A stretch of 64,000 bases of DNA from Trichosphaerium sp. ATCC 40318 (GCA_038496445.1 JALMLS010000385.1:294813-358812), one strand, 5' to 3'; counted from the stretch's first letter, positions 1 to 64,000 are shown. A program made the numbers and translations. Notes: generated from the sequence alone by a model not told the origin.

Positions 1-2
1 AC

Positions 3-230
3 ATTTCACGAAATAACCAAACAAATGATAAGTTATATCTTCACGGAACAAATGTTCACATCTATGTTGCTGATGCTGAAACGCCACAGGTGTTCCCTCT
101 TCAAGTATTTGCTCAAGTTACCAGGATACCAAACGAAAAAGATATTAAGATGATACACTTTTTGGGGGTTTACAGACATTCTCAGCTAGTTAATAGTAAC
201 ACTATAAACCTTACTATGCACACCTCTTGA
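3..230 (+). CDS. 3' end of an unidentified gene (ISRNNQ...TMHTS*)
   Basis: Open frame from window start to TGA 228-230, followed by AATAAA near 272. Confidence 0.5.
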   Translation: MSRNNQTNDKLYLHGTNVHIYVADAETPQVFPLQVFAQVTRIPNEKDIKMIHFLGVYRHSQLVNSNTINLTMHTS

Positions 231-590
231 TTAACACGAGTTGAATTATGTAGTACGTACAATTTACCAAAAATAAAATATCTGCAGAATGAATTTAGTC
301 TGTCACGTGGATATTTTACAATTTAAAACTATCATCGTTGTGTTGAATCACATACAGAAGTGCCAAGCTAGATCATTTAGAGCTATATAGTACTTTAAAA
401 AGACATCGAACAGCTTTATTCTGGCGCTGTTCAAACTATTCAGTGAATAAGAGCCAACTAAAGAAAAACGAAAGTCATTTCAAATCCATAAGCGCAAACC
501 CAAACTTAGTTTACAGCACCGCAAGTCTTCTCAACACAGTAGAACAAGCCCAGATAGAATTATACTCACAATTGATAAAAAAGTCTCACA

Positions 591-1442
591 ATGATACCAG
601 GCGCTTTGAAAATAACCGCATTACCACAAGAGATGACCCAGTGTATAATATACGCCCTATGTGATAATAACAACGTTAAAAGTACGTTAAAATCACTATC
701 ACGCTTCTCAGTATGTAAGAAATGGCACAACATCGTCTCTGGCGATGCTACATGGATTTCTCTCTACAAAACGCACTACAAGCCTCAAAACTACATAGAC
801 GGCCAGTACTACCCTCCTTTGTTCTCTACAGATAAAAAAAAAGTGGCAGCACCAAACCGACCAACAGATGTTTTGACTTGGAAGCAAAAATTCAAAGCGG
901 AGCATGTGCTTGTTGACAAATTACGATTTAATAGCTTCTTGTCTTTCCATTCGTTTTACTACCTCATTGAGAATAGTAATGCACACTCTAGAGGGTGGAC
1001 AGAGGAAGAATATGACAAGTATTTCATGGAACATGATGATGAAGTACAAAATCATATAGAAACAACACACTCTTTTATAGCAAACGTACTCATTCGTAAA
1101 GAATATTTTGATGCTATGGTATGTCTGTATAAACAGTGGGATTCCTCAGCAAAGTATATGGACGATCATGGCTACTTTACAGATAGCAGACTGGAGTTTG
1201 AGTTCCATACAATCGAGGAGGAAATATTTAGATTACTTTTCTATGATACACCCTTTGATAAGCAAGCTTGGTGTAAGTACTTTATAGCACTTAAGATAGA
1301 ATATCAAAAGTATAAGTTTTATGAACCGTTGCATCCACACGTGTTTGTTGAACATGTCAAAAAGTTTGTTAATGACGATGATGAACTTTTTGACTTGTTA
1401 CCAAGAACAAACAAAGCACATACTGATGGCAATGAATGGTGA
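591..1442 (+). CDS. F-box domain protein, intronless
   Basis: N-terminal ITALPQEMTQCIIYAL...SVCKKWHNIVSGDATW matches the F-box consensus; 283 aa uninterrupted ORF. Confidence 0.75.
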   Translation: MIPGALKITALPQEMTQCIIYALCDNNNVKSTLKSLSRFSVCKKWHNIVSGDATWISLYKTHYKPQNYIDGQYYPPLFSTDKKKVAAPNRPTDVLTWKQKFKAEHVLVDKLRFNSFLSFHSFYYLIENSNAHSRGWTEEEYDKYFMEHDDEVQNHIETTHSFIANVLIRKEYFDAMVCLYKQWDSSAKYMDDHGYFTDSRLEFEFHTIEEEIFRLLFYDTPFDKQAWCKYFIALKIEYQKYKFYEPLHPHVFVEHVKKFVNDDDELFDLLPRTNKAHTDGNEW

Positions 1443-1805
1443 CTTTACCAAATGCTCATTTTGCTACATAATACCATCATACAGTGTAAGTGGCATACCT
1501 TCAATAAACAATCATATTTCCTACGTTGTACTTCTTTTCACGTTTAATGTGAGGTTGATTATGTCTTCTCTACCATTCATACAACTTATTACTAGTAAGG
1601 CTACTTTATTAGTAGTAGGAAAGTAGTTACAGAAGAACAGTTTGCTGCAACAGCAAACATTTCAAATGCTGTTAACAAAACCACTCTTGGCAGTACAAAG
1701 TGACTTGAAAATATCACGTGTTTCAAAAAAAAAACCTATCAAGGATTTATCTTATTCGTTTATCTTTGTTGACTGTTTTTGAACCATTGTCTATCTACAA
1801 ATTGA

Positions 1806-2717
1806 ATGGGTTCTACGATATCAAACACAGTTACAAACGTTATTAGCTTGTTAGCTAAAAAAAAGCTGTTAGACCTTCCAACAGAGATACTAGCGCATTT
1901 GCTCAAGTTTATAGATCGTGCTGATCGATTTAGTGTTTCTCAAAGCTGTAGACGGTTATCAGACATCATACGTTACCATGTTGGATACAATTACATTGCC
2001 ATTGACTCGACATCATCTTGTTCTCGGCTACAGGGAAGTCCCCTTCTCAAAAACACAAGAATATCACTAGCAGGGTTCAAACAGGCAAGAAATGATGATC
2101 TCAGATATCTTTCTGGTGTTCATGAGCTATTTCTTTATCGGAACGAGTATATCACAGATTTAACATGTATACAAGGTGTTCGTTATTTGTTACTGTTTGA
2201 TTGCCCGAATATCAGTGACAACGGTATAGTAGCAGTTGCTAAACATCTCAAGGAATTGTATATGAGCGGCGCGCCTAAAGTGACATCTATAGGTATGAAA
2301 GCACTCTCTGGAGTACCAAATATCCATCTGCCAAGCTCTAAAGTGACAGATGATGTGTTGGTAGAGTTATCTGGAGCACACACAATCAACTTAGGTCTTT
2401 GTAAACTCATAACAGATGAAGGTATTTCTGCCTTGGCTGGTGTACATACAATAGACTTGACTTTGACAAGAGTGACAGATAAAGGAGTCCATGCTTTAGC
2501 TGTTGCTGGCGTGCACAACATCAACCTTTCTTATTGTACGAGAATCACTGTTGCTTGTATGAAAAGTCTTGCTAATGCTCACACTATTGATCTATCGTAT
2601 ACACATGCAACAGATGACTGGCTTGCTCCTCTTTCTAACATCAAGGTGCTAAAACTACTGGGTTGCGAAAACATCTCAAGGAAAGTAATTATCAAAGGAG
2701 TAAAGATCAGTTACTAG
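1806..2717 (+). CDS. F-box/leucine-rich repeat protein, intronless
   Basis: LLDLPTEILAHLLKFI...VSQSCRRL F-box, then about 22-aa cysteine-containing LRRs (ITDEGISALAGVHTIDL). Confidence 0.85.
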   Translation: MGSTISNTVTNVISLLAKKKLLDLPTEILAHLLKFIDRADRFSVSQSCRRLSDIIRYHVGYNYIAIDSTSSCSRLQGSPLLKNTRISLAGFKQARNDDLRYLSGVHELFLYRNEYITDLTCIQGVRYLLLFDCPNISDNGIVAVAKHLKELYMSGAPKVTSIGMKALSGVPNIHLPSSKVTDDVLVELSGAHTINLGLCKLITDEGISALAGVHTIDLTLTRVTDKGVHALAVAGVHNINLSYCTRITVACMKSLANAHTIDLSYTHATDDWLAPLSNIKVLKLLGCENISRKVIIKGVKISY

Positions 2718-2775
2718 TTGTAGCTAATAACTTAGTAAACATTATAAGTTAGCCTTTCTTTTTTAGAAGTTACAA

Positions 2776-3422
2776 ATGGAAAGCAACGTGCCTAACACGC
2801 ATCCCTTTGATCTCAGTTCACTCCCTGTTGAAGCAATCGTTCATATCCTTAAATGTGGGACGTACGCCCTTCGTTTAGGGCAGACTTGCCTTTATTGAGT
2901 GATGCCGTAATCATGTCGGCTATGATAATATCCAACTTCAAGCGAATCTATGATAAAACTGCTGTCAGGCCTTTACTTCAGAATACACGCATTTCGCTTC
3001 GAAATATTACACTGGTGGCATTACATTGACTTGAGATAAACTGATGTTGGTGATGAGGGGCTTAAAGCACTTTCTGGCGTTCACACCATCTGTTTGAGGC
3101 AATGTAGAGGAATAACAGATGAAGGTATCAAGGCTTTGGCTGGTGTACATGCTATTACCGAAACAATCTCTGGTGTAACAGATGAAGGGTAAAAGGCGCT
3201 ATCAGGAGTACACTGTAGAGCTACCTATTGTGACTCGATCACTGATAAAGGCATCAAAGCACTGGTTGGTGCACATAGTATTAATTTGGCAGCTGCTCTG
3301 GTATAACAGATGACGGTTTATATGCTTTAGTTGGACTACGTTGCCTTAGAATACATGATTGTGTTAACGTGTCCTGGAAATGCAGAGCAACGTTAGGCGA
3401 AAGAGGTGTGAAAGAATTCTAA
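2776..3422 (+). pseudogene. Degenerate tandem copy of the F-box/LRR gene
   Basis: LSSLPVEAIVHILK, PLLQNTRISL and ITDEGIKALAGVHAI motifs broken by frameshifts and in-frame stops. Confidence 0.75.
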
Positions 3423-3713
3423 ATAGATATTTTCAATAAAAGTTACTTTACAATTAAACATTTGTGCATGTAGTAGAAAATAGACGTTTGTGCAAAGCGA
3501 CAACCTTACACAACAACTGTTATGATACTTTTGGAAAGGTTGTATGGGCTTGGATTATACCGACAAAGAAATGACAATCAAACGTTTCAATGAAGTGTTT
3601 TTTTTTAAATTATTTGTTTTGTGCACAAGAAACGACATACGTCGCTCCTATTTTAAAGTTTGGTGTCTTTTTTTTGTTTGTGTTGTTTGATGAGTAACTC
3701 CTTTAATAAGATG

Positions 3714-6700
3714 TTAATAGAAGTGCTCAGGATTCGACTTGGATGCATCACCAGTTGTATCAGTATACATATCCTACAAAAAAAAATTACTAATTACAAT
3801 CATGTTGAATGCACGTGATACAGTTCTATTCGCTCAAATCCTACTTATTTATACGCCCACAGAAATACGGTACGTTTATGTCGCTTATAAAAACAGTATT
3901 TTGAGGGGCGGAGGGCAAAAAAAAGGAAGGATTTGCATGAATAGAAGTGAAGTTTAAGCAGCTTTGTTTTCGAATGTAGTATCGTACCATGTCATCAGTA
4001 TCAACATCATCGCTATCTACTATATCTACAGATGATTCCTCTATAGTCTTCTGAGTAGAAGGAGGAGCAGGAGGTACATAAGATAGTGAATCAGGTGGTT
4101 CAGCTCTAAGCGGCTGAAGTGGATCATCTTGAGGTTTGCCATACTTTTCCATTTCAGTGTAACGAACACTATCAAGTACAAGTCAGAAGAAATCAAAATC
4201 AAATAGCACAATTTAAGGTAGAAAATATTGAGTAAAAACACCTTGCGACTAAAGCGCATATTTGCACAATAGGCACAAGAAACACTCATAACTTGTTTCC
4301 CTGTTCAGTAAAATAATAAACCGATCATATAGTTACATGCTACCAAGTATAATTTACGAAAATGGTAGCGTGTAACTGCACAGATATACAATATTAAACT
4401 CAATGAACTTATAGTCCAAAACAGAAGTCACAAAATGAGATAAAATAAAAAACTTCAAACATTAAAAACGCACTAAAGATCGTCATCGTTCTCGACACGG
4501 TGATATGCCTACATAAAATATTATTGCTTTAATTACAAGCTATACTTACGCTATTATAGAATTTTCCTTTAGAATTCTTGGCACATGCACAATACAAGAA
4601 AATACTCAATAAAATGAGAATTACTATTGCTATGCTAATAATCATAACAAGTCCTAATGTACTGAACATAGGCGGTTTACTAGGCTTTACTAATGATAAA
4701 GGTGTTAGTATACGTATTTACCATTACTAAGTATGTCATTCAAGTTAAATCACGTGTTGTGTAACTGAAAAAAACCAGAAAAATTGAGCGAGGTTTTGAC
4801 ATGCATGTTTTAACTTGAACGACACTCAATAACCAACTTAAACATTCTTTACCTTCATGGTTCTTATTTTCTACACTGACAGCTTGTACACCCTTCTTTA
4901 GAAGGTCCTCTAATAGTAAAGAAATAAGAAAAAAATAAGAAAATCCTTGTAAGTCCCAAAATGTGCTTACCTTTTCTTGACTCATAGTTTGATACAGCAG
5001 CAGTTGCTGCATTATCTGCTGTTCTACCTGCTGGTAGTAAATTATCTACAAATCCTATGACTATTACAGCTTCAACAGCACGCTTGCTTGTAGAACAATG
5101 CGTTAAGATAAAAGCTGCTGCTGCATCTTTAGGATCAATCAACGATAGTACAAGTGCCTCAGCACCAATAAAGCACTCGCTCATCGATACAGACACAAGA
5201 AACCTCTGATTTATCTGGAAGAAAACTAGGGTTAATTCGAAGTGTTTCAATATTAACTCACCAAACCAGAAGCTATTGGTTGCTTTGTTGCAGTTGGAGG
5301 CACGGATGTTGGTGTTTCAGTTGTTGGAGATATGGTAGTTGGAGGTTTCGTTGGAACCTCTGTTGTTGGAGCATCAGTTGTAGGAGCCTCAGTGGTTGGC
5401 GCTTCACTTGTAGGAGCATCAGTTGTTGGTGCATCTGTGGTCGGCGCGTCCGTTGTTGGAGCATCTGTTGTAGGCGTATCGGTGGTAGGAGATTTAGTTG
5501 GAACCTCTGTTGTTGGAGCATCAGTTGTAGGAGCTCCAGTAGTTGGTGGTTTAGTTGAAGGAGCATCTGTGGTTGGAGAATCAGTCTACAGTACGATTAG
5601 ATAATAAATGATAACATTATGATGTACCACAGTAGCTGGAGCAACAGTAGTATTTGCAGGCGTTGGAGCAACAGGAGCAATAGTAGTATTTGCAGGCGTT
5701 GGCTCAGCAGTTACATTTGTGGGTGTTGGCGCATCAGTAACGTTTGGGTTAGTTGGAATCTTAGATTCAACTATTTACGATTAGAAATGTTGGAAAAGGT
5801 GTGAACATTGATAGACGTACTACAAGGATATGTAAAGCCGTTGACAGTAACATTAGATTCAGGAAATGTTGGTACAGTATTGTTTCCATCAAGTATTGAT
5901 ACACCCGAACAGTTTGTAAGGAAGGACAACTGTTCATTAGCTTGCTCTGACAAAAAAGAGTAAGGTTCATTTCATAGAACAAACAATGCAATTGGTACCA
6001 TTAAGAAGAGAAATGAGGTCCGGACACACATCTGCGAAGTGGTCACATGCGCTTTTGCACATTGGTTCACCAACCAAAACTAGGTAAAAAAGTGAGAACA
6101 TGCACCAATATTTATCTAATTACCTTGTGGATTGTCAAGACATTTCGGACTGAGGGTTGAGCAAACCAACTCGGTGAACACTTCAAGACAACCTGGTGAT
6201 TGTGATGCAACCTGGGTCGCCACAGGGAGTAGGTCCGTTAATGACGTTGAATAGACATCATCCTAAACTACTCGTGAGTATTGATATTCAAACGTAGTGG
6301 ATATAATGACATACAAGAGTATTGTTACCCAAAGTAAAGACACCATTTGAGAAATTACCAACAAAAGAAGAACAAAAGTCCTTTGCTACTTGAGGAGCGT
6401 CCTCGAAACTGCGACATTCACCAAAGGCTTCCTTGGGATTACTCATGGGAGTTGGTTCGCTAGTGACATTTGCTGGAGCTGGAGCAACAGTGGTGTTCGC
6501 TTGCGCTGGAGCGGATGGAGCGATAGTAGTGTTTGCTTGTACTGGAGCAGAAGGTGCGATAGTAGTATTTGCTTGTACTGGAGCGGATGGAGCAATAGTA
6601 GTGTTTGCTTGTACTGGAGCAGAAGGAGCAATAGTAGTATTTGCTTGTACTGGAGCAGATGGAGCAATAGTAGTGTTCGCTTGTACTGGAGCAGATGGAG

Positions 6701-7433
6701 CAATAGTAGTGTTTGACACTGTTGGTGTATCAGTATCGTTAGATTCAACGTCACGCTTGTACCCATAGTCACCATTAAAACCTAAGTTAACAATCATTTA
6801 AAAACCGGTTTTGTGCCTTTATGAACTTTTTCACGCACCACTAAATACCTGAATAGGTAACGGTTTCGAGTAGGAATTCGATATTCGTACCGTGATACTA
6901 TTCAAAGTACTAGGTCTAGAGTAGACAAGGTGTAACATCCTGAACAAATATTAGAGTTTTCACGTGATGTATTCGACGGTACCATGATGTAAGAGGTTGT
7001 ACAGTAGGTGCAGGGTGTGTGAGAGGTTCAACACATAAAGTTGAACTTGCGCAATCGCTTCCAAGCACAATATTGTCAGCAGCTGTATCTGTGCGCTGTT
7101 GCTGGCGTGTGGTACTAATTTGTAGGTTCAGTTCCTCCACTGCGCTCTCTAATGAGGAAATATCAACCTCCTTTTTATTTTGGTTAGACACAAATAGTAT
7201 GCTTTTAAAGTTCTAGCGACATGCAAAATCGCACCCATAAAATAGATTCACTGGCGGGAAGAGTTATAAACGCAGTTTCGAGAAAGTTTGTGTTGCGCGT
7301 GAGAGATGATGCCGTAGTTGACGCCAAGATTACAATGGCGATTATCTGATGCGGTTTAGTAAACAAGCGATGTTATTGGTAAAAAGGACAAAAGAATTGA
7401 AATACGAACCGCCAATTGTAATAGACCTGACAT
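3714..7433 (-). CDS. Multi-exon type I membrane glycoprotein: signal peptide, P/T-rich stalks, Frizzled-like cysteine-rich domain, TM helix, acidic tail
   Basis: MSGLLQLA|IIAIVILASTTASS start; Cys pattern C...FC...PGCLEVFTELVCSTLSPKC...PMCKSACDHFADVC; TM LGLVMIISIAIVILILLSIFLYC near 4590-4660. Joining of the last exons (4152-3988, 3773-3714) is uncertain. Confidence 0.6.
5330..5580 (-). repeat. 15-nt coding tandem repeat (PTTDA/PTTEV)
   Basis: Periodic gttggagcatcagtt units. Confidence 0.9.
6463..6720 (-). repeat. 36-nt coding tandem repeat (ANTTIAPSAPVQ, about 6 copies), each with an N-glycosylation sequon
   Basis: Visible in ORF 6288-6797. Confidence 0.95.
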
Positions 7434-8180
7434 GGCGACCTGTATGTCGCGGTATTGTACTAGTGAACAGACTTGACACTCAGTGGCTTAAAGGCGAATA
7501 TGCTCACTGTCACTGACACACTCTCTAGGAATGAACGCACTAGTGCGAAGTCGAACAACCTAACCTGTGGTTTGGGATTTTCAATGAAAGTGATCTTAAT
7601 CTCTTGTTTTTGCAATCTCTCAATCAGTGCAAGTTGTAAACGTGATACAAACCAAGGATTACGCTCTAGTACTTTGACCCAAACAATGAAGCCACGATCA
7701 GTGAGACTTTTCAAGATTAAGGCAACCACATGAAGCTTACTGAGTCAGTTTCCTAAAATAAACTACACGAGGGATCGTACTAGTCGTGTTATTGTTTTGA
7801 CAGTTTTTGTTCCCCAAAAACAAATACTCAACGCCAAAAGTTGCCGATTAATGTCGTTTGCCTTTACAAGGGTTATATCTCTGTAGAAGCACGGCAGCGA
7901 ACCTCCAAAAACTGTATGGAAAAGCAAAAAGGGAGTTTTGAGCCAGAGTCATCTGGAGGTACGTGCTACATATTTAACAGTATATAAGCGCATGTCAAAA
8001 CATTTGTGTTAACGCCACACGCACATTGTAGAGACACGAATAGCACCTCTCTCGACGCTATGTGCACTCATTTCTGGCGAATTAGAACAAAATACAGACG
8101 CGATTCTACAATTGTGGGCAACGCGGTTGTATCTATCTCGTTTTGTATCCGGCGTACGCTATTTTACACTAAAATTCGTC

Positions 8181-11100
8181 ATGCGTGCTTATAAAAAGCA
8201 GGATTCAGACAGCAAAAGACGCAAGCAAAAATCTGCTTTTGATTTTATTACCCACTTCCTGAGTACTGTACCATCAAAGAAACTAAGCCGTAAGGAGAAT
8301 CGCGCTTTGAGAAGGGTACGGATTTTCTAGCCATTCATCTTCCTAAATAGTAATACCCTTGTTCCCTTAGCTATTGGATACAATGAACAGGGATAGATTA
8401 TCATTTTCGACTAGAAATGTACAATTTCCCTTGTTGTACCCAGGCGAAGAAATATCTAATGAACGTCAAGGCACGTGATACGAAACAATAAAGCAAAAAA
8501 AAAAATCAGAACATGTGAAGATATGTTTTTCTCCTGTCTTGCTTACTTATCTATAGACATTGAATTTAAGCTTAAAGATAATTGGATACGTGGTAGAGTA
8601 TCGAGTACAAACTTCAGGTTTATATTTGTGGCATCGCAGGGCGTTTATTCTTTGACAGAACCAAACACCTCAAAGTTTGTGTTTATCGTACGAATTTTTT
8701 TTTCAACTGACATCTTTGACTTTTGTGTCTTATGAATTTTTGTATAGCGCTCTTTCTTTTATCAAGATATACACAGAGTTACTATGCCTTCAACAACTGA
8801 ACTGTTTATTATAACTAAATCATTTACAACTATTTATATTCGCACATCAAAGCCAGTTATAAGACTTCTTGAAGGTATTGAAATCAAATTTGCCAAGTAC
8901 TTACACTATATTAGTCGACTTAAGAACACGTCTTGAAGATCAGGGCCAAGGGCATGTTACTCGCCTAATGCAGTTAAAATTGTACGAAACTACATTATTT
9001 TTGTTCAAAATATTGATAAGTTTTGTTTTAGATGTAAAAGACTTTCTCCACCGATAAGTTCGCCTTATGTTCCAGCTAAGGAGTTTAAGAGAATGCATAT
9101 AAAATTTGAAGTTGGTCAATGGCGTATTATAAATAGAGCGTACAACTTGTCAAGATTCATTGGTGATGTATGTCACTTCTTCTATGCTTGTTCCTCTTGC
9201 TTATTATTTTGTAGAATTGTATGGTTTTGCCTTTTGTCACACCAGATACGATGATACTAGAAACGGGTAAACACCGAAAGTATGTGATACTTCTTACCTT
9301 TTATTCTTTAACCACTTCCATCTTTAATCTTCTACTAGACCTCAAGGTATAGTACCATACCTCACATGGGCGTCGGTACAATTTTTTTTTATTTCCATGG
9401 AACCACAATCAATATTTACACTTTGTTAAAACTAGCCATCTGGTGGCTGCTTATTCCGAGATGCATCTCCGAGAGCAATTCGTATAGGCGAGCGTGTTTC
9501 TCTAAATAACAAAACAATGTATAAACTACTATCTAATTGCAACGCCAGTAACCTTGCAAAACCACCAGCAATGTAAGCATAGCCAAATCACTATTGCCTT
9601 AGTTGACCTTGCTGTAGGAGAGGTCAACATTTTATATTCTCAGTTGATGACGGTGATACACAGCTAATTAACCAAGCGTACAACAGATACAATCCGTTCA
9701 TGGAGACAACAAACACTTTAGCACCAGACTGGACGCCTAAAGTTCTACAGAATACGTGGTCAATCACTGATACTACATATCAATATAACCGTTTGTTAAA
9801 TGTATCAAAGAGCTCGCACAGTAGAAATGCGCTTCGGAAAGGCATAATGAGATTAAGTGGTAATGACTTCTAAAAAATCAGTAACAAGTTTTGATTTTTT
9901 TAACTTTTCATAGATACTCGTATTAGGACTCTCTTAAACATATCGATTGAGATAGCAACTTGCCTTAGTTCTCGCGCAAATGCAATAGTTCAAGCTCCAG
10001 ATGGAGAAGTAACAGCACAGTTAGTACGTAGCATTAGCTGTCAAAAAAAACCTCTCGGAATATTTGTTTGTACTTTTTTTAATTACATATTGTTTAGGTT
10101 TGCTTGGCACAGATTCTTATTGATCCTTATTTCCGTACATACCGTGGTATCCTTGTTTTGATAGATAAAGAATGGAATAGTCTATGCCTTTCTGCAAGAG
10201 CTCTTCCACGTAATTATGAAGTAGCTTTCTTGCAGTTTGTTGAAAGCATATGGTACTGCAATATACCTCTTTTCTCTATCTAATACTCATGGAATATTAT
10301 AAGGCAAATACAACGTCATTTTCCAGATGCTTTTGAGTATAATGAACAGTTCCTTATTGAATTAATGCGTGCTGTAAATTCTGGATTATTCAACGAACTT
10401 ATTTTTATTCCACATGTACACCCACTATTTTTATTTGCCTTTTTTTCTCCATCACGTGTTAGCAACGAATTAATGTCTTTAGAGACAACGAAAGAATATG
10501 AAGCTACATACGCACTCTATGTCTGTAGTGAACTACTTTTTTATGTCTTCTGTACTCCTTAGATGTACAAACCCACTCTATGCTGGAATGGATGCGTATC
10601 CTGATATCATAAAAGATATTAAACCATTACAACGTGTGGCTTTATGGGAGAGATACTATTTAGGACCTGACCCAAATACACCGTACGCAATTTTATCTAC
10701 TATATCTCCACAATGTGGGTAGTTGGCTGCTTGAGTATTACTAAGTGAGTGTAGGTTGCTATCACCTAGTCGTTTGAAGCATTATAAGACCAGTAAAGGA
10801 GCTGGTTCACCTTATCTAAGAGGAAGAGTGATGCCATTCAGCTCATCACATTTTGTAAATTTATCTTACTTGTCACTGCAAGATATAACAAATGAACAGT
10901 TGGTTTGTGTCAATGAGACTCAGCCATTCGAATACACAAAGTATGATTATTTTTTGACATCTTCAAAAACCCTTTACTTAGTACTAACAATTTCGTTGTT
11001 TTAGGGAGTTGTATGCTCACAATAATCTATTGAGTGCTACAAAGGCAAAGAAAGACCGCGTAAGAAAACGATGGCCAGCTCTGTTTTCAAAACTAACTTC

Positions 11101-14100
11101 GCTGCATGTTCTTGTGTTGGCAGATAATTTGATGGACTTGTTTCCAGTTCAACTATGCAATTTTGCAAATTTGCACTTTCTTGACTTGTCATGGAACCGT
11201 TTGACAGATATGTGTCAAGCTTTGGTTAATTTAACTTCTTTGAAGACGCTATTGCTTCGAGGAAACAAACTTCCGCGCATCACGTTCCAACGTAAGTTTT
11301 TTTTAATTGTACGATTCCCTCATTGTTGGATTAACATCGTTTAGTTGGGCTTATGACACAATTAACACGATTGGATCTTGCTGAAAATAAGTTGGTTGAG
11401 CTCATCACATCTATTGGAGAGCTATCTCGCTTAGAAGTACGCCGTTTTTACCCAAAACATTTTATGCAAATAACTAACCTTCTTTAGATTTTAGACTTGT
11501 CCAATAATGACTTGAAACAATTGCCACCAACAATGGGGCGATTAACAAGTTTAACAACATTGTACCTTGGCGGTAAGTATTTGATCTCGGTAACAGTTTC
11601 TTATATTAGATGAATAGGTAATCCTTGGGAACGATCTTTAAGGCCACTGTTGGATAAGCATAGATATGTGAATGATTCAAGGTACGAACCAAAACAGATT
11701 GTACAGAACTCTGCTAATGATAGCAATAGATCATTGAGAGAATTGTTGGATTACCTTCTTATGCACATGGAAGGCATGGAGACGTACAAGAAGCACAAGA
11801 TTATGGTTATCGGAGCACGTGAGTAAACCAGTCGGAGGTAAACAACTGTTGGCTGACATCTTTTTTCATAGCTCGTGTTGGTAAGAGTAGTCTTCTTTCT
11901 GCACTTGCCATGCGAAAGAAACATGGTAGAGCAATGACGCCACATGCTACCGTTGGCGTCAGTGTGGGCACTTTAACTATTTCGTACGACGCTGCATACT
12001 TTTGTTTTATACTGATAACGCTTGGAAATAGACGCCAAGGAAAGAATGAAATGAAACGTGGTAAAGACAAGCATGATTTGCAATTTAACACTTGGGATTT
12101 TGGAGGTACTTTTTTTTATCCCCAGAATACTTTTCTTGACAAAAATTCCCTCGCCTTTCTATTATCCATTCTCGCCACTTTGTATCTAATAAGCCGCAAA
12201 AGGCCAAGAAATTACCCATAATATCCACGAGCTTTTCTTAACAAGCCGTACGATATATTTAGTAGTATGGGACCTTACAAACAGTCAATCGACGGAGCAA
12301 CTAAATTCCTGGCTACATGCCATCGAAAGCAAAGCGCCAAAATCTCCAATACTGGTACGAGAAAAAAGCAGAAACCGCCGCGATTTTTTGAAAAACTTTT
12401 CTCTCTTACTCGCATTAGTTGGTAGCTACACATGTCGATGCGTTCAAAGCTAGACCAATATTTGCAGAAGATCATGTAGAAGCAGTAAAAGCACGATTTC
12501 GCGGTCGATTCCCTAGGATTCGTCGTGTTATCGTTGTTAGTTCAGTAACTGGTGCGTTTTAGACTTTTTTAAGCTCAAAGCCACAAATTTTGGCTTTTTT
12601 CCCATAGAGCTGAGTCAGGGCGTGCGAGAATCGACTCGTATAACGCCTGTTATGTCAATGGGACAACAAAACGCTGGAATACAGGTCGCCAAAGTTTTTT
12701 TGGATGAACCATCTTTCCACGCGTCTACGAGTGAAAAAACCGCTGTGTGACCTTCGTGCAAACCCACAGTGCACTCGTAGACGAAACATTTTTGTCAAAA
12801 AATCAAAGTACCTGACACTTACCGATTGTAGGCACTGGCATTGATGAACTTCGTTCTGCCATTGTAGCGGTAGCATCAAGACAGACTCTCATATTCCAGA
12901 AGAGCTTTGGTGTCCTTGAAAAAGTATGTCGTCTCAAAATTTTGAAAACATGAAGAATTTACGCTAACGCACTTTTATTAGGCGCTCACAACTGAGATGA
13001 AGCGATTTAAGCGGCCTACAGCTATTCTTTGGGATGAGTACAAATCTGTCGCGGCATCTTGTAAAATAGTCAAACAGTAAGGATTTTTTGAGTGTTAACA
13101 AGTATTTACATCAATTTAGCGAAGAACTGATACAGGGAGCCGAATTTTTACACACTGTTGGTTCCATTGTATATTTTGGTGATAAGAAGTCTGTTCTAGG
13201 CGACTTGATCATTCTAGGTACGTTTTAAACGAAATGACAGACTTTTGTTTTTTGAAGTAACTTAACAATAATTGACACTCACTTAGATCCAAATTGGTTG
13301 ACATCTGCATTCGATGCTCTGTTAAAAGCAGCCCAGAAAAGTGGTGGTATATTTAACATCAAGTCTCTTCGTGCTTGCTGGAAGAGCACGAGTTACCCAA
13401 CAGAAGTTCACGCTCCACTAGCTGAGCTAATGAGAAAGTTTGAGTATGCTTATAACCTGAGTTACAAAGAGTTTGGGCGTCACTTTAAACCCTCCGATCC
13501 TGCTCTTCTTGCTAGTAAAACACTATCTCCAAGAGCCATGAATGATTTAGCACAGTTTATGGTTCCTAGCTTGCTAGAAGAAAAAAACGAAAAGAAGTTT
13601 ACAAAGTTTTGGAATCCAAACTTTGATGATTTTATTCGTTGTCAGTTTAGCTTAGTTTATAGGCTTGGTAACCTACCACATGTACGTAGTATAATTACAA
13701 GAAAGGCTTATATTAACAACGTTTATTAGGGTTTGTTTGGTCGTGCAATGCTACGCATCTTTGAGATTGCAGAAACTGTTCTGAGTTATTGGCGAGATAT
13801 CGTTATCTTCGAGTTTAAAGCTTGTCGTGTGCTAATGCAGGTCTTTGCACAATACGAAGAGATTCGTATATCTGTTCGTGGGCATCGCCCAAAGGAGGTA
13901 ATACCATTATTTCTGAGATTTGTGTTCGAAACTATTTCTCGCGTAGTTGGGTATTCTGACGTTTTTCCCAGGTTGGCCAAGAGCTAATGCAACTCATGCA
14001 AAACTTGCTGAACATGTGGTACCGTATACCATACAAGATCTTCCTCCCTTGCTCTCGTTGTCTACAAGATCGACACCCAGAACCTTGTCTATTCTCGTTA

Positions 14101-17100
14101 GCGAATATTGAAGCTCTATCAGCGAAGGGAGACTTCCTAGCTAAGTGCTACAATAAATCTCGGAATGGATTTGTTCGTATTGATCTTATGCTTCCTTTCA
14201 ACATGCCAGACCTTACGAAGTTCATACCTGCAGCTGATATCACTCAAGTACGCTTTTTTTTCTTCTTTTTTTTTTTTGAATGAAAAAACGAGGAGGCTCA
14301 GGCGCTTGCTGTTGACTGCGTACGAGCGTACGCTAAGTCCTATATGAGTAACTGCTTGCAGCCAACCTCGAACAGCAAAAAGTCGAGGTAGGTGGAGGTT
14401 ATGTTGATTTAAAGCGACTATCCTTCAATCCACTTTGAAACATTTAAAGTTTTTTGGAAACTACAAAATTTCCTTCATGAAACTTACTCTCTATTGAAGG
14501 TTAGAGTGCTTCAGGATACAAAGTACACGTCTGTGTGGGCTGGTATGTGGTTAGATCAAGAAGTAGCTGTAAAAAGCTTAAAAGAGGCTTCTGATTCTGA
14601 ATCTGTTTGTGGGAATACGAGACCTTCTACTGATTATGAAGATGCTTTAAGGCAACTACGTAATGAAGTGTACTTAATAGCGTACGTATTTTTTACTTCT
14701 TGCAATTACAACGTTAGTAAGAGAGCTGATTTCTTTACCTTCTAGTCAATTACAACATCCCTGTATTGTTGCGTTGCTTGGGTGTTTGGCAGACCCGTTT
14801 GGTATAGTACTACAGTACGTCAAACGTGGCGAGCTGAGGCAGTACCTTAACAAGCATCCATCCATTTCATGGCCTCTAAGGCTCAGAATTGCTGGAGATA
14901 TTGCTCGTGCTATGGACTTTTTACATTCTTGTGTTCCTCAATTAGTTCATCGTGATCTCAAGAGTCCAAACGTATTGGTGCGTACTATCTTTCGATTTTT
15001 TGGTTTTTGAGGTTTTTTTTTAACACTTTCTGTAGCTTATGTCGCTTGATGTGACTCAGAGTGTCGTAGCTCAGGTTGCAGACTTTGGAGAGTCAGCTAG
15101 GTTGAGCTTAGGCTCTTTCCGTAGTGATCCAAGGTCGACAGCTAATGTTCAAAACCCAAAATGGCTGGTACGTTTTTTTGTTGAACTTTTTTGTTTGGAA
15201 GAATTTTTTTCACCCTCTTTTTTGTCCTATGATTATCTTTTCGAGGCATTTGTCCCAGACCTGCTCAAAAAGTTGTGTTTTACAACGAATAACGGGCTAA
15301 ATTATGCAGATTTCGTCAATCTGAGGCAATCAACAAAACAAAACAACAACTGTTTAGATTTTTTTGTTTTACAGAATCTAATGTTTTATTCAAGGCACCT
15401 GAGGTAATGCAAGGAGAAACATACTCTGATAAAGTTGATGTTTTCAGTTATGCAGTAATATTGTGGGAGCTTATAACTAGTACTATGCCATGGTCTAATA
15501 TTAGTTACTTGCACAAAGTCGAACAAAAAATTTGTCAAGGTACGGTTTTAACTTCAAAACGGACTTGTCAGTTGAGTTTTTTTGTAATCGTTTTGTGTCT
15601 AATATATTTTCTTAGGTGAGCGTCTAGCTATACCAGATGATACACCACAGCTGTACAGAGATTTAATGACACTTTGTTGGCATCATGAACCAGATAAACG
15701 ACCTGCATTTAGTGGTATGATTTTTTTCTTTTTTTTTTTTTTCCTTCTTTTTTTGATACTGACTGTTTATAGCTATCCTCGATCTATTACTTGCAATTGT
15801 GGCTGTAGAAGCACCAAAGCTAAACATGTTCTTCGATACTCAAAACCCAGAACGCTTCAAATCCGCTCGAAAAAGCGACAACGTCGCTGTTTTGGAGCAC
15901 ATCAAAACAGTTAATATGGACGAACTCAAGATCGCTTTGCCTCCTGGTATACCAGAGGAAGACCAAGGGCGTGGTATTCGTGCTATGGCTGTACAACGCA
16001 ACACAGTTTGGCTTGGCACTGATCAAGGAACACTTATTGTTCTCGATTCTACTGTACGTTCTCAAGTTTTTTGTGCCTTTTTCTTGTTCTGCAATGAACT
16101 TTTTTTCTACCGCTTCCCCTTTTGTCCTATGATTATCTTTTCGAGGCATTTGTCCCAGACCTGCTCAAAAAGTTGTGTTTTACAACGAATAACGGGCTAA
16201 ATTATGCAGATTTCGTCAATCTGAGGCAATCAAAATAACAAAAAAAAGCGATTTTTTTATTGATTATATTTTTGTTGTTTACTGACTTGTTCTTGATAAG
16301 AATGGAGAGATGCTATGTTCTCATGGTACTGCTGCTTCTAGTAGAATAACAACAGTATTGGTTGTCGGTCTTAAAGTGTGGACAGGATCATCTGATGGCT
16401 ATATACGCACATGGACTCTAGAAGTTGTACGTTGTTTGAAAGTTTTGTTAATTTTTTTTATGGACGATTTCTCATGTTACCACTTAGGACCTCGGTGTTA
16501 ACCATCTAGGATCTTCAAAACTTACAAAACAGGGGTTCTTAAATGTATCTAAGAAAGTACAGATGCGTAAAAAGCATTGGTATAGGCGGTGGGTTGTTTT
16601 AAACAACCGCAATCTATATGTTTATCGTACTCAAAAGGTAAGCATCTTTTTTTTTTTTTGAAAGTTTTTGTTTTCCTCTTTGGTTCTTACTTTGTTATTG
16701 TAGGATCAATACCCTCTTCTTGCCTTCAGTCTTAATAACGTTAAAGTATTACATGAGGTGAAGACTCCTGATAATGAGTATGGTTTTGGCATACTAGACC
16801 AGAAGAGAGCTTCTATCCTTTTTTCAACAGAGGTTCGTGTTAACATTCTTTTTCAATAATTTCCTTGTGTTATGGGTTACCACACTGAGTGTTCATTGTG
16901 GCTTCCCTTGCGCAACTGTTAAAAAGACTTTCTTTAAAAATACAATGATGTTTGTGGAAGAGCCGTCAGAGTTTATGTGCTGATATTTTTCCAAAATCGA
17001 AGAATCTAATAAAAATCGCTGAAGTATTTTTTTCTTTCTTTCAAAACCCTGTCTGTCTTGTGATGACTTCATGTGCTTGAAATCTCACATTAAGTTACTA

Positions 17101-18487
17101 GGATAAAATAGAACGTAATGATTGGATGTGTACAATACGAACAGTTGTACAGTCATACGAGTATCAGCAGGGTCTGGTAAGTCCTTTTTTTTTTCTGCTC
17201 GAAATAGGTTAACTTTTTTTCTCTGACTTTTTTTCAAGGATCAAGCTACTTCAAAGACATCTCCAACACTTAAACGTGAAACTTCATTACCCGTTAAATA
17301 CAGTGGACCAACATCACCCACCAAATCAGCTGGTATACTTCGGTCAAGGAGTCAAAGTTATTCGCCTACAAAAAACCAAAAAAGGTCGAATAATGTATTC
17401 GATATCAACCTAGACCAAGTTCCTGCTAAACCCAGATCTGGTAGTACAGTAACAACTGATCAAGAAAGAGCGCGTATTTTAAAATCAAGTGCCAGAGATC
17501 GTGAGGTACAGTGATACGAGCCAAAAATCTTTTTTTTTTTTGACTTTTCCATTTTTTTTTTGTTGAATATGTGATGACTCATAAAACTGACACGTCGTTG
17601 TAATTCCCCGTGATTAAGAAACGAGCGCTTTAACTCTGATGTATTCAGCAAAAAAATTTGAAGTTTTTTTGACACTGTTTGAAAGAAATTTGAGCTTTTT
17701 TCTAATTGCTTCTTTCAGACTATTCTTGTGGCTCATGATCATGCAAAAGCAAAGTCTCCTGTACATTGTATGGCTGTGGGTGACCGTACTGTATACATAG
17801 GAGGTGATAAAGCATGTATATTTGTATGGAACATAAAGGTTCGTAAAACAAACTTTTTTTTTTTCATCTTCTTTCTTCATTCGGCTTGTTGCTTACTGGC
17901 GTTTTTATTAGACTTTTTCGTTAGAGCATACCATAAAGGTAGAAGAAAGTGTATCTAACGAGATGTGTGTGTCATGTATACTTCATGCGAATGGTATTTT
18001 ATGGGCGGCTATTGGGTCCATTCTGTTTCGAATAGATACAAGTGACATGGCTGTCACTCGCCTTTTCTGCCATAAGGCAGATATAAAATCTATTGTAAAG
18101 CATACAGGGAAGATATATACATGTGACAAAGAGGATATCCTAGCCTGTTGGACAGTGGTACGTCAGAATCTCTTTCGTTGTAAAATGCTTTTTCTGCTCT
18201 TTTTTTTTCTTCTTTTCTTCTTGTTTCTGACTTCTCTCTTGTAGGATGGTGCTCTTATATCCAAGGATATGTTGGATATATCTTCTAATACCTCAGCAAT
18301 GGTCACTATAGGTGATATGCTGTGCGTGTCTTCGGGCACTAAACTTTGTCTGTTTGATACTGTTAGAATGATAAAAGTCGGTGTTTATGATACTGAACTT
18401 GATACTTCTTTGACTGCCTTGACTTTAGCACAAGATAGTGTTATATGGGCAGGTACTAAAGGAATGAAAGTAACAGTATGGACATGA
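8181..18487 (+). CDS. Pats1-like Roco protein: GRAM/myotubularin-like, LRR, Roc GTPase, COR, kinase, WD40 with inserted PH domain; many exons
   Basis: Myotubularin motifs LAQILIDPYFRTYRG..KEW and FPDAFEYNEQFL; LRRs about 11010-11600; Roc KIMVIGAPRVGKSS and WDFGGQE; kinase VAVK, HRDLKSPN, DFG, APE; PH KQGFL...WYRRWVVL at 16526-16640; stop TGA 18485-18487. Confidence 0.9.
12600..12791 (+). ncRNA. Intronic three-hairpin box H/ACA snoRNA, U19/SNORA74/snR191-like
   Basis: In intron 12552-12831. Hairpin CCCAT..ATGGG, H box ACAACA 12663-12668, last hairpin CGTCTACGAGTG..CACTCGTAGACG, ACA 12786-12788. Pocket GAGTCA/GTTAT brackets LSU helix 69 GUAAC-UA-UGACUC, 14 nt from the H box. Confidence 0.85.
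14289..14445 (+). ncRNA. Intronic box H/ACA snoRNA, snR10/SNORA21-like
   Basis: In intron 14248-14499. CGAGG..CCTCG hairpin, H box ACAGCA 14372-14377, ACA 14440-14442. Second pocket GTAGGTG/CAATCC brackets LSU A-loop GGAUUG-UU-CACC, 14 nt from ACA. Confidence 0.85.
15223..15328 (+). ncRNA. Intronic box C/D snoRNA, U15/snR13-like guide (copy 1)
   Basis: In intron 15168-15394. C box ATGATTA 15229-15235, D box CTGA 15321-15324, short terminal stem. Guide CGAGGCATTTG is complementary to conserved LSU CAAAUGCCUCG. Confidence 0.85.
16123..16228 (+). ncRNA. Intronic box C/D snoRNA, U15/snR13-like guide (copy 2, identical)
   Basis: In intron 16054-16300; 16120-16233 is identical to 15220-15333. Confidence 0.85.
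16936..17031 (+). ncRNA. Intronic box C/D snoRNA, U49/SNORD49-like
   Basis: Stem AAAAATAC/GTATTTTT, C box ATGATGT 16945-16951, guide GGAAGAGCCG (complement of LSU CGGCUCUUCC), D' CAGA, C' GTGCTGA, D CTGA 17019-17022. Confidence 0.88.
17558..17653 (+). ncRNA. Intronic box C/D snoRNA, U36/snR47-like
   Basis: In intron 17506-17718. Stem TTGTTGAATAT/GTATTCAGCAA, C GTGATGA 17571-17577, C' GTGATTA, guide ACGAGCGCTTTAACT against SSU AGUUAAA..GCUCGU, D CTGA 17636-17639. The D+5 position falls on the A equivalent to yeast Am619. Confidence 0.88.
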
Positions 18488-18748
18488 CAATGTGTTTGAA
18501 ACAAAAGGCCTCTGTATGGAGGTGTAATTTTAGTTGTACATAGAGAAGAGAACATAAATAAAATTATATACCTTTACACTAAAACAAGTTGTTTTGTTGT
18601 TGTATTGAGTCACCGCGTTATAGGAATAATGTTGGAATGTTTTGATGGGTGTATGGAAGAAGACAAAATCACGTGCCGTACGCTAGTAGAATATTGAAAA
18701 GTCTATCAGCCGTTCATTTACGACATAAAACTACTATTATTCTCTCAT

Positions 18749-19358
18749 TATGGCTTGACGACAACAGAAATTGGCTATTTATGGTAACCCTCCACATTGA
18801 GTATCCAAACGAAGAACAGTTGGCTATGCTTTCTGGAAGTCCTTTACTAAAGAATACACATATTATTTTAAACGATGTTGTAGATAGTCAAGTTCTCCAA
18901 CTTGTACGTGTACACGCTATCAACTTATCGTATTGTGGAGCAATAACAATGAGATCTATCATAGCTTTAGCAGGTGTGCATACAATTTCGTTGTCAGGTA
19001 CAAATGTGACAGACAAAGGTTTGAAGGCTTTGGCTGGAGTACACACTATAGATTTGCTTTGTTGCAATTTTATTACAGATGAGGGTATCAAGACTTTGGC
19101 TGGTGTACACAATTGATTTAAGAAGTTCACCAGTAGCAGATGAAGGGTTAAAAGTCTTGGCAGGAGTACACACTGTAGAGTAGCTTTCAACTTAACTTAG
19201 GTTGGCGTGTACTAAATAAATTTACGTGGATGCGATAGAATAACAGATGAAGTTTGAAGTCTTTGATAGGTGCTCATTACATAAATGTGATAGATTGTTT
19301 CCGTATGACAAGTGTTGGTATAGAGGCGCATCCTAAATCAGTAGTAGTAGTGAGATAA
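18749..19358 (+). pseudogene. Third, dispersed and broken copy of the LRR family at 1806-3422
   Basis: SGSPLLKNTHI versus QGSPLLKNTRI; LAGVHTIDL repeats; frameshifts and stops after about 19110. Confidence 0.75.
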
Positions 19359-19421
19359 TCAAACTTCAGTGTCTCAACAACCAACAGCATTGTAAAGAAA
19401 GGAAGTGTTTTGTTTATTCTT

Positions 19422-20270
19422 ATGACATCTCGATCTTTTTCTTACTGTCTCTGTGTTTACTAACAATACTTGAGACTTACACAATTGATGGTTGTGCTCC
19501 TCAAGGTTTTGGTGCCGACACGCAGCGAATCAGTTTGCTGTATTCTATTGTCCTGATAGTTCATCAGGCGTGCCTTGTTCAAGTGATTGTGAAACGCGTT
19601 CTATCATCGTGGACGCTAATTCGACTGTAAGGGACATCATTTTTTTTTTCTTTTTTTTCTTTTTGTTTTGCACTGCTTTGCGACTGCCCTGCATTCCATC
19701 CTTTCCAACAATAACAAATCCAAACATTTGGATTATCATATACAATTCTCAACGGCACTGTCACTGTTGTTGAAACAGTTTTGTTTGAACAAGCTTGTGG
19801 ATATAATGCAACAATAATAAATATCATAGGAACTAATCACGGTACAACAAATTCAACTAGCACCCATATTACAGCTACACCGTCTGCTTATAACAAATTT
19901 CTTGTATCATGGATTCTAAACGATGCGTATTCTCGCTCAGAGCGAATTCAATAATAACGGTAACCTAATAATTGCCTGAGACCTCAGTAGCATTGCTTCA
20001 TCATGTGGGGTACTTGTGATGCACATTTTTTATCATAGACGTTTGTTTCGCTACCAGCAAATTGTAGCTCAACTACTTCAGTATTTATTTCCAGTTTGTT
20101 AGCTGTACATCACACGCAACTACGCCACCAACAACTACATCACCAATACACCAATAGCAAACAATAGCAAAATGACATTGTCCCCTTAGGACTGCACCGC
20201 GTACAACAACAAGTGCTCCTACCAAAATCCGTTCGAAAGCATCTCTTGATCATAGCATAAGCACGTAGAT
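19422..20270 (+). pseudogene. Possible decayed gene for a secreted Cys-containing, T-rich protein
   Basis: Signal-peptide-like IFFLLSLCLLTILE, Cys-rich segment, GTAAG donor at 19626, P/T-rich tail, but frames do not join. Confidence 0.3.
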
Positions 20271-20661
20271 TAGGTGACTAAGTGCAGAAGTTGTAGGAAT
20301 TGTATTCAATCAAAAAAAGTCTGAACGTAGATCCGTTTGTCAGCCATAAACTCACCTCATAGCATTTTAAAATGGTTACCCTAAGCGAACCTGTGAACTC
20401 TACAATTCTGGTTCTATAGGATGGTGACTATCACGGATGTAGCTTTACACACCACGTGATTAGTGTAGGATAGGTTAAATTGGATTTTGTTTGATACCAA
20501 CAATTAAGAAACTCGCGGGATTTCTGGTATGTAACGCTATACGTCTACATAGAGAAATGTTGTTTTAGTTCTGTTATAGGACACGTGGTGCTTTATAGAA
20601 CTAGAATAGTCAAGGTTAAGGAAATACTGCTTAAAATGATTTTTAACGGGAAAAACTAAGT

Positions 20662-23167
20662 ATGCAACTCAGCTTGCTTGTTGTTGTTGTATTTGTCGCC
20701 CTTGCTTCTGCAAGTAGGCCAGAAGACTGGACTGTGCTTTCCAGAGCTGGAAATGAGCAAACTAGTACGAAAACGATTTATTTTATTGCGGCTAACGTTT
20801 TAAAGCTATGCGCTTTCACGTTGCACTTAAACAACGCAACCTTGACGAACTCACAGTACGCATCCCTTTTAGACTGTATAACCCTAATTGCCTTGCTAAA
20901 CTACTTAGCGCCGCGTATTGGATATGTCAGACCCTGATTCCCCAAACTTCAGGTACGAACAATACAACGAACTTTCCTTTCGACTTTATCAGCTTAACGA
21001 GATACATTCTACGCCTTTCTCAAGCAGTCTACAAAAAAATAGTAGCTTGACAAATCAAGTTGAAAACTATTCTTTTTTTTGCCTCCTCGTTAGTGAATAA
21101 CGTCGCTTACTTGCTGTCTCTAGCCAACACATGACCAAGGAAGAAGTTCTTGATTTGGTAGCTCCAGAGAAAGACATTGTTGATAGAGTTATTGCATTCT
21201 TTACGAGCTTTAAAGGTGTATCTGTTAGAAACTATGGTGATGCTCTTAAAGTTATTGCTTCAACAAAAGCTGTTGAGGAGATTTTCTCTACATCTGTTTT
21301 TGAGTTCTCTCATAAGACTGGTATCCGCTCTTTCAGACAAAGAGGAGGTGCTACAATCCCTGAAGAGATTAAAGAACATGTTGATGTTATCACTGGATTG
21401 ACTGCTTTCCCAATCATCCCTGATACATTGAACCTTAAGAAAAAGCCTTCAAATGTTGATGATGATACTTACAACTTTGTATCAACTAATACTATTCGTA
21501 ACTTGTATGATATCCCACCTGGCGCAGTACGTATATCTTATATCCTTTTGATCGAAGTTTTAACTTTGTTTCTAGACCACAAAGAACAAAATCATTCAAA
21601 GTATCTTGGAGTTCATTCCTGTTGGAGGTCCTGAATTTGATGGTACTTATTTGGTTTTTTTCCCAGAATTTTTTTTTTAATTTTGCTGCTTTCTTCTGAA
21701 GTTTGTCTTTCTTATTTATTGCTTTTAGATTTGCAACAATTTGCTCGTTTGTCCGGTGATGCTTTCACAAACATTACCAAAATTATTGGTAACTACGATC
21801 GTGGTCGTACGTTTGTTTGTAACTCTCTTTAAACTTGGTTTTTTTAACCGCTGCTTTAGAACAAGACGGTGAGAGTACTTTGGATATCCAGCTCATTACT
21901 GGTATTGCCCAAAAAGCTGTTAACTGGTAAGTGCTTTTTGTTGTTGCGGTTCGTTAACCTGTTATAAAGGTATTGGTCTATTGAAGGCGGTTGGGTTTAC
22001 GAAGCTGCTTTGGAAGTATTCAACTACAAACAAGGTGAACGTCCTCAAGTAGTATCCGTATCATACGGTTGGCCTGAGATTGCCACATGCCAAGCTTCTG
22101 TAACACACGCTAAATGCCACAACAATGACTACAAATCATACATTGCTCGCGCTAATGTTGAGTTGGAGAAAACTGTTGCTCTTGGTATTACATGGTCTGT
22201 TAGTTCTGTACGTGCTATAGCAACTAAATATTGTAATTTTATCTAACTCTTAGTACTAGGGTGATCAAGGTGCTGCTGGTAATCTTAACACTGGTACGTC
22301 TTCCTATTTTATGATCAATAAACTGTCACGTGTACTGACTCGATTCAATAGATTGCTCAAACTCTGAACATCCTATCTACGGTGTCTACCCTGGTAGTTC
22401 CCCTTGGGTAACCACACTCAGCGCAACTACTGTTATCGGAGGAGGTAAGAATCGATGTATAGAACTGTACTAATATTGAGTAGGTACAACAACTTCACCA
22501 GCAATTTGCAACCAAAGCTACGACTGTACTACAGCAACTCTCGAACATCCTTGCATGTTTGTACGTTTTTTACTCCATTATTTTGTTCTCGTGTTTGTCT
22601 AATTGCGCGTTATAGAACAACACTTACTTTTCATGGACAACCGGTGGTGGTTTCTCTGAAGTAACACCTGCTCCAAAATGGCAAAGAAAAGCTATTGCTA
22701 ACTACAGAGCCTCAAGAGCTAAATTCCCACCTACAAGATTTTGGCACCCAGAGAACGCTGGATACCCAGATGTTTCTACTGTAGGTTCTAGAATTCTTAT
22801 TGTACAAGATGGATACGTCAGCCCTTCTGCTGGTACTTCCGCTTCAGCCCCTATTTTCGCAGCCATTGTACGTCTAACTTAACCTTACATCTCACAACGT
22901 TCTCATTATTTTCTTTAGGTAACTCTTCTTAATGACGCACGTATGACTCTGGGTAAGAAGCCTCTTGGTTTCTTGAACCCAATTCTTTACAAAATGGGTG
23001 AGAAACAAGATTCATACTATAACGATGTCACTATAGGATCAAACAAATGTACTGAAGGTGGTTGCTGTGAATACGGTTACTATACCTCTAAAGGATGGGA
23101 TGCTGTCTCAGGATGGGGTTCACCTAAATTTAAAGCAATGTTAGACTATGTAACAAAATTGCCTTGA
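20662..23167 (+). CDS. Sedolisin / tripeptidyl-peptidase I-like S53 protease (physarolisin-like), multi-exon
   Basis: Signal peptide, pro-domain (ALKQRNLDEL..DMSDPDSPNF), catalytic ESTLDIQ, SSGDQG, GYPDVS, GTSASAP, and GWDAVSGWGSP. Confidence 0.93.
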
Positions 23168-23725
23168 TTTAGAACAATTTCATTACATCCAATAAAATGT
23201 TATTGACCTTCAAAATTGCTTTTATTACTTACTCAAACCAGAACCACTTTGCTACGTCTCTTTCTTCGCTATGAGGGGTGCATAAATATTCGCATAGCTC
23301 TTTATCTGCATCCTGAAGATGACGTTACTACGATAAACTGTATCTTTTAAAGACAACCCGCTAACATCTTTATTGATTGGAGGAATTGGAGAATGGAATA
23401 CTGTTTTGGTCACTTTAGCAATGACTGTATTGGATATTGTTATCACTAGTTCTGAACATAGTCTCAAAATTGCATTGGTGACATTGTTGTATATGCTACT
23501 GAAGAAGGGCTACTTCATTGCCCTTTTTAGAGACGCAGAATACATTGCAATATGTTTACAGTAAAACAAATGTAACTTTCTCAGTTCATAACTATTAAAC
23601 TAGTCTTTATGTTTACATGAGAAATGCTTTTATGTGTATTACTTTATTTTACCAATACAACTTTGTCACGTGATATTTCTATCGAAGTTGGTGACTGTAC
23701 TTTTTCCGTTTTTTGAAATATTATT

Positions 23726-26240
23726 TCAATCTTCAAAAGGTGCTATGGTTCCTTTCTTATATTGTCTTGTATGTTGTATTCCTCTTGATTGACGTATCAC
23801 ATATAATAACACTAACATAACTACTATGATAGTTACAATACCAGGTATAATAACCCATATCCACTTGGATATGAACCTGGTTTTAGCAGAAAAGTTAGAG
23901 TCCAGCATACAAGGACTTGCCATTAACCAAAGCCTACCTGCTCTTGGCACTACATAATAAGAAAAGTAAGTGAATCACGCTCAACTCAAGTATTTTAGGC
24001 ATGTACGCACGTTGTGTCATACACAATTGTTCATCATTAGAAGATACTTCAATCTGTGTAATTTGGATAACACAAGATGTAGGGAAAGAAAAAATTGTGT
24101 TGTTATTGAATTGCCTTGAAGGCTCAACAATAATCGTTACATTCACGAGATCTGGACACTTATTAAATACTATAGCGGGTTCATCGATAACAGTAGGTTC
24201 AGGTATGACAAATATACTGTTATGGATTAACGTGTCACCTGTATGAGAGTAGTTAGAAGAAGGAAGTCAATAAAAAAATAAGATTGTAGCTAGATGTAGA
24301 GCGGTACCGTGTAAGGTGAGAGTCCGAGTGAGTGTTATTGTTCTGTTCCTAATTGTTACATTTTCACATGATGTTAATTCACACTGTACTGTTGGAGCCA
24401 TTGTAGGAGCCATTGTAGGTGTTGGTACAAAAGGTGTAAACGTTTGAATTTCTTCACGACTTAAGCCGATAATACTTCCTAGTTAGAACTATAAGCTGGT
24501 GTGATTCTGTTCTGGTTTCTCATTTACAAAAGAAGCAAAGTTGCTAAAATTAGTACCATCCTCTAGTACGGTCCCTGATTGGCAAGTACCAATGCAATCC
24601 CCGAAGAAAGAGAGTTCTCCAGTGTCAACATTATCGAGGACAGCAAAGTGTTTTCCTGCGCCAATAACAAAGCCACCCGGTATTTTTTTAACTTGAAAAA
24701 AGTCTACACCCTCGCCCATATCTATATTGGGATCTAATATATGTCGTATAATATCTAAAAAGAGTATAAGAGCTCATGATTTTCTTCGAAAAAACACGAA
24801 AACTGAACAAAGCAAGTTTTTCTCAATTCTTTCCGCAAATGCTTCTTTAAGCTCTTATGGAGAATATTTGATCTATTAAATTGCACGTGACCGCTTTGTA
24901 TTGAATGGATTTCATGTGTTGCGAAAACATGCTTTTGTAATCGAAGCAATTCGAGCTAAGAAAAAAAAAGGACAAAAGTGGTACCTGTTTGGTTAACTAA
25001 ATAAACACCTCCATGCGAGAATTCACTTTTCGTATACATTGTTACAATAGCTCTATAATCATCCACAAATTGCACGCCTTGTACAATATGTTGTCTATTC
25101 TCAAAGGGGCCTTTAGAAGGCATTACAACGCAAGACAAAAAAGCACCTAAAAAAACCAACATCAGGTTTATCCAAACAATTGACTGCAAACTCTTTATAT
25201 AAAGTCCTTAATTAAACGTACCATTCTCAGCATCTAACATCATCACAGTACCACTACGTATAATTAAAGCAATACGTGTACCATTAGGATTAAGTGAGAT
25301 TTGCTTCCAACTATACTCGTTTACAGGTTTATAAACATCGTCTACAAATGGCAGACAACCTTGTGGCACTGAGGCAAATATCAGTACATATCTAACAAAC
25401 AATATAGTGAACGAACTTGTATAATTAAGAGAGAATCCACGCTTGAATTGCCTGCTAGAGTCGAAAATAACCTAAAAATTCTTCAGTTAATGTCAAGAAA
25501 ATGTTTTTTTTTATGATTCTTACAACATCATGTGGAGTAGCCCTACTTGCAAGAATTTCTCCCTCATCATTAATATAAATACTCTCGGGGTACTCCACCT
25601 CGAACTGACCACCATTTACCCATTGATCTATCCTTGTGACTTCACCACCTTCATTTATTGTTAACACAGTGATAATCAAGCTGAGAAAGCAAAAAAAAAA
25701 AAGCGAAATCCATTCCGTTTGCAGTCCATCTTGCCTCTCACTAGCTCACCTGCCATGGCATGCAGTGCATCGAGGAGGTGTAGCAAGTATATGGATTCCC
25801 TGGCTCATAGCTGAGATTTAAAAACGTTCTAGTTTAAAAACAGCAATTCCAGCGAGTAAGTTGTTTATACCTGTTGTTATATTAACAAACCGAATGTAGC
25901 CTCGTGTATTTGTATTAAAAGTAGCAATCGCGAGCAGATTGTCATTCGTCACAACAACATCTTGTGGCTGTGTGCCTTTGTAAGCTACGTAAAGTTATAT
26001 CTAACTTACAATGTGATCAAAACTGCAACGCTGAAGGTGACGATGGTTTTGCACCATTGTATGCATCATAAACGCAAGAAGAAGTTTAAACTAGTTTTTT
26101 GAAAGCAAAACAACAAATAGACATACGTATTTTGTTCTGGACTTCAGGAACCGTTGCTAAATACCTTTGTAAGCGAAAAAACTTGATATTAATTTCAGAA
26201 CTTCTTACACTGCGCCAAAATTGCGTTTACGCATGCAAAC
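23726..26240 (-). CDS. Multi-exon membrane protein with beta-propeller-like repeats, P/T linker and C-terminal TM; 5' end uncertain
   Basis: Spliceable exons (QPQDVVVTNDNLLAIA; YPESIYINDEGEILAS); TM WIWVIIPGIVTIIVVMLVLLYVI. Confidence 0.55.
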
Positions 26241-26822
26241 AGTAACCATAGCATATTCAATGTGCTTTTCATGCCTCAAAGAACGTTTCTTCTGTTATTA
26301 GCTTCAAAGTCATTTAAAGAAAGAGGAATACCTTAATCGATGCTTAGTATTTTGATAATATAGCACTATCAGCTTTTCAGTGTTTAGGATTGAGCTAGAA
26401 GTGAAAACAAGGAAGTACACGTTTTTGTTTTTGGGTAAATATTGTCTTTTCTAATTCTTGTTCTAGCATTCAAAAGCGCACTGTAGTAACTCGTCTCGTT
26501 GTCCTAATAGGTCTACGCCGTAAGTTTCCAGAATAAGGTGTGGGAACTTCTTAAACCTTCCACCAGTAACTTTCGTATAATTATCACCCAAATAGTCAAT
26601 TAACAGGTTATTTTACTTCTTTCAACAAATTGTAGTGTGGCGCGGTTCAATAATTTTTATATGCAGTTTAAGAGTTCTCGCACACATAGTCTACGCCCAA
26701 GTACGCTATAAATGTTCTCTTTAGGCCTCAATAAAGAGCAATTTTTCTGAACACTTTTAAAGCCACTTAGATAAAGAGCTCATTTTGTCAAGGTTTTCTG
26801 TCTTCGAAAAAACTTTAGTTTA

Positions 26823-29508
26823 TTAGTAAGTCTGTTTGATTGGCTTATATTCCAATTCTTGAGTGCTATTACAGAAACAACAATAACAAGTGCATACAAG
26901 AGCGATAAAACATCCTATAGCAAGTACTGTAAGCCAAATAATCATTTTTTGTATACGTCCTGAAGCACCTGTACAAAAATGTTATTCAAAAAAAAAACTA
27001 TTTGTGCTTTTGTTTGATTAAGACTCAAGCGTACGTATACAAGATGTTGAGCCTGGTTTTGCTGTCTTATCCCAATCACAAGGAGCACATTGTTCTGAAC
27101 TTGTATCATCACGAGGAAGCATGTATGTATCTAGAATGAAGTGAGTATTTTCATCTACAGTTGCATTTCTTTAACCTTCCGGGCATGGATCGCAAAACAC
27201 GTGATTTCTAGTTTGGTATCCGTCTTTGCAATATTTACACTTTGTAGATCCTGGTGTAGAAATTTGACTTTTAGGACACCTGTCACAGGAAGCCTGGACA
27301 CTAAAAGTTTTATGTCAGTAACTATATTCATGAACGAATAAACTCATACCTGTTGAACTGAAAAGTTCCAGCAGGGCATTCTATGCATTCGGTACCGTTT
27401 ATAGACTTTGTACCAGGCATGCAAGGAATACAAGACTGAGTTTTGTTTATTAACTCGGTACCAGGGAAGCATCCTACAGAAGAGTCAAGTTTTTTTTTTT
27501 GTTTTCTCTTTGTTGTACTTGGTGCAGGCGTAATTTCTATACTGATACTGCTGTTGTTTGGCCAATCCATCTGCCATACATCTTTCACGTTTTGGTACTT
27601 TCCAAGAGGAGGGGCATAGTAAGAAATGTTTTTTACAATGATTGTGTTGTTAGTAAACATACAATCGCTCAAAGAAATAAAGTTTTGGTTTGCTTCTTTA
27701 CTATCAAAGAATGAACTCTGAATACCAATAGTAGAATAGAATCCGTCTTCTATTTTAAAGTAGTGTCTCCTAAGAGGTAATGAATCTAAATTGCTACCAT
27801 AAAGCAGAAACTGATGGAACTGTTCGTTGATGTCAAAAAAAAAACAAGAAAAAAATGGTAAAACAAAGAAGGTACAGCCAATTATTTCTTACTTGTTGTT
27901 AGTAAAGTTAGTGCCAGTTATCTCTATTTGTTGATTACCAGTATTTGTAAAAAGTAAAACAGGCTAACAAAAGGGGTAAGACTAAGGTTTTGGAACACAA
28001 GTTTTTTCTTTTAACAAGAACTAAGAACGTACAGAGTTGGATGGCGTGGAGTGATCAGAAAATGAAGATTTAGTAATCACTACAACTTCTGAATTGCTGC
28101 TAAGTTCGCTTCTCACAAAATAACATCCAGAAAACACAGAAGCTATAACACAAAAGATCGTCTTAGTACTAGGGAATTTCACAACATTCAAAAAAAACCT
28201 TGGCGTACATTTTGAAGAAACAGCCACCACAGCATTGTAAAACTCACAATTAGTGTACTCAATAGTTGTGGATGATATGACTGTAGTCTTGTTAGCATTC
28301 AGGATAAAGAGGAATATTCAACAAGCTGTAAAGGATTTGTAAAAGCACGTGCCTGAAATAGATGACGCAAACTGAGAATTAGATAAATAAGCGTCTTGTA
28401 CATTCTGTAATTTAATATCCCCTATCATAGATTGCATAATATCAAGAGAGGAAAGAGAGGCATTGGTGACAACTATTAAACTGTCAATACTTTTATCCAT
28501 TCAAAAAAAAAAACAAGAAAGAATAAAAACATCAAGCGTACAAACATCGACGCTACAGTCGCTCAAAGAAAGAGTTGATTGGTTAACTGAGAGTATCTGT
28601 ATATTCAGTATTGATGCTTCTATACTTGAAATCCTGTATTGAGTTGAACTGTCCAATACAAGTACCTACGCAACAGTGAGATAAATCGTTTTACAATTTA
28701 TCATACAAGACCTTCAGACCCTTGAAATACAGGTCTTGGTGCACTAGAGTTAGCTGGTTTTATTCCGATTTCCGTGAGACTGAGCTTGGATATATTTGCC
28801 CTGTTTTCCATTGTGTAATTGTATGTTCCGCCTGTACTCAATGTAAACAAGAAAAAAGATGGATTGCACTTACTTTCTACTAAAACAATAACGAATTGTG
28901 GCGTCTTTGAGGTATGCAGCGAGTTTAAGCAGTCACTAATGTAAAAGAAAGGCGAATTTTCTGTTCCTTCATTCTGATGATAAAAGATTTGAGTCAATCG
29001 CACAACGTGATTTACCATGTACCTTATGAGAACCGTTTGGAGAGATGTAACATTTTGTAGTAATTACAGGCGGTGCAGAAGGCTGTATTGTTGTAGGGGG
29101 AGCAGTTGGAGGAGGTGTCGGAGATGTTGGAGTAACCGTTGGAGGAGACGTTGGAGGAGGTGTTGGAGGAGGCGTTGGAGGAGGCGTTGGAGGAAGTGTT
29201 GGGGGAGGTGTTGGAGAAACTGACGGTGAGGTTGGGGTAACCGTAGTTGGAGCAGCAGGTGCTAGCATCGTAAGTTGACGGAACAATAAAAACAAGTCAA
29301 CCTGTTGGAGTCACTGGTTGTGATGGAATGTCCACTGAATCTAATACATGTGACAATGCTATTCTTGAATTCAGTGAGCGTACCAATACGTGATTGTGTT
29401 GTATGGAGAGGAGCTTGTTGAGATGTCTATTTGGGATTAAAACTCAAAAGAACAAAAAAAGAAAAAGGCGAAAAAAAAAAAGACACTGATTTGTTTGCGA
29501 GACGCCAT
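26823..29508 (-). CDS. Multi-exon surface protein: PPPT stalk, beta-helix/polymorphic-repeat-like region, CPAGTF-type Cys repeats, C-terminal TM
   Basis: CYISPNG motif; CFPGT..CIPCMPGT..CIECPAGTFQ; last exon MIIWLTVLAIGCFIALVCTCYCCFC...QTY*. Start uncertain because of homopolymer runs. Confidence 0.65.
29075..29260 (-). repeat. 12-nt coding repeat (PPPT)n
   Basis: ORF 28969-29295. Confidence 0.9.
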
Positions 29509-30887
29509 AGGTATCGTATGGAGCCTCTGTAGCGTAAAAGAACACATTACAAAGAAAATTATTGCTACTTTTTTTACTCCACAACACGCATCACGTGTTA
29601 CTGAAACTGCCAAGCGTCACAAATTGGAATAAAAATGATGGTTGGTTCATACTATTTGTTTGAAGCTTTTAGTTACCTGAAGGCACACTAGTAATGTAAA
29701 CATGGCTAAAATGTACCCAGACGTTGCCATTGTCTCCACTTTGTTTACTTTCTTGAGTTTTCGCTGTGAAACATTCAACACTTTTAATACCACAACGGAC
29801 GCAACCTCCACACTCTAAATATTACATTGTGACGCTGTATCGCGTTAACTGACAACCGCAAAAGATACTATGGTCAAATGAGCTGTGGTTATAAGCACAA
29901 GCGCGCGCTGTGATGATCTTAGTGGTATTTAGATAATTTGGAGTCGTAAAACGGCTTTTTTTTGATGTTTGCGAACATGCCTTATTAATAGGCCTTTTGT
30001 TTAAATTTTACTGTTTGCTAGGAAATGAACCTTCTATATTGTATCTTTACGCGACAATATAAAAAAAACTCCAAACACCTCGAAAACATACTAACGCGTT
30101 ACATGCACCCAAAACAATCAAGCGTTACAACCGTATCAATTTCTCTGTTTAGTACGGCCATCGACTACATCGCAATCAAGGTGTACAACGCACGTCCTTT
30201 ACAAATTTGGTAGACCAAAGCGCTGTGTAGCAACTTGTTGCCTCTATTTTGGAACAAAGGAAGGAACCTAATGTGGAAATTTGGGTTTCACTTACACCTT
30301 TTCCCGTATCGCTTGTTGGTTCCAATACCTAAGATATTCTACAGCTCCTGTGAGCCTATTCAGACTTTGTGAACTATTTCTGGCCTTACTCTACTACCTA
30401 CCGAATAGCGTACGACTGAGATGTATGGAAATATGTTTGAGCGCCGTGACGGTCTTTTTAATGGAAAATCTAATGTTGGAAAATAGTTGGGCTTTGTTTT
30501 GGATTAGAAGCCCCGATTTAGGTTGTTAATTTACCTTTTGCTTTTACGTAAAAATAGTTTACTCTTTGTAGGTATTTATTTTGTAGCGAGTGTTAGTTTT
30601 TTTTTTTGCTAACTTTTTGTGACAACTTTTACGCCTTACACTTCCCTCCCGTAAGGAAAGTTTACTCTCCTTTTGTTAGGCATATCTTTGTTGCTTGTGA
30701 TTACTACACAACTATGAAAATAATAAAAGTTACGAGGGTCCTGAAGAAGACTCCGGAGCGCTATTTTTAACGTAAAGATATAGAAATTTCATAATTTTTA
30801 CAGGTCACACAACTAAAGACACAGCTCTTGAGGAAATCGAGTTTTACGTTAAAACGTAACAAATATATCTTCTCATAGCAAACAAAC

Positions 30888-33551
30888 ATGACCAAACTAA
30901 TAAACAGTGTATTTATTGCTGTCCTTTTAAGCGCTGTATACATACAAACAAGTACGTCTTTTCGAAGAGAATAAACAATATCTGCTGAAAACAAAAAAAA
31001 ACAAAATGTTTTGTTTCGCGAATCTCGTAACTATTGTACTAACGATAGATCGTTCTTTAGTTCAAGCAACCTCAATAGCTGTCGTTGTGCGTAATTTTTG
31101 GCCGGACGGTGAATCTAGCGCTTACAGACACCCTGATTTTCAGTAAGTTATAAAAATTGTTTTATTCTTAGATCTTTTTTTAACCACAGTTTTCCCTCTA
31201 AAGGTGTTGTATTGGAACTATCCTCGGTATGGTTGATACGTATCTAGCTTTTGATTCAGCCAGTGGCGATTTCCTACCAGGTACGGAAGAAGCAACCAAA
31301 AAAAATTGATAATTCCAGAAAATGGAATAAGTGCAGAAGATGTTTTTCGGTTTTTAAGGTTATTGCAAGAAATTCAACCATTAACGCTTTATTAGTATAC
31401 GCTGGAACGGAAGCACAAGAGATTCAAACCATTGAGAAAGGAGGATACCGTAACGTTCCTATCAATGATACTAACGCATCCCAGAAGTGTCCTGGAAGTA
31501 AGTTTAATTCTTAGGATTCTTCGTTTATTTACTCTTTTTTAGCATGTGGCAGCAGTAGAACTCATCATGGAGAAGCTTGGTTTGATTTATGGTATAGATC
31601 TTCTAATTACAGTAATGCATATGTCATACAGATCCCTCTTACCGAAATATCAACACAATTGTTCCAATTCAAAAGCGCTGAATTCTTTCCTTTGAATGAT
31701 GTCACACGTACGTTCCCTAGTTCCTTTTTTTTTTCTTTTTTCGTTTGTCCACGTGTACTCATTATGTTGTATAGCCGCTCTACCAAAGACATTCCCTAAT
31801 TCCAATAGTAAGATCACTGGAAATGACCCTTTCGGAGGGCAATATGATTACTTTATAAGAGACCAGATATTCCTTTTTACAACAAAGATTACTGTACCTT
31901 TTGTGTACAAAGCTGGAGCTTCAACTTTCGAGTTTATTGGTGATGATGATGTATGGGTATTCCTAAACGGTAAACTCATCGTAGATATCGTACGTATATT
32001 AGAGACAATGAAAAAATACTAAAACATACATTTAAGGGTGGTGTACATGGTGCTGTTTCAAGAGATGTTGATCTTGACAATATCGGAGTAGTTCCAGCCT
32101 TTAAAGGATCTTCCGGCTCAGAAGTCAGTCTCGTTGATGGTAAGTGCATAATCAACATCAAGCCTGTCTTGCTACGTTATAGCTCAAACTAACTGTCCTT
32201 ATAGGCAATGTATACACTATTGACTTCTTTCAAGCTGAAAGACGTACAAGTCATTCTAACTTTAATTTTATCGCTGGTCTATGTATCGCAATCTGTGATT
32301 GCATGGACTGTGAGACGTATGTAAATGAAACATTTGGTGACTGTTACCGTGTTGCTGCTTGTGACGTTGAAGCATCCCAAGGTGGTCCATCTGATGTTTG
32401 TACTGAAGCTCCACTCCCAGTTGGCACTGTACGTTTTGAGAGCAATTTTTTTCTTTCTTTCAGTTTGAGTTGTTTCTTTTCTTACCTTTATTTAGGCATG
32501 TTCATCTGCAGGAACATGTGCCGGTAACGCCCCAGGGGTATGTCGTGCGCCTCAAGGCAATCCAGGAGCTCGCGAATGTTATTGTCCAGAGAACGCACCT
32601 ACAACTCTACCTCCAACTACGTTGCCACCTACTACGCTACCTCCGACTACGCTGCCACCTACGACGCTTCCGCCAACTACGTTGCCACCTACGACGCTAC
32701 CTCCAACTACGTTGCCACCTACGACGCTTCCTCCGACGACTCTTCCACCAACAACTATTGCTCCTACCACATTGCCTCCAACAACAGCAGCTCCAACAAC
32801 CGCTTCTCCTACTACAGCCGCCCCTACTACAGTTGCCCCTACTACAGTCGCTCCAACTACCGCTTCCCCTACTACAGCCGCTCCTACTACAGTCGCCCCA
32901 ACTACAGTCGCCCCAACTACAGTCGCCCCTACTACAGTCGCCCCAACAGTAGCTCCTACTACCAAAGCTCCTGTCACTGACCAGCCTTCTACTGCTCCAC
33001 CCACAGATGCTTCGAATACTCCTCCTACAATGCAGGCAGATGAACCAACGTCTCCACAAGCTCCAACAGCCCCAAAGGCCCCTTCTACAGCTACACCAAC
33101 GGAAGATAACGCACCTACATCGAACTCTCCTGTCACTCCTACCGCCCAACCTACAGCTATTATTCCAACAAATACAGTTTTTAAGATGACTTTCGATCGT
33201 AAACTGACTGATGAAGAAATCCCAAAAGTTGCTTCTGCTTTACAAAAAATGGTGAACGCTAGTAACCCTCCAATGATAACTGAAGAACAAAGCACATCTA
33301 AGAGGTCCTTAGAACAGAATACAGCCTATGCTGCTATATTTGCCGGAGCAGACGCACCAAAAGCCAAGTTGTTCTCTGAAACACCAACAGCAAATGTTGA
33401 GATTCAGCAATCAATACAAGATGAAGGTGTATCTGCATCTGTCGTATCTTTTGAAGCTGAGGAGACCACAAACAATAACAACGATAGTAATGCTATGTCT
33501 TTATTATCTTCTGTTGTTGTTATTATCAGTTGTGTATTCCTAATGTTATAA
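30888..33551 (+). CDS. Fibro-slime/PA14 domain protein (Dictyostelium Psi-family-like) with mucin stalk and hydrophobic C-terminus (GPI-like)
   Basis: Signal peptide; RNFW..[50 protein letters not shown]. Confidence 0.9.
32605..32960 (+). repeat. 15-nt coding tandem repeat (PPTTL then PTTVA)
   Basis: ORF 32622-33551. Confidence 0.95.
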
Positions 33552-33649
33552 ACCAAAAAATGTAAATAAAATTTTTAGAAACAACAAATAAATTTCGTCG
33601 TTCGCTATTAATAGTTTTGATACCAGTATCAATTGGTACTATACAACGT

Positions 33650-35180
33650 GAGTTTACACTACAAAAGTGACCGAGGAATTTCAGAGGACTTGTCATAGCA
33701 GCAATGTAGCATTAACACGTTGTCAAAAAAAAATGGACTCAAACTTTCATAGCATAACTCTCCACAAACTGCAACGATGTTAGCACGTGGGCTAAATTAC
33801 TATGACACGGCAAACTGCGTCTCATCTTGTAAGCAAAACACTAGCTGGTAAACGTTCGAAGAGGTGGTTGTACATACTGCAAAACAAAGTAGTTTATTGC
33901 ACTAGTTGTTATCAGCAGGTGTTGATGAGATAACATTAGATAGAAATTCAACTGTCTTTGGTAGTTTAGCTATAAACGATGGATTTCGAGAACAAATAGT
34001 ATACATCATTTCTACTTTTAAAGCAACATTTTAGCCTAAAGTTGTGTCAACATTAGAAAGGTTGTACAATAGCATACCATTCATTGTCCGTCTTTATTAT
34101 AAACTTACGAAGCATGCCATAGTATTTTCTTGGACTCTCATTATACAAAAGCATGACGTAAGGCAATATCCTCCAACATTTTTTTGAATGTACAAAGTCC
34201 GAGACTAGTTTTTAAAATTCTGTGTTTACATTGTTAGAAAACAGTAGCGTGTTGATGACGTGCCCTGCTTGTTTATCTATAAACAGATTAAAGATATGTA
34301 CTGGCTGAATCAAAGCACAGTATAAGTCCGTAAAGTGCTCACTTGCCCAACTGTCAGTTACTAGGGCCCTGGATACACCTTCCTTGTCATCAAGCATTGC
34401 TACAAAAAAACTGAAACATTTTGTAACAATTGCAGTATAATCAGCCCTATAAGGCATCACTGGAACTTGATACTGCCCAGTCTCTTTTGCAATATGTGAG
34501 ATATTTGCCAATATTCAGGTTTTCAACAAGTTTAAGAGAGTCAATAGAGCTATTGTTGCTGTCCAGTACTCGTTCTATGAAGCTGTTTTAGTCTGACAAC
34601 AAAAAAGTTAAGGCAACTTGCTTGTAATGCTTAGTCTCTTTTTGGTGTCCCAGAACGGCATTAACGTAAGTGCAAACTTTGGATTACAATTAAGCTTTGC
34701 AAAATCTACCTTCTTGGATGGAATCATTCTCAATTCAGGTGGAAAGGAACCGGTTAGAGCTTGTTCCAGTAATAGCTTTTCATACAAGTCCTATGGAGTA
34801 CAATAGTATTTGGTGACCTAAAGCGAAGTACCTGGCAGCCTAAGAAATCAGCAGCAATAGTAACTTGTGCCAATCTATCTCTTATTTTGTGGCTTTTGAT
34901 CTCAATTTTGTGTTCAAGTACGTCTAAAACATCTGCAACACGATTACTGAGTTGTTTAATATACCTAGCGCTGAGGCACATGAAGCGTACACCATATTGC
35001 GCTCTGAGAGACGTTTTGACCAAGAGAACCAGAAATATCCCCAGCAGCTTTCTTTATTTCTATTTGATGCTTTAAAACAGGTACTTTAAGCGCTATATCC
35101 TCTGTAATAGTTCTCGATTCTTTTTTACTGTCACTGTAATACAACACAACTGTAAATGATGAAGGTGTGGTATTAGTCAT
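33650..35180 (-). pseudogene. Fragmented intronless gene with Skp1/BTB-like N-terminus
   Basis: ITEDIALKVPVLKHQI...LAQVTIAADFLGC split over consecutive frames with no splice signals; further fragments at 34212-34511. Confidence 0.5.
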
Positions 35181-35234
35181 GTTGTTGAGTAGCTTAAAGC
35201 TGCTAGTTTATTAAGTCTTGTATTGCTACAAAAG

Positions 35235-35861
35235 ATGCGCGTTACTGTGTCTCTGCTAGCTCTAATATGCCTGTTATCTTGCGTGTATGCGTCGACAACC
35301 AAGGAGAAAGTAATAGAGATGAAAGAGGGCTTGAACAAGTTTCTGAAGGACACTTTTTATACAGAATGGACTCCTGCTGATGGCCTTAAAAAGCTATGCA
35401 AGAGGGTAGAAGACTACAAAGCATTTGCGGAATTATGCAAAGGACTTGGTACGGACGGCGAAAGAGAGTCTGTCAAGTCATTCGTTGGTACAATGAAGAG
35501 AAAACTAGCTCGCGTAGTGCGAGTAATAATGCCTAAGGAATTACGCGATGGATTTGATCAAGTACGCCGCGAATACGCTCCTAAGCCTGTAAGAGAGGTC
35601 AGAAGTGCGTTTGATCAAGCAAAAGCCAAAACCACGAACCTATTCACACGAGTGCGCTCCAGATGGAACAAGAACAAAAACAAGGATCAAATTGAACGTA
35701 GAACGAGAGAAGCGCTCATCCTCGTTGTACCACTTGCAATTGTAGCTACAGCATGTTGGATAGTTGCATACACTGCTTTCTTCTTGAAAATCGCATTTGT
35801 AGCACTTTTTGGACGCTTAGTGTACAGTGTAGTCGACATTGCTCGACTCTCTACACAATGA
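35235..35861 (+). CDS. Hypothetical protein with signal peptide and C-terminal hydrophobic segment
   Basis: Intronless ORF starting MRVTVSLLALICLLSCVYAS; AATAAA near 35944. Confidence 0.75.
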   Translation: MRVTVSLLALICLLSCVYASTTKEKVIEMKEGLNKFLKDTFYTEWTPADGLKKLCKRVEDYKAFAELCKGLGTDGERESVKSFVGTMKRKLARVVRVIMPKELRDGFDQVRREYAPKPVREVRSAFDQAKAKTTNLFTRVRSRWNKNKNKDQIERRTREALILVVPLAIVATACWIVAYTAFFLKIAFVALFGRLVYSVVDIARLSTQ

Positions 35862-36854
35862 GTAGTTGAAGGAAAAATACCTTCGAACAGCCAGTGTACG
35901 AATGATTCTAGTACACCTATCTATGTAACCCATGCAGAATGTAATAAAACTATGTCCTGACTAAAATGTACGCGCCCTCATCTTCCGTTTTACTCAAAAA
36001 ATTTCCTTTTTCGTTGTACTTTTTACGAGTTAGCTTCAACGAGGTATGAAGGCACAAGCGGTTGAACAATTGCTGGGCTTTGGTAACGGTTTTACTTCAA
36101 TTCAGTGATTTGTTCCTCACGAGAAATCTCGTGTTGTAACAAGGTACTGTTTGCAAACACCACGATGTGCAACGCCAAAATAGTTCAAAATACCGCCAAG
36201 TGAATGTTACTAAGAAATGTATTCTTGGTTCGTTACAATTTTAACCCGACACGGTAAACCAAATTCTACCAAAACAAAATCGATAACGGATCATTTGATA
36301 CGCCTACATACTCACTTGTGGTCCATTTAAGAGATGTCACACCAAGTTGCTCTTGAAATTTTGCTTTTTTTACATTTTTTTGAGAAAGTTGTGTTAAACA
36401 CAACACATTTGTGTTTTTTGTGTAGAACGAATCTCTTTTTGCAACGGAAGATTAATGTCGCGAATTCACAACTTGAATTTTCGGGAGCAAAAGGCAAGTA
36501 AAATTTCTAAAATGACCGAATTCATTCAAATCAAGTACTTAACCTCACTATCAACCACTCCTCCGTAAACAAAGAAATAACAGAGTAAAGATAACGTATA
36601 CACTATGGAACGTAAGTACAGCAACCAACAAACAACATAATCAAGAAAAACCACTGTTTCTTCCTTCTTTTGTCTTTGTATGCACTACTACGCTTATATA
36701 AGCTTCAATTGGAGTGATTGAACTTTTCTAAGTGGAGCTGGAAAATTCAGTTTACATTTTGTGAATGAAGATTCAGGAATTAACAATCCTTACTCTGAAC
36801 GCTCTTTTAATACCTCCATTGCTTCATAGACAACAAAACTAATGTTATTCTTTA

Positions 36855-37137
36855 GGACAAACTATAATAAAGCGCTTATCGTACATATTCAATAATACCA
36901 AGAAAGACAAGCGTGCAGGCACTTGGCGTTCATCAGCAAAGCTCACAACAAGTCGGGCTAGAGAAACAAGAAACCAACAGTCACAAATCGCTCATCAGAG
37001 ACCATCATTGCGATTCTCGCTAACGTTGGTCAATTACGACGAAGACCCAGATTATTACGAACCACCAGAGAGTTTGCAATTGTTAGATGATATAATGGCA
37101 CCTAGACAATACACAATGCAAGCAGGAGGACGATAGA
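36855..37137 (+). CDS. Possible last exon of a small unidentified gene
   Basis: TTTAG acceptor followed by about 90 open codons to TAG; upstream exons not resolved. Confidence 0.3.
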
Positions 37138-37548
37138 TCTAATATTGACCTTTTGGCCATTCACTTTCTATATGTTGTTGGCCAACAAACGTTGTAATTA
37201 TTTGTAAACTACATGCTAAATACTGTAAATAACTGTATAAATAACTTGAGAATCACCCTAGAATTGTATTTTACTATCGTATAACGGAGAAATTAAAACA
37301 ACTCCAAAAATCCAAAAAAGTACTTGTCAACTTTCCTCAATTAGTTGACCCAATCCGAAACAGTTGTTCCATTTGTACTTATATATCTTAGACGAGTTTC
37401 TATGTTATTTTTTAATGATAGTATTTTACAAGGATTAGTACATAATATACAAGTTTTAGAGTGGCTAATGATGAAGCACACACGTGTGTGGAGAGTTGAA
37501 AAAAAAAAACCAATAAATACAGTTCTCGGATTTTGTGCTTTCTTCTTC

Positions 37549-39357
37549 TTAGTTACTCAGTGATAATTGCACACAACGACGAAAAGTCTCTGGGCTCATA
37601 TTATGACCCTCGTCAGAGTTGAATTCTGCAATTTCAGGTGTAATATCAAGAGTAAATTTCTGAATGTCTGTGTCTTGCTTAACAGCTATTTTAGCTTCCT
37701 CTGGTATTTCGCATTGTTTCTCTTTACCCTGTGTATCCTGAGGTGTATCCGAAGTATCAAGCGCCGATAAAATACTAGAAGTAGCCTCGGAGGCATTTTT
37801 CGTCGATTGACCGACCTCTAGTTGTGTTCTAAGTGATAATATTAGCGCTGTACTAGTTTTAGTTTGTTTTGTTCCTTGCATACATTGAAAGTGTCATATT
37901 TTCATCAAAGCAGGCTATAGCGCCTTTGTTATTGTATCTGTTACAATAATTTGAAGCTGTGAAGATTGTGAGGACACGGTCATCATGAGTCCAATGAAAT
38001 CCCTCTTTAGCGAGTTCGTGTGCACGTATTACAAAGTCCAAGTTGTTATTCTCACAGAATTGCTTTGTTACGTTTGCTACAACAGTTTTTAGTAAAATGC
38101 TGCTAGTGTATACAATCTTACCTCCCCAAAGATGCCCTGTGCCCCTAGGAGAATCTTCATAGTCCTCAGAAGCCTCTTCAGAAGAAGGATCGGACCACAC
38201 TAAGTCTAAACATAAGTAAGTCTCAGAGTCCAAGTCACTTTTTTTTTGAATTTTCATACCTGTTATCACTCCCTTTTTTGGAATCTCGTGTTGTCTTTCA
38301 ATGTTATTTATTGCCTCTAGATTACCAAGATGTTGTGATAAACCACCATGCACAGCGAATACCTTCATAGAAGTTAGTTAAAAATACATTTTCACTTTTT
38401 TCTATTTTTCTCAAATTCTCCCAATGTCCCCAAAAAAAAATAAAATGTGTTGCTTTGGTGTCGTACCTTATTGTCAATAACGGCTGCAAGTGGTAGAGCG
38501 TCGAATACTCTCGAACATCTTTCGTGTACTCTAAACCTCACTTTTTTACCGTATTTTGCCGTTATTTCGCGCATGAAACCATACCTAGCATAAAGTGAGC
38601 CAATAGAAAGACTTATGAGCCCCAAAAGAATTCCAAAAAAAACGAAAACGTTAAATTGTCGGCTACACGCCCAAAAGCTTATAAGCAGCGTTTAAACAAA
38701 GCAAGCTAGCCTATGAAGGATTATCGTACATTGTAGATGTGTCACGACTTTCATGGTTACCGCGTATAATGTAGAAAGATTGAGGGAACATCAACTTTAG
38801 CAATAGCAGTAGTTGTAGGCATTCTAGACTTTTTGGACCCCTAAGTCCGAATTTAGAAGTCGACTCTAAAAAACTACCAAATCTTATCGTACCTATCCAC
38901 AATGTCGCCTAAAAACAAGAATTTCCTCTCTGGTGATATACTACATAGACGGAAAACTTCTAGACGGAAGATAAGAAACTTTAAAGTTTTTGAAAAGGTG
39001 TTCCGACAGAAAATACCGTGAGAGGGCAAAAACAAGCCAAAACGCACCTAACAGGTCATTGAAGTTGCCATGAATGTCACCAACAACACATAAGGGAGGA
39101 GTTAGGGATAGTAGTGATGGTTCTTTGGAGAACGCAGCAGCAGCCTTTATAGAGTAAGTAATGACACAAGTGATCTTTTGTTGTAAATTCATCGCGTGTT
39201 TATGGCCATCCCCGGCAAATCTTTAAAAGAAACAACTCCAAGTAACAAAACGTACCTTTCCACATAATTTTTTGAGTTCCAAGGGCGTTAGTAATGTCCC
39301 GTTTACAATTTGTGTTGCCCACCTTGCGTAGGTCTTAAACCTTCGCCCTGAAGACAT
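37549..39357 (-). CDS. PPP-family Ser/Thr protein phosphatase with C-terminal extension
   Basis: GDIHG, GDIVDRG, RGNHE, VHGG, DLVWSDP, RAHE, TIFTASNYC. The 3' end may extend to about 37340. Confidence 0.92.
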
Positions 39358-40317
39358 ATAGAGTAGTTTTACAAAGTAGAGCAATTCAGACGTGCTTTGC
39401 AAGTCAAGCAGAAGTGAAAAAATGTCAGATTTCTGATTAAAGAAGGAAACGTTGCGTCAACATATTCGCTATCACGCTGAATATACTCATACATAATACG
39501 TTTAATAGTAATACGTACTGCGCTCTAATTAACTTCTCACAAATCACTTTTTGTTCTAAAAAAACTCCACAACGTGCGCAAATGAGATTATGCGCTCCTA
39601 TACCACAACATCTTAAACAAAATGATGTAAATACTGCGGGTTAGCTGTACATACAGTCGGTTTTTTTTTTTGAGTTTTCACATCAAGTAATAAAGCCGTG
39701 TCAGGCATCGGAGATTTTTTGCACATAATTCAGAAGTTCCAAACTCAGAGAACGTACAATTTATTATCGCAGGCGATGATCATCGGAGTAAATCAAAAAA
39801 AACGTGCCAAAGCCGAAAAACCGAGAGTTCTTTTTTGTATTTAATGGGCGATCGTCTTCTCTTTTGAACAGCCATTAAAGGTAATACTTTCCACCGTCAG
39901 ATTTATAGCGTTGAAAAGGTACAGGCCTAGCGCAGTATCCTAGCAAATATTTTAGTTAACTAGTACGTAATGAGGGTGCTAGCACAACTGCACGTACGTT
40001 CATACGTGCTTTTATCGAATGACGATGTACTATTGTCGTTATAGCGTGATATATTCCTCGTTGTATCATTTACATAAATGCCTTCAGGTTCGTTGTTACA
40101 AGCGCGCGTGGATTCTTCGTACGCTCCATAAAACGGTACACAATAAACTGACGGCTTGTGTCCTAATCAATAAGTTAAAAAAAAGGTCTGTGCGTGTAGG
40201 CCATGCGCATAAAAGAGCATAAAAATTGTTACAATTTTTTTTTACCATAATTTTCGTAGCCTATTGCGTTCTCCAAGCACAAGTTCGAGCGATCCACAAG
40301 CGTATGTACACGCGCTG

Positions 40318-41623
40318 TCAACTCGGTGTTTATTTCTAGCTGTCTTCGCAACTTGACAGACTTTCCAACACGACTCTTCACATCGTGAATAATATTTTGT
40401 ATTCTATCGAGTATTTGTGGTGTCCTTGAATAACTGCGTTAATAAGAAGGTTCTATTGCGCTCAAGAATACAAAGAAGTTCGTTTTATGATGTTATTTAA
40501 ATAAAAATAAATCTAATGTTACCATAGTGGTTCTTCAGCGACTGCTTTGATTATAGCCTTGACATCATTATTGTTCAGTCTTTCTTGTATTTTTTTGATT
40601 TCTGAATGGTTATTTAACACACGTGAGATGTAACGCGATCACATCTTTTTTTTTTTTTTGCAACGTACCATAAGCGTCTGGAAATTTCACCTCTACTTCC
40701 TTAATACGGCTCACTCCTTTAACAATGCAGTGTTGTTTTATGGTTGGTTTTATTTTCCTTTGTGCTACGCTAGTTAGCTTTTGCAAGTCACAGTGAACTA
40801 AAACGCACATGAATCCTCTTTGGTCTTTTGGATCTTTCTAGCGATATCATAGGCATCGTATTCATCGTAGCCAGGAGGTACAACTAAACAAAGATCACAA
40901 AAAAAAGATCTATGCATTCGTGAACATAAATCAAAAAAAGAAAGTAGACCTTTGTGCTTAGGGTCCTTTTGGAGAAGCTTGGAGCTTTTTCCGTGATCAA
41001 AGAGGCCACCAACATCAAGTTTAGGAGGTTTAGAGGAGTATTTTCTAGCCTGTTTCCGCTTTTTTCTTTCCTTAAGATTGTTTTCTTAGATGAAACAAAA
41101 TCGCGGCCGTACTGTTGTATCTTTGACATCTACCTTTGAGAATACTTCAAAATCTGTCTAGGAAGCAAGTACGGTTAGTTGGCGTTATTTTTTGCGCGAA
41201 ACGGCGTACTCGTGTTGAGGTTCTGCGCCGTTTCGTGCGCTTTTGGGAATCTCTACAATTCTCTTTATCACTGCTTTCACGCTGTAGCATTGAGTGTCTA
41301 AAGGTTTGCATTTAATTTAACCGCCATTTTTGACAGTGCGTACTTGCGGAATCTATTTAAAGCGTTCTCTCTGGTTTTAATGGCGTTTTGTTGGCTTGCA
41401 ATGCTCTCATTTCTGATTTCTCTCAAAACTTGATCCAAGCTCTGCGTTTAACAGTCAGAAGCAAATTTATGCTGCTTGAACGCGGTACCATTGGCTTTTT
41501 TGTTTGTTTTGCTCTTTGACGAACTGCTGATCGTTTTCTATTGCGCTTAGGTAGTGTAGGGGTATTCTCATCGCGTTTATCTTTTGATTTAGCTAGGGCG
41601 GCTTTAAATTTTTCAACTTGCAT
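40318..41623 (-). CDS. Basic multi-exon hypothetical protein
   Basis: Spliceable K/R-rich exons ending LEITPS*; no recognised domain. Confidence 0.5.
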
Positions 41624-41825
41624 TGTAGACTACTGGAATTTTATATAAAAAGCGTAACTGCTAGCAGGGTAGCGGTTTACTAATTAGTAAATCTGGTATA
41701 TTGTACCATTCTTCGCTGATCAACTTACTGACGATTCAGCTGCCTTCGTACCTACCTGTTACGCTATTTGTAGCCCGTTTTTAAGTCCTTTGACGCAAAC
41801 TGATTTTGTGTTAATTAAAATCAAA

Positions 41826-42630
41826 ATGGAGAAGACCATTTACCTTATTCGTCACGGCGAAAGTACGCACAATGTCTACGATCGCGAAAAAGGTGGTAAA
41901 GGAGGTGATCCAATGTTTTGGGACGCCCTTTTGAGCGAAAAAGGGCAAGAACAAGGTACAGCGTACTTTATTGCGCATAGCTGACTGTTTAAAGCGAAAA
42001 AACTAAAGCAGGACGTTGCCAACTTAAAGGTTGATGTAGTGATTACGTCGCCACTCCGACGCGCTATGTTAACAGCTTTGGGTGCTTTTGAGAAAATTGA
42101 AGTGCACCCTCTTTGCACTGAACGAGTGCGTGGTCTCAATGTCTCGAACGCTCACCAAATACTAGGTTGATAACGCATGCGACATTGGATCAACACCAAA
42201 AGAGTTGCAACCTCAGTTTCCTAATGTCGACTTTTCTGGTCTTCCTGACGTATGGTGGTACGTATAATACATACCAGACACATTTTATCGCTCAACCAAT
42301 AAACATAACTCCAATGAGCGTAAAGTGCAACTAAAATTATTTAAAGGTACACTGATGGAAAGAAACTAACAGCAGAGAACTATAAAAAAGAGTTTGAACA
42401 GAACAGATGGGAAGAACCAGTTGAGAATGTTGATGAAAGAATAAAAGCATTTATTAAGTACTTAAAAGAAGAGCGCAAAGAGCAACGTATTGCCGTTGTT
42501 GCACACTCATCGTACTTCCAGAGGTAGTGCTCTTATTTAGGCACGTGCTTTTGCGTATTTAATCACGTGTAGGTGGACAAAGATGCCAAGGAAATTGCAC
42601 AATTGTGAAGTCAAGGAAGTAAAAATATAA
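41826..42630 (+). CDS. Histidine phosphatase / phosphoglycerate mutase family protein
   Basis: IYLIRHGESTHN, TSPLRRAMLT, CDIG, IAVVAHS, LHNCEV. Confidence 0.92.
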
Positions 42631-42908
42631 ACTAATTGTCGATAAAAGCCTTACGCAGACGCTTTCGTCGCTATGTATTCAAAGTAAGCGTCGATGTTGT
42701 GTAACACTTTTTTTGAACCAAAAGGGGAACTTGATGGGGCACTTCTGTGAAAGTTCGTCCAAATGCCATTTCTAGCAATGCGTCTAGCGTGTGCCAAATG
42801 TTATTTTTTGTCCTGCACATCTAGATATTCTTCGGCGAAATTCGTTGAACTTTGTACAATAGAGCTCTATTTTAGCGTAAGTTTTCTTGTACGCACCTCT
42901 TTAAAGTC

Positions 42909-45040
42909 ATGCTTTCAGTACCAACACTATCTCAACTATGTGTACACACCATATGCACCAAGAACTTATACAAAATAACAGCAAATGAAAAAATCGTACC
43001 TATCATTGATAAATTGAACGTTGGACCTGCTGTACGCCTATAATATACTTTCCCGGGTCCTAACTCTCAATTTTCGCATTAGATTGCGAATCGTATTATT
43101 TATGAGTTGCGTGTCCAACGAACATTAACAAAAGAGCTTTTGGAGCTGTTCAATGACGTACCTTTATCCTCGCTCTCATGTCTGATGGAGTTTTCAAATC
43201 AAAGCCCTTTTGCTCGGAATCTATCGCCCGAGGAAGCACTAGAACGTAGCAGACAGGGAAATAGAAAGAGTCAAGGTAACAAAAAAGTGAATTGTTTTGT
43301 TTTTCCGCATTAAACGATAGGATGCCTTTGTTGTCTTTCTAACTACAAGCTTAGCAGCACAGCAAGCTCGTTTAAGCGATGAATGGCTTGACATCATTGC
43401 AGAGCATCATCCTAGCTTGTCTCATTTAGATTTGGGTAAAGGCTATGCTCTCACAGACACAGCTGTAGCCAACTTGCTCTCAAGTGCGTTAATGTCAGCT
43501 ATTTTTTTTCTTTTGTCCATCTAAGGTGTCACGTGACTTACGTTCTGTGTTAGAATTAAAAAAATTGCGCTACTTGAGTCTTCTCAAAGCGAAGCGATTA
43601 ACAGATGCTGCCTTTACGGAGTTGGGTTCTTTGAAAGAACTTAGAACGTTATCTCTTGGTACAATTTATTACTTGTCTTTTCCAACAATAGAACAAATAG
43701 CACGTGCGTATTATAGTACAAATAATGAAGTGTATGCTTACTCTTGGTTGCTACAGAGTTACCAAACCTAACAGACCTCGATATTCGGTGCACCTGTACT
43801 TCTGATAAAGCTGTAAAGCATCTTGCTGAAAGTACGCGAAAGGGAAAACAATTTCAACCTATTTATTGTTTGTTATTGGTTGCTAATGTTTTTATAACAA
43901 TAGATATTGGCAAGCAACTTCAAAGGCTCAATATATCGACAACGAGGATAACAAGTGAAGCTTTAGAACATATAGGACAACGTATGTTGTATTTATTCTG
44001 TGTCATTCTTTATCTTACACTAATGCTAGATATGACAAACCTTTTGTGCCTTGATATATCGTTTACCAGAGTAAAAAGTGCATCATTCGAACACTTGAAA
44101 AGTATGCAACTTACCTCACTTTAATAACTGAGTTAACCGATGTTCTTTTGTCAGGTTTGAAAAACTTGGTTTATCTTAATGTCAGCCACAATGCATGTTT
44201 TGATGATGAAGCAGCTCCAGTTCTCGCTTCTCTAACAAACTTGGAGTACCTTCACTTGGAAAATACATCAATATCGTTGGGTTTGAGATCAATATCAGGT
44301 ACTACATTTTACAACAAATTTACTATTTCAGTTGTATTTATCTTGGTCAACTACTCGTGTATTTCGATACCTCGACTGTTCAATTGTCTCAGTGCTTTTT
44401 AGGTCTTAAAAAGATCCGAACTCTTGATCTAGCAAGAACTGCCATTGTCCCTGAGAGTTTTACAGCTCTTGAAGGTAGCTCCATTTCTTGTCGTTATAAA
44501 AATAGTACTTATAAAAATTTTAGATAAACCAATGCTTTCTTGGTTGTCTGTTATGTACACAAAAGCTGATATAACATCCTTGGATGTAATCACAAAACTT
44601 CCTTCATTAACCACACTCAAAATAATGTACACTGCTGCAAGTTGTGATGCTGGAATCGAGAGATTAAAAGGTACACAATTCACAATTTTTTTGGTTGAAA
44701 CCTGCACCTGTTACAAGGGTTTGGGCGAACACTCTTGCTGATGTATCCATGCACATTTTATGTTAACGTATAATAACAATACGTATTAGGCATGGTTGGG
44801 CTTGAATCACTTGGCGCAGGGTCAAGAAACACCCGTCTAACAAACGATTGTTTAAAGTATTTAAAGGGTATGAAAAAGTTAAGGGAACTCAGTTTATGGG
44901 AATCTGTTATTACTAAGGACGCTCTTGATAAAGTAACATGTGATATGCCTGATCTAGCCCCACTCGATAAACGGATGGGTAATAGTAAGAATCCTTGCTG
45001 GTTGTTTAAAACAAATGAAGTTTTTTCGAAGTTTAGCTAA
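42909..45040 (+). CDS. LRR protein with N-terminal BC-box-like motif (possible cullin ligase receptor)
   Basis: MLSVPTLSQLCVHTI; many cysteine-containing LRRs across exons. Confidence 0.75.
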
Positions 45041-45258
45041 AATGCAGTGTTACCATATTTGAGCGGTCCTTATGTTAATTATATTGCCCCTAACTTCCCT
45101 GATTGGCCACAGGCATACTAGGATAAACATTGGATCGCTTACAGCGCATACGTAGGTTGTATGATCTACAAACTTCTTTGTGTTTGAGCGGTTGTACACA
45201 AAAACTGAATATAGTCGTAAATAAAACTGTTTATTGATGACAAGTGCATGCACATGTG

Positions 45259-45996
45259 CTATCTCTTCTTTCTTGTGCGTCTTGTTCTGGACCGAATTTT
45301 AGGTTTATTGGTTGTAGCTCGCGTTTTTTTTGACCTGACGGTTGTTTTCTTCACTGTAGAGCGATTCTTTCTTGATGGAGTTGATGTACCGAAAATACCA
45401 GTTTTTTTCTTTGTTGGACTACTTGTTGCAGAATGAGTTGTTGTTTTCTGCACGGTGTTTCGAGTTCTTTGTGGTCTCGCAGTTGTTTTCTTTTTTGCAG
45501 GTACACGTCTTTTTTGCGGGTACATTTGATTTCGTTCCTCCTCTTGCCTTGTGTATCCACGGGATGCTAACCTTGGGTCACGTGGTGTAAAATAAATTTC
45601 GTCAATGATATCTTGCTCCCACTCACTCAGTGTTGTCCTGTCAAAATAAGGATCATCTGCTCCCTTTTTATTGATTGGAGCATCGTACAAAACTGATCCA
45701 TCACATGTAATGCTCCAACCGCTGATACAGTAGTTACCAGTTGTCTTTATCCATCCTTCATATGAAGCTAGCTTGATTAAGTTCTTGAACTCCTCACGTC
45801 CTTTTTCCGCATGTATTTCTCCATGTGCTATAACGGATGTAGTGCTTCTTCTTCTGTAAACTATGATGCATATGTATCCAAGTATTGATTTCTTCGGGAG
45901 CTTGAATGTCTCTTTTCCGCATACGTAGGAGATGTATTTTGATGAAATATCTGTTGTAAGTAATGTGTTAAGAACACTTGTCTTCGTTCTGCCCAT
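45259..45996 (-). CDS. Hypothetical protein with K/R/T-rich tail; paralogue of 46558-47013
   Basis: Intronless 245 aa; shares YISYVCGKETFKLPKKS, YxCIIVYRR, NKKGADD, TLSxWEQDII. Confidence 0.8.
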   Translation of the reverse strand: MGRTKTSVLNTLLTTDISSKYISYVCGKETFKLPKKSILGYICIIVYRRRSTTSVIAHGEIHAEKGREEFKNLIKLASYEGWIKTTGNYCISGWSITCDGSVLYDAPINKKGADDPYFDRTTLSEWEQDIIDEIYFTPRDPRLASRGYTRQEEERNQMYPQKRRVPAKKKTTARPQRTRNTVQKTTTHSATSSPTKKKTGIFGTSTPSRKNRSTVKKTTVRSKKTRATTNKPKIRSRTRRTRKKR

Positions 45997-46557
45997 GTTT
46001 GGTTCTTTGTTTATCTTGTATTGGTGACTTGGTGCTTGGACTCGAATGTTGTTCGGTTTGTTTACAGTATGACATCACGTGAACTCTGTGACTTGTATTC
46101 TTTTATTTGTACGCCATTTAATAAAGCGTAGCGTAGAGTTTTGCGCTTACAACTATCTTTTTTCAAAACATAAATTCACACTTCGGGGAGTTTCGTGGTT
46201 TTGATAAAGGTGTCTACTTTTACGGTACGTGCTAGAAACCCAGTAAAAAAACATGAGATTAGACAGTAGCACAAACGAGTGGACTACGCCAATAGAAAAG
46301 GGTACAAGTGTCTCCCAAAATTAATAATTTTGTCAACTGGTTTTTATAGCACATGTATAAACAACGTCTACAGACAGAAGCGAGTCACGTGACCACCGTG
46401 GAATTTTTCAGCCGGTTCTCATGAATTTCATCGAGAATTCATGTGAATTGTTGAAAGGTTCACGTGATATTACGGCGTTGTGCTGAGTGAATGTCGTAAT
46501 ATCAACAGAGTATCAAGTATATAACTTCAAGCACCACAACTGAACAACAAACCAAAA

Positions 46558-47013
46558 ATGGGTAGAAAGAAGGAAAGCGTTGTGGCAGCAATTCAAACAA
46601 AAGAAATCTCATCAAACTATATTTCTTACGTATGCGGAAAAGAGACATTCAAGCTCCCTAAGAAATCAAGACGTGGATACACATGCATCATAGTTTACAG
46701 AAGAAGCAGCACAACATGTTGTATGATAGATGGACCAATACATAAGGAAGACAAACCAGAACATAATACTTTAGTTAAGTTTGCTGGATTTCAAGGATGG
46801 ATAAATAAAAGAGGGAACTATCGCATTAGTGCATGGAGCATAAAACCAGATGGCTCATTTGGCTTCAAAGAAGCCTTTAATAAAAAAGGCGCAGATGACG
46901 CTAACACGGCTAAAGACACATTAAGTAAATGGGAGCAAGACATAATAAACGAGATGTACTCAAAAGGCAATGCAAAACTGTCACGTGCAAAGAAAAAAAC
47001 TGCGAGAAGATAA
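46558..47013 (+). CDS. Hypothetical protein; paralogue of 45259-45996
   Basis: Intronless 151 aa; AATAAA follows. Confidence 0.8.
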   Translation: MGRKKESVVAAIQTKEISSNYISYVCGKETFKLPKKSRRGYTCIIVYRRSSTTCCMIDGPIHKEDKPEHNTLVKFAGFQGWINKRGNYRISAWSIKPDGSFGFKEAFNKKGADDANTAKDTLSKWEQDIINEMYSKGNAKLSRAKKKTARR

Positions 47014-47530
47014 GAATATGATGTACTCTAAAGAATAAACTAAAAGTTAATTGTAGCACATAGTGTTGTATTGTATTGAGATTATCTCATACCTACGATA
47101 AACTACTGTTTTATTGGATTTTCACTTTCAGCTTCGGGTAAGGATAACAAAATCCTTCAATTGGCCGTAACTAGTACACACTTGTCGCCAATTGTGCAAT
47201 CAACAATGTTAATTTTCAGGTAGATAGACTGCAAAGTACTCCTCAGAACCAGTTGCTACTGGTGGATATAGAGCTCAGACCAATAGCAAGAAGTTGTATT
47301 GTATGGTAGGTGATACTACAATACCGAATTTGGAAATTGTTGAAACTGAATAATAAATAATAAAACGCGAGAAAATTAGCTGTTTTCGTAAATTCTAGCT
47401 AGTTGGCGTGAAACTCCATATTACGATCTAACGACCACTCCAAGCGGGTTACTTTACAAAACCAAACAGAGCCAGTAAGTCTTAAACCAAAATCGTTATG
47501 TACATGTTTTTTTTATTCACTTTCTTTATG

Positions 47531-48127
47531 TTACAATATGTTACATTTATCCAAACTGAGCTTGTTCATTAGGTTTTTTTTCTTTGCTTTTTTTTCAAGC
47601 ACGTGCGTTTCATGTTGTTTTGAACGAATTTTTCTTATCTCTGTAACAAGTTGAAAAAAAGATTGTGATACATTTATCCTTGTCTTTGCTGACGTCTCAA
47701 AAAATGGAGCAGAGAACTGTGCTGCAAATGCCTCCCCTTCTTTGTATGATACTTGTCGCTCTTGGAACAAGTCGCACTTGTTGCCGACCACCACGAAAGG
47801 CAAGTCACCTTCTTCTCGAACTCTTTTGATTTGTTTGATGTAGACTTGTAGCTCCCTCAGAGATGAAGCGTCTGTGATATCGTATACGAGTAATACTCCT
47901 TCTGCAGTATACATATAAGTCTCTCGTAGCGCAGAATATGTTTCTTGTCCTGCTGTGTCTAGGATATCCAACATTGCGTCTTCGCCATCAACAGTTACTT
48001 GTTTTCTGTAGCCGGCTTCTATTGTCGCGTCGTATCTCCAAACAAAGTGATTGTGTATGAGCTGCATTGTTAATGCTGACTTTCCGACACCTCCATCACC
48101 AAATACTACTAGTTTATAATCCGTCAT
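47531..48127 (-). CDS. Ras-family GTPase, intronless
   Basis: MTDYKLVVFGDGGVGKS, DTAGQE, NKCD, ETSAK, CAAX CNIL. Confidence 0.95.
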   Translation of the reverse strand: MTDYKLVVFGDGGVGKSALTMQLIHNHFVWRYDATIEAGYRKQVTVDGEDAMLDILDTAGQETYSALRETYMYTAEGVLLVYDITDASSLRELQVYIKQIKRVREEGDLPFVVVGNKCDLFQERQVSYKEGEAFAAQFSAPFFETSAKTRINVSQSFFQLVTEIRKIRSKQHETHVLEKKAKKKNLMNKLSLDKCNIL

Positions 48128-48605
48128 GTGGTGTTCTTTGTTGAGATTTTGTTTTTTGCTCAGATGGCGTCGCCAAGTTTTAGTTGAAAGTGTGTTGACG
48201 ATAGCCGTTATTTTCAATTAAAGCGAACAACGAATGCTCACGAACGAGGCTGCACTTCCTTTATCATACGATCGATTACAGCCGTTTTTTGTATTTTCGT
48301 TTGTAGTAATCTCGTAAATCACGTGACCAGCTCAAAAAACACTGCTGCAGTTACTTTAGTTCTTGACCAACACAATATAAAACCAAAGTAGTTTTGAATA
48401 CTTCTCTCCCTTTTAGCGCAACTCATATGATAAACGTGTTCATGTTACGCTATACTTCAATAATATCAGTGAGGAATGTTCATAGAAATTCTAAATGAAG
48501 TAACGTCAACGTGGATCAATTTTGGTATTATTTAATTAGTTTGTTGTTTACAAGTGTGTTGTTTTGATTCCACTATTTTTCACGAAGTTCAATATTATTG
48601 CAGGG

Positions 48606-51385
48606 CTACAATTCGTCTTTGAGCGTCGGTTCGAGCTTTGTTATCTTCAACCTACATGACTGATCTACATTTTTTTAGCTTTACGACAGACACGCTTCTG
48701 TACCAAGTATAACATCACCAAACTTGTATCTATATTCACAATACTCCCTATGCATGCAAGTGGCTGTCTTGTAGTTCCATCGACAGTCTTTATCTACCTA
48801 TTGAGAAAAGCTTAGTGCTTTTTTATTTGTCACGAGTTTACCTTTGGTACACGTGCTTGTTTAGGTGCAAATCGTTGTTTAGCTGATAGTTTCACTTCCT
48901 TTATTGACTCACTAACACGTGATGAACGATTGGAGTCGTACATCATGTGCTCTTGTAGTTCTCTAAATAGGAGTTTGCTCTATAGTAACATTAACACCGC
49001 CAATTATTTAGCATGAATATACCTGTAGTAATTGTAAGTGTTCAATGTTATCTAGCTCCCAGACAGATGTAGCTTGCTCCCGTAAACTTTCTTTATCAAC
49101 TCTAAGTACTGGTTAACAATAGCCTGAATTGAGATACATACGTGTGAGACTCAAAGAAAGTAGCTTTAGGCTTAGAGTCGTCATCTTTTTTGATTTCCTC
49201 GGTCTTGTAATAGAAACTCTGTGGTGTTACTGTTACATTTATTCCTTCAGAATCTCCCAACCATCGTTTGCACCAAGAGAGTGATGCGTAAGGCACAGTA
49301 CCATCACCTGAAAATCTATTTGGCTACAAAACAAATAAACATGATGGCTTTTGTTTCAATACTTACATCATCGGATATTACTTCACCTGTTTCTGCACTG
49401 TATATCTTGCCACCCTCTAAACTATGTTATAGATGTTGTACTGTGTTAAAGGTTATTGTACCTTCGAATAAGTGTGCTTCTGTTTTCCATATTCCTCTTT
49501 CTTCTGCTGGAGACACAACATAAGAGTATTCAGTCTTTAAGTTTATGCCATAAGCGCAGATGATGGATCGGATTGGAGGTCTACAAAATATAAGTATAAG
49601 GTATTTGTAATTGGCCATGCTTGCCGCTCCCAAGGTTCTTCTTGAATGTTGACAATAGGATCTTCTTGGTACCATTTTTTTAATACAATGTCAATGTTTT
49701 TAAGAATGTCATCGCGTTCACTTGACATTTCAATAGCCTTTGTAAAATTGCTTGCAAAAAATTTCAAATCTCCAACGGCTTTACCGCTAACATTGAGGTT
49801 ACGTATTGTTAATAGTGGTTCATCAGTTGGCCAAGGAGATTCCTCATCGGGCACAGGTTGAAATGGTACAAGCAGTCCGATTGAGCCAAACGCTGATAAG
49901 AGTCTTGATTGCTGAGTAGATATTGGTAGTCCTGATAAACAGATTAGCCCTTCAAGTTTCGAAATGCACCGTTCACATGTACCAAATGTAACGCCCTCAT
50001 AAATTTGTCTGATTGTTTTGGAGGCACCCAACATTGGAGCGCCTAGAGCCACATACTGATAGATGTGTTCATCCAACCAACTCTATCAAAAGGGTTATAG
50101 TGAAGTAAAATTTATGAATTGAAAGATTGGTGTACCTTGTAATTGAAATCTCCCTTCTCGTGTTTTAACCATTCCAAAAAATACCGAAAAATGTTATTAC
50201 CCATGGAGTGTGCCATAACTGTAACTCCTGTTGGTACAAACGCATCTATTTCACGACGTTGGTGGCTAACAGCCACTTCAATCCTACTCTCATATTAAAA
50301 TAAAACTCGGTGAAATAACAGCAACCTCACCTAGTCATTAACTTGTAAAAGAAGTGATCGCGTAAATGTAGCTTCCAAGGAGCTAAGCGAAAGTCATATG
50401 GAGCAGCAAGAAGAGTGACCTAAGTTCATGTTATAAATAATACAATTGCAAGTGTAGACGATGATCTAGGAGACGCACATCAGGTTCATATTCATCCATT
50501 TGCAATAATTCTACAAAGATAAATTAATACTTTAAAGACAGCTTGAGTGGATTGACACAAGTTGTGATCCACTGCTATAATATCAAAAATACGGTACTTG
50601 AAACAAACATGTTCCAAACCTATAATAGTATGAGTACTACTGTCAACAACAAAGGAATCTCTAAATACACATAGGATATAGATACATTATTCATCCGCAC
50701 CGTCGAGAAATAGCCTGTAAGAACTCCAGGATCAAGCTTGCCAATGGCATGAAGCCCTTTTATTGGTTGGTTAGCTATGGGCAATATAGATCCAGCTCTT
50801 ACCTTGGCCTAATAAATGTTGTTAACTGCAAGTTTTTTTGTTGTGATCGGAATGCTAACACTTTACCTGCGCGAACTTTGCACCCACCAAGGTCGTCTTG
50901 CGTGTGAGGATCTACTTCAACACAATCTAGAAAGCATTGCGAGGAGCTTAGCACTTTTCCAGTGTCAAGCCATATGCGATCGCCTAGGTTGTAATCTATT
51001 GGCCTATGGTGACTTAGTGTTACGCTCAATACGTTTGTACAGCTTTCTCAAAAAAAAGAAAGTAGAAAACACGTCAATGACACCTCAAATGCGAAGCAAT
51101 ACGATATGACGCTCGTCATGATAGTTTTAGCAACAAAACCGGTGAAACTCGTACCCAAAACAATCTTTCGCCTTCCACACGTATAGCTGCGATGACAGTA
51201 AGCCAGGAAGCAATAAAATCGGCCTAGGGGATCTAGCAACTTTAGCAAGCTCTGACTGATAGGAACAGCGCATTTTAACGCTTTGGCACGCATATAAATG
51301 CGTACTTTGATCGTTTGATACAGTTTACATTTGTGAGTAACACTACCAACAGTACAAACGCAGAGTAAATCGCAGTGGCCTTCAT
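48606..51385 (-). CDS. LCAT-family acyltransferase, phospholipid:sterol O-acyltransferase (PSAT)-like
   Basis: Signal peptide; PILLLPG; AAPYDFRL; AHSMG; GDGTVPYASLSWCKRWLG; C-terminal DCRWNY..C..EYCEYRYKFGDV.LDQSCRL; ends KDEL*. Confidence 0.85.
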
Positions 51386-51519
51386 TATTGGTATGAAAGG
51401 ACAATCTCACGTGGCTATATACGTTTATAATAAAAAAAGTGTGAAGTGATTCAAAAAAGCACAACAAAAAAAAATAAAGCTAAGTCAAGCGAAGTTCCAA
51501 TTCAAAACCCGCATTTAGG

Positions 51520-52600
51520 ATGGAACACCTCGAGGCCATTGTGGTCGGCGATGGTGCGTCTGGCAAAACTAGCTTATTAATAACTCAAACGACTGGTTCG
51601 TTTCCTCAACAAATAACTTGCAGCGATGTACAACATACAACAACGTTACAAATAAATGGTACCACAGTTACACTGTTACTAAACGACACAAATGGGCAAG
51701 ACGAGGATGATAGACGAAGAGCTCAAGTTTATTCCGGCGCAGACGTCGTATTGCTCACCTATTCAATTATATCCCCTTATTCGTTTGATAGTATAATGAA
51801 AAAGGTATGTTTTAGCGGAGGAGCGTAACTGCAGGCACAGTTATTTGATCGTAGTATTTGAGAAAATTATTCACATACATAGAAGCTATAGAGCGCTAAC
51901 ATAAATATTTATAGTGGATACCTGAAATTCAACGTCACGCACCTGGAAAACCAATAGTTTTGATTGGATGTAAATCAGACCTACGTAATGATGATTATGC
52001 ATTGGAGCGTCTTAGGTACGAATAAAATAATTTTTTTTTTGTGAAGACGAGGAAAAAACCCAAACGACTCAGTACTTCTTAAAAACGCCTATTGTTTTGG
52101 TCAAGTATTTATAATTTATCTAGGTCGCGACGTATGGCGCCAGTTTCGTTCGATCAAGCAAGTAAAATGAAACATCTAATTAATGCGAGCGCTTATATTG
52201 AGTGTTCTGCTGCTAATGGTGACGGTGTTAGCTCTGTTTTTCATGGTACGTGCAAGAAATCTGAAACTCGCTCGGTTTTGGGTTCTTTTTTTAAGCTTCA
52301 GTGAACTACAGTCTCGTACATCTTAAACTACAACAAACAGCAAAACAAGTATTGTAGTCGCTGCGCCTATTTTTTTTACACAACAACACGCTCATACTTT
52401 ATCCAGAAATCGCTTTAGCTGGGCTTCCTGACTTAAAATCGAAAAAATCGAGTAAAAACAAATCGAAGTCTTCAAAGGCATCACGAAAGTCTACAAACCG
52501 CAAAAAGAAGCATAAAAAATCAAAAAAAGCTGGTAAAGCTGATATTAATATTGCACGTATTGAACCGCTTGGAAAACCATCGAAATGCAATGTATTGTGA
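51520..52600 (+). CDS. Divergent Rho/Rac-family GTPase
   Basis: [35 protein letters not shown], long polybasic tail, CAAX CNVL. Confidence 0.9.
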
Positions 52601-53079
52601 GGGGAATAATGGTTTACACCTTGGGTGTATTGTGTATTTTTATTATAAAGTAATTCACTGTTTTTAGTACTTGTTTGATTGATCGCAACGTCCGTACCCA
52701 GTGTTTAGTATTTTTCTTAAGTTTTTGTTGTTTATTGCCGATTATGATAATTAGGAAGCGCAAATGGCTTTGTTTCTGCGCTTACGAAGTAACATGAAGT
52801 GGGTACAAATGAAACAGTTTGTTCTTCAAACTGCGTTTTATATTTATCACGTGGTGCGTTTGGATAAACGTTGTATGATGTATTGTATAGCGAATATTTC
52901 GGTGTGCGCCGTAAGGTACACAGCCTTTTGACTGTTTCTGAATTTGCCATGGCAAAATTGTTTTCGCTTTCGTTCAGCCACAGCTTGTGCAGTACGGTTC
53001 AGCGCAGTATGGTACGATGACTTATTAGTTAGAGTGAGTACTCTTTTAATAACCTCTCGATAAGTTCAAAAAGCTAAGG

Positions 53080-56057
53080 ATATGGAAAATACGCGATTAC
53101 AGTCACGTGGAGAGAGAAAAACTGCTAACTATCCAAAAACTATGGATAAATTACCTAGCTGCTCAAACTTCTACTGGCGCTAACGTAAACGATCAGTTAC
53201 CACCCCAGCTGAGGTGGGCAGAAGACAGTGAGAAGCCAGACTACAATCCTATTACAATGGAATTCAGAAGTAGCATTTGGCTAGATCGGATGGGTAGTGG
53301 GCCTCTATGCTCAGCTGCTGAAGACATTCTACATCATATCTGTGCGTACAAAACATTTTTTAAGAACAATCTTTCGAAATTGCAGCCAGAAAGTCACGTG
53401 AGGCAACCACGTGCTATAGCTAAACTTTTATCACTTGTTTATTTCTCCAACTACTTCTCCGGAGAATTCTTTTCTTGACTCACTTGTTTTTATGCCGATC
53501 TTTTACACCTTGCTAGGTAACTATCAAGAGGTGAAGAAGGAGCGCTTTTGGTACGGCTAGGTTTAGTTCTAAATCAAAGGTTTTTTTCAAAACAATGGTG
53601 TCAACACATATGCACTTTAAATTTAGTGCTTTTGTTTTTTTAACTGGTACCACTACAGGCAACACAACAATGATCCCTGGAACTTATTTCTCGAAGAGTT
53701 AAAAGATTGGGCTGTCAGACTTTCAGTGATGGATCCAGGAGTACCAGAACATTTAACAGAGATATCTAATCGCGTATGTGCAACGTTTTATCCGAAGAAT
53801 TCAAAAAACCCATTGCTTATTGTTTAGAAAAAATATGTGGAAGTTTGTTGGCTAGATCCAGACTTATTTCCACCAGGACACGAGGATAACATGAAGCTTA
53901 CTTTGTTCGGTACGTAGTATAGGAACTGAGGAACTAACGATCAAACGTTTGAAAGTCTAACGAGAGTAAAGAGGTACTTGCAGATATTGATAAGGCATAT
54001 CAAATAGCGTACCGAGAATCTCAATGTACATCTGCTGTCAAGCTATTCAAGCAATGGAATCACTATTTGAATCAACTCATAAAGAAAGTCGTGCAGCTAC
54101 TCTTTTATGTGGTGAGAGGAGATGAGGTATAACTCTATCATGCCTATTCAAAGTTTGTTTATTGTGTTATTATTTAGGTACTTCCACAAGGATTGGTTCC
54201 TAGTGATTTGAGAAAACCAGAAAGGCATGGAAGTAAACTCAAAGGTGCTGTGCGATCACGAGTTGCAACGCTTTTGAGCGAAGTGATGAAGTCTGCAGAG
54301 ATGAAATATATTTTTCCCTCCGGGTGAGGAGATAATATTCTTTTGTTTTAGCTAATGATTCAAACTAGCAATCCATTCAGAGTTGACTTTTCCCTTCAAG
54401 TTGACGATAGAATGAAGGACTTACAATACACTAAGAACAACCTCATAACTGCTGGTTGCGCGGCCACTATACCAGCTGTATGGCTTTTCCAATTACAGTT
54501 GATTTACTTTGTTTTAACATGTGATTAGACTATGAAGGCTATATTTGGACCTAATTTGAACGTTAGACAATTTCTCAATGAACCCTCAGTTGAAAAACTT
54601 CTTCACAATAAGCCTGAGCTATCAGAACACTACATACGCCTTCACGGATATTTGATAGAATTATCACAATTTACAGTGTTCTCACGGCAGGGAGAAGAGT
54701 TGGCTAAAACGGGTGGAGACTTGCTGACCTTTGGGTTTTCTAACGAGATGGTGCCTACTTTAATCTCCTTCTATTTTGGGTTAACAGCGCCTTAGATTAA
54801 TACGCTGATTGCAGACTATGACGTACTAATCAGTCATTTTTCGCAGTCGCTTACGAAAGTGTTAACGATAACGAACGAGGTTTTTGTCCGTGTAAGTTTT
54901 TCATTAATGTAATTTTGTTATTGATTGTAACTATTGATAGGAGTTAACTACACGGTATAATGGGTGGTTTTCAGATGAGAGACCTTTTTTAGATAACTAC
55001 TACAACGCAATTTTGATACAAAAAGCGCTTGAAGGTATCATTGTAAAGGTAGGACTCTCTTGTCTTGATCACTCATAGCTCATTTTGCTCAATATAGTGT
55101 ACTTCAACTGCGTCCCTAATCAGATCAACAGCAAATAATATGACTCTAAAAGATCGTATGAAAAAAGCAAGAAAGCAAGTTGTGAGGCACGTGATATTGA
55201 ACATATGACATGCGACATCTCAGTGTGTACTCACAAAACCTTAGGTTTTGTACAGGTGTAAAAACGCATAGCAAGAGAATACACACGTTGGTTACTGAAG
55301 AACCTAAAACAATGATAGATACGAATCCATTCGGCAATGGAAATGGCTCAGCAACCTCTCAGTCTGTTTTTAAATTGCAACGCCAAGAAGTGTGTTTGCC
55401 AAGTGACATTCCAGATAATTTCGAAGAAATCCAAGAGCTCTTGGAAGCTCAAATCGTACATCCTCAACAACCACTAGCACTGACTTTCCAAAAACTACAA
55501 TTGGATAATGTTGAAACACTCAAGCAAGTGTTGGCTGCCCTTGAACAGTACACGAACATTCAGCATCTAAATTTCGCACATTCAAAGGTTGGAGCTCAAG
55601 GATGCGAAGTATTGGCTTCGTATTTGCTCAACAATAATACAGAGGTTTGTGAGTTGGATTTGACATGTTGCAATATAGACGACGCTGCAGCAGAGCATCT
55701 GGGTAAGGCTCTTTCTAACTTACCGAGACTTCGTGAACTTGTTCTTTCTCACAACAAGATAACCGCTGATGGTGTTGGATGCCTTACTGTCGGTTTGAAG
55801 AACCACAGCAGAGCATTCCAACTACATTTGGATAATAATCCAGTAAAGAGACAAGGTATGCCATAAAATTGTTGGGAAACGATAATATTGAATGTCTTTT
55901 AGGTGCCGAATTGATTTATGGACTAGCTTGTTCAAATAGAAATCTTGCTTTCATTGGCATCACATGCCCTTCAGATGTCAAAGAGAAGATTGATATTCAA
56001 ATAAGATCCAACAACCAGACTGCACAGTTGACTAGAGAGTTGTATTTTACTTCCTAA
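53080..56057 (+). CDS. Large multi-exon protein, unknown N-terminus, C-terminal RNI-like LRRs; start uncertain
   Basis: Chain of spliceable exons; LDLTCCNIDDAAAEHLGKAL and LVLSHNKITADGVGCL. Confidence 0.7.
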
Positions 56058-56397
56058 TGGGAGTTTAAAATTCACTTGTAAATAACTATTAATAAATTTG
56101 TGATTGTGAGAAACTCTACTGTCAACAGATCTTTATGAATGAAACACTTGTTAACATGGAAGGTCCTGTGAAAGTAGTGTTACTTCAAACAACTGACAGT
56201 GCGAATTGATGGTTGTAACAAGTATACTCTGCCACAAAAAGAGGCTGCTCAAGTTGCTAACTAAAAACTGTAACCCCAACCAGTTGAGAATGGTAACTTA
56301 ATAACGCTTTATTTCAAACGACACAAATATCGCCATACAGTTTGTTTCCGAGTGAGTAGTAATTTCTGGCGTATTTCAAATTGAAAAGACACTGAGC

Positions 56398-58854
<2,457 letters not shown>

Positions 58855-59345
58855 AGGTGTAGCGGTTGGTTGGTTCTTACTATTTGTCGCTTTCGATACA
58901 CAAACTTAAGCGTGAACAGGTAAACATTTTGTGTGAACGCTTAATACTACATTGCGTCTTTTTGTTTAGAGCGCGTCTGTACGTGTTGATAAACACTGTT
59001 TGGATGTGCCTGAGTGGCACGGAGGAATACGCATCCATCTACTACCAATCGCGCTATTACTGCGCAAACAGTGCATAAACGCACTATGCGAGCGAGGGTG
59101 AGTGAGCGCAAGCGAATCTAATATTTAGTAAGCCAAATCACCGTCGAAAACTAAACAAAGAAAAAACGTGACAAGCGCTTCCCATCGTTGGTAGCCACGT
59201 GATCATTTTATTGTGGCTAGCTTTGTGTGCCGATCTATTATACTTTGTAATTATAATTATAGCCATTTTTGATTCTTGTTGTTCAAACTGCGCCGCTCAG
59301 TGTGGCCCCCGACGACGCGACGCTTCATTTCAAGCAAGTATTGTT

Positions 59346-62300
59346 TTATTTAAAGAGAGACATGTCTTTAAACCGTTTACCAGCTGACAAGTCCATCCTA
59401 GAAGTTGATGGGTTGTTTGGCGTTTTGATGCCGCCTGTGATATACTTGTATTCCCTGTCTCCGCTCTTACCCTTTCCGCTTCCTGTGAGGTCCTCTCCGC
59501 CTCTGTTCGGATACATTTTTTTGGTGACTTCGTCGACTTTCTTGAGCTCTTGTGTCCAGTTCTTTTTCTTGGGTTTTTTGAGCTTGTTTTTTCTTGTCCT
59601 TCTTCCATCTGCCATTTTAACGCCGAATTGGAACGCAGCCCTACACGTGTTAGGTTCTGACAAAATAAAAGATAAAACTCCTTTTTTTTTTTGCACTTAC
59701 TTTGGGTGTGCCTCGCGCTTGGCTTCATAAGCTTCCCAGTCTTCGTCGGTTTCGAAATCCCACTTCTTTAACCGCTTCCTTGAGTCCATCTTCATCAAAT
59801 CCTCTTCTTCGTCACTATCTACACGTCCATATTGCGTTCCTTCGTACGCTCTGCAAAATCATAGTTAAAGACAACACCAAAAAAAAAGCTTCGCGTGTAG
59901 GCTCATGACAGCTGAAATGCGAAAAATTTGTTTTCAGAAATTTCGCCCCGTAATACAGAGTGATGTAACTGACGTAAATAAAATACCGAAATATATTTTT
60001 TCAAATACAAAGTATGTAGGCGTACCCTGGGTAGCACTCTGTGTATGAATCCGCCACTGCGTGTGGATCCATTTTGCTTGTTGGTTTTTTTTCTGGCATA
60101 CCTGCGTCCCTATCGCGGAATGATCTTATCTTAACGTCACTAGGACGTGTTGGCGCTGTAAGATGTTAGATTCAAAATTGCAAGTAGGGAGATGTACGTT
60201 GTGGTGTCGATGTTGGTGGTTCTGAGGACTCGCCGAAATAGTTCTAGCAAAGCATAATAAGTAAACAATCACATCCACATAGAAAAGCTAGTACATATGT
60301 GCCGTCTTCTTTTGGCCATTCATTGTGATTCCCAAGAACTGGTTGATCCTGACTCATTTGCATCTGTGCTGCCTGAGCCATCATGGAAGGAGGCTTTGAA
60401 GGGCCTACCATTGGAGGCTTTGCTGGGCCAACCATCGGAGGTTTTGCAGGACCAACCATCGGTGGTAGCATTGAAGGAGGCTTTGCAGGGCCAACCATTG
60501 GAGGTTTTGCAGGACCAACCATAGGCGACTGGATTTGTTAGACAATAAAGTAATAGATTCTCTTTGTGTACCTCATCTAAGTCCATAGGTGTTGGTTCAA
60601 AAGCTACTCTTGCCTAAATTTGTTTAAGTATATTATGCATTGGTTTGTTGTTTGTACATTGTCATTAATGTGTGAAGTCTTTTGGCGTTTGCTCTCCTGG
60701 ATTTCGTCCTCTAAATTGTAATCTGTACCAACATCATCAAAAAGACTTGCACAAAGTTAGAGAGGTGGTTTGAGCAGTTAAAAAAAAATAAAATTAAAAT
60801 AAATAAATCACCTTATGTTAGCAGTTTTGGCTCGGCGCAAATCGGCTTCCTCAATCTCACGCAACTCTTCTTCGCGTTTACGTTTTAATCGCTCTTTCTA
60901 AATAGAAAAACAAAATATTAACACCATTTTCCAGTTCTGCAGAAAATTATGAAAGCAAAAAATAGTTTACCCGTTTCATTTTTCTGTATGCAGCTGCGCC
61001 ATGTTTATAACACACCATAATTTCCATTATCTTCTTCATAATCTCAGGGTGTGTCTTTGCAATGATATACTCCGCTTGAAACTCGGCGTCTTTTTTAGAG
61101 TGGGTGATTAGAGTTGGGAGTTCTTCTTTAGCACTATCAAGCACGTTGTAGACATAAGATGTTCGGCCCTAGTAAATGTTGTAAGTATATACCTATTGTA
61201 CCGTACACAACATACTGGTAAGAAGGAATCAACCGTTTTAGGTCGTTGCCTTTGGAAGAATGCATTGAACAAGTTTTTACCAATAACTGAGGCGAATTCA
61301 TTGTTCCTTTTGACAGCAATTACTTTACCATCTTTTTGTTGGACCAACCTAGAGAAATTAGTGACTTACACGGAAATAACAAAAATAAAATGCTGTTGGT
61401 TTTGGTTTCGTTGCGCTAACATACTGAGTGTGTGTTTGAGTCTTTTTAACTTGCTCTGGAGCACTTGCTGCAGCAACTCTATCTTTTTCTTCTTGCTCCT
61501 GAATCTCTTTTCTTTTCTAAAGCGTGTTGTTAGGATATAAGTCTGCCAACAGGGTCAATGTACTTTTTCTAGAAGGCGCTTATCTAGACCCTTTACAAGA
61601 TGGGTATGTTCATCATCACCTCCAAGAAATTGCGTCTCATCAACAGTCATCTGTTTTAACTCAGTATCAGTCATGATAACGCTAGAAGAGTAAGAAGGCG
61701 CTTGTTTAAATATATAGCAATGAGCCTTTTGGTTTTTTTGACATTTTGACACATTGCGCCAGTATCAAATATAAAGATCACTTACCCTAATCCAGCATAG
61801 TCTGGATCTTCAACACCTTTACGCCTTTCTTCTGCGCGATCTCTGTATTTGGAGTCTTGAATTTGCTGCTTTTTTTTTTGTTTTCTAATTTTTTTTTGAG
61901 CGTTTGTTGTTGCGTTTCAAACACAAAGCGTACTTTTGGTATTTACGTTTCCTGGCTTCTTTTGCATTATCTTTTTGTTTATTTACAGTACTATCGCACA
62001 TTTCTTTATTAGTGTGTTGTTGAAACCTATTTCACGTACGGTTTTGGCGTCGGTGCTCTGTTTGGATCGAGATACGCGAACCGTGACTGAGCAGGCTCCT
62101 CTGGGCGCGGAGTCGACAGTATTCTGCGAAAGTCGGCATTTGAAAGCCCTTTGCTAATGTTTGGTTAATTTTTTGCCGTTTTAACCCGCATTTTAATTAC
62201 ATTGCCTAAATATTGTTATAAAAAGGCGTAAAGCGTACTTGGATATCGGTTCAGGCGCCTTAAATCCCTCGGGTGCAATTGGGTTGCTAATTTCCTCTAT

Positions 62301-62351
62301 TTAGGCGGTTAGCGTTACGGTATATACCATAGCAATACCAATGGCGCTCAT
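59346..62351 (-). CDS. IK: Protein Red / IK spliceosomal factor (SMU2 homologue)
   Basis: LSNADFRRILSTPR, YRDRAEERRKG, FLGGDDEHTHLVKGLD, DSYTECYP, AAFQFGVKMADGRRTR. Confidence 0.9.
60395..60525 (-). repeat. 24-nt coding repeat (PPMVGPAK, about 5 copies) inside Red
   Basis: ORF 60244-60522. Confidence 0.85.
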
Positions 62352-62692
62352 TTTCTCAATCGTTAAATGTCAGTAATAGGGTGAATTTTGCTTGCTCTTT
62401 CAAGAGCTATTAGCGGTTTGAATCTAACGTCCTATGGTGCGTTGATGTTATTGTTTAGTTTCGCTCTCGGCAATTACTTTTGACTTGCGCAAAAAAAAAA
62501 AAAAGCACGGTCGGTTATAACGTGAAATCTGGCCTTCAACAAAAGAAAAACACCCCAAAAAGCACTCTCTTACACAAGATTTATTTCGCAGTACATACAG
62601 AAACAAAAATACAAGCCTCAGCGACGTTACGAAATGTCAACGCCACGTTTACGGAAAAGCGGGCAAATTACTTCTGTTTACGCGTTTACGCC

Positions 62693-62998
62693 TCAAAGCG
62701 CGTTTTTTGCCTCCATGCGCGCCGCGTTGAGCTCATGACGACACTTATCAAATTGTTTTACTCTTTGAGAACAGTCCATGTAATCCTCCTTGGTGAACTT
62801 TTGTTGCATTCTGAGTATTTCGCATGTTGTGTAAAGAATAAATTCATTTCCGCAGGTTTCTGTCTTATAACGCGCAATACAGCTCTGACATAGATCGTCG
62901 TATACTTGTTTTAACGATTTACGCGTCTCTGTTGGTGTACACCATAATGCGGTGTGTCTGGAGCCTTTTGCATTGAACCTGGCTTGTGTAGCGCTCAT
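62693..62998 (-). CDS. Small twin CX9C (CHCH) protein, probably mitochondrial intermembrane space
   Basis: CGNEFILYTTC and CSQRVKQFDKC in a 101-aa ORF. Confidence 0.65.
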   Translation of the reverse strand: MSATQARFNAKGSRHTALWCTPTETRKSLKQVYDDLCQSCIARYKTETCGNEFILYTTCEILRMQQKFTKEDYMDCSQRVKQFDKCRHELNAARMEAKNAL

Positions 62999-63295
62999 TT
63001 ATTGCTGTTACGGGTGCGTAGCAAAACTAACTAATGATAAGCGATTTAAGCGAGACAATAACAAAAGGTACAATTATTTAAGAACAAATAGCCATGGGCT
63101 GTGAAAAAGACAAATCTTTGTTTGTGGAACTAACTAAAGGTGATTGGTGCTTACGTGTGTTTCATTTTATTCACAGCAAAAAAAATGAAGTGCTATAACC
63201 CAAATTCATCTGCTGTATATCTACATTAGAACACAAGTTGTAACAACAAAAATATAAATACCAACCAAACAAAAATACAAACTATGCAACAAAGC

Positions 63296-63373
63296 AAACC
63301 CTAAAATACTAAATACACAGTAACCTAACCCTAAGTTTGTCCTAGGGTTGTAACCCTAACCCTAACCCTAACC
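63296..63373. repeat. Telomere-like (CCCTAA)n cluster
   Basis: taaccctaaccctaaccctaacc at 63351-63373 plus degenerate units at 63296 and 63321; ttagggtt at 63987. Confidence 0.75.
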
Positions 63374-64000
63374 AACATCAAATATATAACTATTATTAGA
63401 CTTAACTTTAATCACAAATTTTTACTTACTCCAAAATCCAACTTAAAAATAATAGGTTAAGGTACTATTGCAGAGATGCCAAATGTTTTAGCAGATTCTG
63501 ACCCTTGAGAATAATACCCTTTGAAAAAATAGAATACTTTTTCTTATGTAAAACACTGCTGCAATGTTGGTAAAAGCAACTAAATTTGTGTTGGTGGCAT
63601 ACATGCTGAGATAGCCATTTTTGGGATCTTTTTTTGTTTTTGACAACCAAAATCCAGTTGATTTTCATTTGATAAAAGTTTGTATGGGGGCCTTGATTAC
63701 AATAATGCCTATGTCAACCTTAGATATGTATTTGTATGTAATTTTAGTCATAGATTATGATGCAACAAACGATATTACCATATGTGGTCACCATGTAAAG
63801 TTATTAATACATATGTTGCTTTCACCTTTTCTTACAACACATTTTTGCATGTAGTCTCAACCATGTGCATTATGAAAAAAGTGCCAATTTTGCGTGTGGT
63901 CGTAATATTTAGCATATATCATGGTACAAACATGTATTTTGATGGGTGACATATATGCAATTCGAAACTGGTGAATTGTGAAAGAGTTAGGGTTGTAATG

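Follow-up and report, generated by a model that had tools for sequence, protein, structure and literature searches.

The 3' half of a Roco gene in the 64-kb window analyzed here (i.e., the whole stretch of 64,000 nucleotides) very probably hosts six intron-encoded snoRNAs (sno1 to sno6), one per intron, comprising two box H/ACA guides and four box C/D guides, two of which are identical. This reading is supported by the intron/exon structure, the splicing of introns I3 and I4, abundant discrete small RNAs from introns I5 and I6, RNA bodies that are conserved in sequence, and guides complementary to heterologous rRNA. All of the coordinates given below refer to the + strand.

The host gene was traced from position 9600 to 18487 (stop codon, 18485 to 18487) on the basis of Pfam matches per exon and coding constraint. 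Its domain order is myotubularin-like, LRR, Roc, COR-A, COR-B, protein kinase, PH, and beta-propeller. Individual exons matched Myotub-related (3.6e-06), LRR_8 (2e-07), Roc (6.6e-08), COR-A (3.1e-09), COR-B (2.6e-04), and PK_Tyr_Ser-Thr (3.7e-14), together with PH and a weak LRRK2 beta-propeller. The exon-wise matches place a Roc GTPase directly before COR, the arrangement that characterizes the Roco family, here accompanied by LRR and kinase domains, and they bear out the description of the host as a Roco/Pats1-type gene in an earlier note on this DNA. The exon model was reconstructed by hand; all introns are GT..AG, and the frame is preserved at every exon-exon joint. Between 12552 and 17718, the gene contains 18 GT-AG introns, 12 of them short (43 to 76 nt) and six long (213 to 280 nt), the latter being about four times the length of the ordinary introns of this genome (only ~60 nt). 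RNA data were taken from contigs of public runs (X1, X2, and X3; RNA label presumed) of a closely related strain. Ten introns, including the long introns I3 and I4, were spliced in these contigs exactly at the modeled boundaries. Exonic differences between the host gene and the related strain were synonymous in 21 of 23 cases (2 nonsynonymous), and ~4% of synonymous sites differed. The host is an expressed, protein-coding Roco gene.

The six long introns are I1 (12552 to 12831; 280 nt; frame kept), I2 (14248 to 14499; 252 nt; phase 0), I3 (15168 to 15394; 227 nt), I4 (16054 to 16300; 247 nt), I5 (16833 to 17101; 269 nt; phase 0), and I6 (17506 to 17718; 213 nt; phase 0). Since read-through of each would yield 1 to 9 stop codons (6, 3, 9, and 6 for I1, I2, I5, and I6, respectively), we regard them as introns rather than exons. 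Run X1 contains spliced joints for I3 (15167>15395) and I4 (16053>16301). A single snoRNA-shaped element, bounded by boxes and closed by a stem, lies in each long intron, H/ACA in I1 and I2 and C/D in I3 to I6; all six of the elements that had been claimed were found, four to five of them with RNA evidence. The RNA ends lie 68 to 78 nt (C/D) or 40 to 54 nt (H/ACA) from the 3' splice site. A C/D distance of that size is reportedly favorable for splicing-coupled assembly, a finding attributed to Hirose and Steitz in 2001.

A strict C/D scan of both strands of the 64-kb window returned only the I5 and I6 RNAs and one false match straddling an exon, compared with ~1.2 matches, all short-stemmed, in shuffled windows. 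An Rfam search of the window gave no family at the gathering score for any of the six elements, and at E<=10 it gave nothing but a subthreshold match to plasmodium_snoR28 (RF01604; 23.3 bits, where the gathering score is 63), the guide of which is shared by sno5. The four C/D elements combine a C box (consensus RUGAUGA), a CUGA D box, and a terminal stem (8 bp in sno5, 16 bp in sno6, and 5 bp in sno3 and sno4). Run X3 is presumably a small-RNA library, as judged from Illumina small-RNA adapter sequences that we recognized. Adapter-bounded small-RNA contigs of the related strain match sno5 and sno6 exactly and extend from 3 to 4 nt before the C box to 1 to 2 nt past the D box (depth, 430 to 4600); both are discrete small RNAs that end a few nucleotides outside the C and D boxes. 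Between the strains, ~407 nt of snoRNA body contain 0 differences, compared with ~4% at synonymous sites and with four substitutions and an indel in the I5 flank at 16865 to 16935.

The 83-nt sno5 (16942 to 17024) is identified by its small-RNA contigs, boxes, and guide homology. It has a C box (AUGAUGU, 16945 to 16951), a guide (16956 to 16966), a D' box (CAGA, 16967 to 16970), a C' box (UGCUGA, 16978 to 16983), a D box (CUGA, 17019 to 17022), and an external stem of 8 bp (16936 to 16943/17024 to 17031). In the contigs (depth, ~430 to 1570), the 5' adapter directly precedes 16942 or 16943, and CUGAAG is followed by the 3' adapter. The guide GGAAGAGCCGU with its D' box agrees in sequence and register with those of Dictyostelium discoideum CD38, which guides 26S-Cm3212 (PMC8817022), and Plasmodium snoR28; GGAAGAGCCGU is directly followed by the degenerate D' box CAGA in sno5, whereas AGAAGAGCCGU is followed by AUUA in CD38. 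On heterologous rRNA, the guide pairs over 10 bp with LSU CGGC*UCUUCC (i.e., yeast C2879, Dictyostelium Cm3212, and human 28S Cm4426 in the old or Cm4456 in the new numbering, the site of SNORD49), and we predict that sno5 directs 2'-O-methylation of this cytidine of the peptidyl transferase center (PTC). In the references, Dictyostelium, and human alike, 42 nt separate this cytidine from the A-loop Um on its 3' side. Like sno5, CD38 is intronic, which no other C/D snoRNA of Dictyostelium is, but its host (DDB_G0283293) is named differently from the Roco host. By comparison, the 3' guide differs or is missing, and no convincing target of the sno5 D guide was found in the reference rDNAs.

In I6, small-RNA contigs (17572 to 17640; depth, 2485 to 4600; 5' adapter 4 nt before UGAUGA), boxes, and guide homology delimit sno6 (17568 to 17640; ~73 nt). 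Its C box (GUGAUGA, 17571 to 17577), C'-like box (UGAUUA, 17611 to 17616), D guide (17621 to 17635), and D box (CUGA, 17636 to 17639) are closed by an external stem of 16 bp (17555 to 17570/17641 to 17656). The D guide forms 13 Watson-Crick pairs in 15 positions with SSU AGUUA*AAAAGCUCGU, the target adenosine being at the 5th position and the two mismatches to heterologous 18S rRNA falling in the middle of the duplex. As good a pairing was reached by 2 of 300 shuffled guides, and a competing 11-bp match to LSU domain II exists. The register is the same as in Dictyostelium CD25 (17S-A612, equivalent to yeast A619 of snR47 and human A668 of U36), and the sequences are similar (AACGAGCUUUUUAAUA plus CUGA in CD25 and AACGAGCGCUUUAACU plus CUGA in sno6, the target adenosine being 5th in both). 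We consider sno6 a probable 2'-O-methylation guide for this 18S adenosine, a site (SSU Am668/Am619/Am612) that itself varies among eukaryotes. sno6 lacks the second guide of CD25, which addresses the A-loop Um; sno6 gave no Rfam SNORD36 match, and its D' guide showed no convincing target in the reference rDNAs.

The RNAs of I3 and I4 are copies of each other. sno3 (15222 to 15329; ~108 nt) was recognized by its boxes, stem, and rRNA complementarity, i.e., a terminal stem of 5 bp (15222 to 15226/15325 to 15329), a C box (AUGAUUA, 15229 to 15235), a 5' guide (15242 to 15252), a D' box (CCCA, 15254 to 15257, or CAGA, 15256 to 15259), and a D box (CUGA, 15321 to 15324). sno4 (16122 to 16229) is an identical copy within a 114-nt cassette (15221 to 15334 in I3 and 16121 to 16234 in I4) at 100% identity with diverged flanks, of which no third copy occurs in the 64-kb window. 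The 5' flanks of I3 and I4 resemble each other more than shuffles do (z = 5.9), with the caveat that they are T-rich. A 90-nt adapter-flanked RNA fragment (16136 to 16225) in run X2 is compatible with both copies. The 5' guide CGAGGCAUUUG forms 11 Watson-Crick pairs with LSU CAAAUGCCUCG (yeast C2278 to G2288), a segment found in every reference and at 12 additional loci. The predicted 2'-O-methylation target is the A triplet just 3' of helix 69 (H69), i.e., the snR13/U15 site cluster (A2279 to A2281), with A2279 addressed if the D' box is CAGA and A2281 if it is CCCA. snR13 and SNORD15 (U15; yeast 25S Am2280/2281 and human Am3764) share this cluster; the equivalent A2547 is methylated in Dictyostelium, where its guide was not found. 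In contrast to snR13 and SNORD15, sno3 and sno4 carry the guide upstream of a degenerate D' box rather than the D box, and they have a noncanonical C box (AUGAUUA, a form that Dictyostelium CD37 shares), a length of ~108 nt, an internal hairpin, and no Rfam match. Their D guide gave no convincing target in the reference rDNAs.

The two H/ACA candidates have the hairpin-ANANNA-hairpin-ACA architecture with significant folds and predicted 3' ends. sno1 (12600 to 12791; ~190 nt) was delimited by its fold, an RNA contig, and an rRNA pocket, and it consists of a 5' hairpin (12600 to 12663), an H box (ACAACA, 12663 to 12668), an extra middle hairpin (12672 to 12721), a 3' hairpin (12722 to 12782), and an ACA (12786 to 12788). 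Its minimum free energy (MFE) is -66 kcal/mol (z = -4.56; 0 of 200 dinucleotide shuffles as good). A related-strain contig (12418 to 12773) shows 0 differences in the RNA body and has a depth of 45 as a whole-contig mean, compared with 4 to 5 on exons (~10-fold). sno2 (14289 to 14445; 157 nt), delimited by fold and rRNA pocket, comprises a 5' hairpin (14289 to 14370), an H box (ACAGCA, 14372 to 14377), a 3' hairpin (14383 to 14438), and an ACA (14440 to 14442), with an MFE of -55 kcal/mol (z = -3.73; 1 of 200 dinucleotide shuffles as good). Both have a bipartite pocket that places a uridine 14 nt from the box, within the 14 to 16 nt expected. In sno1, the 5' pocket GAGUCA (12612 to 12617)/GUUAU (12649 to 12653) fits LSU GUAAC-UA-UGACUC of heterologous rDNA with 6 + 5 bp, 14 nt from the H box; this is helix 69 (yeast Psi2258), the region of snR191 (Psi2258/2260). 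In sno2, the 3' pocket GGUG (14391 to 14394)/CAAUCCA (14426 to 14432) fits LSU UGGAUUG-UU-CACC in 3 of 3 reference rDNAs with 4 + 7 bp, 14 nt from the ACA; this is the A-loop uridine of snR10/SNORA21 (Psi2923/Psi4500). Pocket scores of this size alone arise one to three times per rDNA unit; the two pockets carry weight because both targets are known conserved Psi sites (PMC8307265, PMC12288042). We infer that sno1 and sno2 are pseudouridylation guides for H69 and the A-loop, respectively. Like sno2, snR10 has its rRNA modification target on the 3' hairpin only. sno1 differs from snR191 and snR10 in having a third hairpin, internal and 3' of the H box, and an orphan 3' pocket, and homology of sno1 and sno2 to snR10/SNORA21 and snR191 in sequence or structure is not detectable by Rfam. 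In the reference rDNAs, neither the sno1 3' hairpin nor the sno2 5' hairpin had a convincing target.

Complementarity was computed on three rDNA units from metagenomes, which are heterologous to the amoeba's own rRNA. On these, the box-anchored antisense elements (11 bp for sno3 and sno4, 10 bp for sno5, and 13 of 15 for sno6) place the target at the 5th position. Duplexes of 10 to 11 bp taken alone are equaled by 10 to 15% of shuffled guides; the matches gain weight because they fall on known sites and have Dictyostelium homologues. The functional assignments of the earlier note (H69, the A-loop site of snR10/SNORA21, and the U15/snR13, SNORD49, and U36 sites) largely hold, but membership in the Rfam families it suggested (SNORA74, SNORA21/snR10, SNORD15, SNORD49, and SNORD36) is not supported, with no match at E<=10. 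Its count of five of six guides on LSU domains IV and V stands if the sno3/sno4 duplicate is counted twice. Judged by their predicted targets, the six RNAs appear to be functional equivalents of the named families rather than demonstrable members.

It is possible, although we do not favor it, that only some of the six RNAs work and that sno2, one of sno3 and sno4, or single guide halves are decaying or redundant pseudogenes that inflate their introns. Consistent with this, sno2 has no RNA coverage in any run of the related strain, reads do not distinguish sno3 from sno4, several guide halves lack a target, and 4 nt adjoining the sno5 D box differ between the strains. However, RNAs of ~157 nt of the H/ACA type are expected to escape small-RNA libraries, and sno2 folds much better than its shuffles, its 3' pocket forming 11 Watson-Crick pairs around the A-loop Psi, at the canonical 14-nt distance, in all references. 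The 100% identity of sno3 and sno4 over 114 nt between diverged flanks favors selection, recent duplication, or gene conversion over decay. A far less likely proposal, made in the earlier note, is that expression and splicing of the Roco kinase tune the guides for the ribosome core. Six guides do lie in one gene, all within its 3' half, and most address H69, the PTC, and the A-loop. Such a bias is nevertheless expected because rRNA modifications cluster at functional-core sites in all eukaryotes (PMC8307265); intronic snoRNA locations are evolutionarily unstable, host identity drifts, and what a host chiefly needs is broad expression (PMC3511168); the Dictyostelium equivalents lie elsewhere (CD38 in a DDB_G0283293 intron and CD25 in an intergenic region). 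We find no support for a coupling of Roco signaling to ribosome biogenesis. Most improbable is an enlargement of the long introns by mobile-element or introner-like insertions or splicing-regulatory structures with boxes arising by chance, since, although one cassette occupies two introns with similar 5' flanks and Rfam is silent, this reading is largely refuted by related-strain RNA contigs, with adapter-bounded small RNAs beginning and finishing at the C and D boxes, guides common to experimentally supported Dictyostelium snoRNAs, no further cassette copy in the window, and conservation on the RNA bodies rather than the flanks.

For the preferred reading of six intron-encoded snoRNAs, we take over the mechanism established for intronic snoRNAs (reviewed in PMC11028025). 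RNA polymerase II would transcribe the Roco host, and the C/D or H/ACA motifs would be bound by core snoRNP proteins, either on the pre-mRNA or once the lariat has been excised. After splicing and debranching, exonucleases would trim the intron down to the protein-protected snoRNA, and the mature RNAs would direct the modification of conserved rRNA sites. This processing, the modifications themselves, and any function of sno2 and the orphan guide halves are presumed by us. The Roco gene would contribute only transcription and splicing, and what its protein does most likely has no bearing on the snoRNAs.

The placement of snoRNAs in introns is a well-known arrangement; what is unusual is the host gene, in a little-studied lineage. 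Our literature search found no paper linking Roco genes with snoRNA hosting, so the remark that such a host is undescribed may be literally true, which is a weak kind of novelty. More speculatively, and with considerable doubt, a wholesale transfer of snoRNA genes to introns may have taken place in this amoebozoan lineage, in contrast to Dictyostelium, with arbitrary genes of broad expression as hosts despite introns of only ~60 nt, keeping a vertebrate-like distance of 68 to 78 nt from C/D RNAs to the 3' splice site, with the I3/I4 cassettes reflecting ongoing intron-to-intron mobility. If so, splicing-coupled snoRNP assembly would predate animals, and the identical cassettes would be a snapshot of a snoRNA moving between introns. 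Protein-coding and noncoding multi-snoRNA hosts of animals and plants share with the present gene one snoRNA per intron, a mixture of C/D and H/ACA types, and C/D RNAs ~70 to 80 nt before the 3' splice site, but the host here is a signaling kinase rather than a translation or ribosome-biogenesis gene. In the model amoebozoan Dictyostelium, by contrast, nearly all of the C/D snoRNAs are intergenic.

The Roco (Pats1-like) kinase gene was modeled by eye from the sequence and a three-frame map. Its 3' half contains 18 introns between 12552 and 17718, all of which have GT...AG boundaries and keep the frame at each junction, and its stop codon lies at 18485 to 18487. Twelve of these introns are 43 to 76 nt long, whereas the other six, as the earlier note had claimed, are unusually long at 213 to 280 nt (all on the + strand: I1, 12552 to 12831, 280 nt; I2, 14248 to 14499, 252 nt; I3, 15168 to 15394, 227 nt; I4, 16054 to 16300, 247 nt; I5, 16833 to 17101, 269 nt; I6, 17506 to 17718, 213 nt). 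Reading through any of I1 to I6 meets one to nine stop codons; thus, they are not exons. Exon-by-exon Pfam scans matched Myotub-related, LRR_8, and Roc domains upstream of 12552 to 17718 and COR-A, COR-B, PK_Tyr_Ser-Thr/Pkinase, and PH domains (with a weak LRRK2 beta-propeller match) within or after it; on the basis of these domains, the Pats1-like Roco architecture previously named for the host stands. The COR-A exon had three weak matches among 1.8 billion representatives, the best being a Mastigamoeba kinase (29% identity). Just past the host stop codon, a series of approximately 72-nt repeats (…GCTGGAGTACACAC…; 18880 to 19180) resembles the part of the next gene that would encode leucine-rich repeats. 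Long arrays of imperfect, GTTGGAGCATCAGTTGTAGGAGC-like 21- to 24-nt repeats (5257 to 5600 and 6440 to 6720) probably encode repeats of a neighboring minus-strand gene.

We compared the region from 12400 to 17900 with contigs of three public sequencing runs from one study (X1 to X3). Their exonic difference from the window is about 1%, so the runs represent a related strain. The X1 and X2 contigs skip 10 introns exactly at the modeled boundaries, including I3 (15167>15395) and I4 (16053>16301); therefore, these runs hold RNA, and the gene model is right wherever it is testable. Since 21 of the 23 exonic differences are synonymous (a synonymous divergence of roughly 4%), the host is a coding gene under purifying selection. 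In X3, window sequence is abutted by what we take to be Illumina small-RNA 5' and 3' adapters. These directly adjoin an RNA from I5 (sno5) that starts at 16942/16943 and ends in ...CUGAAG (depth, about 430 to 1570), and an RNA from I6 (sno6) extends from 4 nt before UGAUGA at 17572 to 17640 (depth, 2485 to 4600). The claim that these introns hold box-bounded RNAs is borne out for I5 and I6, each of which yields a discrete small RNA whose ends lie slightly outside the C and D boxes. X2 contains an adapter-flanked 90-nt fragment (16136 to 16225) that fits I3 and I4 alike, and an X1 contig in the I1 region (12418 to 12773) has a depth of 45 versus 4 to 5 for exons; I2 has no coverage in X1 to X3. 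Of the six long introns, two have direct support for splicing and another two or three for discrete RNAs.

The covered snoRNA bodies (roughly 407 nt) carry no differences between the strains, while approximately 16 are predicted under 4% neutral divergence. In I5, four substitutions and one indel fall in the intron flank from 16865 to 16935. Immediately outside sno6, upstream of its C box and downstream of its D box, the sequence of the related strain is wholly diverged; there, the RNA body is identical, but the 16-bp external stem seen in the window (17555 to 17570 / 17641 to 17656) is absent.

The units in I1 and I2 (sno1 and sno2; both +) have the hairpin-ANANNA-hairpin-ACA layout of box H/ACA RNAs. 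The former (12600 to 12791; H box ACAACA, ACA at 12786) has an extra middle hairpin, and its fold was equaled by none of 200 dinucleotide shuffles (z = -4.56); the latter (14289 to 14445; H box ACAGCA, ACA at 14440) was equaled by 1 of 200 (z = -3.73). The four other candidates are box C/D RNAs on the + strand. I3 and I4 carry identical 114-nt cassettes (15221 to 15334, containing sno3; 16121 to 16234, containing sno4), in which the C box is AUGAUUA (Dictyostelium CD37 is listed with this variant as well), the D box is CUGA, and the terminal stem has 5 bp. Their 100% identity in different introns of one gene indicates a putative recent event, either duplication or gene conversion. In alignments, the I3 and I4 5' flanks score above shuffles (z = 5.9), yet they are T-rich, and the likeness is weak and mostly low complexity. 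On the 3' side of each cassette lies an A-rich run and then GAUUUUUUU. In I5, sno5 combines AUGAUGU and CUGA with an 8-bp closing stem; in I6, sno6 combines GUGAUGA and CUGA with the 16-bp external stem. A strict C/D scan of both strands of the whole window returned only sno5, sno6, and one match straddling an exon border, and shuffled windows gave about 1.2 matches. That last match, a C/D-like pair at 25246 to 25165 (minus strand; 5-bp stem), was rejected as a chance occurrence, with its "C box" exonic and the element crossing an exon-intron border, and it provided a helpful control. The C/D RNAs end 68, 74, 77, and 78 nt from the 3' splice site; in vertebrates, distances of 68 to 78 nt lie in the range favoring splicing-coupled assembly. 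The corresponding distances for the H/ACA RNAs are 40 and 54 nt. Neither at the gathering score nor at E<=10 did Rfam give a usable family assignment, including for the families proposed earlier.

Two further segments of I5 were considered as RNAs and rejected. The upstream hairpin (16860 to 16918; z about -2.7) is not accompanied by matching boxes of either the C/D or the H/ACA type and shows approximately neutral strain divergence; its four differing positions and one indel relative to the related strain make a seventh RNA improbable. Its 3' arm GGCUUCCCUU is complementary to conserved LSU AAGGGAAGUC in all three rRNA references. In the downstream part (17047 to 17066), another perfect C-box-like motif, GUGAUGA at 17060, has no D box before the splice site and may be what is left of an earlier snoRNA; just 5' of it lies CCUGUCUGUCUUG, which has G-U-rich complementarity to LSU CGUCGUGAGACAGGU.

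Rfam detected no rRNA in the window, and a search of viral contigs with a eukaryotic LSU pattern yielded only two rRNA fragments. We therefore fetched metagenomic eukaryotic rDNA by a conserved LSU 5' pattern and used Rfam to delimit complete SSU, 5.8S, and LSU sequences at three loci. Since these references are heterologous, the target statements below refer to conserved sites on heterologous rRNA; yeast numbering follows the modification table of PMC8307265 and offsets within the references. In an unconstrained antisense search, the median best score of shuffled snoRNAs is already 11, so only box-register matches at known sites were kept. Single guide duplexes of 10 to 11 bp are matched by 10 to 15% of shuffled guides, and the H/ACA pockets have one to three equally good matches per rDNA unit. 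The assignments are credible because five of five fall on known, widely conserved modification sites and two reproduce guides of a related supergroup member (i.e., Dictyostelium).

The 5' pocket of sno1, located 14 nt from the H box, fits GUAAC-UA-UGACUC with 6 + 5 bp, and its predicted target is U2258 in LSU helix 69 (the snR191 site). The 3' pocket of sno2, located 14 nt from the ACA, fits UGGAUUG-UU-CACC in each of the three references with 4 + 7 exclusively Watson-Crick pairs; its predicted target is U2923 of the A-loop (the snR10 site), whose human equivalent U4500 is guided by SNORA21 (PMC12288042). The 5' guide shared by sno3 and sno4 pairs over 11 bp with CAAAUGCCUCG (C2278 to G2288), covering the snR13/U15 adenosines; the register rule selects A2279 if D' is CAGA and A2281 if D' is CCCA. 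The sno5 guide GGAAGAGCCG pairs with CGGCUCUUCC, placing the target C 42 nt before the A-loop Um. This predicted target corresponds to yeast C2879, to Dictyostelium Cm3212 (Um3254 minus 42), and to human Cm4426 in the old numbering (Um4468 minus 42), i.e., Cm4456 in the new, which is guided by SNORD49. The Plasmodium RNA snoR28, a weak Rfam match, has its guide in common with sno5.

The D guide of sno6 (AACGAGCGCUUUAACU + CUGA) resembles that of Dictyostelium CD25 (AACGAGCUUUUUAAUA + CUGA), which guides 17S-A612, the equivalent of yeast A619 (snR47) and human A668 (U36). Its predicted target region in 18S rRNA is AGUUAAAGCGCUCGU. On the references, 13 of 15 positions pair, with the target A at position 5, a result reached by 2 of 300 shuffled guides; because the two mismatched central positions also vary among the references, the amoeba's own 18S may fit fully. 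Assignment of this guide to LSU domain II AGUUAAGGCGC, thought to be the snR61/SNORD38 site, was abandoned when the flanking-uridine check failed and the CD25 duplex pointed to 18S. This LSU domain II duplex, of 11 bp, does not coincide with a known site and is the weaker alternative to 18S.

On the references, we found no conserved target for the 3' hairpin of sno1, the 5' hairpin of sno2, or the D guide of sno5. The four nucleotides directly 5' of the sno5 D box (17015 to 17018) are AUCG in the window versus CUG in the related strain, which fits the absence of any target for that guide. Also orphans on the references are any sno6 D' guide and the sno3/sno4 D guide, which has two weak candidates (SSU AUUGACGGAA, 10 bp; LSU UUGGCGAAAUC), neither of which coincides with a known site; the SSU candidate is 9 nt away from Dictyostelium Am1133.

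Apart from the observed splicing and discrete RNAs, we infer that these guides most likely follow the ordinary intronic snoRNA pathway (reviewed in PMC11028025): the host gene would be transcribed, its introns spliced out and then debranched, and exonucleases would trim them to the snoRNP-protected RNA. Nothing new about mechanism is shown. The earlier note also proposed that Roco signaling is possibly coupled to ribosome biogenesis through the hosted guides. However, Hoeppner and Poole report that even the oldest snoRNAs do not keep stable intron positions across eukaryotes and that under "constrained drift" the main requirement of a host is broad expression (PMC3511168). The Dictyostelium counterparts reside elsewhere (an intron of a gene with a different name hosts CD38, and the remaining C/D snoRNAs, CD25 among them, are intergenic), and the regions favored by these guides (H69, the PTC, and the A-loop) are those in which the rRNA modifications of every eukaryote are concentrated (PMC8307265). 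Therefore, the coupling stays speculation; we found no paper tying Roco genes to snoRNA hosting.

These candidates add experimentally supported snoRNAs for a barely studied amoebozoan, and they suggest that, in tiny-intron genomes, a hidden RNA gene can be spotted in practice by an intron four times as long as usual. They also bear on the Dictyostelium repertoire. In CD38, the guide AAAGAAGAGCCGU precedes the D' box; sno5 has the same sequence and register, with GGAAGAGCCGU ahead of CAGA. The site of CD38, 26S-Cm3212, is listed as species specific, with no orthologous sites (PMC8817022, Table 1), and is labeled C3213 in a supplemental figure of that study; by its 42-nt offset from the A-loop Um, it equals human Cm4426/Cm4456, the target of SNORD49. 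Methylation of Am2547 was found in Dictyostelium but its guide was not (PMC8817022), and sno3/sno4 represent a candidate U15/snR13-type guide for this position (yeast Am2281; human Am3764). Finally, the Dictyostelium pattern is intergenic, whereas the gene described here suggests that snoRNA organization within Amoebozoa can be heavily intronic, despite introns of approximately 60 nt.
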